The notes below the pieces were generated by a model. That model saw only the letters and a program-made list of their open reading frames with translations. It was not told the DNA's origin and ran no database searches. DNA of 64,000 nt from Mayamaea pseudoterrestris (lineage: Eukaryota): NCBI GenBank assembly GCA_027923505.1, contig BROI01000012.1, forward strand, positions 744,001-808,000. The letters run 5' to 3'. This document shows, one piece after another, positions 1 to 64,000 of the stretch (the stretch's first letter is position 1; each line of letters begins with the position of its first letter). Position numbers and translations under genes: made by a program.

Positions 1-389
1 TGATCATGTTAGCTATCCCAAACACATTGCTTTACTCTAGGAGTATGCTTTCAGAGAGCCATCAAATACCACTCATTTACTGCAATCTCTAGCCTCTCCT
101 TCTGTTCCACATAGACTAAAATTGTAGGCAACAACCCATGAAAGCATTCTGACTGTGTCTACAGTTTGACAGTCTCTGTGCGCGCGGAGCGGCAAAGTCT
201 TTGCAGGCTTAGTGAAACCGTTATTCCTCCTGCCCCGCGAATGTCATCACAGTGACGGTACGACAAGAGGTTGGTTTTTTGATTGCTTTTTTGTCGCGAC
301 CAACATTTACATTACGAGAACCAACCAACGACGAGACGACAAAGAGGACGCTTACTAAATATCTCTGCCTGCATACAAGTGCATGCTAT

Positions 390-3357
390 ATGGATAATAA
401 TCAGAATCGCAATGAAACTGGGCGCTTGCGTGCCTTATCAGTCAGCCATGAGCACACGCCCCTCTTGCTTCCGACGCACCATCATCATCATCATGACGAC
501 GATCCGGACAGCAAACGATCGCAGCTTCCGACGGGAAATATGAATACAAGGCAGGAGACGACGCAAAAGTCTGTTAATCTCCTATACGCAGCTGTTTATG
601 CCGTCGTCAATGTAATTATTTCGGCTCCTGGTAAGCCTTCTTTGCGCACTTATTGAAATGAGTGTGACGCTGTTCCCATTCTTTTGACGCATTTTACATT
701 TCCAACAGGACTCTACGGATACGCAGCAGTCATTTTTAACCATCCAATATTCCGCGATCACATGAATGCACTTTCCAAACTTGTCATTTTCAGCAGCATG
801 ATCCATCAGCTATCCTTCACGCTCTTTTCCACCATGCCGTTCGCCATTGGAACTGTACAGGATGCTGGTCTCATTTTTCTGAGTAGCATGGCAAACACAA
901 TTGCCGATGAAATGTTGAGCGACGGCGCGTCAGAGGCGGCCATTTTGTCGACAACCTTGGTGCTACTGCCGCTGGGAACGGCGCTTCTTGGCGTCATTTT
1001 GATTGCCTTGGGCAAATTCAAGCTTGCGAATGCAGTCAGCTATTTGCCCATGCCAGTGGTTGGAGGTTCGTATCAGTCGTGATGAATTAAAATATACTTG
1101 GGGGAGATGTATAGTTCTTTTGAGGGCAGATCTGTTTTAATAACATGCAATTCTCTCGACGCCCGTACTCACTCGTCACACGCTGTTACAGGGTATTTGG
1201 CATTCATTGGCTACTTTTGCGTACAAGCGGGCGTTGCCTTGTGTATATCTCATCCTTTGGTGGCATTTAGCGATTGGACACTGGTGTTTACTCGTCATAA
1301 CCTTTTGCTGGCCGTACCAGGATTACTTGCGGGGCTTGTATTGACAAATGCAGCGCGAAGAGCGACCAACGAAGCCATTCTGCCGCTATCCATGGTCGTT
1401 ATACCTGCTTTCTTCTACTTGGTAATCTACATGACGGGGGTTGGACTTGATGGCGCCAGACAAAATGGATGGGTTGGCGAAGTGTCGCCGCCGGTGCCCG
1501 TCACGGACTTGTTTCAGCTAGTTGACTTTACGTTGGTACGATGGGATTTGGTGCAGTCGATTGGCTGGACGTGGGTGGGCATGGTGTTTGTCGTCTCATT
1601 TGCGTCGTGTCTTGATGTTGCTGCCATTAGCATGGACAAGGGAGAGGCACTTGATACAAACCGCGAGCTCGCAACTGTTGGAATTGGAAATTGTAAGTGC
1701 TTTCATGCAGTTGAGTACGTCCTGACAGAGACGACAAGCTCACTCGTGGTGTTATCCTTTCGTCTTCGCGATAGTGATGTCTGGTTTAACGTTTGGCTTC
1801 ACAGGGAGCTATATTTTCTCACAGACAATTTTCACATACCGAACGGGCGTTCATACAAGAATTATAGGTTGCATGATTATGGTCATGTTTCTGTACATTG
1901 TTATCTCGCCAATCAACATACTTGAGATTGCACCGCTGTTTTTTCTGGGAAGTACGCTGATATTCATTGGATACGACCTTTTATACGAGTGGTTCATCCA
2001 GATTCGTGATCGAGTTTTGCTATCGGAATATGCTACTATATGGGGAACATTTGTGGCGATTCAGGTAGTCGGCGTGGACTTTGGCATTGTAGTTGGCGTG
2101 TTGGTCGCGATTGTCGATAATGTCGTGACAACGGCGCAAGCTACGACGGTGAAGCAGACGCACAAGCGTTCACGAGCCGTCTGGACACCGGCTGAATATA
2201 AAATACTGCAAGATCATGGCTATAACTCGAAGTCACCACTAATTTTGAGCTTGGAGATTTCGGGTCCGATATTTTTCGGCTCATCGCTGGCTTTGTTTGA
2301 TACAATGATTAATTACTTGGGCATTGACGCCGCTGCAGCATCACCATCGGGACCTGCACCTGGGACGCCCGCCGACTTTCGAAGCCCACACACATCATCC
2401 GCGTTGCTGATGGTACCCCGCACCCCCACTCGCGCACTCGGGAAGGCACCCGTATCAATTTTGCCACGCTTTTGCGTGCTTGACTTTTCCCAGGTATCAT
2501 CGATGGATGCATCGGCAGCGCGAACATGTTTTCTACAATTTGCATTGTTATGCAGCAAGAAGGGGATCGTTGTCTGTGCTTCGTGTCTAACGCCACGTAT
2601 GCAGTGGATGTTACGGTCCCATGACGTTGCTTTTGACGAAGACGAAGAGGAAACAATGAAAGCCAAAATACATGCACCGCCTGGACCGAGACAATCGAGA
2701 CCAAATTTTGCTTGCGATCGGCTGTTGCTTTTTCCCACAGTGCATGAGGCTCTCGAGTTTTGCGAGGACGGCTTGTTGCACCAAATGATAGTGAAGCGGG
2801 AGTCAACGACTTTGCTTTGTGATGGACCCGAAATTCTCAAGCTTAGTGAGGCCATCGCTAGGTTTCTTGATGCACCAAGCGACGAGAAGCACACGCTTTC
2901 ACACATTGACGGGTTGCGTTATCATGAGGAATTGGAGTTTAAAGCTGGCGAAAAAATATTTGCGAAGGGGTCTCATCCATTTGCTTGGTTTGTTGTGCTC
3001 CAAGGTACTGTGGCGTCGGATGTTGGCAACGCCAGAGCAATCTACAAACATCGGCAGCGGACGGTATCGGGAGCGGGACTCGTGCGAGTTGAACAGAAAA
3101 GTATAGGGAAAGGAGGACCAGCTGTGGTTGCCACCACTTGGCGCCCTTGTAACATTTTTGGTTACACGGACATGTTCATTGATCGACCTCGAACATATTC
3201 TGCAGTGGCAACACAGGATGGGACAAAGGTGGCGCGCATAACGAAATCGCACATGAATGAGATGGCGCTGGACTCGGAACTGAGCGCGCTTGTTTACAGA
3301 GCACTACTCCGTGCATCTATTTTAGACTTACAAAACTGCACATGTGACGACGTATAA
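390..3357 (+). CDS. SulP/SLC26-family anion transporter with STAS and C-terminal cyclic-nucleotide-binding-like domain (4 exons)
   Basis: Exons about 390-630, 709-1065, 1192-1692 and 1775-3357, joined by GT-AG introns that keep frame. Shows YLPMPVVGGYLAFIG, LDTNRELATVGIGN, many TM helices, STAS motifs GPIFFGS and VLDFSQVSSMDASAA, and cNMP-like FKAGEKIF...FG...PRTYSAVA. Confidence 0.88.
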
Positions 3358-3390
3358 TTTTAAACAATAGTACATTTCTGTAACTACCAT

Positions 3391-5001
3391 TTACCAAGCT
3401 AGAGCACCAAACGACTGGTCCAAGGCTGGAGGTGCAAGTATTGATTGTTCGCGCTTGACTCGATTTCGCCGCTCAAAGTATATTGAAACGTTCATCCAAC
3501 CCGTTACAATGACAGAAATTAGATACGGAAATATTAAGCATGTTCCAAGACTGCTGACCTTGGCCACGGACCGGAAGATTATAAACGTTGCGAGATTGTA
3601 GCCGACGACGAGGGCAATACCCAGCGCCACACGTTTCTCGACCATTGTCATCCGAAACCACTCATCACCAAAGGCCTGTTGCAGCAACAGATACCGCATC
3701 AGCACATGACGCAAGCGCGCTTCACCCGTCATGGCACTAGCCACTGCCAGCAATTGCAAAAAGTAGAGGGGCTGCCAGGTTGCTGGAAAGAGTAACCGAT
3801 TAGGGTGAAAGGGCTTGAGCGACTTTTTCCTCTGACTACTGGCAATGTCTCGAAGCCAGCGATCTGGATCACGCGCCCAGTTCAAGAGTTTCCATGGCTT
3901 GGTAAAAATGTGTCTTGCAATGGGCCGCTGCAGCGCTGTTTGTACGCGAAATGGACCACCCCATACGGCCATGGCAGTTGCTCCAGCATGTCCAAGCCCC
4001 ATGGTAGTCAACATCCACCAAATGCAGCAAAGCCAGGCACAGTGCACACTGCCAGCTGCGTCTGCCGCTTTCACGTGGCAGTGACTCTGATCCAGTCCAA
4101 CGACCATGTATTCCATGAATCGGCCCAACAAAAATAGCGATAGTATTTGCGCACACAGACGACCCAACGACCTTAACACGGCCGGTACTTGGTAGGTATT
4201 ATGATAGTCATGCTGCACTTGATGGTAGGTTGTTCTTAAATATCGGCCGCGGTACCAATCCATGCACATTTCCTCCAAGTAGTTGAATCCGCGACGCGCA
4301 ATGACAAGTGGCGCCATGAAGCGAAGGCTGCAGCCAAACGCGTGGGCGAGTGAAAGTAACACGTAGGCCGATGTTTGCGCCAAGCGAATGGCGGATGCTG
4401 GATCAATGGAGAGTTGCATCGAAACATTTTGCGACGAAAAATCGCGACGTCGGCGGCGGCGAGGCAGGTTTGTAAGTGTACGAGTTTGAGCCGAGACTCC
4501 GTCACTAGCTAATTGTGGATTGTCGCGCTGGTATAGTCGTCGTTGCATGTCATGTCGCCATTTCAGTAAGTGATACTTTTGCATTGCTGTTCGATCCAAT
4601 ATCTTATCTGTCTGTACCAAGGTTTCATGCTTAACTCTATCAATGATATTTGCGTTTCTTGGTAGTCTTCTTCGCCTTCGTTTCGGGGCCGTAATGTGTC
4701 GTTGTGATGAATGCTGAAGCCGTTGCTGCGGAGTAATGGACCTTGCTTTCGGCAAAGTAGCATTCATCGGAAGCTTGACTCCAGAGACTTGGACATTTAA
4801 GTCACCTCTTCGCTCTGCAATGTCAATCCAAGGAAGTTTAAACGGCGTTCGAGCTGGTTCCAAAGTTGATTGCGATGTATCAAATACACTTTTGCCTTCA
4901 CGGAGAAGATTGTCTGGAATCAAAACGGGCTCATCATAAGATGCCGCTATCGAAACGGAAGGAAGCAAGGCAAAAATCAGCCATAAATGTAATCTGATCA
5001 T
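3391..5001 (-). CDS. Hypothetical membrane protein with N-terminal signal peptide
   Basis: 536-aa ATG ORF with a hydrophobic N-terminus (MIRLHLWLIFALLPSVSIA), an Arg-rich linker and several hydrophobic segments; no family recognised. Confidence 0.7.
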   Translation of the reverse strand: MIRLHLWLIFALLPSVSIAASYDEPVLIPDNLLREGKSVFDTSQSTLEPARTPFKLPWIDIAERRGDLNVQVSGVKLPMNATLPKARSITPQQRLQHSSQRHITAPKRRRRRLPRNANIIDRVKHETLVQTDKILDRTAMQKYHLLKWRHDMQRRLYQRDNPQLASDGVSAQTRTLTNLPRRRRRRDFSSQNVSMQLSIDPASAIRLAQTSAYVLLSLAHAFGCSLRFMAPLVIARRGFNYLEEMCMDWYRGRYLRTTYHQVQHDYHNTYQVPAVLRSLGRLCAQILSLFLLGRFMEYMVVGLDQSHCHVKAADAAGSVHCAWLCCIWWMLTTMGLGHAGATAMAVWGGPFRVQTALQRPIARHIFTKPWKLLNWARDPDRWLRDIASSQRKKSLKPFHPNRLLFPATWQPLYFLQLLAVASAMTGEARLRHVLMRYLLLQQAFGDEWFRMTMVEKRVALGIALVVGYNLATFIIFRSVAKVSSLGTCLIFPYLISVIVTGWMNVSIYFERRNRVKREQSILAPPALDQSFGALAW

Positions 5002-5246
5002 CTTTGCGACTTTTAAACTAGTAGAATTGATAGCAGAGGTATAGCCTAGAGAAGGATTGACGCCATGGTCAAGGTTGAAATGTGACGGTTAAGGTTTTGT
5101 CGTTGACGATTTAGTCGTAGTGGTACACATTGTGTGTCGCAACGTAATCGCTTTTGCGCAACGCGACCATAAAAAATCTGACCGATGATCCATGATCACC
5201 ATGGTGATTGGAGCGCCATTTATTAAAAATCGTCATTTTTATTATC

Positions 5247-7139
5247 ATGCTCCGTCCCTCTACTGCCTGCAGAAGTCTTGCAAAGGCTAGTCGTCGACTA
5301 CTTGCATCAAATAGTCGCACGGTTCCGGCCGATGGCCTGACGCTACACCACTTTGTTTCGCAACGCAGCAATCCACCGCTTGAGCAGCAAAATGCAGCAA
5401 TCGAAACGTCAATCACCAGTACCGACAGTAACCCTCATCGCTTTCACATTAAAACTTTTGGCTGTCAAATGAACGTTAATGACTCTGACATTGTCCGAAG
5501 CCTTTTGCGCGGCGTCGGAATGGTGGAAGTCGACTCTGAACGTGACGCCAATCTACTGCTGACAAACACATGCGCCATTCGAGAGGGCGCCGAACAAAAG
5601 GTGTGGCATCGACTACGAGAATTACAGGCTGTGCAACGAAAGCGAGGCAAAAAACAGCAAGAGAAGGTTGTAGTGGGCGTCCTTGGATGCATGGCGGAGC
5701 GACTCAAAACAGACATGCTGCGCGAGGGAACGGTGGACTTGGTCGTTGGACCAGACGCCTACCGCGACTTGCCAAGTCTCGCCATGGGTCTGCTGGAAAG
5801 TAAGAACGATATTACCTCTGACATGGAGCAATACGCTGTCAATGTGCAGCTGAGTCTTGACGAAACGTACGCCGATATTACTCCTATACGAAGTAACCCG
5901 AGTGGCGTTGCCGCTTATTGCTCGATCCAGCGAGGATGCGCGAACCGATGCAGCTTCTGTATAGTTCCATTCACGCGAGGACAGGAACGGAGTCGACCAC
6001 TTGAAAGTATTATTGACGAAATTAAACGTCTGCATCTGGAAGACGGAGTCAAGGAGGTCACGTTGCTTGGCCAAAATGTAAATTCCTATCACGACAAGAG
6101 TTTAGCCGCCATGGAAGCAAGACCAGAGACGAGCTACACGTTATCCAACGCTGGATTTCATAGCCGTCTTCGAAGAAACGATGCCGGCTACTTTTTTGCA
6201 GACTTGCTCGAACATGTGAGCGAAATATCGCCCGAGCTTCGCGTTCGCTTCACCAGTCCACACCCAAAGGACTATCCGCCCGAGCTACTGGATCTCATGG
6301 CAGACCGTCCCAACATTTGCAACCATCTTCACATGCCAGCTCAATCTGGATCGACAACTATGTTAAAGCGAATGAAGCGCGGTTATACGCGAGAAGCGTA
6401 TCTGCAGCTTTTGGACAATGTGCATTCGAAAATTCCGGACGTGGCAATATCATCAGACTTTATTGCAGGCTTTTGCGATGAGACGGAGGAAGAACACTCC
6501 GACACTTTGTCGCTTATGGAGCAGGTGCGCTACGACCAGGCATTCATGTTTGCCTACAGTATGAGAGGCAACACGCACGCCCATCGGACCATGCAAGACA
6601 ATGTACCCGAGGAAGTCAAGCAGCGGCGGCTGCGGGAAATCATTGACATTTTCCAAACAAAAGTGCACGAAAAGAATATGGAACAAGAAGTAGGTCGCTT
6701 ACGATTGGTTCTGCTGGAGGGTGAAGCCAAGCGCAGTACACTGAGCAATCCGAGCTTGTCAGGACGGACGGATCAAAATAAGCGCATTGTGTTTCCTGTC
6801 AATGACGACGCAACAACCTTGTCACACTCGACGATACTTCCCATGATAAGGTCGATTGAAAGGCACGGATGGCCGTCGGCAGCGTCACTTGTGCGCGAGG
6901 ACGCTTCGCGTGTCACTGTGCAGAAAGGTGATTATGTCGTCGTGGAAGTGACGGAAGCACGAGGCCATTCATTGCGAGGACGGTTGCTCTGGAAAAGCAG
7001 CATCGAGGAATTTTCACGTAGTAGCTTGTTGGGAATGGACAAGGACAGCAAAGAGCAAGGAGCTATTATTAAAAGTGTGCTCCAGACGGTGGCAGCTGGA
7101 CAATTTGAAAATACAGAAGAGCATAACCAAACCGCCTAA
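5247..7139 (+). CDS. CDK5RAP1: Radical-SAM tRNA methylthiotransferase, CDK5RAP1/MiaB type (probably organellar)
   Basis: UPF0004 motifs TFGCQMNVND, NTCAIRE and GVLGCMAERL; CxxxCxxC (GCANRCSFC); TLLGQNVNSY; RVRFTSPHPKD; C-terminal TRAM-like region. First ATG at 5247. Confidence 0.93.
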   Translation: MLRPSTACRSLAKASRRLLASNSRTVPADGLTLHHFVSQRSNPPLEQQNAAIETSITSTDSNPHRFHIKTFGCQMNVNDSDIVRSLLRGVGMVEVDSERDANLLLTNTCAIREGAEQKVWHRLRELQAVQRKRGKKQQEKVVVGVLGCMAERLKTDMLREGTVDLVVGPDAYRDLPSLAMGLLESKNDITSDMEQYAVNVQLSLDETYADITPIRSNPSGVAAYCSIQRGCANRCSFCIVPFTRGQERSRPLESIIDEIKRLHLEDGVKEVTLLGQNVNSYHDKSLAAMEARPETSYTLSNAGFHSRLRRNDAGYFFADLLEHVSEISPELRVRFTSPHPKDYPPELLDLMADRPNICNHLHMPAQSGSTTMLKRMKRGYTREAYLQLLDNVHSKIPDVAISSDFIAGFCDETEEEHSDTLSLMEQVRYDQAFMFAYSMRGNTHAHRTMQDNVPEEVKQRRLREIIDIFQTKVHEKNMEQEVGRLRLVLLEGEAKRSTLSNPSLSGRTDQNKRIVFPVNDDATTLSHSTILPMIRSIERHGWPSAASLVREDASRVTVQKGDYVVVEVTEARGHSLRGRLLWKSSIEEFSRSSLLGMDKDSKEQGAIIKSVLQTVAAGQFENTEEHNQTA

Positions 7140-7164
7140 ACGTTTCTACTCATGTATTTCTATG

Positions 7165-8770
7165 TTATACAAAGTTTGCCTCATCCTCCTCTTCATCATC
7201 GTCATTACGATTGTCGACGAGAAATTTATCAGTCTGTTTCCTTCGCTCGTGTCCTGGAACCGGCGCTGGCAATGTGTCTGGCTCGCGATTCGACGGCAAC
7301 AGTGCCCAAAAAATGTTTCTATCATGCCCATACACTTGCTGCCAATTCTTGTACCAACTTCCCTGCGAATATGGATTCCTCCACTTTTGGCCGGCTGCCT
7401 TGGCGCGCTTGCTCGCAGTCCAGTTGCCATGAAACTCAATCGTCGTTTGTGCAGTGCACGTCAAGTAAATGTGAAAGCTGCCCAGCAGCATGACCGCCAA
7501 CCCAACGGCAGCGCATAGCATGAATGATAAGCTAATGAGCATGCGCTCGTCCCGAAAGGGTATCATGGGTTTCAGTCGATGGCCGTCAACTAAAAGTCCA
7601 TTCTTTTGCTGCTTCCACTGCTGACTGTATTCCTGGGTGCCGAGCCACAAGAACGGTTGCACCGTCAATATCGCGCCGTAAAACATGCCAAGGAATATGT
7701 AAATGAGAAAGTTGACAAAGTAGCGATAATTCAGGTAGCCGACTGTCAATAGTAAGAGAATCGTAAAGGCGTGAGTGTAACAATACTAACAACAAGTCGG
7801 ATATAAATCGCACACATTGCGACTCACTGGAATTGAACATCCATGGACAGTAATGATCCATATTCAATACGAGACACTTTGTGACATGATCGAAGTGACT
7901 CCTTGGCGGCTTGGGTTGATTGGAATGGATGCAAAAGGACCACTCAAAAGGTGCAAGTAACATCCACTGTCTCAAGGGCGGCAGAGGTGACTGTACACTT
8001 AAAACTGCTGCTGTAATTGCAGCACTTCTCCTCTGCGTCATGCCATTGCTAGGACTAGCAGTTTCCGCGGCCGTCTCTATGTCATCTACTGGAGTCGTTG
8101 ATTGCTGTTGTTTTGCTGCTAGAGCCTGCTGAGACACAAGAGCTTCCTGCGCTCGCTCCCTCCTCCGTCTCACGCGCAGGGCCATGCGATCCTGAAACTC
8201 GAGTCGATACGACTGCACCTGGGCTGGTGTTTCCGGGTAGACAAAGTTGGTGGCCGCCGCTTGCTCCCTGACAACCCTGTCATAGGCACTGCCCTTGTGC
8301 TTGGTTGTGACGCAGTAAAAGTAGTTGAATAAAATGTTGAGCACGACAAAGGCGACGAATATGCAATGCAGTCCAAGATGAATTTGATGATGCAATGGCA
8401 ATGTTAATGTATCACCACTATATTTTAGTGTTTCCGTATTCATCATTGCCGTTCGTATACTATACTTGTCAACCATCATTGGAAGTAGAATCGTTGCAAA
8501 AGTATAGGTCAATACCCAAATGATTCCGAGTGCCAAAATAATAAGCAATGGACCAATCGCATAAATCAATATCTCAATGAGCCATCCAATTGCGTCTAAG
8601 ACTGCATCCCATAGTCGAGTCCGAGAGCATCGGAATTTTCTATTCAGCAATGGAACGTGAAATAGTCGGCGTCGTTGCTGAGGATTCGGTGTTTGACTCT
8701 GGGTTTGCTGCGTCTGTTGCGTCAAATTTGCCGTCACCGCGACTGGCAAGGTGTGTCGCAAGTGACTCAT
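7165..8770 (-). CDS. DHHC-family palmitoyltransferase (DHYC variant), 2 exons
   Basis: Exons 8770-7828 and 7742-7165 (GTGAGT..ACAG intron) give KPPRSHFDHVTKCLVLNMDHYCPWMFNSIGYLNYRYF; TTIEF motif, NPY..G..KNW C-terminal motif and 4 TM segments. Confidence 0.9.
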
Positions 8771-8916
8771 TCTTAATTGCCAAGTCTATTTTCTGGAACT
8801 CTCAATGTTACTTCTTATCATGGGCTACCGAGTTACCTCAACCGTGCAAGAACCCTGTCCCATGGTGGATCCATGTAGGCGGCGAGCACGAAATTTCAAA
8901 ACCGGTAAAACTTTGC

Positions 8917-9320
8917 TGACGTAGTTTTCACTGGCACTCGTTTCGTATTATTGCCTTATGACGCAGTTTTCACTGGCATTCGTTTGGTGTTAAAGCCTTA
9001 TGACAGAGTTTTCACTGGCACTCGTTTCGTATTATTGCCTTGTGACGCAGTTTTCACTGGCACTCGTTTCATACTTAACCCCTAAAGCATTACACGTCGT
9101 GTCGAACCGGAACGAACATTGCTGACGTAGTTCTCACTGGCACTCGTTTCGCATTATTGCCTCGTGACGCAGTTTTCACTGGCACTCGTTTCGCACTATA
9201 GCCTTATGACGCAGTTTTCACTGGCACTCGTTTCGTATTATTGCCTTATGACGCAGTTTTCACTGGCACTCGTTTCATACTTAGCCCCTGACGCATGACA
9301 CGTCGTGCCGAACCGAAACG
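8917..9320. repeat. 42-bp minisatellite arranged as a ~206-bp higher-order duplication (2 x [4 units + tail])
   Basis: Units TGACGCAGTTTTCACTGGCACTCGTTTCGTATTATTGCCTTA start at 8917, 8959, 9001, 9043, 9123, 9165, 9207 and 9249; units 4 and 8 run into a shared tail (..ACACGTCGTG(T/C)CGAACCG(G/A)AACG). Confidence 0.95.
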
Positions 9321-9429
9321 TGAAGTGCGCCATGGCGGAAACACAACGAAAGTAGCAAGGCTTCCAGGGTGATTCAAAGTCAAGCAACTGTCCATAATTT
9401 GCTGTAGAATATAAAGAAAACCAAGCAGG

Positions 9430-10719
9430 ATGGACAGTAGCGAATCATCATGGCAGGCGTTAAAACGAGTCGGCAATGATCATTTTCAGCGCGGAAACTT
9501 CAATGAAGCTCTCCAAGCCTATCGTCGGTCTTTGCTTGACACTCGTCTTGTTGACAAGATTGATCGAAGCTTGATTCTCAGCAACATGGTAGCTTGTCGA
9601 TTGCAACTGGGAGGACCAGTGCATGCCAAGGCGGCTGTTCAGGATGCGAGAGAATGCATCAAACTCAATCCAAATTGGAGCAAAGGTTATTTACGACTGG
9701 GATCGGCATTGAGCGCTTCTGGCGATTCCAACGAAGCTTGTAATGCGCTTCAAACATGCTTGAGAATGGACCCCAAATGTCAAGCGGCACGGCAGATGCT
9801 CATGCGAGAATTACGACGCGATCATGGCAGTGCTCCGACGACCGGCAATGCAAGTGGGAGCGACATTGATACGGACGCAAAGGAAAGCAGCTCGTCACAA
9901 ACTCGGCCTCCTCCACTTAATCCAAACTATCAAGCTCCGCAACAGGAGCAAGAGCAGCCATCGTATCCTAACAATTCACAGCCGCAGCGGCAAGCAGCTA
10001 TTCATGACATTGACATTGATGAACAGCTTCCGTTAATCGAGAGAGTTGGATTAGCCGCCAGTCGCCTGTTGAACAAGCTTTCAGAAGCCTACCATTCGCA
10101 GCCGGAAACGTCTCGATCGTTAGTCAAGGTGGCTGTCGTGCTGACTGTCTTGTACGTGGCGTTTGGAGGTCGGTTCGGTTTGGAATACTTGTCTGGAAAT
10201 ACGACAGAACGCATGGGAAGATACGAGACTGCAAATGCATACTCGAGCACTCATCGCAACCAGGCGCAGACGGGCTATAGTAGCGCGAAGAACTACGACT
10301 CGCATCATCGATCGTCATCGTCATACTCGCGACCGCATAGCTCCACGAACGATGACTACAGCACATACTCAACTACAACGAACAGCAAGCGAGGCGGCAG
10401 CAATTGGTGGAACTGGGGCAGGAGTACCAACAGAAACAGTAATAAAGGTTGGCGGGAAAGCAACAGTAGTACTTATAACAATGGTGGCAGTTTGACCAGT
10501 GGATTTTCCTTGTCGTGGCTTATGGGCGCTGGCATGGTTTACTTCCTGTATCGTCAGCATGGGCTCTACGCGGCGGCCATGTTTGTCGTGAACCAGTATC
10601 GTTTGCGTAATATGCGGCAGCATCATGGCGGAATCGGATGGGGTGGTGGCGGCGGCGGCATGTATGGAGCCGGTGGTGGAATATTTGGACGACCACAACG
10701 AGGGCGTGGCTGGTGGTAG
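9430..10719 (+). CDS. TPR-repeat protein with two hydrophobic segments and Gly-rich C-terminus
   Basis: Sti1/Hop-like TPR triplet (LKRVGNDHFQRGNFNEALQAY; CIKLNPNWSKGYLRLGSAL); putative TM segments VAVVLTVLYVAFGG and WLMGAGMVYFLY. Confidence 0.85.
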   Translation: MDSSESSWQALKRVGNDHFQRGNFNEALQAYRRSLLDTRLVDKIDRSLILSNMVACRLQLGGPVHAKAAVQDARECIKLNPNWSKGYLRLGSALSASGDSNEACNALQTCLRMDPKCQAARQMLMRELRRDHGSAPTTGNASGSDIDTDAKESSSSQTRPPPLNPNYQAPQQEQEQPSYPNNSQPQRQAAIHDIDIDEQLPLIERVGLAASRLLNKLSEAYHSQPETSRSLVKVAVVLTVLYVAFGGRFGLEYLSGNTTERMGRYETANAYSSTHRNQAQTGYSSAKNYDSHHRSSSSYSRPHSSTNDDYSTYSTTTNSKRGGSNWWNWGRSTNRNSNKGWRESNSSTYNNGGSLTSGFSLSWLMGAGMVYFLYRQHGLYAAAMFVVNQYRLRNMRQHHGGIGWGGGGGGMYGAGGGIFGRPQRGRGWW

Positions 10720-10926
10720 CGGAATGTTTAAAATCGGAAAGGCCGCAGTATAGTACAACATTCCACTGTTTGCATGTATTACATACTAATAAATCTTTTT
10801 CATGGCTGCCATTTCGCGCCTTGGCAAAGTATATAAACAATCGTGGAATCAATCGAAAGCTCGACAGACGCTGCACGGGCCAGAAAGTACAATACTGTAC
10901 CGTAAATACTGTAGATAATATACATC

Positions 10927-11874
10927 TCAATTAAGAAGCATGCCCATTTTGTTTACGTCTTGCCGCTCATCCATTGCTTCCGTCCATTTAACTGTCTCGC
11001 AAATGCGCATTCGCTCACCTGTCCGACACAAATCGCGCGTCTTGACCTTCACCAATTGCAGCACTTCTTTTTGAAATTCTTTGCGCAAGCCAATGAACCA
11101 AAGTCCCTCGTAAAAGGCAAAGAGTGGAGCTGTCGTCAAGGCATCGCCCAAGGACGTTGCCAGCGCGGGCTTGGCGCCTTCCATGACGAAATGGCCAGGA
11201 TGAATTTGCGCGTACCAAGCCAACAAGTGCAAACCAAAGGCGTAGTTGAGCATGCGACCCGTTCCAGTCCATGGTATATAAACAGGACTCGATGGTGCAA
11301 CTGCTTCTGCTTCTGTTGCTGTCGCAGAATCTGCAGTGTCGTGTGTCTCCTTGCCATCAGCAGCAGCATCGTCGTTTCGCTTCTTGTTTCGGTACGCCAT
11401 CTCTTCAGCGCCGAGTCGAAAGTCGTCCTGGTCAAAGTCAACTAGCATTTGGGCAGCCCAGTGCATAAGATACAGAACCGGTGCATACAAGGAGGCCCCG
11501 ATTGGATCAATCGATAGGTAGAATATAAAGTAAAACAAGCTTGTCAATGTCGCCCATGTCACGCTTCGAACGATTCGTAAATGGGATTGAAACAGCAACA
11601 CTGTGAATATAATGCATGGAACCTACAATTCATAACAAATTATAAGTCTTCGGTTAATGAATGCAATGAACGGAATTTATGATGAACGTACTCCAAGAAA
11701 ATGAATGAACTGATTGCCTGGCGATTGATGATAGACCCCGTAGAATGCCATGGCGTCACGCGGGTCTTTGAAGGATCGTGAGCACGAAATCATTAGCCCA
11801 AGCAGCACAGCACTCAATGCATGGGATACAATTAACCCTCGCGTCATGTCTGTTCTCGCAACGCGCTTGTTCAT
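10927..11874 (-). CDS. Mpo1/DUF962-like membrane protein (2-hydroxy fatty acid dioxygenase family), 2 exons
   Basis: Exons 11874-11692 and 11622-10927 splice to give FYGVYHQSPGNQFIHFLGVPCI; C-terminal QIHPGHFVMEGAKPAL...APLFAFYE matches the family His motifs. Start codon uncertain. Confidence 0.8.
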
Positions 11875-12380
11875 GTATGTATTGGCAGAATGTTCTGTTG
11901 CGAAATTGCTCGTTGTCGAAGTCACTTACAAAACCGGTAAGACATGAAAAATCTTTTGATCGGCGCCGATCGCTGAATCTTTATCATACCTTCTCGCGAG
12001 GAAGAGGGACCTGCAGGCCACTAATGCATCGCCACACCACAACAATCAAATGAATTAGATTCTATCAAAAGATTATCATGTCAAATCGTCATAAGTCCAC
12101 ACTTTGATGCAAATTTTTATGGTCTTCATTATCAGGTGACAGGTGTGTGAGGTGCGACTCAACGACATCCGACCTGCAAGCTGCGACCTGCGAGCTGCGA
12201 CCCCCGACCTGATGTGCGATGCGTGAGGTATGAGGTATGGCGATGTAATAAGGTCGACAAGCATTCCGAAACCTTCGCTCATGGACTTTCTAGGATCCAT
12301 ATGAGAATGCTTGCTTTCGATTGAAAAATACAATCGTCTGCTGGTCGACAAGACACAAGTAAAGTTTTCGTTTCGCTATC

Positions 12381-13205
12381 ATGTTGTCATCAACTTATAA
12401 ACAATATTTCTACCCGTTCGTTGACAAAGATACAGTGGTAATCTGCAAAAAGTGTTTGATAAAGCTTAAGGCCTCGGCCGTGAGCCATCATCTTAAACGG
12501 GACGCCTGTGAAAGCACCCAAGCATACTCACGGACAGTTGCGATGATGGCAAAGTGTGATCTACCTATTCCCCACCCGAAGACAGGACAATAGTTCCCAT
12601 ATCTCTATCCAGGAAATGAAATGGTGGAGGATATGGACGCCTTTAAACAAGAGATTTTCAAAATCTTCGACCAAAAGATGAACGAAGAAGAGGAATGGAT
12701 TAAATTTTGGAATGTTGCTGTTCTTTCGAACTTGACGCGTAACTATAAACCTACAGTAGACGGTCCCATCAAACATAGTGTCGCTGACGACAAGAGGTCT
12801 GTAGTCCATGCTGAACACCCTTCCCAGAAGTTCTTTCGAGGAAGTGCAGAGCCGGCGAACCAGATGGCTGCTCCCCAGCTCCAGACAGCAATGAGTGAAA
12901 AGCTGCTGCACAAGACCTTGGGTGCCCAAAGCTGTCACGCGGCGAAATCTCCGGCGGCAAAACACCCACTTGGCCCGTCAACGACTCACAAGCGCAAAGG
13001 TTCTGCCATGGCTTCAAACGAGGCAGAGAGCACCACAAACAATTTTATCCATCGCGATGTAGCCTTGCGTGAGCGCAAGCGCGGTGATCGCTTCAAGGAG
13101 AAAGCTGAAATGTACCAAGCTCAGCGAGATGAGTATGCGCAGCGTCTTGCTGAACTCTCTGACGAATTGTCCAAGGTCCAAGAGAAACTCAAGCCGACAA
13201 AGTAA
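12381..13205 (+). pseudogene. Orphan gene with N-terminal CxxC..H Zn-finger-like motif and C-terminal coiled coil, interrupted by one in-frame TAG
   Basis: ORFs 12381-12593 and 12621-13205 are in the same frame, separated only by TAG (12591-12593) plus nine sense codons; ICKKCLIKLKASAVSHHLKRDAC. Confidence 0.45.
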
Positions 13206-13686
13206 AGATGGAAAGGTCGTGCAGCATTGGAGGTTTACATGATGTATGAACTTTATGAAATGATTGTGATTGGATACGACAGTGGTGCATATCTGCGTGT
13301 CATCTATTAAAACTACTTCATCTTTGTCATAGCGAGTGTATCCCTTTCCTGTTTACATTTGCGACGTTGTGATCTTGCACGAGTGCAGCCAACTCGCGCC
13401 AATTTAAATTTGCTACCTATTCCAAGGTTCTAAAAGCAGGTTACTGACTACAGCTGCATAGCATATAGTATCCACTTTGCCACAAGCAGATTCCATCGCC
13501 AGTAAACAATGCGCGGCTTTTGCTTCCAAAACCTGGGTAGTCTGACTCTCATCGGTACTGGCCGGGATCGTTGTCCATGGCGGAGGGTCAGCCCGCGACC
13601 ACACAAAACCTTTCATCGGTGACCATCAAACAGATTGGAGCAAGATAGGAAGCAGCTAGAGCAAGTATAGAGTTCGGCAAGCGATC

Positions 13687-15273
13687 ATGACGACAGTAGC
13701 TAAATCGATAAGCCCCATTTTGACGAGGCTACGAGCGGATGAAGGGCAAGTCGTTGCTTCCGTCGACAGCGGTAGCGGTCATCCCAATGACGAACAGATT
13801 TCAGTTTTGCCAATGTACCGATTACGCCCAAAGGCTAAACTGTGGCAACTCAATGAGATGGATCCATCGCTATTTTGGAAATTTGTCCAAGGTCCAGGAT
13901 TTGCTCTTCAGATCTCGAAAACACTTTGCGCAATCCTTTGCAACTACGATCACACCCCATGCTTGAAACATCGCAACGGAGAAGAGTACACGGACATTGG
14001 CCCTCAGCTGTCATCGGCTGCCGACGGCAGAAGAGAGAAATTACGTGCCAAGATCACATGCTTTGTACTACCAAGCTCCTTGAGCAAAGAGGAGCTGCTT
14101 CAAGTCAAGCGCGACTATGAAGTCCTTTTACGATTTGTGACGGGCTGGCCAATGTTGGGCAGTCAGCCACTCGAGAGAAATATTTTCATCGAAATTAATC
14201 CCGATTTTGACTACGCCGATGACCTGGAAGATATCTTCTCAGCAGAATGCGTGCAGACATGCTTTGCGCAGCAAGGTTGGGATGAAACAGCAAATCTAAG
14301 GCTCGCTGAGTTCCACCCTTCTCAAGCCATGTGGACAGCTCTGGCAAACCACCCCTTCAACGATTTGACACTCTTAGGATATATCACTATACCACGGAGT
14401 TTTCTGCGGCAGCATCGGTGCGCTAGCCTCACTGTGCATTGCCAACCAAGCCCAGAAGAAGCACCGGAAGCTTGTGCAGCAGGAATTGCGCCGATTCACA
14501 TAGACGCCGACAGTGATACGTTTTGGACGCCGCAAGATGCCGATGATTTTCTCCATACTTGGTTGACAGCGTCTAGTAACTTGTTGATCCACGATGCGCG
14601 ATTTAAAGAAGAATCATGGAATCGCTTTTGGCAGTCGCCAATATTGCTGAACAACACGACTTGCGCGTCCCTCACGTTTGTGGAAAGCATAATCCACGAT
14701 AAGGATTTGAGCCATGAGCATTTTGGTGTTATTCCGAAGTCGACATGGATAGTGGAGTGGTTGTCGAATGAGCGTACGCGTTCGAAAGGGACACTACGTG
14801 TCCGACGCAACCTTGCAGCGCTTTCCCAAAGCTCCATGGCGTATTTTCGCCCGGAACAAAATCCACTACTTGGAGACAAACCTCCACTTGATGCAAGACA
14901 GTCAGTGATTCTAGAAGCCCTTTTGCGCGCAGCCAATGATCCGACCCATGTATTCAATTTATCCAAAGTGTACGCGCCAGTCTTGCTGGCACCTCGCACA
15001 TCGGAAGCCTGCGTTCACGACACTGAAACGTCTCTGGTTGAACTCCGTGCGCTGGGAATTGATCACCAAACGACCATTGAAATGCTTGTGCAAGCCAACA
15101 ATACACTGCAGGAGCAACGAGCACGGGACAACCAGGAAATGCGCGACATTGTCCGACGAATGGAAGAGGAAAAAAGGTTGCGTCAGCAAGAAACCCAGCG
15201 ACTGGAATCGAGATTGCGGGCATTGGAAAGCGAGAATCGTTTGCTTCGGTCGAAGGCACGCGATGGCGGATGA
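13687..15273 (+). CDS. Hypothetical protein with C-terminal coiled coil
   Basis: 528-aa intronless ATG ORF; heptad-rich C-terminus (LQEQRARDNQEMRDIVRRMEEEKRLRQQE). Confidence 0.7.
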   Translation: MTTVAKSISPILTRLRADEGQVVASVDSGSGHPNDEQISVLPMYRLRPKAKLWQLNEMDPSLFWKFVQGPGFALQISKTLCAILCNYDHTPCLKHRNGEEYTDIGPQLSSAADGRREKLRAKITCFVLPSSLSKEELLQVKRDYEVLLRFVTGWPMLGSQPLERNIFIEINPDFDYADDLEDIFSAECVQTCFAQQGWDETANLRLAEFHPSQAMWTALANHPFNDLTLLGYITIPRSFLRQHRCASLTVHCQPSPEEAPEACAAGIAPIHIDADSDTFWTPQDADDFLHTWLTASSNLLIHDARFKEESWNRFWQSPILLNNTTCASLTFVESIIHDKDLSHEHFGVIPKSTWIVEWLSNERTRSKGTLRVRRNLAALSQSSMAYFRPEQNPLLGDKPPLDARQSVILEALLRAANDPTHVFNLSKVYAPVLLAPRTSEACVHDTETSLVELRALGIDHQTTIEMLVQANNTLQEQRARDNQEMRDIVRRMEEEKRLRQQETQRLESRLRALESENRLLRSKARDGG

Positions 15274-15628
15274 AAGAAGAACATGATTCAGCTTGTCTGT
15301 GACGGAGAAGTTGTTCATCTATGCGGGCTCGGCATATCATATTTGCGGCCATACCGTAAATACAAGGCCATGCGCCAAGACTACAGGATGGCTTCGTCAT
15401 TGTTCTAAATATACCTTAACCGTAAATTTGTGTTTTTCGCTTCATCGTTACGTTCTGTATCGGCGAGTCAGATGTGGCAGGGATCTGCGTGTTAGCTGGG
15501 TTTTCTTTGGTGTGCTTGCTTACGTCATGCACCTCTCGCGCTCGGCTGATCGAATCGCATCCTGTCAAAATGGACATGGCCGATATCTGCGTTGAAGATG
15601 GCCGTTACGTTGTTTGAAGTCGTCCCTT

Positions 15629-18600
15629 ATGTCTAGTAACATGGTGCCAGGGAAACGGCAAAGAAATGCAGTCGGTCAAACTGGCGCCTCGATTTCACTT
15701 CCAGTTGGGCTCCTTGTGATTTGCTCGCTTTTGCTCATCGAATCGCCCCATTCATTGGCTTTCACAGTCAAGACATCAGCGATTAGCTCAAGGCATCTAT
15801 ACAAGCAGGACTATAGGTTATACAGAAAGACTGAAAGAAATGTTTTGCATGATTTAAATGGGAATATTGAATCAGAACAGCAGCGACGGCAAGAGAAGTT
15901 AATGTCTTTCGACTCGACTTCATATCTGACTGCTGCCAATCTACTACTTCCGTTCTATGACAAGACAATCAACGACTCTACGTTAACTTCATCGCGACGA
16001 AATCTATTTGCATCCAGTCTCATCGCCGCTGGAACGTTCCTTGCGGCAGCCGATGCTGGCAATGCCGCCACGTTGAGCAATGTCAATGTCGCCTACAGCC
16101 AAACCTCCAAACTCGTTTGGTCATCGACACCTGTCAACAAGCGATACGGTGTGACTGTCTTTGACGCCGAGCAAGCGGGATACAATGTTCCATTCGTCAC
16201 CTACTTGAGTCGCTTTCTCTTATGCTTTGACCAAGATTGCCAACGCTGGTGGTACAATCGAGCAGCAGATATTCCCCGAACGGCCAACCGAGCAAAAGTC
16301 AATGAGCTTCGGCTCGCCCAGTTTGCCGCCTTTTCGGCTAGTGTTGCCGTTGGACTACAAGAGTACCGCGACCCAAAGACTGGTTCAAAGACATTGATGC
16401 AGTCGCTGCTAAGTCGGTATTGTCCGGATGTTTCGCAAATGGAAGCTGTCAGAGCGATTCGCTATGATGCTGGGCAAAGCATGTCGGATAGTGAAATGCA
16501 GCGGGAGGATCGCGAAATTAAAGAGGCGCGACGTCAGATTGCATTGCTGTTTGGATTGTTGGAAGAGAATCAGCCCGTGGAAGATATTACAAAGCTATTG
16601 GCGGCGATTGATAATGGAAGCATTACTTCTGTACGCATTGTTGATCCAGGAAGTGGATACGCTCCTGGATACGGGCCGCCCGAAGTCAAGTTTCCACCAC
16701 CAGAGGCGGGAGAAGGCTACGAGACTGCAACGGGTAGAGCTACACTTCGACCAAATGGCAAGATATTGCGGATTGACATTGTCAACCGCGGGGGAGGCTA
16801 CACCAAGCCGCCGACGGTTACGGTCGCCCCTCCAGCGTCGATTCGATTTGGCGATGCGGCGGCTGAACGAGCTGAAACGGCGGAAGCCAAGGTTCTATTG
16901 TTTCGTAGCGGCGTCAACAAGGGTCGAATCGAGCGCATTCAGCTCATTAATCCAGGCGCTGGCTACACTGCCAACGAAATCATCAAGGTTCGCATAGATC
17001 CACCCGATGCTGCGCCACAGGAGGGAGGGATCACTGCCACAGCCACTGCCGTATTGGAGTACCAAGTCGGCGACATTGTCATTGTCAATAACGGAACCGG
17101 ATACGCGGTGGAGAAGCCAATATCTGTTTTCGTTGAACCTCCTCCCATTACCGCCAGAGTTAACATGAACGATCCGCTCATGGCTCGCATTGTTGCTCCC
17201 GACAAGCCGCTCCCAGCAACCACGATTCCGTCAAAGGAAATGCGAAGAAAAATGCCACCACCAGAAGACCCCAGCTCAATGGCGTATCGCTTGATAACAG
17301 ATGCTAGAGCAGATGGCAAGGGAGGGGCGGGCGGCTGCATCGGCCGAGGGTGCTACGACAGCCCAGTAATTGCGACAGCATACCCGCGAGCTGAAAGGGA
17401 CAGCTACAATATGTTTCGCAATGAGGATGATGCTCGCAAACCAAGGCAAATTGAGAATGCGCTGGAGATTCGAGGAGCGACCGCGTTCCAGGATACGCAA
17501 CGAATGATGCGTGTGAGTGCGTCTGGCGACGATAAGTCAGACAGTTCGAAACGTGTCTTGGACTTTGGATTGTCGTCTCCGTCAACTGAGCTGCTGTCCC
17601 TGCTCCCCGCTGGTGTGGGACTTGAGTTTAATAGTGAAGTTGGTCGATACCAATTGGTATCTGATCCAACTGTCATCGGCATAGGACAAGACACATCGAA
17701 GAAAGCTCTTGACCCAGATTTTGGACCTCGAGGTCGTTCGCCGATTGAAAAGGAGATGGACCTGGGTCTGGATACTTATTTACGCTTTGTCGCATCCGGT
17801 GCCATTTGCTGCTCTGGCGTCCATCTGCTACTAACGCCGATTGACGTATTGAAAACAAAGGTACAAACGGACCCCGTCAAGTATCCAGGTGTGGTGAAAG
17901 CATTTCAACGAATTTCGCAGGAGGAAGGAGTTGGCACATTTTTTACCGGATGGGTGCCAACCTTTCTGGGCTTTTTCGTTTGGGGCGGCGTATCCTATGC
18001 CCTTACTGAATTCCTGCGTCGAGCATTGACGGTAGTCTTTGCCGATAATGCGACGCAGTTGGAGGTCTTGATCATTTTGCTCGCCTCCGGTGCTGCATCC
18101 TTCCTTGGATGCTTTGTCATTTGCCCGTTCGAAGCGGTGCGCATTCGCTCTGTCGCACAACCCGACTATGCACGCTCCATTGTCGACGTATTCAAACGCA
18201 TTGTCAAAGAGGAAGGCGTGTCATCACTTTTTAGCGCCGTCCCTGTCTTCTTTACCAAGGAGATTCCATTTGCCATGGCCAAGTTTACCGTCTTTGACAT
18301 ATCAACAACCATGTTGTATGAAGCCTTTCCGGCAGCAAACGAAGATTTGCAGCTGTCACTGCTGGTCAGTCTTGCTGGAGGAACACTCGGAGGCTTTTGT
18401 GCCGCCGTAGTGAGCAATCCAGCCGATGTCATCATTAGTGAAATGAAAAAGTCGAAGAACGATTCGGGGCCAGTGGCAGCAGCGTCCATGGTCTTGGAGC
18501 GAGGCGGACCTCCTTCGCTATTTCGAGGTTTGCCATTGCGTTTGGTCTTTTATGCCTTGATTGTATCGCTGCAATTCTTGGTGTACGACGCTGTCCGTTT

Positions 18601-18685
18601 CGCGTTGGGCATTGGCAAGGATGATCTGAAACTGTACCTGGATGTTTTGGGCGGAGCGCTCAGCGAAGGTGGCGGGCCAGTGTGA
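15629..18685 (+). CDS. Mitochondrial-carrier-family (phosphate-carrier-like) protein with ~700-aa N-terminal extension, probably plastid-targeted
   Basis: C-terminal ~300 aa show three carrier signatures (PIDVLKTK, PFEAVRIR, PADVIISE) and PiC/Mir1-like context (GAICCSGVH, GWVPTFLG, KEIPFAMAKF); N-terminal signal peptide ends SLA-F. Confidence 0.88.
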   Translation: MSSNMVPGKRQRNAVGQTGASISLPVGLLVICSLLLIESPHSLAFTVKTSAISSRHLYKQDYRLYRKTERNVLHDLNGNIESEQQRRQEKLMSFDSTSYLTAANLLLPFYDKTINDSTLTSSRRNLFASSLIAAGTFLAAADAGNAATLSNVNVAYSQTSKLVWSSTPVNKRYGVTVFDAEQAGYNVPFVTYLSRFLLCFDQDCQRWWYNRAADIPRTANRAKVNELRLAQFAAFSASVAVGLQEYRDPKTGSKTLMQSLLSRYCPDVSQMEAVRAIRYDAGQSMSDSEMQREDREIKEARRQIALLFGLLEENQPVEDITKLLAAIDNGSITSVRIVDPGSGYAPGYGPPEVKFPPPEAGEGYETATGRATLRPNGKILRIDIVNRGGGYTKPPTVTVAPPASIRFGDAAAERAETAEAKVLLFRSGVNKGRIERIQLINPGAGYTANEIIKVRIDPPDAAPQEGGITATATAVLEYQVGDIVIVNNGTGYAVEKPISVFVEPPPITARVNMNDPLMARIVAPDKPLPATTIPSKEMRRKMPPPEDPSSMAYRLITDARADGKGGAGGCIGRGCYDSPVIATAYPRAERDSYNMFRNEDDARKPRQIENALEIRGATAFQDTQRMMRVSASGDDKSDSSKRVLDFGLSSPSTELLSLLPAGVGLEFNSEVGRYQLVSDPTVIGIGQDTSKKALDPDFGPRGRSPIEKEMDLGLDTYLRFVASGAICCSGVHLLLTPIDVLKTKVQTDPVKYPGVVKAFQRISQEEGVGTFFTGWVPTFLGFFVWGGVSYALTEFLRRALTVVFADNATQLEVLIILLASGAASFLGCFVICPFEAVRIRSVAQPDYARSIVDVFKRIVKEEGVSSLFSAVPVFFTKEIPFAMAKFTVFDISTTMLYEAFPAANEDLQLSLLVSLAGGTLGGFCAAVVSNPADVIISEMKKSKNDSGPVAAASMVLERGGPPSLFRGLPLRLVFYALIVSLQFLVYDAVRFALGIGKDDLKLYLDVLGGALSEGGGPV

Positions 18686-18919
18686 ACAAGGAAAGGAAGC
18701 AGACGCCACTTTCCTTGGGCATGCCGACAGTCGGATTTGATAGCGAAACCCTCTCGCGTGGATCTGTATATGCAACTTGAAACGCAACGCTTGATCAGCA
18801 ACAGGATGAAAGAAACTACATACTATAGAGCTAATATCATACAATCTAGACAAGCTATTACATCTACCTCAATCAGAAAACTTATTGAACCCTGCTTGCT
18901 TGCCAAAGCAGAATGGAGC

Positions 18920-19609
18920 CTAGTTCTTTTTCTTGTCAGCCGCAGGCTTTGTAGCCGTCGCTGGCTTGCTATACTTGCCATCCACTAACCGCTGATAGAG
19001 CTTGTCAATCTCTTGGTTTAAACCAATCTCATCAAAGTAGCCATCCTTGTCAAAGAATTTCCCAACACTCCAAGTCTGCTCAACCTTGAGCAATGGCTTG
19101 TCTCGAATCTCCAAACTAACTGTGTACCATTCACTAAACCGAGGCAACTGACTGCGGACGCACACTCCATTGCTCTTGGCCAAGTCATTATTCGAGCACT
19201 TGGTTGGCGGAAGCGTTGCAAGAATCGAGTCGCGATCAATATAGGTAGTAATGAGCTGCAATGCTCCACTCAATGCGAAATACAGGCACCCGCAGACTCC
19301 CAGTAGCGGCCGTGACTCCGGAAACGGAATGGGCGCAAACTGCCCAATCATGGCAAAGACACAAGCAAGAGTCATGAGCAGCAGCTTAAAGTTATCCCAC
19401 TTGGTATCCTCCTGAATGTAGTGATGGGAAGGCTCGACAATTGCTTGGGCAACGGCTTCGTCCAAGACTTGCTTGAGTTTAACCATGTCGCCGAGTTCAA
19501 TCTGGAGAAGCTCCTCCTGCTGCGCATTGATTTCAGTCGCGGGAGTTTCAACAGCATCGACAGCTGCAACCACTGGCGTCGTGTTACTTTTACTTGAAGA
19601 AGGAGCCAT
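18920..19609 (-). CDS. SPCS2: Signal peptidase complex subunit 2 (SPC25 family)
   Basis: DMVKLKQVLDEAV, two TM helices around PFPESRPLLGVC, RSQLPRFSEWY and SVGKFFDKDG, all typical of Spc2. Confidence 0.85.
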   Translation of the reverse strand: MAPSSSKSNTTPVVAAVDAVETPATEINAQQEELLQIELGDMVKLKQVLDEAVAQAIVEPSHHYIQEDTKWDNFKLLLMTLACVFAMIGQFAPIPFPESRPLLGVCGCLYFALSGALQLITTYIDRDSILATLPPTKCSNNDLAKSNGVCVRSQLPRFSEWYTVSLEIRDKPLLKVEQTWSVGKFFDKDGYFDEIGLNQEIDKLYQRLVDGKYSKPATATKPAADKKKN

Positions 19610-19905
19610 GGTATATCAAGTAGTAGCAGCCGTGACGGATGAGATGAAGCCTTGCAGCGTGGAGGTTTCTTTCTCGTCATGGTTGCGACGAGCGGCTGTC
19701 GCATCGATTCAGCAATCATGAATACTCATGTCGTTTCGTGACTGCTGCACCTTGCAGATCCATCAACCGCGACGATGACGGACGTCACTTTCGGCAGCGC
19801 CGCATCTTGCTTTGGAGAACTCTATAGCTGCTGTAGCTGGTCCTAACGATTGCTACTACCCGTTGAACAATACTTGGAAGCAGATCTTATAATAAGAATC
19901 TTATT

Positions 19906-20724
19906 ATGTCAGGCAATAACCTCAAAAAGGCCGGCGAGCGAGTCGCCAAGACGGTCCTCCGTCCACCTCGCGCCGTGACGGTCGCCGAAGCCAAGGCCAA
20001 AACTATTGCGGAACCGACTCGCATCGACACCAAGTCAGCCACAACGACCATGATGCCATGGAAGGGATGGATTTCACGCATGCTGGAGGATACCCTTGGC
20101 AAGGAGCGCTACGAAAAGATGCGCGAAGTCGTCTTTTTCATGCCCAAGGATTTGTACGACTTGACGCCGGCGCCCATTCCATCCAAGAAGATTCGCATCT
20201 CCAAACCAGAGTTTCCGGAAGTAAAGGCTGCTTACCGATACCCATCTCCTGGTTCGCAGCCGATTGTTCGTGAACCAGAGTTCGAGGAAAATGAAGACCC
20301 GTATGATACAGGCTATTTCAAGCGCGACACGCGCAGACGCTATCTGTCGAGTGAGCAGCCAGCTCCACCCATGGTGCAGCGCCTTCAAGTGGAACTGTTG
20401 GAGGCGCATGCGCCAGAAGCGGCTGCCGAAGTCAAGCACGCGTTGGAAGCTGGTCCGCAGAGTAGTCGAGGCAACAAGGGAGTCTTTGCGACTGGACCAA
20501 GTGACTTTGATCCAACGGGACTGAGAGCGACCATGAGTGTCAATTGGAAGAGCTTGAATGAAAGTTTGGATGCCAACATGCCGAATCACTTGCCGACGCC
20601 AGTTTGGGCTGGTCATGAGGATGAAATCAAGGCCTGGTACCAGGAGCGAAACTTGCCAGTTCCAATTGGGGCTTACTACTCGGCGCTCAAGGTTCCAGTG
20701 GAAAGGCGAGTTGCTCGTTGGTAA
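19906..20724 (+). CDS. Probable mitochondrial complex I accessory subunit (NUZM/21.3-kDa, NDUFA7-like)
   Basis: Motifs YRYPSPGSQP and PYDTGYFKRDTRRRY resemble fungal NUZM (recalled; no search run). Confidence 0.6.
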   Translation: MSGNNLKKAGERVAKTVLRPPRAVTVAEAKAKTIAEPTRIDTKSATTTMMPWKGWISRMLEDTLGKERYEKMREVVFFMPKDLYDLTPAPIPSKKIRISKPEFPEVKAAYRYPSPGSQPIVREPEFEENEDPYDTGYFKRDTRRRYLSSEQPAPPMVQRLQVELLEAHAPEAAAEVKHALEAGPQSSRGNKGVFATGPSDFDPTGLRATMSVNWKSLNESLDANMPNHLPTPVWAGHEDEIKAWYQERNLPVPIGAYYSALKVPVERRVARW

Positions 20725-21965
20725 CGTCTTCATGAAGGAGTAGTTTACTGCTTCATTGGTTAATAAATTTGTTATAAATCCAAGCAACGATACTTGATGT
20801 AATAGAAGTGCCACAGACAAGCGGTGGTTGTGTGCTGTGGACGAGTAGCTATCCGATTTTTGCTCGATTGAATTAAACTCGAACGACTGCTGCCTTTAAT
20901 CATAGCTGTACAGTTTGGACCGACTACAGAAGATGAAACATCTTCCAAATGTACCGGTACGGCAAACAAGTGCTTAGTAGTTAAGTGAGATAACGTTTGC
21001 GACTCAAAAGTTTACGTTTTAACTGCACTATAAATTTGAGGAGTTTCGCTTCAGCTAGTCGTGCTCCTCTCTTGTGCATGCCAGGAAAGTCATTTAAGAC
21101 TGGCGAATGACCTCTCCCTTGTGCTTCTTGGTAATGCGGACATCTGGGCAAGTGGTAATCTTGCGCGTCATGAAATAGGAGCAACCGGCAATGGCAATGC
21201 CAAGAATGGTAATGACTGCAGTTGGAGACATATGCATGTAAGATTATGTGGAGAGACAAAGTGAACTTTCTGCTACATCGCGACATGCCCATCGCTTTGA
21301 TCAATACAAAGAATGGCAAATGACATTCATTGCCAGTCGCGCGCCAATAACTTACTTGGGTAGGTGGAAACATCGGACAACCAAATCTGGCGGAACGAAG
21401 CCTGGGAGCCAGCATTGCGTGTCTGAATGCCAGCAAATTGGCGAGTGGCCCTGTCAATTAAAGAGCGACATGAGTGATGAGAAACAAGTCATGGCAGCAT
21501 TATTATCTGTTCGATAGAGGTGCCGATGATACAACGGCCCGCTGAAGTGATTTCCTGCTCCGTTTGCGGCGCCGCTTTCGGCTATCAACACGTACCGAGG
21601 GAGCATGGTGGAGGAGGCACGGCCTAGAGCGTTCATGGTGTTGTTCTTTTCGACAATTAAAGTGAAATGCACCGTATGGGACAGGATTAATCGGCCTTGT
21701 CGGCATGGGTCGTCCGAGACAACATTCGATTGGCTCCCAAATCGGGCGCGTCACGTGGGCGAAGATGCCACCACGCACGAACGTGGGGCTATAGTTGAAA
21801 ACGTGTTCAGACGTACGTCACAAGAGGAAAAACGGACGACGGACAAGCGCTTGAAGGTGAAACGCGATCTTGCAGAAAGCTTTCTTCACCCTGGCAACGT
21901 TTGCACACGCGACCGATCTTCAGATCCATCAGCAAGCTCACAATTTCCAAACAACGTCAAGCAAA

Positions 21966-22732
21966 ATGAAGTTCACCATCGCCGCCTCCCTTGTCGCCTC
22001 TGCCGCCGCCTTCGCCCCGGCCCAGCAAGCCTCCAAGTCGTCCTCGATCGCTGCCTTCGAGAACGAGCTCGGTGCCCAGGTAAGCTTGACAATCGGCTTT
22101 TTCAGTCATGGCAGTCATGTTGAAGTTTTATACTGACGATCCATTGCTCCTTTATCTACCTCTAGGCCCCGCTTGGATTCTTCGACCCCCTTGGCCTTGT
22201 CGCTGACGGAGACCAGGAGAAGTTCGACCGCCTCCGTGGAGTTGAGCTCAAGCACGGACGTATCTCCATGCTTGCCGTTGTCGGATACCTCGTCACCGAG
22301 GCCGGGTAAGTTGCAGTAGCTGAAAGGTTACCCACCACACATGTGGCTCGACATAACATGTTTCTAACTATCAAAACCTTTCTTTGCATCTACAGAATCC
22401 GCCTTCCAGGAGCCATCGACCTCAGTGGAAAGACCTTCGCGTCCATCCCAGGTGGATTCGCCGCCTTCAAGGAGATCCCTGCCGGTGGACTTGTCCAGCT
22501 CCTCTTCTTCGTTGGAGTCCTTGAGAGCAGTGTCATGCGTGACTTGACCGGAGAGGCCGAGTTCGTCGGTGACTTCCGCAACGGCGCCATTGACTTCGGC
22601 TGGGACTCGTTCGACGAGGAGACCCAATTCAAGAAGCGTGCCATCGAGCTCAACCAGGGACGTGCCGCCCAAATGGGAATCCTCGCCCTTATGGTCCACG
22701 AGCAACTTGGAGTCTCAATCCTTCCCCAGTAA
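21966..22732 (+). CDS. Lhcf: Fucoxanthin-chlorophyll a/c binding protein (Lhcf type), 3 exons
   Basis: Exons 21966-22079, 22166-22305 and 22396-22732; [18 protein letters not shown] presequence; [48 protein letters not shown]; strong C-ending codon bias. Confidence 0.97.
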
Positions 22733-23183
22733 ATTGCTAACGGGAAGCTGCTGTGCGCTTAGCATGATCTAAACTAACTTAATAGTTTCATGTTTGATGC
22801 AACAATATTTTTATGCTTTAGGAATTTCTCGTCCACGCTTACTCTCTGCATGTTGCCATCAATGACTGCACTTCAAAGAAGTCAATGAACCTCCTTGGAC
22901 ACCCTTGGTGTTTGAGTGGAACGATGGCACATGGCTTATCATGAAACCACCGCTGCACGAACTCCCTTGCCGTCACTCCATCTCTTTAGCAGCAGTGGTT
23001 GCAGCTTTGAAGATGACCTGCAAGAGTCGCGACGCTACCGGTAGAAGCAGCTGCAACCCGAACACCGAGGATAGATGCTATCGTACTGGTACTGTGTGAG
23101 TCTCTCCGGTTCTGCTTTGAGAAACGCACGCACGGCTTCCACCATGACGGCGACGCAAGACCAGATTCTTCCAACTCATCACG

Positions 23184-23744
23184 ATGCTTCGCTCGTCACT
23201 CTACTTGTTATCTTGCCTCTTTGCAGTGACGTTGTCCTTCTCACCGTCGAGGTATTTTCATCAATATGTAGGAATCACAAGTACGCGTACGCATGAATGG
23301 GTCATCCACAGCCGACGGAAAATCTTGCGCATGAGCAATAGCGACAACAAGGAGGATGAAATCGCCCGTCTCCAGGAACAAATTCGAAGACTGCAAGATG
23401 AAAGCTCACAAGATTTTTCGAAATCTGCGGTCACCGAACGAGAGAAACCAGCATTTGCAGACAAGCGATTCGCTGAGCTGGAGCGAGTCCGAGGAAAGGA
23501 AATGCCCTTTTCGGAAGGAGATTTGATTGACGCCAAAATCTTATCAAACAATGAGGATAGTAACAACAGTGGCGGTATTGGATCCGTTTTGCCGGCAGCC
23601 TTGCTTGCCGTTGGTGCGCTCGTAGCTTTTGTTGCCTTTTCGCAGGTTCCAGTCGGCCAAGAAGATTTCGCAAGGTATTCGGTTGCTCCGCCGACGCAAA
23701 CGATTGATCTAGGAGACTTGAATCCTGATAGAAAAAGTACATAG
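23184..23744 (+). CDS. Hypothetical, probably plastid-targeted single-pass membrane protein
   Basis: Signal peptide ending TLS-FSP, short coiled coil (EIARLQEQIRRLQ) and C-terminal TM (LPAALLAVGALVAFVAF). Confidence 0.72.
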   Translation: MLRSSLYLLSCLFAVTLSFSPSRYFHQYVGITSTRTHEWVIHSRRKILRMSNSDNKEDEIARLQEQIRRLQDESSQDFSKSAVTEREKPAFADKRFAELERVRGKEMPFSEGDLIDAKILSNNEDSNNSGGIGSVLPAALLAVGALVAFVAFSQVPVGQEDFARYSVAPPTQTIDLGDLNPDRKST

Positions 23745-23996
23745 CTATGAATGCGGAGCTTGGTGGTGAACAATACGAGTTCCCATTAACCTCTGCCGTT
23801 TTGAAAGCCAACAATATCGCAGCCAACACTTCGCGAGACACGACGAAAATTGAAGACATTATACAAAGTTAATTAACAATACGTAAAATTACTCAATTCT
23901 ATAATATATTCATTCTATGATCTGCGAGCGTCAAGCTATGCAGCAGTGTTATGGAAGATTTTCAAAACTGACAGCGTCAGTGTTCCAATTCAGCGA

Positions 23997-24626
23997 TTAC
24001 GTGCCTCGCAAGTATCGGCGCGTTTCGCCATTTTGGTTCACTGGATTGCCAAGGTACTCCTCCATGGCGCTTTGAATGGCCGCCCCAGGCTTATCGCTGG
24101 CGTCTCCAGTGTCAACCGTAGCGTCTTCCTCAACCAGGTAGCCTTGCTGCGAAAATGTGTAGTCTTCTGCTCCGCCTGCAGCTGTAGCGTCCTTCTCCTG
24201 GCTATTTTGAACGCCAGTGTTCACCGTGCTATCCTCCTTCTCTGGATAGCCCTGATCGACAAAGGTGACTTCATCGTCATTGATAAAAGTGGGACTGGCA
24301 GTCTGGTTGTAGTCAGTAACTTCAATGTCGACAATGTCAATGGCAGCATCCGTTTCGTTAGCAGACGTGGACAGCAATCCAACCTGATTGTAGACAAAGG
24401 CTTCCTGACCAGTCGTGCTTGTAGCGTTTCCAGATGCTGATGTTGCATTAGCTGTCGCGTCGGCTGGTTCAGTGACAATAATAGTCCCGTTGGCGAGCTC
24501 AATGGCAGTGTATTCCGGCGACTCTGCATTTCCAATCGCCGAAACCAGCGGCAGCAGGAGCGTCATGTGAAGGAGCAAGACAAAGCTTGTATATAGGGAG
24601 CGATGGTTATTCATTATTGATGGCAT
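23997..24626 (-). CDS. Secreted acidic low-complexity protein
   Basis: Signal peptide (FVLLLHMTLLLPLVSA); Asp/Glu/Thr/Ala-rich body with several N-x-T/S sequons; ends RRYLRGT. Confidence 0.72.
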   Translation of the reverse strand: MPSIMNNHRSLYTSFVLLLHMTLLLPLVSAIGNAESPEYTAIELANGTIIVTEPADATANATSASGNATSTTGQEAFVYNQVGLLSTSANETDAAIDIVDIEVTDYNQTASPTFINDDEVTFVDQGYPEKEDSTVNTGVQNSQEKDATAAGGAEDYTFSQQGYLVEEDATVDTGDASDKPGAAIQSAMEEYLGNPVNQNGETRRYLRGT

Positions 24627-26268
24627 GCTGATTGTATTAAATGCTGTAAGTTGTGAGCGAAACGATGTGTTTTGTGAGAAAAGGTTGGATCAAGAGTTGT
24701 AATCGCGCCGACGACGACGGTGCTCCGTTTTGGCGGGCTTCCGTCTTTGCTCGACGGATCCGGTCCGTTCCGATCACGTCACGGTAGTTCCAAGATTGAA
24801 AACAGCCATAGCCCATGGTGATCCGCGTGAATCCTGCAACTGGCGGAGCAACGCCAACGACTTGGCTTCAAAGTTACAGGTGTCGATCCATATTCATCAG
24901 TCGAGATCAGCACGCGAAGAGAGAACGGTTCGATGGCTCGTCTCACTTACCGGCTGTACCTTTAATAGACACGTTGCGATTGAAGTTGCTTCCTGGTGCG
25001 CGTCTTGATAATGGACGAAGGAGCGATGCGCCATGAGCGATGGAGCGAGACACGTTCAACCTTTCGCTTCCGATCCAACGCACCGCCAAAGCGGGTATCA
25101 AAACTTCGTTGAGTTGACTTCAACGGATGGTTACTTAGTATCGTGTGATTCAAACTTGCCTAAGTGTGACTCCTGCACGACGCGGCGTGCGCGACTTCTT
25201 GATGGTCGCACCAAGCCCCAAATTGGTTCGTACGATTGACAGTGAATGTCTCAAGTCACTTGAGGTTCGCCGTGAATGACCCTCAAATGACCCACAAGTG
25301 ATATAATTTGCAATGATCGCCAACCTCATCACTTCACTTTGAATTTTCTACAAATGCATGCGGCACAGGAACGCAAACGCGGTTCACTGGCAGGCAAGAG
25401 AAGTGCTTCGAAGATAGCATTATAACGTCATGCGAATCGCAAAGAGCGTTGACAACATCTATGGCTCTTATCGCTCTTGTCTCTTGTATATCATGGCAAC
25501 ATTGTTTGAATGTTGACGAAGGTTCTGTTGACGCAGTGCACCCGAAACATAAATTCTTGTTCGGCCTTTCGGGGGTAGTTATCCACATCATGGAAAGGCA
25601 GCAGCAAAACAAAGGAGCAAAGCATGTCAGAATGGGAGGTTCGAGCATGTTGAGAGCGAAGGCGCAGAAGAACGGAGCAACTCATGCAAATAATTAAGTC
25701 ATGAGGCCACCTCGTCCTGCACAACGCCCGCCTCCAGCTCCAGGTGTCATGCGCCCTTGCCCGATTGTAATGCATCGACTCCATCCATGGGACGACCATT
25801 GCCGCGAAAAACAGTTGCTCCAGCCAAAAGTTGCTGTGAAGACTCTGCATCAAATGATTTTGGTTTTCCCCACTCGATGACGAGGTCAATGACGTCTCCA
25901 TTCTTTACACCGATGAGGGCATCCGAGTCGTCTACGTTGAAGATTACAGCAATGAGAACGCAACCACAATTTCTGACTTGGCAGTGGAGAGGAAGCTTTA
26001 CAATGGACGCTAGCGGAGCTGTTTGATTTCAATTTGAACGAAAACAATGTCACCTGCACCGAAGGAGGCAACGCAACGGTAACCAAAACAGACGCGAGTC
26101 GAACACATTCGAGTCAATTCAGGGAGCGGCAGTCAACTTGGAATCTCAGTGTGTCCGCATTTGTCGACGAAAGCTACATTTGGGTGGCTTTGCCCATTTC
26201 AAATATGTGTGTTAATAATGAATGTACTACTTGTTGATAGTGTGTCACACATTACCCATGTGTTACGT

Positions 26269-27510
26269 TCAATCGTCGCTAAGTATATCGCGTGCAATGG
26301 AGTAAAAGAGATCACTGGAGTCGAGACCTGGTAGTGGATCGACTCTGGAACGATTGTCCTCCGCGCGTTCAGTTGCAATCTCGCCACAAATGCCGTTATC
26401 AACGTCGCCTTGATTGTCGCGACAAAATGTTTTAGCTAGTATACTTTCCAACTCTTCACGGTCAGCCTCCAGCGTTGCTTGCTCCTCCGCCAAGCTCGGA
26501 AGTACACAGTGACACAACGCCCTTGCATTTGCAGTGAGCATAAGCAGAGTCAAGTCGACGTCATGGCTTACTTGCGCCAAGGCGGCAGGAAGCAGTGGCG
26601 TATATCCGTCCACCTGATAAGCATTCTCCAACGACATGCTCCTCAATTTCCACTTTCGTATAATGTTCATTTTAAGCTGCTTTAGAATTTGAGGATGAAG
26701 CTTCTTATCTCGGTGCTGGCGGCAAAGATGTAGGAGCTCCATGCGACTGCCGGTGACCAATTCAAGCAACGCTTCGGATCGTATGCAGACAATCTCCTTG
26801 CTTTGTCGTCGCGACGGACGGTGAGAGTGCAGCAGTTTCAACACTCGTAGCGAATCCACTTGTTGCAGGCGTCGTATGAAATCAACCCAGTCGTCATTTT
26901 CAAAATAAACTGAATCGAGATCTAGCTGATCGATGCCCTGCAAAAAGCTCGTCAGATGGTGATACGTTCTTCCTGCAAAGTTAATGCTGTGAAACGAAAT
27001 TTGTCGAAGGTTACTTTCAAGAGGAGCATCCTCTATCTGGTCGTGCCGAAAGGTCGGATTGAGCGCCAGCAGTGGGAGATGCGCAGATGATGGATCATTG
27101 ATAAGGCATTGGACGGTCAGGTTAATTTGAGCAGAGCTACTCGAAAACATGGATATCAATCCTGTGAAGCTTTCTGCGATTTCCATATTGCCAGTCGTCA
27201 AGTCTGTTCCTGATGGCTCGATGCACAGAAGGATTTTTCTCGAAAATTCGGTACCGATTGGAGTCCAGGAGAAGCAAAAGAGGGCCCGCAATTGTATCGA
27301 AGCCTGCAGAATTTCATTCATATGATCGCTGTGCAAAAGAACCGCTCCGTCGTGACAGCATAGGATGCGATGGGCGCCAAAATGATGCAGGTCCATCCAT
27401 GTCCAGCCTTGTACAAGCAATTCGACAATGGACACGTTGAAACTGACTTCGGTCAAACCGCTCTCAGCTTGTAGCTCCAGTTCATTGGACGCTCTGAACA
27501 ATGACGCCAT
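26269..27510 (-). CDS. Hypothetical protein, degenerate leucine-rich-repeat-like
   Basis: 413-aa ATG ORF; LxxLxL-like segments (LRQISF, IDQLDL, LRVLKL, MELLHL). Confidence 0.62.
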   Translation of the reverse strand: MASLFRASNELELQAESGLTEVSFNVSIVELLVQGWTWMDLHHFGAHRILCCHDGAVLLHSDHMNEILQASIQLRALFCFSWTPIGTEFSRKILLCIEPSGTDLTTGNMEIAESFTGLISMFSSSSAQINLTVQCLINDPSSAHLPLLALNPTFRHDQIEDAPLESNLRQISFHSINFAGRTYHHLTSFLQGIDQLDLDSVYFENDDWVDFIRRLQQVDSLRVLKLLHSHRPSRRQSKEIVCIRSEALLELVTGSRMELLHLCRQHRDKKLHPQILKQLKMNIIRKWKLRSMSLENAYQVDGYTPLLPAALAQVSHDVDLTLLMLTANARALCHCVLPSLAEEQATLEADREELESILAKTFCRDNQGDVDNGICGEIATERAEDNRSRVDPLPGLDSSDLFYSIARDILSDD

Positions 27511-27626
27511 GCTTATGCATCAGGACGAGGAGCAGTCAAAGAAACAATTGCGAGTGGTCGATAGTCCTGCGTACTGCCTCGCCGTCGAAGCGTAGTATGC
27601 CAATCGACTTCGTCACGAGAAGGATA

Positions 27627-28001
27627 TGACGTAATTGACACTGGCACTCGTTTTGTACTAACGCCTTGTGACGTAATTGACACTGGCACTCGTTTCGCAC
27701 TATTGCCTTATGACGTAATTGACACTGGCACTCGTTTCGTACTAGTGCCTTGTGACGTTATTGACACTGGCACTCGTTTCGTATTATTGCCTTGTGACGT
27801 AAACACTGGTGCACGTTTCGTAGTGTTGTCAAGTGACGTAATTGACAGTGGCACTCGTTTCGTATTACTGCCCTATGACGTCATTGACACTGACACTTGT
27901 TTCGTTATATTGCCTTGTGACGTAATTGACATTGGCACCCGTTTTGCCATATTGCCCTCTGACGTAATTGACACTGGCACTTGTTTCGTACTATAGCCTC
28001 G
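27627..28001. repeat. 42-bp minisatellite, 9 units, same family as 8917-9320
   Basis: Units TGACGTAATTGACACTGGCACTCGTTTCGTATTATTGCCTTG start at 27627, 27669, 27711, 27753, 27795 (39 bp), 27834, 27876, 27918 and 27960. Confidence 0.95.
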
Positions 28002-28801
28002 GTGGTGTAAGGTGCACTCGAGTAGTTGAGATCGTGCTGCTGGCTGCTGCATACCGGTATGGCGACTCGCGATCACCATGGAGTCTTCCTTCCGCTGAAT
28101 CTCTGACAACAGGCCCATCCTGATTGTTGAATACTTGCGGATCTTATCACGCGAAAGTCGATATGATTTGGCGACTGAAATTGCTGATCTTGCCGCGGCC
28201 AAATGGCATTTCCACGAGGGCATTTTGCTTGTTGGCTATACGGCGATGAAGTGATCTGACGAGATGACTGATGGACGAGCAGCAGCTGACGTAGTTGTTA
28301 CACTCGCGACCTGAGAAGCTATGTTATCTAGCCTTGGCTTCGTTTTGCATGATATTGAATTTGTAGTCCGACGACCGGCTACCGTCGTGCTAATCATCTG
28401 GGCTTTCATTTCATTCGAAAAGATGCACAATGGCGATGTGATTGGGCATTTGCAAATGCGAGCGAATATCTCCTGACAATCCTCTACACAAGAGCGGAGC
28501 TATCATGCTGTACAAGCATGCGAGACACTTTGCATGTTGGTGCAAGGCACATTGACGGAGACAAGTGTGAGCTGGAACATTTGTGAACGAAAAGCATCGC
28601 TTCATGCTCATCATCATTAGCTGTGCTCTATGTAAATAAGACAAGGACCCGAAAGTTGCCGTACCTTCGCACTATGTGAAGGCTAACAGTTGCAGCAGAC
28701 GAGGACTGATGCTACTAACAAGCCAGCATCGGTCGTTGGCTTACTGTATGATCGCTGCTTGATCGCCGCAGTACCACTTTTGTAACACGATCATGTCAAA
28801 G

Positions 28802-30766
28802 TCACTGCTCGTCAAGCACTTCTGCAGCTTTTTCGCCGTCCAGTGTCGTGAACTTGCAATCCAGCATTGTTTCCCAAGACGACAACGCTGCTGCATTCTC
28901 CTGGCTGACGACATTAATAACGCTACCAGACCGACCGGCTCGCCCAGTGCGACCTGCAATGTGGCAGTACTCATCCGGACCCTTGGGTCGCCCGAGAGCT
29001 ATCACGACATCCAGTCCATCCAAGTGAATACCTCGCACAGTGTCTTCGCCGGTAACGAGCAAATAGCTATTCTTAGACGCAAAAGCCGAAGCTTGCCCAA
29101 CTCCGGCAGCCTGTGAGACTGCCTTGTGTTTTTCGATCAAGTCGGAGGTATTTTCGGCCTCCAAAGCATCCAAGAGGGAAATGGGTGATGGCTTGCACCG
29201 AAAATGTTTCAAAGCTCCAATCGTGTTCGCTGTGCTAATTCCAAAGCCACGTGACAACACCAGTAACACACGACACGGTTTGGTCTGTTCTTGTAGCGAT
29301 CGGATCGCTTTGGAAGCGCACGTCAACAGCTCGCCATCGGACGGCCCAGCGGCAATAACCGAATAGTGTTTAACAGTGGCTGGCATGGTGACAGCTCGAC
29401 CAACATGTTCATTCATGGGCGTTGCCCTCAATGTCCTGACTTCGTCGTCTGCATTGTCGTTAAACGCATCATTATCCAAGCTCCTGACAATTCTCGGACA
29501 ATCCTGCGGCAGTAATCCCAACACGCGCGCAAATTCCCTCTTCATGGGCCTTCCCACGGTTGCACTCGCGGCAACAAATTGCGCTCGTCCCAAGGTATGC
29601 CTTGCCACTGCTGCCGCAACTATTGCAGCCGGCTTTTCGTGTTGTTTGTTGCTCGGCTTGAGCTTTGTGCCACCCGCACTTCCTCCGATTCCTAGCAAAC
29701 GATCAACCTCGTCTAAAACACAGACGCGAATAGATCGCAAAAAGTCGACAGCCTCTGGCTTGCTCGTTGGAGGAGCTGGCATCTTGTCATCGCCATACAA
29801 GGAAATCATAAATGTCTTGGCACTGGCTATTATTAATCGAGGCAGCGTTCCAGTCGTTTCAACGGTACCATCCTGTTGCTGCTGGGAGGTTGGTCGCACC
29901 AGATTGCTAGGATGCGTCACGAGTCGAACGCTTCCTGGCGGAGCCAACTCCATGGCCACACCAGCTACTTGAGCGGCAAGCTCGCGAGTCGGTAGCAAAA
30001 CAATGAAACGCTGTAGTTGCTGCTTGGGATTGTTGCTTCGCTGGGTCGTCTTCCATAAGTACTCCGTCATGGGCAATAAATAGGCAATTGTTTTACCAGA
30101 CCCGGTTTGTGCGTGAATGACAAGGGATTCACCTTTACTCAATGACGGAATTGCTGCTTGTTGAATGGGTGTTGGTCGGGCAAATCCAGCCTTTTGTAAA
30201 GCCGTGTGTGCGGCAGCGGATAGTTCAATCCCAGCAAAGGTTGGCGGCATAACAATTAAGGACGACGCTGCATTATCTTCGTCTCGTCCATCTCCGATCT
30301 TGTCTTGCTCATAGTAGTAGGCTGCCGGCTCCTTGCTGTCAGCATTATCGCCGTACTTTTGCTGCATTTCATGCGCCACCAACCGATGTGCAAGATCCGG
30401 CTTGCGGCCCTTATCAGACAATCGGTGCTGCTTTAACATTTGCTTTAGTGTATTTGCCGATTGCTGAATGTATTCCGCGTAAAGCGTTTCGCGCTCTACT
30501 CGCAGTGGATCCTGTGGATCGTCGGGCTCCAAGTGCGGAGGTTTCTTTTGGAGCCGCTGCAACTGAGCGGCGGTACGTTCCAAGGCGGCGCGGGCGGAAG
30601 ATTCTGTCTCGCTTTGATCAAAGAATTGCGGCCGTCGACTGGAATAGAGACGGGTTCCATGACATAGTTGTCGTTGCACTGCCATTGGAAGTCCTTGGAG
30701 GACGTCGAAGCTAAGCAAGACTGTCACGACAAGGAGGCCACGCCTTTTTCTTTGACTATTCAGCAT
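28802..30766 (-). CDS. DEAD-box RNA helicase with N-terminal SAP-like domain, probably organelle-targeted
   Basis: Q motif GFARPTPIQ, AQTGSGKT, PTRELAAQ, DEVD, SAT, RGIHL and HIAGRTGRAG; SAP-like LKQMLKQHRLSDKGRKPDLAHRL; hydrophobic N-terminus. Confidence 0.92.
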   Translation of the reverse strand: MLNSQRKRRGLLVVTVLLSFDVLQGLPMAVQRQLCHGTRLYSSRRPQFFDQSETESSARAALERTAAQLQRLQKKPPHLEPDDPQDPLRVERETLYAEYIQQSANTLKQMLKQHRLSDKGRKPDLAHRLVAHEMQQKYGDNADSKEPAAYYYEQDKIGDGRDEDNAASSLIVMPPTFAGIELSAAAHTALQKAGFARPTPIQQAAIPSLSKGESLVIHAQTGSGKTIAYLLPMTEYLWKTTQRSNNPKQQLQRFIVLLPTRELAAQVAGVAMELAPPGSVRLVTHPSNLVRPTSQQQQDGTVETTGTLPRLIIASAKTFMISLYGDDKMPAPPTSKPEAVDFLRSIRVCVLDEVDRLLGIGGSAGGTKLKPSNKQHEKPAAIVAAAVARHTLGRAQFVAASATVGRPMKREFARVLGLLPQDCPRIVRSLDNDAFNDNADDEVRTLRATPMNEHVGRAVTMPATVKHYSVIAAGPSDGELLTCASKAIRSLQEQTKPCRVLLVLSRGFGISTANTIGALKHFRCKPSPISLLDALEAENTSDLIEKHKAVSQAAGVGQASAFASKNSYLLVTGEDTVRGIHLDGLDVVIALGRPKGPDEYCHIAGRTGRAGRSGSVINVVSQENAAALSSWETMLDCKFTTLDGEKAAEVLDEQ

Positions 30767-31162
30767 TCTATCAAATTTATAAAACTGTAGATTGCGTAAA
30801 CTGAAAGTATGTTTCAGATTGATTACTATTCAGGTGCAGAGAAACTGTCTTGGTCGTGCAATGATGATGCAGGGTCGAAAGGAAAAAATATGAATGGATG
30901 ATGCGGATGCAAATTGGAATACCGGAGCGACCGCACCTCTTAGCTATCATACCACGATTATGACATTCCGGGCACCCGAGAGACAGAAAAATTACGTTCC
31001 ATCGGCGTCACTGATCAGGGAGCTGAGGTGTAAAAAACGATAACTTTGGCTTATAAATTGGTCTGGTGTACATTGATGAAGCATTCTTTCATTGGCAAGC
31101 GACTAAAAGATCAAAAGAAAGAAGAATTCAAAAGAATATGCGACAGTGGAGAGTCAAACATT

Positions 31163-34039
31163 CTACAACGCATCCAGTCTGATACCACGATTTCGTGATG
31201 ACTTCTTACTGTCATCGTCGAGATCCATTGAATTTGATCTTTGCAAGGATGCCAAAGGAGGAGGCTTCTTCTTCTTGACCTTGTCATCAACATTGCCGCT
31301 TTGACGCAATTCAATGTCCATGGACTTTGCTCGACGAACGCCACGGGTTGGTTCTCGTAGCAAAGACTCGACTTTTGCGGGTGCTGGTATTGGAGCTCTG
31401 TCGTCAACATCCATGCTTTTGGATCGGCGGACGCCGCGGGTTGGCTCGTTCGGAACAATTAGCCGTCGCATAGATGGTGGCTTTGGCAATGGTCCCCATT
31501 TCTCTTCCGGGCTGACACTTTGAGGCGCTTCAACGCCTGGACCAACTGACTGTGAACCGTTTGTTGGACTTGTTGGAGCGTCATCATTCTCATCCATGTA
31601 ATCGTCGAGCCGCAATTTCCCAGGCCGTCTTCCACATCGGCGCGGAGATTCATCATCGACGCTTCTTGCGCCATCAATTTTGTCTTGTCGTCGGGACTGC
31701 CCATCTAGGTAGCTTCCCAACGCATGTGCCGTTGCCGGAGTAGCTGGAGAGACATGGGGCGGTTGACGCTGGGCGACTGGCCGTTCCTCTACACTTCGAG
31801 CGCCGCTTCGCTTATTGAACTGTTGCTTTGGCTGTCGTTCGAGGAAGTCGCCTAACAAAGATTGTCCTGATGCCTTTTCGCTGTTCTCTCGCGTGATCCT
31901 TCTCATACGCGAATCTGGCACGGCGCCAGGGCCAACACTTCTTGCACCGCTCATGTGACGTGCATTAGGCTGTGGTTGCTTGTCCATAAAATTCGATAAG
32001 GAGTGGCCGTCCAAATTTCCGCTTTGAGATCGTTTTTGGCCGGGGCGCCGCGTATGATCGATCGCGCTCGGGGCCATTCCAGCAGCACCATTTGCGCGCT
32101 TCGAAATTGGAAGTATTTCGACACTCCTGGCACCACTCATTCGGTTGTCTAGTTGCTTCCTCTGGGCTATAAAATCATCTAAAGGCCGTGAAGATGCAGC
32201 GTCAAAAGACCTTCGCCGTTGGGGTTTCTCTTGGACAGAAAACTCTGGCTCTCTGTTCGTGTTTTTGTTGTTCTTTCCAACCGTTTCAAAAACCACTGAG
32301 TCCGAGTCATCGTCACGCATTTTTACCATTTTACGATTCATCTTTCGAAGACGAGTGAAAAGAATGCATCCAACGATGATTAATAGCGCTCCACCCCCGG
32401 CGGCAATGACTCCAATCAATGCGCCATCCATACCACCTCCAGCTCCACTTGCCCCGTTGGCGTCTACATCAGGAAACTCATCCTGAGGGACAATAGCATC
32501 CTGGAAGGTGACGGATGATCTGACCGTCGCCAATTTAGCAAAGTAAGTGTACCGGTCGTCTTGATTGATTGGACCGGGCCGTAGACCATCGTACTTTAGT
32601 TTGTCTAAATAGAGCTGGTAGTTGGAGTTCAGCTCACTTTGTATATTGCTGAGATAGTTTTCGTCCAGCAGGTAGTGATACTTTGCTCCCATAAATTGAC
32701 CAGACACGACGCTGCTACCAAGTTCAGAAGCCTGCAAGGCCCGTACACGGTTGCGCCGACTTGTCGCTTGATCATCAATAGATACATGATAGACGGGTAG
32801 AGAAGCAGCTTGTTCACCACCCGCTAAAAAGCTACTCGTCGTATCCGCAAAGTAGGCGGACTGAATATCATCCATGGTGACTCCGGCCGGCACACCTTCC
32901 AAGGTAATTTCATATTCGGCACTGATGCTTTCGAAACCTATGTAATATACATTGACAGCATTGATTCCCTTTTGCACCGCCGTTGTGACGTCTCCGGCCG
33001 TCTTGTACACTTCAAACTTGACTTCGTCGGAACTGATCTTATCAAGGTGCGAAAATAAGACACGCGATGATTGGTAGAAGGATGTACAAGATTCCCATGC
33101 CTCTGGACACCCGCCCGTGTACTCTATTGGGGTAGTGACAATGGAGGTAATCTTGAGTGCGTAGAGCGCCATAAACTGTTGCAACTGCGGCGTATTCTTC
33201 ATCAGTTGGTCCAAGGTTTTTGAAACAATCTGATTGACATTTCCAAGTGCCGTTACTTGTTTGGAAAAAAGAAAGTCAAAGTATATATCCGTAATAATTG
33301 TCGAAGTATCCGTGCAATCCGACCCATCCGCGAGTTCGTAGTGAATGATACCAGCGAATTGAGGATCCACTGTCGTGTCGTACTCGCCTGGAAAATTTGG
33401 AGCGGTAAAGCCAACCCCAACATAAGTAGTCAAATCGCTTCCTTCAAAAGCCACTTCATCCGTCTTGTCCAAAGCATAGACGGTGCTGTCGATAATCTTC
33501 TTGGTCATGGAAATGTAGAAGGAATGTCTCTCTCCAACATTGGCCGAGACGGGTGTAAACGACGCAGCCGGAATAATAACTCCATTCTTCTCTGGCGCCA
33601 TGACGGCTGTTGTATTTGAGATCAGGGTCCATAATGTCGAATCCATGTAGGAGTCTTTAATTTCTCCGAGGAGATGGTAGATCTGCACCGACAAGTCTTC
33701 AGGTGCCGTGACCATGTCGAGGCGAACGTCTACGTCGAAGCCATTAACAGTAATTGGAGTAAGTGGAGAAAGACTAAACATGACTCCGACGTAGACTGGG
33801 ACGGCAGGATCGTCATTGTATGTCGTGGCCAGTGATCTTTGGAGGGAACATGAGTCCTGCAATGACCTGGACGAAGGGGAGGTGGTTCGTGCATCCGAAC
33901 TACGCAAAGATTGACGCTTCTGGAGCCCTGGCATGGTGTGATCTTTGGGTAATATATAGTTGATGGTTGACAAGCTGGTGAGAGAGCTCTCCCTTTTGTG
34001 TACTGTTCGTCTTGACGAAGCTGAACGCTCAATGAGCAA
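31163..34039 (-). CDS. Large single-pass membrane protein of unknown function
   Basis: 958-aa ORF; TM segment ALIGVIAAGGGALLIIVGCILF followed by basic residues; repetitive disordered C-terminal tail. Start uncertain (first ATG about 33934). Confidence 0.8.
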   Translation of the reverse strand: MLIERSASSRRTVHKRESSLTSLSTINYILPKDHTMPGLQKRQSLRSSDARTTSPSSRSLQDSCSLQRSLATTYNDDPAVPVYVGVMFSLSPLTPITVNGFDVDVRLDMVTAPEDLSVQIYHLLGEIKDSYMDSTLWTLISNTTAVMAPEKNGVIIPAASFTPVSANVGERHSFYISMTKKIIDSTVYALDKTDEVAFEGSDLTTYVGVGFTAPNFPGEYDTTVDPQFAGIIHYELADGSDCTDTSTIITDIYFDFLFSKQVTALGNVNQIVSKTLDQLMKNTPQLQQFMALYALKITSIVTTPIEYTGGCPEAWESCTSFYQSSRVLFSHLDKISSDEVKFEVYKTAGDVTTAVQKGINAVNVYYIGFESISAEYEITLEGVPAGVTMDDIQSAYFADTTSSFLAGGEQAASLPVYHVSIDDQATSRRNRVRALQASELGSSVVSGQFMGAKYHYLLDENYLSNIQSELNSNYQLYLDKLKYDGLRPGPINQDDRYTYFAKLATVRSSVTFQDAIVPQDEFPDVDANGASGAGGGMDGALIGVIAAGGGALLIIVGCILFTRLRKMNRKMVKMRDDDSDSVVFETVGKNNKNTNREPEFSVQEKPQRRRSFDAASSRPLDDFIAQRKQLDNRMSGARSVEILPISKRANGAAGMAPSAIDHTRRPGQKRSQSGNLDGHSLSNFMDKQPQPNARHMSGARSVGPGAVPDSRMRRITRENSEKASGQSLLGDFLERQPKQQFNKRSGARSVEERPVAQRQPPHVSPATPATAHALGSYLDGQSRRQDKIDGARSVDDESPRRCGRRPGKLRLDDYMDENDDAPTSPTNGSQSVGPGVEAPQSVSPEEKWGPLPKPPSMRRLIVPNEPTRGVRRSKSMDVDDRAPIPAPAKVESLLREPTRGVRRAKSMDIELRQSGNVDDKVKKKKPPPLASLQRSNSMDLDDDSKKSSRNRGIRLDAL

Positions 34040-34223
34040 AATGAATGCCCATCGAAATGAGAGTCGTTCTTTCAGCGGTCATCGCGAAGGTGAAGCGGTC
34101 ATCGGGGTCGTGCTCGCGCTTCAATCTCGCACAGGAATTGTACACTACGAGGCACAGTAAATCCGATTCGTTCGGCAATCATTTACTATTGCCCAAAGTT
34201 TCTCACTGTCGGATATAGTGTAC

Positions 34224-34257
34224 GCCAATAACTTTGAAAAAAATCAAAGTTATTGGC
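34224..34257. repeat. Perfect 14-bp inverted repeat related to the 50-bp repeat at 52.1 kb
   Basis: GCCAATAACTTTGA-AAAAAA-TCAAAGTTATTGGC. Confidence 0.8.
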
Positions 34258-35171
34258 ACTTCAAAGTAGACCGACACGTCAGCCGACAGACGAAGAAAGC
34301 GCGACCACGAGACGACGATGGCTTTAATCCTTCGCAGTTTCACTTTATCCTTTCGTCACCGCTTCTCCTTGTACTGCTCTTACAATCATAATAATGAATA
34401 AGTGCTACATTCTATTTGATGCATCTGGGTGGCCCTCATCGTCCTGTCCGAACGAAGCGTTCTTGCGTTCTTGCGTCCAGCCGGCTGTCCCGGAAATTGA
34501 CGACGGCGAGCTCAACGACGACAGTGGCGATTCATTGGAATGAGCGACAGCAATAGCCGTCTGATATTGATTCACGTGCACTGGAGAAAATGACCAACCA
34601 GAATCGAGTAGCAGTTCCCGTGCCATTGCATTAATGTACATGCAGCTCGACCGACCAGGTCGAGAGGTTTGGGGTGGCCGCCATGGCACTGTTCAGGATA
34701 TTCGACTGAGCCTTCGCACGCCAGAGGCATCGGCCTTTGTTATCAGAAATGTCCTATGATGTCCTATGAGCGTAAAGAATGCTTTTGGGAAGGCATTGAA
34801 TATTAGAGCAAGGATACGGATCACGGTGTCCGACCAAATGCAATCTTGGCGGAGTCGGATGTCGAAAATCTCAGTGTCGACTATGCAAAATCTGGATATA
34901 CAATCGAACGCACAATGGACCAACAATAAGCAACCAGTATTGCCGAAAGCATGAGACCTTCTGGAGTATAAAACGGCTGCCATTTATTCGTGCATGTATC
35001 GAGTCAACGCGGCGAAGAACATGAGTTTAAGTTTGACAGGAGACGAGATGTAAGACTGAGTTCTATGTGAGCTGTAAATTTGGCAGGAACAATGTAGCTG
35101 GTATATTCTGACTCATTTCTTTTACAGTATCAGATCGGTGGAATCAAAGAAGCGTGGTTAAACAACTGCGT

Positions 35172-36800
35172 TTATATAGCGTCCACGCGAGGAGTGCGCT
35201 TGTCAGTCTCTGGCTTGCCCTTGGATTTCTTCTTCTTCTCCTTTTCGGACCTCTTATTTTCATTATTCGCATCATTACGCAATTCGTACGACGCGACGAA
35301 TGCTGCCACCTCGTTTTGGGATTCGTCAATGCGCATTGTACCACGCTTGGATGCAGTTAACTTGTCCGCGTTGTCAGCAGACTTCGTATCATTAGTCGAC
35401 TGGTGTTTTGATTTCTTCTCTTTCTTTGGCTTTCTGTGGCGACGATGTTCACCTAATGAGATTGTGGCTTCAGGCTCCCCTGAAGATGGCACTCTTTGTG
35501 CACAAAATTCTGTGTCGATTGGGTTTTCCAGTTTCAGATCCTTTTCATTCTTTCGATTTGCAGTTATCACTTGTGTCTCTGTATCTTTAACAGCCAACGC
35601 TGACTGCTCCGACTCTTGCTGCTCCGGCGGGGAATACTTCTGTGTATTGGCTGCTGCCGGAGATGGGTTGACGTGATCACTTTCTCGATATAGCACACAT
35701 GGCTCATTGATTGGATTCTTCTCGCCAGCATTAAAGTCCAAATTCATTGCTTGCTTGTCGTGAGCGGTATTTGCAAGCAATTCAGACACAACGCAGTCGG
35801 ATTTTCGTCGGGTTTGCTCGGGTGGCATTTCCAGTCGTGATGGTGGTGGCATGATAAGTGATTGAGATCTTTGTTTGGGGTGTGGCTGGACAAGCCCTCG
35901 CTTTGAAGCCTCGTTTCTTCCCAGTGATTGTCTCTTGGTTGGTCGAGCACCATATATCATAGCTTTTTCCATGTACAGAACATGCAGCGCGTTGGTACCT
36001 CCCGAAGGCCGACGGGGGCATCTGACGCCTTTGAAGTAAATTAACTCATCAGTGTCGAGACCTTCGTCCACATCGTTCGGAAACTCTGCTTTCACAAAAC
36101 GTTTAGAGAAATGTAGGACGCTTCTTCGAAAGACATCTTGAGGTTCATCGACGATATTCGCACGCAGACTGTCTTGATATTCGCGTCGCCTTGGTTGATT
36201 CGTATCCTGGCTCACAACGCTTCTACTACCGACGCGACTGGCATGTGATCGACCATCTTGTAATGATTGCTGCTTGGACATGGTTTCAATTTCCAGTGAT
36301 CGCTTCCTGGAGGCTTCGCGACAGCACCAAAGCACGCATCCAACAATAATGAGCCCAACGATTGCGACGCCAAAACTCAATCCGATCCATACGGCATTTG
36401 ACACCTCGTGACTGCTGTTATGGCTGTTGGTGCTATTCCCAATATTGGAGTTTGTTGCGTAAGGATCTTGCCCGTAAGTGTTACCAAATGTGTCTGCCTG
36501 TAGGCGCCGAGGTCGGTCTTTGCTGTTGGCGCCATTAATTTGCCGTTGCATATAGCTTGGCCGTTCTATGCCCGCGATTATAGACGCTGCTTTTTGCCTG
36601 AGATAGCGTGTTTCCTCTGCAACTGCAGCTCTGCGAAAGCTTCGTCGTGTCACGTGGTCAAGCTGGAGCGAGGCATATTGCCTGGAAAGGCGCTTATCGT
36701 CTGCTCGATTTCTTTCGCCAAACATTTGCTGCGCGATAGAGTACAATCTTGTAGCTCTTGGCCCTTGGCTTTCTGATGTAGCTTTCGATGAAGTGTGCAT
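35172..36800 (-). CDS. Hypothetical single-pass membrane protein
   Basis: 542-aa ATG ORF; TM segment AVWIGLSFGVAIVGLIIVGCVLWCC; Lys-rich disordered C-terminus. Confidence 0.72.
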   Translation of the reverse strand: MHTSSKATSESQGPRATRLYSIAQQMFGERNRADDKRLSRQYASLQLDHVTRRSFRRAAVAEETRYLRQKAASIIAGIERPSYMQRQINGANSKDRPRRLQADTFGNTYGQDPYATNSNIGNSTNSHNSSHEVSNAVWIGLSFGVAIVGLIIVGCVLWCCREASRKRSLEIETMSKQQSLQDGRSHASRVGSRSVVSQDTNQPRRREYQDSLRANIVDEPQDVFRRSVLHFSKRFVKAEFPNDVDEGLDTDELIYFKGVRCPRRPSGGTNALHVLYMEKAMIYGARPTKRQSLGRNEASKRGLVQPHPKQRSQSLIMPPPSRLEMPPEQTRRKSDCVVSELLANTAHDKQAMNLDFNAGEKNPINEPCVLYRESDHVNPSPAAANTQKYSPPEQQESEQSALAVKDTETQVITANRKNEKDLKLENPIDTEFCAQRVPSSGEPEATISLGEHRRHRKPKKEKKSKHQSTNDTKSADNADKLTASKRGTMRIDESQNEVAAFVASYELRNDANNENKRSEKEKKKKSKGKPETDKRTPRVDAI

Positions 36801-37681
36801 GCTAGAAACGTTTTCAAAATATATCCTTTGGTAGCAGATAGCCTTCAGCTGTCAGCAGTCAGCCCGGAGAAAGCTCAAGCTTGCGGAACAGGCCTGCACC
36901 CTGGTCCAAGTTGAGATGTGTCCGCTTTACTTGCAGGTGCTGTCGAAAGCGTTTTGTGAGGCGGATTACAAAATGCACGCACGACTCGAAATCCGTCATG
37001 GTCATCACGATAGTCACTCGATAATCTTCCAAATAAGCCTTGTTTTGACGTCATAATCGAAACCCAACGTTTCCTTGGGCCAATGAGTCATTCAACTGAC
37101 GCCGCCAGGCACACTCGTCCGCTAAATCAGCACGCGCGTCCATCATCGTTGCCGCGCGCCGCCATGAACAAAAACTAAATATCCAGCCACAGATTCTTCC
37201 GCTTACTACGCAAAGACGGCGATTGCTAAAACTTGGGTAGCTATGTGTAGCAACCCAAGCACCCCCGCTGGGCTAGCAGAGCAGGGCTAGATCCGCGCTA
37301 GAGAGCGGGATGCTTGCCAGCTGCAGTGTGCTGCTGCTGAACCCAGGGATGGGCTAGGGTGGGAACTTTAATCTATCTTACAGTCCTCGAACAAGAGCTT
37401 CGAGGCAAACAGACCAAAAGAATGACAAGCAAGCTGCAAGCTTGCTTCGCAATCCTTGGAGAGGACCCATGACCTCTGGAACCAATGCGCCAATGCCGTC
37501 ATCCGATGACGTCACCATTGGCCAATCAAATCACCGCTTTCCTCCGGCTCTCCAGAATCCCACATGGTTGGCACACAACAAGAGTCGATGAGTTACGGTG
37601 TTCGTGCATGATCCGATCGGAACGCACTCGACGACGCCCTTGGACGACTCGGGCAGTTTGTTCAGTTGTTTCCACTAAAAG

Positions 37682-39015
37682 ATGGTTCGAATAGGGGGAC
37701 TTTCTTTAATGTGCATTGCGCCATGCTGTCTGTTTGCCTTGTACTGCTCGACAATGTTTTGGAGCAGTCAAAACGACCGACGGAACACGCAAAGCTTTGG
37801 ACTGCAGCTTCGAGGTATTTCCAGCGCTGATGACGCAAGCGATCCCTGCCAAGGCAATGAACAGATTCTACAAATCGTTGCAGACTCTGGGTTTATTCTA
37901 GACGCTACCGCGCGCGATTTGATATGCACAACCATGCCTCCGTGGAAGGAGGTGACGCGGTTATATGGCGACAAGCCTCGCATACTTGGACTGGAAACAT
38001 GTGCGGCCTATCGCGCCAAAATACAAAAGGCCAAGGCAATACCAATGCCGCGAGTGGCTGGTTTGCAAAATTGTGGAACGACGGCATTTGCCGATACACT
38101 CTTTGTCAATTTGAAACGCGACGAAACGATTCATGCGGAACACCCGAGAGCATACAATGTACCATGGCGCAAGCATACTCCATGGAGGTATCGGTACAAT
38201 ATCACGTCGGAACACTATGCATGGCAGGAAGACAAGGACTTGGTGCTTCCCATTGTTATTGTGCGCGAACCATATCGGTGGATGCAGAGTGAGTGCAGCA
38301 AGCGTTTTGTTCTTTGACTTGACCAAATAATTTCCTCGCATTTTCTCAGCTTGTCATACATTGCCTTTTCTTATTATCTTGTCCAACAGGCATGTGCAAA
38401 ATGCCGTATCGGGTAAAATGGGCAAAGTCTGAGCGTCACTGTCCAAACCTTGTCCCATACCCAGGAAGTTCTTCCGCAAATGGGCCGCCAGTAAACGTTT
38501 CGTTTGGTGAAGTTCCGCCGGGTGAAGTGGTGCGATACAAGTCCTTGGTTCACTTGTGGTCTGGTAAGAAGATTGTTCTTAGCGCATTCATTGTGCATAC
38601 TTGATCAACTCAACATGTTAACTTTCTTGCAGAATGGAATCGCGAGTACTTGGATGCGGATGTGCCCAAGCTCTTTATCCGATACGAAGACACACTTTTT
38701 CACGCCGAAGAAGTTTTTCGTACCATTGCCGAATGTGTGGGAATGGAGCAGGCTCATTCAACTTTTCAACGCACGGTTCAAAGTGCCAAGACGGAGAGGG
38801 AATTGTCCGTTGACTTGTTGACGGCCTTGCAGAAGAATGGACGAGAGAAGGATCGGTATGGAACAATGATTGCCGAAGATATTCAGTTTGCGAAGAAGCA
38901 TTTAAGTTCTGAGTTGATGGAACTGTTCCATTATAGTCATCCGAACGGCGTACCATTCGATTCGTACGCTGCCGAAGAATGGATTCAGCGACAGAGTCAA
39001 AGTCTTGGAAAATAG
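37682..39015 (+). CDS. Sulfotransferase-like type II membrane protein, 3 exons
   Basis: Exons 37682-38288, 38390-38563 and 38633-39015 splice in frame; 5'PSB-like AGLQNCGTTAF, 3'PB-like IVIVREPYRWMQSMC, and FIRYEDTL. Confidence 0.75.
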
Positions 39016-39172
39016 TTTGTGCATCTGGTTAAAGTGCAAGCATGCCTGTTACATTTGATAGACACGCTTTTTGTCTAATTTAGAGAGTTAACATTGATAA
39101 CAATAATGTTTCATATTTCATTTGAAGTTGCTTTACTATACTTAAAATTGTGCAACAAGGCAACACGAAGAA

Positions 39173-41353
39173 CTAGGATCTGGATTCTCGGCGCTGTGCT
39201 GAACTTTCGGACGACGGGGACCGCTGTCGAATCTTCTTACTTTTAGACCTTGGCGGTGAATGGCTCTGCACTGAACCTTCGGATGCCGGGGACCGCTGTC
39301 GAATCATTTTACTTCTAGACCTTGGCGGTGAACGGCTCCGCGACGAACTTGATCGACTACTGCTGCTGCTGCTGCTTCTCGACGACGAGGAAGAACTTGA
39401 CACTGACCTGCTTCGTCTAGAGCGCTTCCTTGAACGACGGCGCCGAGAATACGAGGATGCCGTGGATGAGGAGCTGCTGCTCGACGAAGACGAGGAGCTG
39501 CTGCTTGACGACGACGACGTTGACGACGAGCTACTGCTCGATGACGCCGAGGATGCGTCATCATCGTTTGCCTTCTTGGCCAATGCATTCTGCTCCGCCT
39601 GTTGCATGATGAGCTTTGGTGCATTCTTCAGATACGCGCGCAAATCCTCCGTGAGCGCTCCTAGACCTATAGACGTGAAAAAGTTGATGGCATACCGCGT
39701 GTTCCGAAGATTGTCGCGTGGGAACATGCCCTTGTACCATTCCTGCTTTTCCGCATCGGCTGTCTGAAGTCGCTCGTTCAACTTTTGCATACCCATCGCT
39801 TCAGCAATCTCCTGCATGACGATCTTGACAAAGATACGACTCGATGACGTTGTTTCATCTTCATTTAAATGAATGACGCTAAGCACGCTCCATGGGATCG
39901 AGTCGGTATGCAATAGATGCGCAAAAAGCTTAGCGACGTTGCGCAGCTTGTTTGTTTCCAGACGGTGGATTGTCTTGTATTGTCCAGCAAATGCCTCACA
40001 AAACGCATCATGCCATCGGTTCTGTAAAAGGCAAAAGCGCGAAGCAATCATACCATAATATCGTAGAAATGTCCGCTCCTGCGAACAACATTCAATTATC
40101 ATGTTGATAAGCTCTTCCTCGCGGCCTTGAGGAATCTCGATCCCCGCAAGCTTGTGCGCACATTCTTCAAACGTAGCAGAACTCATGATGGTGAGATAAA
40201 TGCTTCTTCGCAAGTGAACCAGGTCCGCCTCCGATAAGTCGCGCACAAAAACTTCTCCAGTCCCAGACGTAGGTACCATGGCAGTCTCCTGGTGGGCTAC
40301 CTCTGGTGCTTCGTCGACACTTCCGTCCTCGTCGTCCGTTTCGTCCTCACCGCTCTCATCTTCCTCATCACTTCCTGCCAGACCCAGAATTTCGGCGCGA
40401 ATCTTCTTCCACTCGTCCTCATGCTCGAGGTAGTCGGTATCTACTGCAAAACCATTCAGACGATCCTCCTTTTGTAGCCCTTCATCGTCCAGACTTATTT
40501 CAAGCGTAATTTGGTCATCCGCTTCCACCAAATCCAATTCTTCCGGAATTGGAGGCGAGTGCTCCTGAAAGCCAGTTCTACGCAGCTTCAACAGGAGTTC
40601 CATTTTGTGTTCAACGCGCTTGCTCAAGACTCCCTCATGCAGCAAGGCTCGCAGGCGCTCCAGTACAGCGCGCATGCCCGCAGGACTCGACTGAAGCAAC
40701 TGATAGCCAGTGACTTGCAGCAACTCGACTGCCACTTCCACAGAATCGTCAGTCGGGTCACCATCCAGCAAGACGGTCAGAATCTGCAGCACAACCAATT
40801 CATGCACGACAGCTTGATGAAACAAGTGTCCCAAAAAGATTGCTACGGCCAACGTGGGTTGCTTTTCGCGGCGGTGATAATGCTTGCGCCAGGCAAGAAT
40901 GGCGCGGGAAACAACCAGTTCGCCCACTTGAGGAAGCTTGGAATTAATGACAGCCACCAAAGCAGCATAGACGGAGGCGAATCGCACCGACGAGACCGCC
41001 GCCACGAGAAGTGACTTTGTAAAGACGCCGCGCATGCGCAGCAAATTCACCTTGGAAAAGAGCTCATAAATGAGCGGCTTGATTGTTTCGGCATTCAAGC
41101 GATTGATGGTTCCGTGAATGACACGAGCCTCGTTGTCCCACGTTATTCGCTGCTGCGCCGGGGATGAAACGTCAATTGTTTCTGCGGCTGCAGCTGCGGC
41201 TTCCTCCATCTGTCGACGTTTCGCTGGTGGAACGTAAACGTTATCCTTGCTGCTTCCATGATTAATTCTACTACGACGATGCTTAGATAAACCTGCAGTT
41301 TCCATTTCAGAGGCCGCGCGAGGAGAATAGTATCCGCTGTTGCTTTCAACCAT
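39173..41353 (-). CDS. CWC22: Pre-mRNA splicing factor CWC22
   Basis: YVPPAK, MIF4G region (VYAALVAVINSKLPQVGEL, PTDDSVEVAV), MA3 region (IYLTIMSSATFEECAHKL, LETNKLRNVAK, RYAINFFTSIGLG) and Ser/Arg-rich tail. Confidence 0.96.
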   Translation of the reverse strand: MVESNSGYYSPRAASEMETAGLSKHRRSRINHGSSKDNVYVPPAKRRQMEEAAAAAAETIDVSSPAQQRITWDNEARVIHGTINRLNAETIKPLIYELFSKVNLLRMRGVFTKSLLVAAVSSVRFASVYAALVAVINSKLPQVGELVVSRAILAWRKHYHRREKQPTLAVAIFLGHLFHQAVVHELVVLQILTVLLDGDPTDDSVEVAVELLQVTGYQLLQSSPAGMRAVLERLRALLHEGVLSKRVEHKMELLLKLRRTGFQEHSPPIPEELDLVEADDQITLEISLDDEGLQKEDRLNGFAVDTDYLEHEDEWKKIRAEILGLAGSDEEDESGEDETDDEDGSVDEAPEVAHQETAMVPTSGTGEVFVRDLSEADLVHLRRSIYLTIMSSATFEECAHKLAGIEIPQGREEELINMIIECCSQERTFLRYYGMIASRFCLLQNRWHDAFCEAFAGQYKTIHRLETNKLRNVAKLFAHLLHTDSIPWSVLSVIHLNEDETTSSSRIFVKIVMQEIAEAMGMQKLNERLQTADAEKQEWYKGMFPRDNLRNTRYAINFFTSIGLGALTEDLRAYLKNAPKLIMQQAEQNALAKKANDDDASSASSSSSSSSTSSSSSSSSSSSSSSSSSSTASSYSRRRRSRKRSRRSRSVSSSSSSSRSSSSSSSRSSSSRSRSPPRSRSKMIRQRSPASEGSVQSHSPPRSKSKKIRQRSPSSESSAQRRESRS

Positions 41354-41750
41354 GGTTGCAGAGTTATAGCTCGAACGGATGGTTGAACGCTGCTGTTGCT
41401 CCGTGTTGTGTCATGGTGGAATCGAAGGGACCGCAGCGGCCAGACGTGCTTATGTCGCAGAGTGACCTAAGTACCGTTACGATATTTAGCGCCAGCGATT
41501 CAAATCGCAACGGACACAAAAGTTTGTTGCATGCGCTAGTTATTCGGCCGTTGGGCATTGGCAACGGTTTGACTGGCGCGATTCACGGTCCGTTTTTTCC
41601 CATCGAACTTCGCACGCTCGCTTCTTCTCCAATGGCAGTCCTGCATGATCAAAATCGTCCTCATCCACAAGCAGACCTTTATCAAGGACAACTTGTACCG
41701 GTAGCTCCTTCCATTTGTTATAGACATTCATCAATCAGCATCAGTTCACC

Positions 41751-42599
41751 ATGGCGTCACACTCGTCGTACGCAAAGGCTCCGTTGAACCTGCCGCAGCT
41801 GCCCATTATGATCCACGTGACGGCTCCGGCCGCCTTGCCGGCAGGCTATACCTTTGAAGCGGAAATTAATGGAGACGAGTCCAAGATTGTCACAATCGAA
41901 GTGGTTAGTATGTCCTGGATGCCGTACATATGCTGTAACGCGCTTTGAGTACTTTCCTTGCTCACCTAATCACTTTATCTTTATTCAAAGCCCGAAGGAG
42001 GCGTCCAGGAAGGTCAGGTTTTTCTAGCTCCCCTACCGGAAGCCTACGTTGGCACTCGCATTGATGCACCAACGGGCCGCTGGAAGTCTGGTCCTTTTGA
42101 CTGCTTTTCGGCTGGTTTCCTTCATCCCTCGCTCTGGTGTTCGATTTGCTGCACGCAGATTGCCATGGCGCAAGTCATTTCACGCATGCAACTCACGTGG
42201 CTTGGACAACCTGGGCCATCGTCAAATACAAGTCGAGCGTTCACCGTCATTTGCTTGCTAGTGGTTGCCTTTTTCGTCTACTCGACGGCGCTGGATCTGG
42301 CGGCGCTCCCCTACGACATTGATACGACGCCCACGTACATGGCGGTTTTGAGATTTGCGGGAAACTTTCTATTCACCTTTTGGTCCGTTTACGCTCTTTG
42401 TCGCACGCGCCAGAATGTACGCGCCCGTTATCAGATTCCCGAGGAGCAGTGCATTGGCTGCGAGGACTTGTGCTGCTCCGTCTGGTGTGGTTGCTGTGCG
42501 ACGGCGCAAATGTTGCGCCATACCGGAGAATACGAAACGTATCCGGGCATTTGCTTTAGTCCAACCGGGCATCCGCCTGGAGCACCGCTAGTGGTATAG
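41751..42599 (+). CDS. PLAC8-family Cys-rich membrane protein, 2 exons
   Basis: Exons 41751-41903 and 41991-42599; GRWKSGPFDCF, TRQNVRARYQIP and CEDLCCSVWCGCCATAQM. Confidence 0.88.
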
Positions 42600-43135
42600 A
42601 TGCTATTAAATGTGGACAGAAAATGTGCCTTTTTCGGAAACATAAACACCTATTTTAAGTGAAATTACATGACAATATTTGCCTTTACATGCACGTATGC
42701 GACAAGCCATATACAGCAGTATCCTCGTTCTAATACTCGCAATAAGAGTTGCTTGATCAAACGCCAAGCTGTATCGACAAAAAGCGGCAGCTGGCAGCTG
42801 CACTTCATGCCATCATCATGGCCACGACGTCTCTAATACATCCCAATAATCGCAAAAAAGTGACCAACCCAAAATGGACTTTCGTTCCCTGTGGGCTCAT
42901 TAATGTCATCATCAAGTCCAAGCATGCGACGAGTCGCAAGCACAAGCGCGCCTTTCGACGTTAAACTCCAATTCGTCCGCGCAAGTACCTTCGATATCAT
43001 CGCCAAAATCTGTCGTACCGTTATTAATGCTTCCATGGTGACCACCCATTGTTACACTTCATTCAATCGATCCATTCAGGTTGCACTTTTCGTTGTTTCA
43101 TTCATTCTACAGCAAACCCTTGTTAGTTTCTTGTC

Positions 43136-43966
43136 ATGTCTGATCATTCTTCATCCTCGTCCGACTCGTCAGATCACGAGGACGGACCTGTTTCCAAGAA
43201 ACCCAAGATTATGGCACCACTTGAGGTCGCGCCGAGCGCCTCTGATTTTCGAGCCAAGGCTAGTCAACCATTGATTGTTATTCTGGATCAAGCCACTTTG
43301 GAAACTGTTAAAAACAAGCGCAATGTTTACGAGCTGTTGAATTGCGACGACCATCGCGAATTGTGCAAGAAGAAGCTGCGAAAAGGTCCCAACGAGTTTC
43401 GGCCGGATATTTTGCACCAGGAGCTGCTTGCGCTGCTGGACAGTCCATTGAACAAAGCGGGCTTGCTCAAAGTATACATTAGTACCAAGAAGAGTGTTTT
43501 GATTGACGTAAATGCTTCGATTCGCATTCCAAGAACCTACAAACGATTTGCCGGCTTGATGGTACAGCTGCTCCACAAGATGAAGATCAAAGCTGCGACT
43601 GGCGGCAACCCGGGCGATTCGTCATCAGGAACGCTTTTGAAGGTTATCAAAAATCCTGTCTCACAGTATTTGCCAGCTGGTACGAGATGCTTTGGCATGT
43701 CGTCGCAAGGAACCTTGTATCGACCGAGCGCGCTGGCGCGAGCGTTGCTTCCTGCAAGTGTTGACACAAAAAGTGACTCAAATGCTGCTTCGTCACCGCC
43801 GCCGCCAACATGCTTTATTATTGGAGCCATGTCGACCGGCCATGTGACTATAGAGGATTATCCATTTATTGAAAAAATGATAAGCGTATCCGAATATCCA
43901 CTTTCCGGAGCGGCTGCAATTTCACGACTCTTAGCAGCAATTGAAGAACAATGGGATGTTGTATAA
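43136..43966 (+). CDS. EMG1: rRNA small-subunit pseudouridine methyltransferase Nep1/Emg1
   Basis: LLNCDDH, RPDILHQELLALLDSPLNKAG, RIPRTYKRFAGLMVQLLHK and SEYPLSGA. Confidence 0.97.
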   Translation: MSDHSSSSSDSSDHEDGPVSKKPKIMAPLEVAPSASDFRAKASQPLIVILDQATLETVKNKRNVYELLNCDDHRELCKKKLRKGPNEFRPDILHQELLALLDSPLNKAGLLKVYISTKKSVLIDVNASIRIPRTYKRFAGLMVQLLHKMKIKAATGGNPGDSSSGTLLKVIKNPVSQYLPAGTRCFGMSSQGTLYRPSALARALLPASVDTKSDSNAASSPPPPTCFIIGAMSTGHVTIEDYPFIEKMISVSEYPLSGAAAISRLLAAIEEQWDVV

Positions 43967-44382
43967 CTTTTGCGATGTAGTACCCTAGCATTACAAATGA
44001 TGATTAAGCCATACTGCTATATTCGCATTTTAAACAGTTCGGAACCTGTCGAGCCTCTTAGGATATACTGGACCCACTGAATGACTTTAAGGGGACGTGA
44101 ACGATGTGGTTCTGGACAATTCTGCATCCATATACGTTCCATATCACTGTAGTGGAGCATGGAACCATACATCTTCTTGTGCAGGATGTATATTGCTGCA
44201 TTGCCTTCGCGGGAAAAGCGAAAAGCCATCGTATCGTGGCCTTAGAGTCATGCTGCGACACTTCTGCATTCGTTCAGAATCCAACCCGCTGTCACCATGA
44301 CGAAGGAACAATGGCGTCACGCTCGTTACTTCTGCTGTATACGCAAGTTTGATCAAACATTCTAAGGCAAATCTCATTGATC

Positions 44383-45402
44383 ATGATGTTGACAACGAGT
44401 CGTCAGTATCTCTCGCACATCGCCTTGCATTCGTGCAGAATGATCGATCGACGATCATTCGCTTCATCAGCAGGCAGCGGTTGCAAAATTGCCTTTATTG
44501 GGCTAGGGAACATGGGACTTCCAATGGCGATAAATCTATTCAATAAACACCAAGACATACTGGTCTACGATAACTTTGAGGGTGCCCGGGAGCGAGCTGC
44601 TGCGAGTGGTTTGAATGTCGCCAAATCGACGGAAGAAATCGCATCGAGCGATTATGAAATCTGCTTTACCATGCTTCCCAATGACAAGGCTGTCCACGAA
44701 ACCATGAAGGAACTTCAGAACAGTGCTGTCAACAACTCGCGCAACTGCAAAATTGTCGTCGATTGCTCCACCGTTTCGCCATTGACGAGTCGACACTGGA
44801 ACGAACAATGGAAGGAACACGATGGGAGTGTGTTCATAGACGCACCAGTCTCTGGAGGAGTCAAGGGCGCATCTGATGGCACTTTGACATTCATGGTTGG
44901 CTGCGAGGACGGTAAATTTCCAGACGAGGCGCGCCAATGCTTGGAACTCATGGGCAAGCGAGTGGCAGTGTGCGGTGGACCAGGCACTGGAGCGGCCACC
45001 AAACTTTGCAACAACCTTGCTCTCGCAGCACAAATGATTGGAATTTGCGAAGCCATGAGCTTAGGCGAAGCTCTGCATGTTGATCCAGTAGTGTTGGCAG
45101 ACGTAATGAACACGAGCACGGCCAAGTGTTGGAGCAGCGATGTTTGCAATCCTCATCCGGCTGTGGCGATGAAGAAACGCGCCAGTGGAGTGGAGTCGCC
45201 TGCCGCGAACGACTATGAAGGTGGTTTCGGCTCCAAACTAATGTTGAAGGATCTCGGATTGGCGGTGGCTGCTGCTGAAGCGGCAGGAGTTGCCGTACCG
45301 CTGGCGGCTGTATCAAAGGAGCTCTATCAAATGGCAAATAAAAGAGGATTGGGAGATAGAGACTTTGGCGTGATGTATCAGTTTTTAAAAGGGCAGAAAT
45401 GA
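44383..45402 (+). CDS. HIBADH: 3-hydroxyisobutyrate dehydrogenase, mitochondrial
   Basis: FIGLGNMGLPMA, DAPVSGGVKGA, KLCNNL, YEGGFGSKLMLKDLGLA and RDFG. Confidence 0.95.
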   Translation: MMLTTSRQYLSHIALHSCRMIDRRSFASSAGSGCKIAFIGLGNMGLPMAINLFNKHQDILVYDNFEGARERAAASGLNVAKSTEEIASSDYEICFTMLPNDKAVHETMKELQNSAVNNSRNCKIVVDCSTVSPLTSRHWNEQWKEHDGSVFIDAPVSGGVKGASDGTLTFMVGCEDGKFPDEARQCLELMGKRVAVCGGPGTGAATKLCNNLALAAQMIGICEAMSLGEALHVDPVVLADVMNTSTAKCWSSDVCNPHPAVAMKKRASGVESPAANDYEGGFGSKLMLKDLGLAVAAAEAAGVAVPLAAVSKELYQMANKRGLGDRDFGVMYQFLKGQK

Positions 45403-45731
45403 TCATTACCGCTGACAACGTGACTATAGTCTCGGCGCTACAGCTTGCATATACTTGTACATTCGCGTAAAGGATTGAAACTCGGCGATGTCTGCGACGA
45501 TGAGGAGCAAAGAAACCGCTTGTGACATTTAATACGTATTTGTGTACATTGTGTTTCGTAGTCAGATTTAAAAAGAATTATGACGTCATAGTTGATATGG
45601 CGATAGGTGCGTTGGCGATCCTTCGCCATATTTTTCGAGAAACGCTCGCTGGCCACAAACTTTGACGGCAAACATTACACTTGTCCAAAGTAATATTCTC
45701 CTCTACCTGCTGTACATTAACAGAACCAATT

Positions 45732-46373
45732 ATGGATCGTCTACGCAATCTATTTGAATCAAGAATGGATTCTGCACCGCAAGTGGTACATTGCCCTGGT
45801 CGGCAAGGGTTCCGCCCACCTCCGCTAAAGACGACAAATTTGAGCTACGACGACGACGAGACCTTCGGCAGAGTCGCTCTCAGCTTACTTTCCAGGCATA
45901 CTGGATACGGACTCTCCGTTAGTGATGCCATCAAAACAACATTCCCCAAACCCGAAGATCGCCTTGTGTTTCTCGAAAACCTCCATCACCGCACCTGTCC
46001 ATCAACGAACCTCTCGCCAAACACCTCTTCGCTAGTCGACCAAGTAGAAAAAACGTTCGGAAAGGAACTCCGTAAGATTGCTCAGCAAGAGAATGTTAAC
46101 TTGAAACGCCACGTTTGTGACTCGTTGCCGCGCAGCACCAGCATCAACAGCGTTGGAACAAATTCATCGCAAAGTTCCAAATCGCAGCCAAAGCGGCACA
46201 AGAGTCGGCGCTTCTTCGCCGACTGCGACAACGTTTTGTTTCGCAGCAGAAAGGTGCAGAACATTGACTTTCGTCTCGTGGAAGCGATCTCGCAGGTCCA
46301 GTCGCTGTGCCTGGATGGCACGACGCCCAGAGCGGCTGTTGCGTCGGGTGGCTACGAAGCTCCTTCCATGTAA
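45732..46373 (+). CDS. Hypothetical protein
   Basis: ATG-started 213-aa ORF between genes; no family recognised. Confidence 0.55.
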   Translation: MDRLRNLFESRMDSAPQVVHCPGRQGFRPPPLKTTNLSYDDDETFGRVALSLLSRHTGYGLSVSDAIKTTFPKPEDRLVFLENLHHRTCPSTNLSPNTSSLVDQVEKTFGKELRKIAQQENVNLKRHVCDSLPRSTSINSVGTNSSQSSKSQPKRHKSRRFFADCDNVLFRSRKVQNIDFRLVEAISQVQSLCLDGTTPRAAVASGGYEAPSM

Positions 46374-46789
46374 GGGATGTCCTCGGGGATAGAACATTGC
46401 CTTTCATATTATATCATAAAAACAAACAAGCACATCGCTTCGTAGCAATAAGCTACATTTGCTACACACGATGGAGCCATATTGCACTTTGTCTTGGTAG
46501 TGTAGGTGGTACATACATGAATGCCCAAAAACATCTTCTTATACTTGCAAAATACAAGTTGTCGTGGTCTAGCTGATAAAAGTTGCCTTATTATTTGTGC
46601 TAATAGTTCCCCGAAGCGTCGACCACCGGTACTCGCATGTCATTTTAAACAGTGTTGTCGCAACACAAATGACTACGTTCGCATAACTTGTCGAATGAAC
46701 TATGTCGTCATTTTTACCAAAAGTCCATACGTGATCCTATCCATGCATTAATGAACTTAATTAATGATCAGATATCAAATAAATGTTGA

Positions 46790-49786
46790 CTACACGAGAG
46801 CAGCCGGCGCATCATACTTTGGTGCGGTGTACCCAGACGGCGACTTGTTGGTGTCGGTCCCGTCGCCGGTCTCAACTTCATGGCACTGGTTAACACGCAC
46901 GCCCGCTGGAAGACCCGTCTTTGAGCAACAAACAGCTTCGTAATCATCATAGTTGGCGGTATGCCTTGACATTTGCGCGATTGTACACGGAAGTGCAATC
47001 GTCGAAACATAAATATCTTCGAGGTCGCTACAGCGATGCTCTCGAATCATAAATTTCTCTCGGATACTGCTGCGGGTCGATTGAGTGATGAAAACAAGGA
47101 ACGCAATCATGGAGAAATTTACGAGCGCAATAGCACTGATATCGGCGAATGTCAGGTTCAAACCTCGACTCCACTTGTAATTGCATCCTGCCATTAGGCC
47201 GATATTCATCAGAAACCAGGACACAAGTACAGTGAGAAGTGTCGTTCGATTGGGCACTGGAGGAGGAGCTCCTTCTTCAAGTGGACGACCCAAAAAGTCG
47301 AGCCCGACTCGAGTTTGAATCTGCCAGAGCGATGTCAATGGACAAATGATGGGATTCCAGAAGACAGGGTGACAGCAGCCATATGCGCATACATTGCCCA
47401 TACTATCTTTCCAGTATCCGACAGGAATATCAATGGCGACTGAATCCAACTCGCGCATGTAGCAGGTAAACGTCTCGCCTTGCTTGACACCACCTGCTGG
47501 GACCGTAGCTAGGAACCGCTTGCCTTCCAATTCTGCTTCGAAATGGTAACCTCCAGGAAGATCGGCTGGAGCAACGACATCCACCATCGGAACATCGTAG
47601 CTTAATTCCTGCTTCCACTGCATGTGATCATTGGATGGTGATGCCGGCGTTGTAGCTACTTTTGGTGATATAGGTGTCGTAACCGTCTTGATTGACAAAG
47701 CACTAGCACTAGGATCGTAATCTTTTTGAGACTCGTGCAAGCGCCCGGGTGCCGTGACAGCCTTCACCAATGATGGATTTGCGATGACAAGCTGTTGGTT
47801 GTCATGCGCGGTCGACATGGGCTGCAGATGGGCAGCAGGTGGTAAAGGCTCTTCTGACACTAGCACAGTCTGCTCCATCGTTGTCATAGACTCGTTATCT
47901 AGATAGTCGTCGTCAATTGCGCGAATACGATCATGCAGTTCTGTCACGTGTTCCTCCCAGAACGCAACTGTCTCGGGACTCTTTGACTGGGATATGAGAA
48001 CTTGAGCCTCTCGTATCTCGGCGTATAGTTGTTCCTTTGCTAAAGTCTTCGTCTCCTCCAGCGTCATTTCGCGATCATGTCGAAACGCGTTGATGGGACT
48101 TGTCGCGACAGACTCGGAGAACGTGTGCTGAACAGACATTGAAAGGTGCTGCTTTTGGCGCTCAAGTGCGGCCTTGGTTGCTGACTGTTCAGGATCACAC
48201 TTGCCGCCGAAACCGAAACCGACGAAGGGATTCATACTGCTGAAGAAGCCACCCGCATTGCTTACTGGCGAAAGATTCTCGTCCGGTCGCGCCACATCGT
48301 TCGTGGTAAGATCATTGCTTAGACTTGGAATCTTAAATCCGAACATAGACGTTGCCTTTGTAGCACTTTGCGACACGAGGTCTTCTTCCTCAATCACATA
48401 AGCTGCGATCTGTTCCAGTGACTTTGGTGGCTTGCTTGTGATGAGGCTTGAAGGTTCGGAATGCGACGGAACTGGAGAGATTCGGGCAGGGCCGGCCGAT
48501 CGATTGCTGCGCTGAGAATTTGAGGACACCTTGGAAGCTAGTGCCGGTATCGTACTGTTTTCAGGAATCGTCGTCGCCAAACTGACTTCCTCTGAAGCCA
48601 ACAGTCGCACATCTTCAATTTCATCGACCTTTTCAGGCTGAGCACACGCTTCCGCGTCGACGGGAACGTAGCTCGCCTCATTGCTGTAGCTGGCAGCTAC
48701 CAGGCTGATCTTGCTTTCCGCGGACCGAGCTGTAAGATTATGGCGAAGGCCTGCCAGGCCAATCTTGCTCTCCGTGGACCGAGCAGTAAGATTCTTGTGA
48801 AGGCTGTTGAGTGACGTTGCTGTAGGGTTCTTGTTCAATGTACCGGCTGAAGATTCGTCTGAAGGAATATTTGCCTCTCGATCGCTATGCTTTGATGCCA
48901 CTTGTGCCTCCTCGGCTTGTTCATCCAGCAATGACTGGACAGGAATATAGATGGGCTCGTCACCTATGTTTGCTGCTGCCAGGATGGGGTTCATTCGTCC
49001 ATCTCGATTGACGCCCAGCTCATGACACTGCAGGGTCAATATGTCGATTGGTGACTTGGCCTTGGGCGAAGTATTCGCCAAGCGATAAATGACGGCATCG
49101 ATAAAATCCAGGCGAAGCATCTCGGGCAGGACGCGCTCCATTCGAATGCGATCCTCTGGTTGCAAAACAATGTAACATCCGTCCGGAGTGAGCTTGGTCT
49201 GGAGAAAATCAATGAGCAAGTTGGCAAGCACATGGAAGGAGTTATCGTTGTGGTGGAGATCGAGTGGCGTTCGCTGGGCGGAACTCGCTGTTTGGTTTCC
49301 GTAAGATGTCATGGATGGTTTGGATGACATGAAGCTCCACAAACCACCTTCTTGGCTGTGAGCCTGGTCAATTTGCTCGCCACCCGGTGTACAGGACTTT
49401 GGCGAGATCGACTGCATCAACATCTCTGCTGCTGCATTGGCTCCCTTCATAAATTCGTCCATACTTGAGCCTTGGACGACGTCGTCCATGGAGAATTTTC
49501 CGTCCATGAACGAGAGGGGCGATCGAACCCGTTCCTGCTTCTTGCCTTGTTTGCTCGGCATTGTGACGGCTGTGGCACCTCCAATCTGCGTGAAAACTTC
49601 CTCATCCTCAGCCGTTTGAATCATGCTGACAGATCTCCGACTCTGCGTGCCAACGCTTGCTCCACTAGATGGATTCGCGCTACGAGGGCTCAATGGCCGA
49701 TGGCCCATGCGCTTGGCCGTCAACTGCGTTGGGCTTTTGAAAGCATTGCTTGCTTCGGACTCGAGACTACGAATGCTTCGACTCAT
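46790..49786 (-). CDS. Large protein with C-terminal PLAC8-like domain
   Basis: About 1000 aa; mostly disordered N-terminus; C-terminal GYWKD...CCHP, TRSSIREKFMI and LEDIYVSTIALPCTIAQMSRHT. Confidence 0.85.
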   Translation of the reverse strand: MSRSIRSLESEASNAFKSPTQLTAKRMGHRPLSPRSANPSSGASVGTQSRRSVSMIQTAEDEEVFTQIGGATAVTMPSKQGKKQERVRSPLSFMDGKFSMDDVVQGSSMDEFMKGANAAAEMLMQSISPKSCTPGGEQIDQAHSQEGGLWSFMSSKPSMTSYGNQTASSAQRTPLDLHHNDNSFHVLANLLIDFLQTKLTPDGCYIVLQPEDRIRMERVLPEMLRLDFIDAVIYRLANTSPKAKSPIDILTLQCHELGVNRDGRMNPILAAANIGDEPIYIPVQSLLDEQAEEAQVASKHSDREANIPSDESSAGTLNKNPTATSLNSLHKNLTARSTESKIGLAGLRHNLTARSAESKISLVAASYSNEASYVPVDAEACAQPEKVDEIEDVRLLASEEVSLATTIPENSTIPALASKVSSNSQRSNRSAGPARISPVPSHSEPSSLITSKPPKSLEQIAAYVIEEEDLVSQSATKATSMFGFKIPSLSNDLTTNDVARPDENLSPVSNAGGFFSSMNPFVGFGFGGKCDPEQSATKAALERQKQHLSMSVQHTFSESVATSPINAFRHDREMTLEETKTLAKEQLYAEIREAQVLISQSKSPETVAFWEEHVTELHDRIRAIDDDYLDNESMTTMEQTVLVSEEPLPPAAHLQPMSTAHDNQQLVIANPSLVKAVTAPGRLHESQKDYDPSASALSIKTVTTPISPKVATTPASPSNDHMQWKQELSYDVPMVDVVAPADLPGGYHFEAELEGKRFLATVPAGGVKQGETFTCYMRELDSVAIDIPVGYWKDSMGNVCAYGCCHPVFWNPIICPLTSLWQIQTRVGLDFLGRPLEEGAPPPVPNRTTLLTVLVSWFLMNIGLMAGCNYKWSRGLNLTFADISAIALVNFSMIAFLVFITQSTRSSIREKFMIREHRCSDLEDIYVSTIALPCTIAQMSRHTANYDDYEAVCCSKTGLPAGVRVNQCHEVETGDGTDTNKSPSGYTAPKYDAPAALV

Positions 49787-50248
49787 GGTCAACTTGCTAA
49801 CAAGCGACGAGGTTATCCTGGTCTACTACTTGAGGTACTTGAGCAAACGAAGATGGTGCAACCCTCGCTCCTCTTGGACTTTTTAGCGGACGGAAGCTTT
49901 GGCGATGGATCGAACTTGTGAGTGGAGGTGCGATATTTGGCACGTGCTTCTGTGGCTTGGAGAGTAGGGGGCACACACACTTTCCATGTCGCGAGTCATG
50001 CTGGCGCGCTTTGGCGATTGACACAAAGTAATTGATGGTGCGACGTGATTGATGAGTCATCAGCCGCCAAATGCATCGATCGACCATGGCAGTCGATGAT
50101 TGACGAGACGCTTGTTGCGCAAAGTCAAGTCGTAGGCCTTGCTGTTCATCTACGTACCAAGTTTGAATAAGGGCAACGAAGGCGCCAATACCGCTACTTA
50201 CAATTGCGAGGAGCCGGGCCAACGAAAGCGAAGATTCGACGAACAAAA

Positions 50249-50939
50249 ATGAAGTACCATATGCTTCCAACCGCGTCTTATTTCATCTTGGTAGTGCTCC
50301 TCCATTCTGCTCTCGGATGGGGTTGGGGTGGAGATGGTGCTGATAAGAGCAATCCCCTTTGCCAATCACCGTGCGTTCCAGGAAGTGAAGAAATCATGTC
50401 GCAAAAGGAACACGGAACCAGTCGAACTCCTGTGCAAGAAAATCTTCGCTGGGGCTGCGATGGCGCAACGGCCGATCGTATTTGCAACTACAATAGACAT
50501 TACGCCGAGTATTCTGGCTACTGGGAGACAACCAGTTTTCTCAGTGAGTCAACTGGAACGACGGAACCAGTCACATTCTATGACTCCAACACTGGAAAGC
50601 CACTTTTTAAGGCGCCCAAGGGTAGGAGTTGGACGCAGTTTTTGGAGGAGTCGAGAAGTCATGGCTGGCCCAGTTTTCGAGATGACGAAGTCGACTGGAA
50701 TAATGTTCGCGTGCTGAGCAATGGAGAGACGGTGAGCATCGATGGAACGCATCTCGGTATGTGCACGTTACGCGAGAACGAAAGCGCTTGCTGAATGGAT
50801 ATGTATACTCATCAATGTCGTTTGATTCCTTCACTGACGCTCATCAGGCCATAACTTGCCAGACAAAAATGGTAATCGATATTGTATTAATCTTGTGAGT
50901 ATCGCTGGCCATCCACCAAAGAAATGGAAGCGTAAGTAG
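50249..50939 (+). CDS. Methionine-R-sulfoxide reductase (MsrB/SelR)-like protein with signal peptide, 2 exons
   Basis: Exons 50249-50756 and 50848-50939; HGWPSF, GTHLGHNLPD and RYCINL. Confidence 0.85.
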
Positions 50940-52124
50940 TACATTGAAAGCGAGTTTGCTAAAACGAATATGAAGATTGTAATATACATATGCTTACAGA
51001 AGAGAATTTGGTAAGAAGAGGAATTATAGAGCGAGTACTCAATTGTCCCATTATGTAAATCACGTTGCCTCTTTAACAAGTACATATTTTCAGTCAGCAT
51101 GTACACTTAGGACGAACAAGTGACATGCGACGCGAGCATTATGACCACACTCTCGTCCTTAGTATAAAGCTATCGTCGCTTCCATCAAAACGTTTATTGT
51201 TGATCATTTGAACCGCACCAACTCTTGTCTCCAGTGCCCACTGGCACGGCGAGCACACTCTTGGTGAACATTTAGTCAAGGCGGCTGTTGATGTATGTAT
51301 GCATCGGTTCCCAGTTGCTTCGCAGTCACCAATAACACCAGAAGATTTGGGTAAATTGATGCTGCCGTGATTGCCTGTTGCGTTCACCTCTCTGGTCATC
51401 CAGTCATCTAGCATGAAGAGCGTCGCCCACTCTGCTTAGACCATTGTATGACCTTCCTCCATGACTATCTCAAATACACTCCAAAGTAGCCATCTAACGT
51501 TGAACGATAATCTTTCGCCACATGTGATACCGGTCACGGCGGCGTGTGCGGAAGAGCATTGCGGCTGCAATCTTGCTGATACCAAAAACGTCACCAAATA
51601 AGGCGTCGACTGATGCTCCTCTTGCTTGGATCATGAAAAGAATATCCTGAATATCCTTGGTTGACAAATGTAACGAAGCATGAAGGAAAGAGCGGCTGCA
51701 CATCTCCCCTTCACATGTGTGAGCAACGATGCAACGATTGCACCGCCCTGACGGCGAACTCAGCATTGAATGATACGCGTTCAATTATTGGTATACCAGC
51801 TCGGAACGCCACAATGAAAAGATATCGTCGAGTTGGTGGAGCGATATGGCTCATGGACGCGGAGAGCGGCATTATTGCGGATCTGACCGTATGTGCGAAT
51901 TGCGGAGTGCCCGCTTCGCCGATCGAACTGTCAAACTTTCGCGCCTGAAAAGCTACTGCAGAGCAATCGTAACGTCGTCTTGAGGTTTACTGCTTGTGGC
52001 CATGATCAAAAAAGCGAACACAAGCCTCTCAATTTGAGCTTTGTTTTCATTTGCGACAACTGACTCGTTGCTCGAACAAGCGTTCCCGCGCGTCATGACT
52101 TCGTGTACCGGTACGATTGTCGTT

Positions 52125-52384
52125 ACTGTGAATCAAACAGTAGTGCCAAAAACTTTGATTTTCAACGGACGATGACTGTGGCTCAAACAGTAGTGCCAAA
52201 AACTTTGATTTTCAACGGACGTATTGACTGTGGTTCAAACAGTAGTGCCAAAAACTTTGATTTTCAACGGACGGCGACTGTGGCTCAAAGAGTAGTGCCA
52301 AAAACTTTGATTTTCAACGGACGGCGACTGTGGCTCAACCAGTTGTGCCAAAAATCAGAGTTTTTGGCACTATGCACTATCTAG
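52125..52384 (+). mobile_element. 50-bp tandem array (about 4.5 units) ending in hairpin plus CTAG; candidate non-autonomous Helitron-like element
   Basis: Units ACTGTGGCTCAAACAGTAGTGCCAAAAACTTTGATTTTCAACGGACG(G/A)(C/T)G start at 52125, 52175, 52227, 52277 and 52327; hairpin GTGCCAAAAA-tcagag-TTTTTGGCAC (52345-52370), then 10 nt and CTAG followed by T. The repeat is certain; the Helitron call is tentative. Confidence 0.5.
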
Positions 52385-52544
52385 TATTTATCATTATGAA
52401 TACAGTGACTATAAAGTAGAATGTACTTTGAAGTCGGCGTCGTCTCGCATGAAGTCACCATGAGAATCTGCAGACTAACTGTAAACAATACAACCGCGTG
52501 ACAATTGTAACAAACTACGACGGAAGTAAGTTACGCTTATAGGT

Positions 52545-53195
52545 ATGAGCGGCCTCGCTCGCTTACATGATGACGATGAAGTCCCCTTATACGATACAAG
52601 TCGCGAGCGCGAAATGCTTGACGAACAAGCCAACCTTTTTTCCATCATCGTCGCCACGGAACACTTGGAGCGAGCGTATGCAAGAGACGCTATTTCGCAG
52701 CAGGAATATACGACGCAATGCAAGAAATTAATTAGTCAATTTAAATTAGCAGAGCGAGTCATTCGAGGCTACAACATGACGACGGAACGCTTCATGGAGG
52801 TTTACCAGTTGGATTGTCCACGAGCCAGTGAGCGACTCTTGAAAATGGGCGTGCCGGAACCAATCAAGGGAGGAGCGGATGAAGCGAGTCACGCCGTGAC
52901 TGTCGCAGAGACGGTGCAGCATTTCATCACGGCCATGGATGCCGTCAAGCTGGAGCAGCGAGCGGTCGATGAGCTGCAGCCTTTGTTGAGCGATTTGATG
53001 GATGTTTTGACGCGAGTTCCGGAGACTCCCAATGACTTTGAACCAAACAGAAAGATTAAAAAGTGGCTTGAAAAGCTCAACGCGATGCGAGCAGTGGATG
53101 AGATTGATGAGGAAGATTCTAGACAGTTGTACCATGATTTGGACTCGGCGTACGCGGAATTTACTCGATACTTGAAGAGAGGTCAGACTTCATAA
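52545..53195 (+). CDS. VPS28: ESCRT-I subunit VPS28
   Basis: LFSIIVATEHLERAY, EYTTQCKKLISQFK, AETVQHFITAMDAVKL, DELQPLLSDL and RQLYHDLDSAY. Confidence 0.96.
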   Translation: MSGLARLHDDDEVPLYDTSREREMLDEQANLFSIIVATEHLERAYARDAISQQEYTTQCKKLISQFKLAERVIRGYNMTTERFMEVYQLDCPRASERLLKMGVPEPIKGGADEASHAVTVAETVQHFITAMDAVKLEQRAVDELQPLLSDLMDVLTRVPETPNDFEPNRKIKKWLEKLNAMRAVDEIDEEDSRQLYHDLDSAYAEFTRYLKRGQTS

Positions 53196-53426
53196 AAAAT
53201 CATTACTTCTATCATAGAAACTATTTTACCCAAGAATGTTTCGTTATTTGTAAAAGTAAGATGTTTACGAGAAAACTGCGTCGCAAATTGATCGGTTGAC
53301 ATTACGCTGCGTCATCCACCTCCATTATCCTTACAAGTGGACATCATAAGCAAACAAATGCAATGCAGACACATAGCATGTATTTTATTAGCCTATTATA
53401 TCACTTAAACATGAGAGAGCCTAACT

Positions 53427-54956
53427 TTACATCTGGTCCGGCTTGATGGACGTTGGTGTAGCCTTGTCGTTCACCGGAATGAAGCGCCATACGACAGCGA
53501 GGAGACTTCCGACTAGCGCCATCCAGACGACGCTCACCGCTGAGGGGATTCTCACTAGATACTCTCCAAAATGTAGCTTCGCCAGTAAAAACGCAAACGC
53601 ACTACTCTTCATTGATGTTTCAATGGCCATGGTCCTTGAGGTGGTCTCATCGAAGCCTGTGACGCGTGGCAAGAAATATCCCACCAAACCGCCAACCAAA
53701 TGGAGCAACAAGACCGGCATCTGCAGCGACAGGCCGGCCTTCAAAATTGGATCTGCCACTTGCGCAACGGCACTGGCCACCAAAAGACACGTGGAGACGA
53801 CACCGACAACGGGCGCGAAGGGAAGAATCTTCTTAACAAGCTTGGGAAAGAACTTGTTGGCAGTCATACCGGCCAAGATTGGAACAAGCACAACCTGAAA
53901 AAAATAAACGAAGAAATTTAATGAGAACAGCAATTAATAAAGCAATGACGACAACTATATGACTCTCTGTTTGTGGCATTTCGATGTGCAGGCTGATTAG
54001 TGTATAGGCAGCACTTACTTGAATCGTCGACTTGGCGATACCCGCCGCATCCACTGGCACCACTGCTCCCAGCAGCAGCTTACACAGCAAGGGCGTCATG
54101 AAGATTGCTCCAACCGTCGTCGCCGTGGTCATGAGCACACTGAGCGCCACGTTACCCTTGGCAATGTAGGTGCAAAGGTTGCTCGCCTGTCCACCGTTGA
54201 TGCTTCCGACCAAGACCATGCCAGCAATCAAGGCCTTGTTCAATCCAAAGGCCTTTCCAAGTCCCAACGCCAAACCCGGCATCATGCCGTAGCAAAGGAG
54301 AAACTGCATAATTGTAGGTTTCGGTGTGGCGACGACATCGGAAAAGTCCTTTGGCGTCAAGGTGATACCCATGCTCAACATGAGCGCCGCCAACGCTGCC
54401 GTAAAGTACTCGGTGGTGAACCAGGCAAACGACTGTGGGCTCTTCAAGGCCAGTCCGGTAAAGAGAACGGTCCAGAGTGGAAAGAGTGTCGTTGCAACAT
54501 TGGCAGTCTTTTCGTAAGCCTCGAAAATCTTTTGGCCAGTCGTCTTCTTGTTGCTTGGTGTAAGCTGTGTAGCGATGAAATGTCAACGAATCAATTCAAT
54601 GAGATGAATGACTAAAGTAATTGTGGATTCGTCCGTCACTATAGCGAATACTTACATCATCGGCAGCAGAGCTAAGTGCATCATAGAGGCTCGACTTGGA
54701 CGACACTAAGGGCCGCGAGAGTGACACGGAAGGGTTCCTGTAAACCGGATTCTACGCAGAAGAAAGAGACGAAAAGTTCAGATGAGAAACATGATGACTA
54801 TTCGAGACATATAACGTTTGATGCACTCGCGCATGACCGTAGTCATTGCGAGCAAGTGCTCACCGCGATGGAGGGAGCGATGCGCACCGACGGCGCAAAG
54901 GCTGCACCCAGCGCCGGAAGAACGGCGCAGGCAAGAGCTGCTGTGGAAAACTTCAT
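53427..54956 (-). CDS. Plastid-targeted bile acid:sodium symporter (BASS/SBF family), 4 exons
   Basis: Exons 54956-54864, 54751-54656, 54564-54019 and 53894-53427 splice in frame; presequence MKFSTAALACAVLPALGAA-FAP; MLSMGITL, GGQASNLCTYIAKGNVALSV and RTMAIETSMKSS. Confidence 0.92.
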
Positions 54957-55265
54957 CGCTGGCTAGTGGTGAAAATGTAGTTACTAAGAGGTAATCCAAT
55001 TGTACCCGAGTGCCAAGTACTTTCAAGTAGCAAGATCGGAGGATGGTCAAAGACTTGTCGTCCCATGGCGACGTCCAAGGATCGCGAAATCGCGAGCGAT
55101 GACGTTTCGTTTGTGACGTCGATGTCATAACCGGTGCGATTCCAAAACCAGAACCTTAACTTTCTATCGTCAGCGATGCGTTCCACACGAAACGCACAGC
55201 GCGGTGTTTCCGTGCAGATTTTTCACCATGGCAGCGAGACAGCCAACGACGCTGGCATAGAATGA

Positions 55266-57063
55266 ATGAATTGGTTCCGTGAAACCTCTACGAATACCAG
55301 TGTAGCGCATAAGAAGAGTGACGATTTTGTTACTAGCAGTAACAGTCAGAGCAATCACAAGACGGAAGCGGATCCATTGCTGCTGAAAGCGACGCGAGAA
55401 ACATCGATCACTGCTACAGCGATTCCGACTGCTGCTAATAGCTCGTCGTCGTGGATGCGAGCGAGGCCCGGACGAAGTAACAGCGCCTCGCCCGTGACAC
55501 TGCTACCGTCGAAATATTCTGCAACGAGTCTTCATACAGGTACCATGGAGCAGCAACAACAACAGCAAGCAATTACCGAAGATCATGAAGAGCTTGCTGG
55601 AATATCGGCAACAAGCGCCGCCGACTATGAAGCCATGCAGGATGCAGCTTCCTCGTCTCGACTGCAATCACAACAGCAACCTTCATCACGTCAGCAACAT
55701 CGGCGGACGAGCGCCAGTCACGAGCCATTGCAGCAGCAAATGCACGCTCCCATTCTCGAAATTCCAGAGGAGATTTATGCAATTCGAAAGGCGGCTCTGC
55801 AAGTACTCAAGCCACTCACCAAGACTTGGGTATGTATCTGATCGAATGAATGCAATGTCATAGCTTGTCTCGCTGCAATATCTCGTGACTACGCGTTTCT
55901 ACTGAACTCATGCAGACTGTATCTTTATTCTTTTGGTACAGATTGTCATTTCCGTTGGATTCTCCTTGACGGTCCTCTTTGGATCGGCCCGATGGACACA
56001 ACTCATGCCAAGCATACCCTTTTGGTTTATACTTTTGCCATGTTGGTCGTCGCATGTTGGTTTATTGATTCTGCACTTGTATTCGGCCAAGGCACTTTCG
56101 CAGTTTATAGCACATGCGAATGAGAGTCGACAGCGACCAGACTCGCGCGATCCAGTCAATCGGACGGAATACTTGCCGTTACTGCAACGGTCGCTCAAGT
56201 TTGGTTTCAAGACTGGCGTCTTGTCCTTTCTCATGTTTCTGTTGGAGATTTTGGTTTACATTAGAGTGGCGCGACAGTCGCTATTGCTGGGAGTTGTGTT
56301 TCTGCCGCTGTGGCTGCTAGTGTCGGGAGGCATTCTTGATGGTCTCATTTGCAAGAATCAACACTACTTGCGAGTAATATGCTGGATCATGATGTTCGTT
56401 GCCATGGTGTTGGCCGTGGTAAAAGTGGACTATCACTACGACTTGATTAAATGGCGGATCGTTGTTGCGCCCATTGTGGCTGTCCTGTCGATTGCGTCGG
56501 GAACACTCATTTATATTGTCTTTGGTCATCAAGCTGGCTACTACCGCTTGACGGAGTCACAGCTGACGGCTGGCAATTTGTATTCGCTGGCAGCACTCAT
56601 TTGCATTGTGCTGGTTGTCGTTGTTGGCGAAGTCATGCCGCAGTCGAGACCTGTGGCGGTTGAGACGCAACTGTTTGTCGTCATTTTGGCGCCCTTGGTG
56701 ATTTGTTTAGTAGGCATGGGAGCTTGGGTTGTGAGTCGCGACGAGTTTGCCAGGCTGTTGCTGTATGGCGGCCAATCGACGGTGCATCCAAGGAGGCTAA
56801 AGTGGGAAGCCAAGGGATGGAACTGTGTCCAAGGCAAGGGTGTTGCCATTATTCCAATGTTTGGGGAAGTCAGTTTCCATCCTTTGGAACGCAAGCCGTC
56901 GGAGCATGTCATGGAGCTTTGTGCATGTTGTTCCGGTGCTTGCTATCCGTACGAGGAGGAAGACGAAGAGACGGTGCACTTGACGGAGGACTTGCATTCT
57001 CATCCCTACTTGGACTCGGAGCAACAGCGAACAACATATACGATTGCGCGCGGTGCGTTATAG
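55266..57063 (+). CDS. Multi-pass membrane protein, TMEM185/Fragile-X-F-like, 2 exons
   Basis: Exons 55266-55829 and 55942-57063; repeated W.x.PLW/PCW helix motifs (FWFILLPCW, VFLPLW, WRIVVAP). Family call tentative. Confidence 0.65.
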
Positions 57064-57120
57064 CGCGCTTAAATGATCTGTACAACTCTAGCATAATGAC
57101 ATAAAGTACATCAATATATT

Positions 57121-58662
57121 CTATACATTGAACTGCCTCTTGAGCTTCTTCAAAATATTGTATTCACGTCCTGGAAACTGCTCCAACACTTGCTTGATCT
57201 CTTCCACTCGCTCAGGAGCAAATTCTTCGGTAATGGCAATGCATTGCTCCGCCGGACTCTTTCGCTCAGGTCGCGGTGAAAACGATTCTCGCATTGCACC
57301 AAAGTCAGGCTTTTCGTCCGTCCATATCCGCCATGTTCGGCTCTCATCATGAATTCGCAGCGACAAGTCTCCATCCGGAGAGTTACGCGCCTGCTCCAGC
57401 AAGGCATCCGCCGTGGCAAAGTCCTTTTCCCGCCGAGCCACGTCGCGCTGCGCCAGTAGCCCATTCACCAAGTCTACATTGACGCAAGCATCATTCTCCT
57501 GCGTCGTTGGAATCATTTGCCAACCCTTTGGCTCGCCCCATCGCCCACTACCTTTAATGTCTTGAATTGTCTGAGGAATAGACTTGCCGTCTATATTGGT
57601 CCACCACATTTTGAGCCGGTCGTCAATGTGCACACCGTGCTCCTTCTTGAGCTGCTCGCGAATCTCGTCCGACAAGGCATAGTCCTTTCGTCGGCGGGCA
57701 AAATCACGCTCCTTTATCAGGACTCTCACTGAAGTTTCCTCGTGAGGCGACAGTGGGCTACTTTCGTCGGCGCATTTCCATTTTGTTGGTGGCGTTGGAC
57801 CTTTTATGTTCCCGCGTGAGCTAGACGCCGACAATGTAGCACCAGCCTTTCCTTCCTGCAAGTCCTTTCGAACAGCCAGAGTCGCTCCATGAAGTAAATG
57901 TTGCGGCATGACTTTAATTGCCTTGGCCGCCATGTCTGTCGTTTCGTACTGCACAATGCCATGCCCCTTGCTGGCGCCCGTCTCTGGATCACTGCTCACC
58001 GACGCAAAGACAACTTCACCCGCCAAGCGGAAATGGTCCTTCAAGTCTTGCCAAGACGTTTCTGGTGCCAAATTCATGACGAAGACGCGAGTGCCGCGAA
58101 AGTCTTCGCGAAACGTTCTGGAAGCAGAACTGTCGGCACCAGTGAAAGCATCGTTTCGATCCATCCACGAGGACTTTGGAGATACTTGCTGCGGTCTTGA
58201 TGCTCTGCTGCTACTGGCGCTGCGAGATGTTGGAGTGTCATTAGGAGTAGGTGCTCGTTGTTTTTTAGTAAATGCCTTTGGTTTAGCTGCTTGAATTTTA
58301 ATGTCTCCGTCGTCGCCAAAGTCAATCGAAAAGTCGGGCACCGAGTCGTCGGCTTCAAACTGTTTGGATGGCCGGCCAGACTCGTCCTTGACGTACGGTG
58401 TGTAAAACTTGTCAGTCTCTTCATCGTTACTGCTTCTATCTTCGTTGTCATTATCGACAATTGTGAATTCAGGAGGCGGCGAACGATTGTCTGACTGCTG
58501 TAGAAAGGAACATGGTCGGTAGCTGCGCGTTGATGTCAATGGCGTTCCAATGCCTCGACGGCTTGACAGCAGCAGAGACGCGACAGATGATGGGGTAAAT
58601 CCTCTAGAAGACTTCATCAGTCGTAGCAACATCATGGACATGTTCAATCGGCTAATGTTCAT
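57121..58662 (-). CDS. RNA-binding protein: RRM plus two CysRS C-terminal-like helical repeats
   Basis: RVFVMNLAPETSWQDLKDHF...GHGIVQY (RRM); ERDFARRRKDYALSDEIREQL and QRDVARREKDFATADAL; Arg/Ser-rich presequence-like N-terminus. Confidence 0.85.
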   Translation of the reverse strand: MNISRLNMSMMLLRLMKSSRGFTPSSVASLLLSSRRGIGTPLTSTRSYRPCSFLQQSDNRSPPPEFTIVDNDNEDRSSNDEETDKFYTPYVKDESGRPSKQFEADDSVPDFSIDFGDDGDIKIQAAKPKAFTKKQRAPTPNDTPTSRSASSSRASRPQQVSPKSSWMDRNDAFTGADSSASRTFREDFRGTRVFVMNLAPETSWQDLKDHFRLAGEVVFASVSSDPETGASKGHGIVQYETTDMAAKAIKVMPQHLLHGATLAVRKDLQEGKAGATLSASSSRGNIKGPTPPTKWKCADESSPLSPHEETSVRVLIKERDFARRRKDYALSDEIREQLKKEHGVHIDDRLKMWWTNIDGKSIPQTIQDIKGSGRWGEPKGWQMIPTTQENDACVNVDLVNGLLAQRDVARREKDFATADALLEQARNSPDGDLSLRIHDESRTWRIWTDEKPDFGAMRESFSPRPERKSPAEQCIAITEEFAPERVEEIKQVLEQFPGREYNILKKLKRQFNV

Positions 58663-58769
58663 GGTGACAAATGATGCTATTTTGATGTCGAATTTCTTTG
58701 GAAAATGATTGGTGCGCGCCGGAACGAGGCCTCTCGAAAAGTACCTCCATCCCTAACTATTTCATCCAA

Positions 58770-61700
58770 CTGCACTTTTTTGGCTGCAGGGATCATCAGC
58801 ATTGCCGGGTGAGCCCTACAATTGCTGTCATGATGGGCCATATGTTGGTCAGTAGCACCTCAGTATCTATCACCTAATATACCATGGTGAGACTCAGCAG
58901 GTCCAACAAGTTGTTGGATCCGCTAGCGGTGCACCTCAAGTGGCAAGTCAGACTTCCAAAATGGCCTGCAGACACCAGATACAACAGACATGGAATTTAA
59001 CATTAAATTGGACTCATAGATTTGTCCATTTGCATGTGGAACCCATCACTATGCCCTGAGACTCCGCACATTCAACAACTGGTTGAATGAGCCAGCACTG
59101 CACCCTTTTTAGCTGCAGGGGTCATCAGCATTGCCGACTGAGCCCTCCAATTGCTTTCAAACTATGCTTTTTGTCATGATGGACCATACGTTGGTCAGTA
59201 GAACCTCAGTATCCACCACCAAATATGCCATGGTGAGACTCAGCAGGTCCAACAAGTTGTTGGATCTGCTAGCGGTGCACCTCAAGTGGCAGGTCAGGCT
59301 TCCAAAATGGCCTGCAGACATTAGAATACAACAGACATGGAATTTAACAGTGAATGGGACTCATAGATTTGTCAGTTTGGGTGTGGAAATCATCACTATG
59401 CCCTGAGACTCCGCACATTCAACAAATGGTTGATGTGCCAGCACTGCTCCCATTTTGGCTGCAGGGATCATCAGCATTGCTCGCTGAGCCCTTCAATTTC
59501 TTTCAAATCATGTGTCGTGTCAATGCTGGGCCATAAGATGGTCAGTTGCACCTCAGCATCCATTGCCATGTATGCCACGGTGAGACTGGGCAGATCCAAC
59601 AACTTGTTGGATCTGCTAGCGGTGCACCTCAAGTGGCAAGTGAGACTTCCAAGATGGCCTGCAGACCCCATAATACAACCCATTTGGACTTGAGCAATGA
59701 ATGGGACTCATAGACTTGTCCATTTGGGCATGGAAGCCATCACTATGCCCTGAGACTGCGCACATTCAACCAATGGTTGAAAGTGCCAGCCCTGCTCCCA
59801 TTTTGGCTGCAGGGATCATCAGCGTTGCCCGCTGAGCCCTCCAATTTCTTTCAAATCATGTGTGTTGTCAATGCTGGGCCATAAGTTGGTCAGTTGCACC
59901 TCAGCATCCATCACCATGTACGCCACGGTGAGACTGGGCAGATCCAACAACTTGTTGGATCTGCTAGCGGTGCACCTCAAGTGGCAAGTGAGACTTTCAA
60001 AATGGCCCGCAGACCCCATAATACACCCAATATGGACTTGAACAATGAGTGGGACTCATAGACTTGTCCATTTGGGCATGGAAACCATCACTATGCCCTG
60101 AGACTGCGCACATTCACAGTCAACCAAAGGTTGAAGGTGCCAGCCCTGCTCCCATTTTGGCTGCAGGGATCATCGGCATTGCCCACTGAGCCCTCCAATT
60201 TCTTTCAGATCATGTTTGTTGTCAATGATGGGCCATAAGTTGGTTAGTTGCATCTCAGCATCCATCACTGTGTACGCCACAGTGAGAATGGGCAGATCCA
60301 ACAACTTGTTGGATCTGCTAGCGGTGCACCTCAAGTGGCAATTGAGACTTCCAAAATGGCCTGCAGACCCCATAGTACAACCAATATGGACTTGAACAAT
60401 GAATGAGACTCATAGACTTGTCCATTTGGGCATTGAAGCCATCACCATGCCCTGAGACTGCGCACATTCAACCAATAGTTGAATGTGCCAGCACTGCTCC
60501 CATTTTGGCTACAGGGATCATCAGCAGCGCCCGCTGAGCCTACAATTTCTTTCAAATCATGTGTGTTGTCAATAATGGGCCATAAGTTGGTCAGTTGCAC
60601 CTCAGCAACCATCACCATGTATGCCACGGTGAGACTGGGCAGATCCAACAACTTGTTGGATCTGCTAGTGGTGCACCTCAAGTGGCAAGTGAGACTTTCC
60701 AAAAAATGACGTGCAGACCCCATAATACAACCAATATGGACTTGAACATTGATCTCAACTCATAGAATTGTCCATCTGGGTGTGAAAGCCATCACTTTTG
60801 CCCTGAGACTGTGCACATTCAACCAATGGTTGCATGTGCCAGCCCTGCTCCCTATTTGACTGCAGGTATCATCAGCATTGCCCACTGAGCCCCTCTATTC
60901 CTTTCAAATCACGTGTGTTGTCAATGCTGGGACATAAGTTGGTCAGTTGCACCTCAGCATCCATCACCATGTATGCCACGGCGAGACTGGGCAGATCCAA
61001 CAACTTGTTGGATCTGCTAGCGGTGCACCTCAAGTGGCAAGTGAGACTTCCAAGATGGCCTGCAGACCCCATAATACAACCCATTTGGACTTGATCAATG
61101 AATGGGACTCATAGACTTGTCCATTTGGGTGTTGAACCCATCACTATGCCCTGAGACTGTGCACATTCAACCAATAGTTGAATGTGCCAGCACTGCTCCC
61201 ATTTTGGCTGCAGGGATCATCAGCATTGCTTGCTGAGCCCTTCAATTTCTTTCATATCATGTGTCTTGTCAATGTTGGGCATAAGCTGGTCAGTTGCACC
61301 TCAGCATCCATCACTATGTACGCCACAGTGAGAATGGGCAGAACCAACATCTTGTTGGATATGCTAGTGGTGCACCTCAAGTGGCAAGTGAGACTTTCCA
61401 AAAAATGACCTGCAGACCCCATAATACTACCAATATGGACTTGAACATTGATCTCAACTCATAGACATGTCCATCTGGGTGTCACAGCCATCACTTTGCC
61501 CTGAGACTGTGCACATTCAACCAATGGTTGAATGTGCCAGCCCTGCACCCTTTTTGACTGCAGGTATCATCGGCATTGCCTGCTGAGCCCTCCAATTCCT
61601 TTCAAATCATGTGTGTTGTCAATGATGGGCCATAAGTTGGTCAGTTGCACCTCAGCATCCATTGCCATGTATGCCACGGTGAGACCAAGCAGATCCAACA

Positions 61701-62690
61701 ACTTGTTGGATCTGCTAGCGGTGCATCTCAAGTGGCAAGTGAGACTTCCAAGATGGCCTGCAGACCCCATAATACAACCCATTTGGACTTGAGCAATGAA
61801 TGGGACTCATAGACTTGTCCATTTGGGCATGGAAGCCATCACTATGCCCTGAGACTGCGCACATTCAACCAATGGTTGAATGTGCCAGCCCTGCTCCCAT
61901 TTTGGCTGCAGGGATCATCAGCGTTGCCCGCTGAGCCCTCCAATTTCTTTCAAATCATGTGTGTTGTCAATGCTGGGCCATAAGTTGGTCAGTTGCACCT
62001 CAGCATCCATCACCATGTACGCCACGGTGAGACTGGGCAGATCCAACATCTTGTTGGATATGCTAGTGGTGCACCTCAAGTGGCAAGTGAGACTTTCCAA
62101 AAAATGACCTGCAGACCCCATAATACTACCAATATGGACTTGAACATTGATCTCAACTCATAGACATGTCCATCTGGGTGTCACAGCCATCACTTTGCCC
62201 TGAGACTGTGCACATTCAACCAATGGTTGAATGTGCCAGCCCTGCACCCTTTTTGACTGCAGGTATCATTGGCATTGCCTGCTGAGCCCTCCAATTCCTT
62301 TCAAATCATGTGTGTTGTCAATGATGGGCCATAAGTTGGTCAGTTGCACCTCAGCATCCATCGCCATGTATGCCACGGTGAGACCAAGCAGATCAAACAA
62401 CTTGTTGGATCTGCTAGCGGTGCACCTCAAGTGGCAAGTGAGACTTCCAAGAAGGCCTGCAGACCCCATAATACAACCCATTTAGTCTTGAGCAATGAAT
62501 GAAAATCATAGACTTGTCCATTTGGGTGTTGAACCCATCAATATGCCCTGAGACTGTGCACATTCAACCAATGGTTGAATGTGCCAGTTCTGCTCCCATT
62601 TTGGCTGCAGGGATCATCAGCATGAGCCCTCTGATCCCTTTCAAATCATGTTTGTTGTTGATAATGGGCCATAAGTTGGTCAGTTGCATC
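58770..62690. repeat. Satellite A: about 11 tandem copies of a ~348-bp unit
   Basis: The landmark GATCCAACAACTTGTTGGATCTGCTAGCGGTGCACCTCAAGTGGCAAG recurs about every 350 bp from about 58900 to about 62400; CpG-poor and TG/CA-rich. Confidence 0.97.
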
Positions 62691-64000
62691 TATCCTGATT
62701 GCCATGGCATGTTTAGAATCATGCTAGCAAGGTTGGATTATTACATAAATCCTGGCTGAAACTTTGCTGTGCTTGGCACATGAAACACTCTACTTGTTTC
62801 AGTCTCAGTCACACCACAGCCACTGCCAGAATAGCTGCTGTTTTCAAAGTTCCAAGCCTTGGACCTTGTCAAGAACCTTCTGCGGATTGCAGTAGCAGGT
62901 TCAGATTCTTGGTGGCCAGGTTGCATCACTATACAAATCCCATCTGAATCTTTGATGTGGTGTAACCACTTGGAGGACCCTACTTGCTATATTCACGCAT
63001 AACCACTGGCTGACTGGCTTCCAAATTGGAACATCTCAACCTTTGACTTTGTCAAACATCTTATCCTGATTGCCATGGCATGCTCAGAATCATGCTAGCA
63101 AGGTGGGATCATCACATAAATCCCAACTGAAACTTTGCTGTGCTTGGCACATGGAACACCCTACTTGTTTCAGTCTCAGTCACACCACAGCCACTGCCAG
63201 AATAGCTGCTGTTTTCAAAGTTCCAAGCCTTGGACCTTGTCAAGAACCTTCTGCGGATTGCAGTAGCAGGTTCAGATTCTTGGTGGCCAGGTTGCATCAC
63301 TATACAAATCCCATCTGAATCTTTGACATGGTGGAACCACTTGGAGGACCCTACTTGCTATATTCACGCATAACCACTGGCTGACTAACTTCCAAATTGG
63401 AACATCTCAACCTTTGACTTTGTCAAACATCTTATCCTGATTGCCATGGCATGCACAGAATCATGCTAGCAAGGTGGGATCATCACATAAATCCCAACTG
63501 AAACTTTGCTGTGCTTGGCACATGGAACACCCTACTTGTTTCAGTCTCATTCCCACCTCAGCCACTGCCAGAATAGCTGCTGTTTACAAAGTTCCAAGCC
63601 TTGGACCTTGTCAAGCACCTTCTGCGGATTGCAGCAGCAGGTTCAGATTCTTGGTGGCCAGGTTGCATCACTATACAAATCCCATCTGAATCTTTGATGT
63701 GGTGTAACCACTTGGAGGACCCTACTTGCTATATTCACACATAACCACTGGCTGACTAGCTTCCAAATTGGAACATCTCAACCAATGACTTTGTCAAACA
63801 TCTTTTCCTGATTGCCATGGCATGCTCAGAATCATGCTAGCAAGGTGGGATCATCACATAAATCCCAACTGAAACTTTGCTGTGCTTGGCACATGGAACA
63901 CCCTACTTGTTTCAGTCTCAGTCACACCACAGCCACTGCCAGAATAGCTGCTGTTTTCAAAGTTCCAAGCCTTGGACCTTGTCAAGAACCTTCTGCGGAT
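62691..64000. repeat. Satellite B: 371-bp tandem repeat, about 3.5 copies, truncated by window end
   Basis: T(A/T)TCCTGATTGCCATGGCATG at 62691, 63062, 63433 and 63804. Confidence 0.97.

Follow-up and report, generated by a model that had tools for sequence, protein, structure and literature searches.

The window analysed here, a 64-kb stretch of DNA from Mayamaea pseudoterrestris, carries a gene in which four units of a GxGY beta-repeat, otherwise known from phage and bacterial proteins, stand in one reading frame with a C-terminal SLC25 (mitochondrial-carrier) domain. Its product appears to be a nuclear-encoded membrane protein of ~1015 aa, orthologous to Phatr3_J11866 of Phaeodactylum and made for the plastid, a reading that, taken as a whole, is plausible but still tentative. 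The combination of a carrier with a phage-type repeat seems to be undescribed: though the gene family has been catalogued, no description of this architecture was found in the literature searched, in line with an earlier note on this DNA whose author knew of no characterisation of it. Also new here are a predicted ER signal peptide with a Phe after its likely cleavage site, a Tat-like RR motif, an alpha-helical domain and a linker with a CxxxxC pair.

Gene organization

The open frame runs from 15614 to 18685 on the forward (+) strand, on which all the features below are also located, and comprises 1023 codons plus a stop; the repeats and the carrier had been noted before as parts of one uninterrupted ORF, and they are. 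Two candidate start codons are found near its beginning, the ATG at 15629 (aa 6) and that at 15641 (aa 10). A database model of the same gene (P0002, 927 aa) begins at the ATG at 15902 (aa 97), and the upstream start is likelier, judging from the orthologues with long N-termini. The C-terminal Mito_carr is the sole Pfam family above cut-off in the whole ORF, and an NCBIfam scan of the whole protein, the repeats and the N-domain gave no match. GxGY repeats make up only about one third of the extension that precedes the carrier; the targeting signals, the Tat-like motif and the helical domain in this extension had been overlooked in the earlier note. A second copy of the repeat was not found within the 64-kb window. 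Contigs of four runs (one study, kind unspecified) show no joints between 14500 and 19800, although none of the contig pieces listed spans the whole gene and contigs cannot show a transcript.

The GxGY repeat units

A hidden Markov model (HMM) of the unit, 40 positions long and built from 64 units of five non-diatom phage- or bacteria-type proteins (P0337, P0209, P0167, P0240, and P0338), picks out four domains in the ORF and no more (aa 332-362, 371-406, 434-453, and 471-498), the E for the full sequence being 1e-27. For the repeat region the score is 95.3 bits, whereas 500 shufflings of those 209 residues never gave more than 6.0 bits. Four GxGY beta-repeats had been proposed at 16610-17140, which corresponds to aa 333-509, and both their number and the four repeat strings quoted at the time are confirmed.

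Unit 1 (16607..16702, aa 332-363; i-E 6.2e-9) has GSGY and is without the first strand, while unit 2 (16724..16834, aa 371-407; i-E 5.5e-12), with GGGY, is complete. Unit 3 (16880..17005, aa 423-464, HMM core 434-453; i-E 4.5e-8) has GAGY, its flanking strands having been placed from the AF2 secondary structure, and unit 4 (17024..17143, aa 471-510, HMM core 471-498; i-E 5.1e-8) has GTGY. The GxGY motifs of the units are irregularly spaced, at 47, 55, and 46 aa. An additional GEGY is found between units 1 and 2, and the spacings among all motifs are 20, 27, 55, and 46. The strands ATGRATL, AEAKVLL, and ATATAVL, taken previously for linkers between repeats, are indeed present, but they form the first strand of each unit; the consensus of the phage- and bacteria-type units likewise begins with A-T-A-x-A-x-L.

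Between three and five G.GY motifs are present in all of 121 proteins (the query, its own 927-aa model, and 119 homologues). The unit fits the profile derived from phage- and bacteria-type units, and no Pfam or NCBIfam model matches it. Searched by sequence against solved structures, the repeat region gave a chance match only (E 1.7), and Foldseek against the PDB gave no row at E<=1e-3 with either of two models. The protein also provides a compact version of the repeat, four units long and well folding; no close solved structure of this repeat was found.

Phage and bacterial relatives of the repeat

The repeat had been regarded as typical of structural proteins of T4-like cyanophages and of some bacterial proteins, and the PHROGs, Foldseek, tblastn, Pfam, and MAG data all agree with this. 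Matches in PHROGs (E 2.8e-14 to 1e-5) belong to virion structural, head-closure, baseplate-wedge, and tail-fibre families. Foldseek against viral models, a check that the earlier note had suggested, returned 27 rows at E<=1e-3, nearly all of them from phages, including the Synechococcus phages S-PM2, ACG-2014f, and S-SCSM1. One of the viral rows is a Sylvanvirus protein. When 50,697 phage records were searched with tblastn, seven matched, all seven from Synechococcus phages. Proteins with multiple repeats carry the Pfam families T4-gp15_tss (sheath stabiliser), T4_neck-protein, and Baseplate_wedge, and named proteins from bacterial MAGs (Planctomycetota, Pseudomonadota, Georgfuchsia) hold 2-4 units; certain giant bacterial proteins are decorated with the repeat too. 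No names are on record for the top multi-repeat proteins, and a profile search that included distant members added a few unnamed fusions and many unnamed repeat proteins of ~660 or ~740 aa.

A phage or bacterial module grafted onto a transporter, as had been supposed, fits these sequence data, and the single-stretch relatives are colinear with the diatom protein (see below). The direction of the transfer, into ochrophytes, is suggested by distribution only, thousands of phage and bacterial proteins standing against one ochrophyte family. The gene would then show clearly how an organelle transporter of a eukaryote has taken up a structural repeat from phages or bacteria.

Homologues and age of the fusion

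Judged by its relatives, the fusion is real and old. PF00153 was found in 114 of 120 homologues among those listed, with query coverages of 54-97%, and the homologues include MMETSP transcripts marked 'type:complete'. An exhaustive profile search gave 60 single-stretch matches, every one of them colinear with the query, usually from aa ~121-128. Mito_carr is present in 17 of the 25 single-stretch relatives that were scanned, and the remaining eight stop before or just inside the carrier. Colinear homologues are found across diatoms, in one raphidophyte, and in Chrysoparadoxa. With the unit HMM, four units are detected in P0018 (see below), Thalassiosira pseudonana, Cyclotella, and Chattonella, and three in Chrysoparadoxa. 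The conservation profile is unbroken from aa ~165 to the C-terminus.

Helical domain and linker

The extension contains a family-specific all-alpha domain (16106..16612, aa ~165-333), defined by conservation and by an AF2 model with pLDDT 80-93, in which C209 is invariant and C270 highly conserved. The domain has no Pfam or NCBIfam match, an Atlas search gave no usable match, and VIA-align with a 600-aa model (above the length advised for the tool) gave nothing convincing, all Z being <=3.5. Neither a stand-alone nor a bacterial version was found by word search, which needs shared 5-mers and gave same-family fragments only, e.g., from Fragilaria crotonensis. Downstream of the repeats, a conserved linker (17144..17758, aa 511-715), only partly ordered in the AF2 model, contains the motif TARVNMNDP and a CxxxxC pair (C575-x4-C580, window positions 17336-17353), each Cys being present in 81 of 87 homologues. 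The segment FGPRGRSPIE directly precedes the carrier.

Carrier domain and substrate

The six-helix SLC25 domain (17759..18682) consists of three Mito_carr repeats (Pfam, E 1.7e-40; PF00153, 137 bits against a cut-off of 22.3, best stretch aa 726-805). The signatures P-I-D-V-L-K (aa 742) and P-F-E-A-V-R (aa 838) fit PX[DE]XX[KR], and the third, P-A-D-V-I-I (aa 936), is without the basic residue; phosphate carriers also deviate in the signature of repeat 3. The automatic name at JGI is SLC25 phosphate transporter 3, and in the Atlas the clusters closest to it bear the names 'Phosphate carrier protein' and 'Pic2' (scores 0.94-0.95). The best Arabidopsis matches of Phatr3_J11866 are AT3G48850, AT5G14040, and AT2G17270 (32-34% identity), which we take to be PHT3 genes. 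From these automatic names and pairwise similarities of ~33%, phosphate is the candidate substrate.

The Phaeodactylum orthologue

Phatr3_J11866 has 1057 aa, which matches the length of the database protein P0018, with the same order of parts and four repeat units; P0018 is near-identical to ~400 aa of the Phatr3_J11866 sequence in Table S2 of PMC9546453. The identity between P0018 and the window protein is 56%, and 58% to aa 121-720; at only 56%, an origin of the window from Phaeodactylum itself was rejected. Phatr3_J11866 has been catalogued as 'Mitochondrial carrier protein' or as a putative plastid phosphate transporter. Its extension is not mentioned in the literature searched, where the gene appears only as an identifier in lists: the word 'extension' is absent from the text of bioRxiv 2024.12.16.628690, and J11866 from the main text of PMC9546453.

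Prediction programs disagree on its destination. In Table S2 of PMC9546453 the call of HECTAR is 'chloroplast' and MitoFates reports no presequence, but ASAFind gives 'Other', which counts against a plastid location. The gene is co-expressed with photosynthesis and Calvin-cycle genes, and its product is enriched in the plastid fraction (bioRxiv 2024.12.16.628690). In bioRxiv 2025.09.15.676419 it is named among the transporter genes of the set depleted under high light in a CRISPR screen, whose authors propose a different role there, as a malate-shuttle candidate. A localisation experiment for any member of the family was not found in the literature searched.

Targeting signals

The N-terminus (15629..15763) resembles an ER signal peptide, with a hydrophobic core at aa 28-43 (Kyte-Doolittle maximum 2.33), and ends in ...S-L-A; with F50 as the next residue, this makes a motif of the ASAFAP type known from complex-plastid presequences. 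By a crude script test, a hydrophobic core plus [ASGCTPN]F is present in 47 of the 66 homologues with at least 50 aa upstream, and in 47 of 48 the [ASGCTPN]F follows when the core is strong. The next stretch (15764..15988, aa 51-125) is poorly conserved and, from the conservation profile and the N-termini, would be a transit-peptide-like region. Signal peptide, F at +1, and transit-like stretch together suggest a bipartite presequence and hence a route into the complex plastid; this 'mitochondrial' carrier is most likely plastidial.

A second signal follows. The twin-arginine-type motif S-S-R-R-N-L-F and a mildly hydrophobic segment ending in A-G-N-A-A occupy 15989..16069 (aa 126-152). The RR pair is found in the aligned columns of 85 of 87 homologues, the other two having gaps there, and among 32 diverse sequences R128 is invariant and R129 at least 90% conserved. 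The segment after the RR reaches a Kyte-Doolittle maximum of 1.45, against 2.33 for the ER signal. An RR motif, moderate hydrophobicity, and an end of small residues correspond to the pattern of Tat signals. HMMs of Tat signals did not match the window protein, and only 1-3 of 32 homologues were matched: Pfam TAT_signal was above cut-off in one (24.2 against 22.7 bits), TIGR01409 matched one, and formate_TAT two. The weak hydrophobicity, the small A-x-A-type end, and the conserved RR would fit a cleavable Tat signal better than an anchor. A Tat substrate with six membrane helices behind its signal would be without a precedent known to us.

Topology and function

Both ends of an SLC25 carrier face away from the matrix-equivalent space, and therefore the ~580-aa extension should lie opposite the stroma. 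The best reading is that it faces either the thylakoid lumen or the intermembrane space of the envelope. The ER signal peptide and the transit-like stretch would carry the protein into the complex plastid and, in the version that we prefer, the RR signal would then send the extension across the thylakoid membrane, leaving it lumenal with the carrier in the thylakoid. There it may serve as a stationary element on the lumenal side, by binding a partner or by gating the carrier, in analogy to the N-terminal domains that regulate the Ca-dependent carriers. According to a review (PMC5948301), homologues of the plant plastid phosphate transporters PHT2 and PHT4 and of TAAC, the thylakoid nucleotide carrier, were not found in diatoms, so that phosphate might enter plastids or thylakoids there in another way. 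The full proposal, a thylakoid SLC25 carrier whose Tat-exported lumenal domain, with captured phage or bacterial repeats, senses or binds something in the lumen and tunes the flux of phosphate or another small solute between lumen and stroma, is a doubtful one when all its parts are taken together. Were it true, it would account for the depletion, under high light, of Phaeodactylum cells that have lost the orthologue.

A location in the plastid inner envelope is possible, if on the unlikely side. The RR segment would in that case be an uncleaved stop-transfer anchor, the extension would lie in the space enclosed by the two innermost membranes of the plastid, and the carrier would exchange phosphate or another metabolite between that intermembrane space and the stroma. 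The signal peptide with its F and the plastid predictions serve this alternative equally, and the topology is consistent with it, the SLC25 ends pointing away from the stroma. A weak match to the PetC transmembrane-anchor family (E 0.067) was obtained with one homologue, and the known plant plastid MCFs are mostly envelope proteins. The authors of the CRISPR screen also consider envelope metabolite shuttles (bioRxiv 2025.09.15.676419). However, an RR pair in 85 of 87 homologues, a hydrophobicity of only 1.45, and the A-x-A end would suit a cleavable Tat signal better.

That the gene codes for an ordinary mitochondrial phosphate carrier, with its extension in the mitochondrial intermembrane space its true start at the ATG of the 927-aa model, and the signal-peptide-like stretch upstream left untranslated, is improbable. 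The aa 97 start of the database model, the resemblance of the carrier to mitochondrial phosphate carriers, and the ASAFind call of 'Other' for the orthologue would agree with it, but the frame is open upstream of that ATG and 47 of the 66 homologues with long N-termini pass the core-plus-F test. Likewise, the lack of a presequence according to MitoFates, the HECTAR call of 'chloroplast', and the enrichment in the plastid fraction and photosynthesis co-expression of the orthologue (bioRxiv 2024.12.16.628690) argue against mitochondria. An artefact, whether two adjacent in-frame genes or a chance resemblance of the repeats, might be suspected since in M. pseudoterrestris the fusion was read from genomic DNA, but is extremely improbable in view of the colinear full-length homologues in many genera, complete transcriptome-derived proteins among them, the unbroken conservation from aa ~165 to the end, and the score of 95 bits against at most 6 in 500 shuffles.

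A large part of the photosynthesis in the oceans is due to diatoms. The family is conserved across ochrophytes, and the co-expression and the high-light screen of its Phaeodactylum member make it a concrete, testable candidate, whose build offers experimental handles in the RR motif, the repeats, and the soluble domain. If the thylakoid location with a Tat signal were true, this would be the first polytopic carrier known with a leading Tat signal, and the first use of this virion-decoration repeat by a cellular eukaryote.

Comparison with known systems

The mitochondrial phosphate carriers (SLC25A3, yeast Mir1 and Pic2, Arabidopsis PHT3) likewise have three Mito_carr repeats. They are proteins of ~300-380 aa located in mitochondria and without a large extension; the Atlas phosphate-carrier clusters have 306-328 aa, whereas the diatom protein has ~700 additional N-terminal residues and plastid-type signals. 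The SCaMC/APC and the aspartate-glutamate carriers follow the same logic as the diatom protein, with a soluble N-terminal EF-hand domain on the non-matrix side of the SLC25 core. The diatom protein shares with these Ca-regulated carriers the principle of an N-terminal domain but, unlike them, has no EF-hand (Pfam), and carries a helical domain and phage-type beta repeats instead.

Two SLC25 members, the plant thylakoid ATP/ADP carrier TAAC and MCFc of diatoms (Phatr3_J46742), function in plastids (PMC5948301 and PMC12645085). Both are without the helical domain and the repeats, and MCFc, at ~40 kDa, belongs to another carrier subfamily; its size and subfamily also led us to reject MCFc as the identity of the gene. 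The MCFc sequence (Table S2, PMC9546453) has an S-R-R-F-F-L motif and a hydrophobic stretch before the carrier. If the thylakoid reading with a Tat signal were true, this Tat-like motif would mean that ochrophytes send several SLC25 carriers to thylakoids in this way.

Among solved structures, domain I of the T4 tail sheath protein gp18 took the first three places when folds were compared, with both models (3foa_A, 3fo8_D, and 9ev2_S1). Its match to units 2-3 (75-79 residues, rmsd 3.0-3.5, 16-18% identity) has a Z of 4.0-5.0, below the 7-8 that is the tool's typical level for unrelated best matches, so the likeness of the predicted fold is a lead only. The GxGY virion proteins of T4-like cyanophages (PHROGs 460, 701, 19630, 5342, 708, and 2885), for example, a structural or 'gp8 baseplate wedge' protein of Synechococcus phage S-MbCM6, share with the diatom protein the unit consensus, the predicted three-strand unit, and the HMM matches. 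Phage and bacterial virion or surface proteins carry 4-43 GxGY motifs in long tandem arrays with a regular period of 39-42 aa, whereas the diatom protein has no such array and holds, between unrelated domains, four irregularly spaced units only, inside a cellular membrane protein.

Repeat-carrier fusion and its distribution

The uninterrupted 1023-codon ORF at 15614..18685 (+ strand) encodes a protein whose C-terminal part holds three Mito_carr stretches (Pfam, E 1.7e-40); no further Pfam family passed the cut-offs, and an NCBIfam scan of the protein gave zero matches. The earlier note had described four GxGY repeats fused in frame to this carrier at 16610-17140, that is aa 333-509, and the four quoted strings are all found there as written. 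An HMM of the unit, built from 64 units of five non-diatom proteins, detected exactly four units in the protein, at aa 332-362, 371-406, 434-453, and 471-498 (i-E 5.5e-12 to 5e-8). The HMM gave the real repeat region 95.3 bits and each of 500 shuffles at most 6.0 bits.

P0002, the database model of this gene (927 aa), starts at ATG 15902. Since it leaves out the in-frame stretch just upstream (15629-15901), which encodes a signal peptide and a conserved phenylalanine, it is probably truncated at the N-terminus. A convergent 229-aa ORF (18920-19609, - strand) matches the microsomal signal peptidase 25 kDa subunit (SPC25, E 2.7e-30), its stop lying ~235 bases from that of the carrier gene, and a 528-aa ORF upstream (13687-15273, + strand), with a charge-rich coiled-coil-like tail at its C-terminus, has no Pfam family at E ≤ 0.01. 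Relative to contigs from four runs of a single study, the region 14500-19800 showed >224 single-base differences, often with two versions per run, which suggests two haplotypes, or strains near the organism of the window.

PF00153 was present in 114 of the 120 homologues listed, all with query coverage of 54-97%; they include MMETSP transcripts flagged 'type:complete' and proteins from Fistulifera, Nitzschia, Pseudo-nitzschia, Cylindrotheca, Amphora, Attheya, Leptocylindrus, and Epithemia. Further named members come from Cyclotella meneghiniana, Thalassiosira pseudonana, the raphidophyte Chattonella subsalsa, and Chrysoparadoxa australica. Four units each were detected in Thalassiosira pseudonana, Cyclotella, Chattonella, and P0018 (the protein matching Phaeodactylum tricornutum Phatr3_J11866), three in Chrysoparadoxa, and two to four in named bacterial MAG proteins. 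P0446, labelled Alexandrium tamarense, shares a 90%-identity cluster (that of P0168) with the Thalassiosira pseudonana orthologue, and for that reason may be a diatom contaminant in a dinoflagellate transcriptome and not a true dinoflagellate gene.

Among 25 more distant matches aligned over a single stretch, 17 contain Mito_carr. The other eight stop before or barely inside it and lie on short contigs. They look truncated, though some may be genuine forms lacking the carrier. Conservation is unbroken from ~aa 165 through the C-terminus. With a single ORF, colinear homologues, and complete transcripts, the in-frame fusion proposed from the sequence is real. Because colinear members occur in diatoms, raphidophytes, and Chrysoparadoxa and conservation is continuous, the architecture is at least as old as their common ancestor. 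This agrees with the inferred origin of the Phaeodactylum gene ('PXR ancestor', with loss in the 'Pelagophyte/Dictyochophyte ancestor'; Table S3, PMC9546453).

Phage affinity of the repeats

For aa 321-529, PHROGs returned 20 families at E ≤ 1, led by virion structural protein (2.8e-14), head closure Hc2 (4e-14), tail fibre (7.5e-12), and baseplate wedge (1.1e-8). An alignment of this region and its counterparts in 13 diatom homologues (A1, mean column identity 65%) also served as the profile for a search of 1.84 billion representative proteins, which gave 3372 matches at E ≤ 1e-3, 830 at E ≤ 1e-10, and 85 at E ≤ 1e-30. The best 150 of the 3372 fall into two classes: single-stretch proteins (60 among the matches listed), colinear with the entire window protein, and the remainder, multi-stretch proteins of ~500 to 7900 aa with 4-22 matching stretches among the matches listed.

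Twenty multi-stretch proteins were scanned with Pfam, and phage families passed the cut-off in four (T4-gp15_tss, 1.7e-72; T4_neck-protein, 8.3e-34; Baseplate_wedge, 5.4e-11), with DUF5050 below the cut-off on the gp15 protein and a sub-threshold Gp18_dom_I match in one of the 20. Cellular families (Cu-oxidase_2, cyclophilin, LVIVD, NHL, CarboxypepD_reg) occur in others, and ten have no Pfam family whatsoever; the GxGY repeat itself is therefore without a Pfam model. A PHROGs comparison placed this module on proteins of the neck, sheath-stabiliser, wedge, and fibre types. The unit consensus begins A-T-A-x-A-x-L, continues with G-x-I/V-x-x-I-x-V-x-N-x-G-x-G-Y, and ends P-x-V-x-I. In multi-repeat proteins the GxGY period is 39-42 aa, one having 19 motifs at 38-40 aa and another 43. 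The top match of the profile search, P0122 (3120 aa, E 2.8e-117), has 21 stretches and 43 GxGY motifs; its Pfam scan and name look-up were both empty, and giant repeat proteins of this type are uncharacterised.

Seven of 50,697 cultured-phage records matched by tblastn, all of Synechococcus phages (S-MbCM6, S-MbCM25), with 33% identity, 71% query coverage, and E 3e-4, in features annotated as structural protein or gp8 baseplate wedge. The earlier note's assignment of the repeat to T4-like (cyano)phage structural proteins is therefore correct.

AlphaFold2 predicted a mainly beta fold for A1 (pLDDT 79.9, pTM 0.69), and in a 600-aa model the repeat region exceeds pLDDT 90, each predicted unit forming a hairpin, the GxGY loop, and a third strand. 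Among viral models, Foldseek found 27 matches at E ≤ 1e-3, nearly all phage (identity 15-29%) with one row from Sylvanvirus; against solved structures neither model had a match at that threshold. The top three rows of a wide VIA-align search with both models were T4 tail-sheath gp18 domain I and a Klebsiella phage sheath (rmsd 3.0-3.5, 75-79 residues across units 2-3). Two units may pair as a small barrel like the exposed gp18 sheath domain, a lead only, since Z is 4.0-5.0, below the noise guide of the tool.

Predicted helical domain and targeting motifs

Residues ~165-333 are predicted as an all-alpha domain (pLDDT 80-93), for which Atlas, shared-5-mer, and VIA-align searches found no relatives beyond the carrier-repeat family. 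A linker C-x4-C pair is kept in 81 of 87 homologues, and C209 is invariant.

At the N-terminus, a hydrophobic core (aa 28-43, Kyte-Doolittle 2.33) ends in S-L-A and is followed by F50. A crude script looked for such a core followed by [ASGCTPN]F in the 66 homologues that have 50 or more residues upstream and found it in 47. These make up all but one of the 48 whose core is strong, against about a third estimated by chance. This fits the pattern of an ASAFAP-type complex-plastid presequence. Downstream of a poorly conserved stretch come S-S-R-R-N-L-F, where most distant-member alignments start, a weakly hydrophobic segment (1.45), and A-G-N-A-A. Of 87 aligned homologues, 85 keep the RR and two have gaps at the site. 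Among 32 homologues, the curated Tat models matched few (Pfam TAT_signal above cut-off and TIGR01409 one each, formate_TAT two), and none of the three matched the window protein itself. MCFc, a distinct, characterised diatom plastid carrier (Phatr3_J46742; Table S2, PMC9546453), has S-R-R-F-F-L and a hydrophobic stretch closing with A-N-A, placed between its signal and transit peptides and the carrier domain; MCFc-GFP spreads evenly through the plastid (PMC12645085). A Tat-like leader may be common to ochrophyte plastid SLC25 proteins.

A catalogued gene with an apparently undescribed architecture

Phatr3_J11866 (1057 residues; Table S2, PMC9546453) is near-identical to P0018 over the ~400 aa shown, and P0018 is 56% identical to the window protein; on sequence grounds the window gene is its orthologue in another diatom. 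That table names it 'Mitochondrial carrier protein', without a mitochondrial presequence, and predicts its localisation as 'Other' (ASAFind) or 'chloroplast' (HECTAR). The accessible text of bioRxiv 2024.12.16.628690 treats it as a phosphate transporter targeted to the plastid and reports both co-expression with genes for photosynthesis and the Calvin cycle and enrichment in a plastid fraction, and that of bioRxiv 2025.09.15.676419 places it among transporter genes of the high-light-depleted set in a genome-wide CRISPR screen, whose authors suggest a malate-shuttle role. The family is already catalogued and the gene is not new. The extension N-terminal to the carrier and its repeats are absent from the accounts in PMC9546453 and in the accessible text of the two preprints, whose supplements may say more; the word 'extension' has 0 occurrences in that of bioRxiv 2024.12.16.628690. 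Our wider literature search found no description of the repeat-carrier architecture, so that phage-type repeats combined with a helical domain and a Tat-like motif appear undescribed on an SLC25 protein of this kind, probably plastidial and resembling phosphate carriers. The earlier note's view of a phage- or bacterium-derived structural module on a transporter, in an architecture not known to be characterised, is supported, though the family is catalogued.

Proposed location and role

The searches above establish the domain order, its conservation, the homology of the repeats, and the occurrence of the signal motifs; the location, substrate, and role given here are proposals. In SLC25 carriers both termini point away from the side equivalent to the matrix. 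A plastid location is likely for the window protein, and the extension would then lie opposite the stroma. Tentatively, we propose a thylakoid-inserted carrier whose extension would be exported to the lumen by Tat. An envelope location, somewhat less likely, would put the extension between the two inner membranes. Phosphate, a candidate substrate with close to an even chance, is suggested by automatic names, the nearest Atlas clusters, and ~33% identity of Phatr3_J11866 to AT3G48850, AT5G14040, and AT2G17270, which we take to be PHT3 phosphate carriers. These are the best Arabidopsis matches of Phatr3_J11866 (32-34% identity; PMC9546453). According to the accessible text of a review, diatoms yielded no homologues of PHT2, PHT4, or TAAC (PMC5948301), and such a carrier could fill the functional gap left by their absence. 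The extension might bind a partner or gate the carrier, by analogy with Ca-dependent carriers, whose N-terminal regulatory domains offer a model for its putative role.
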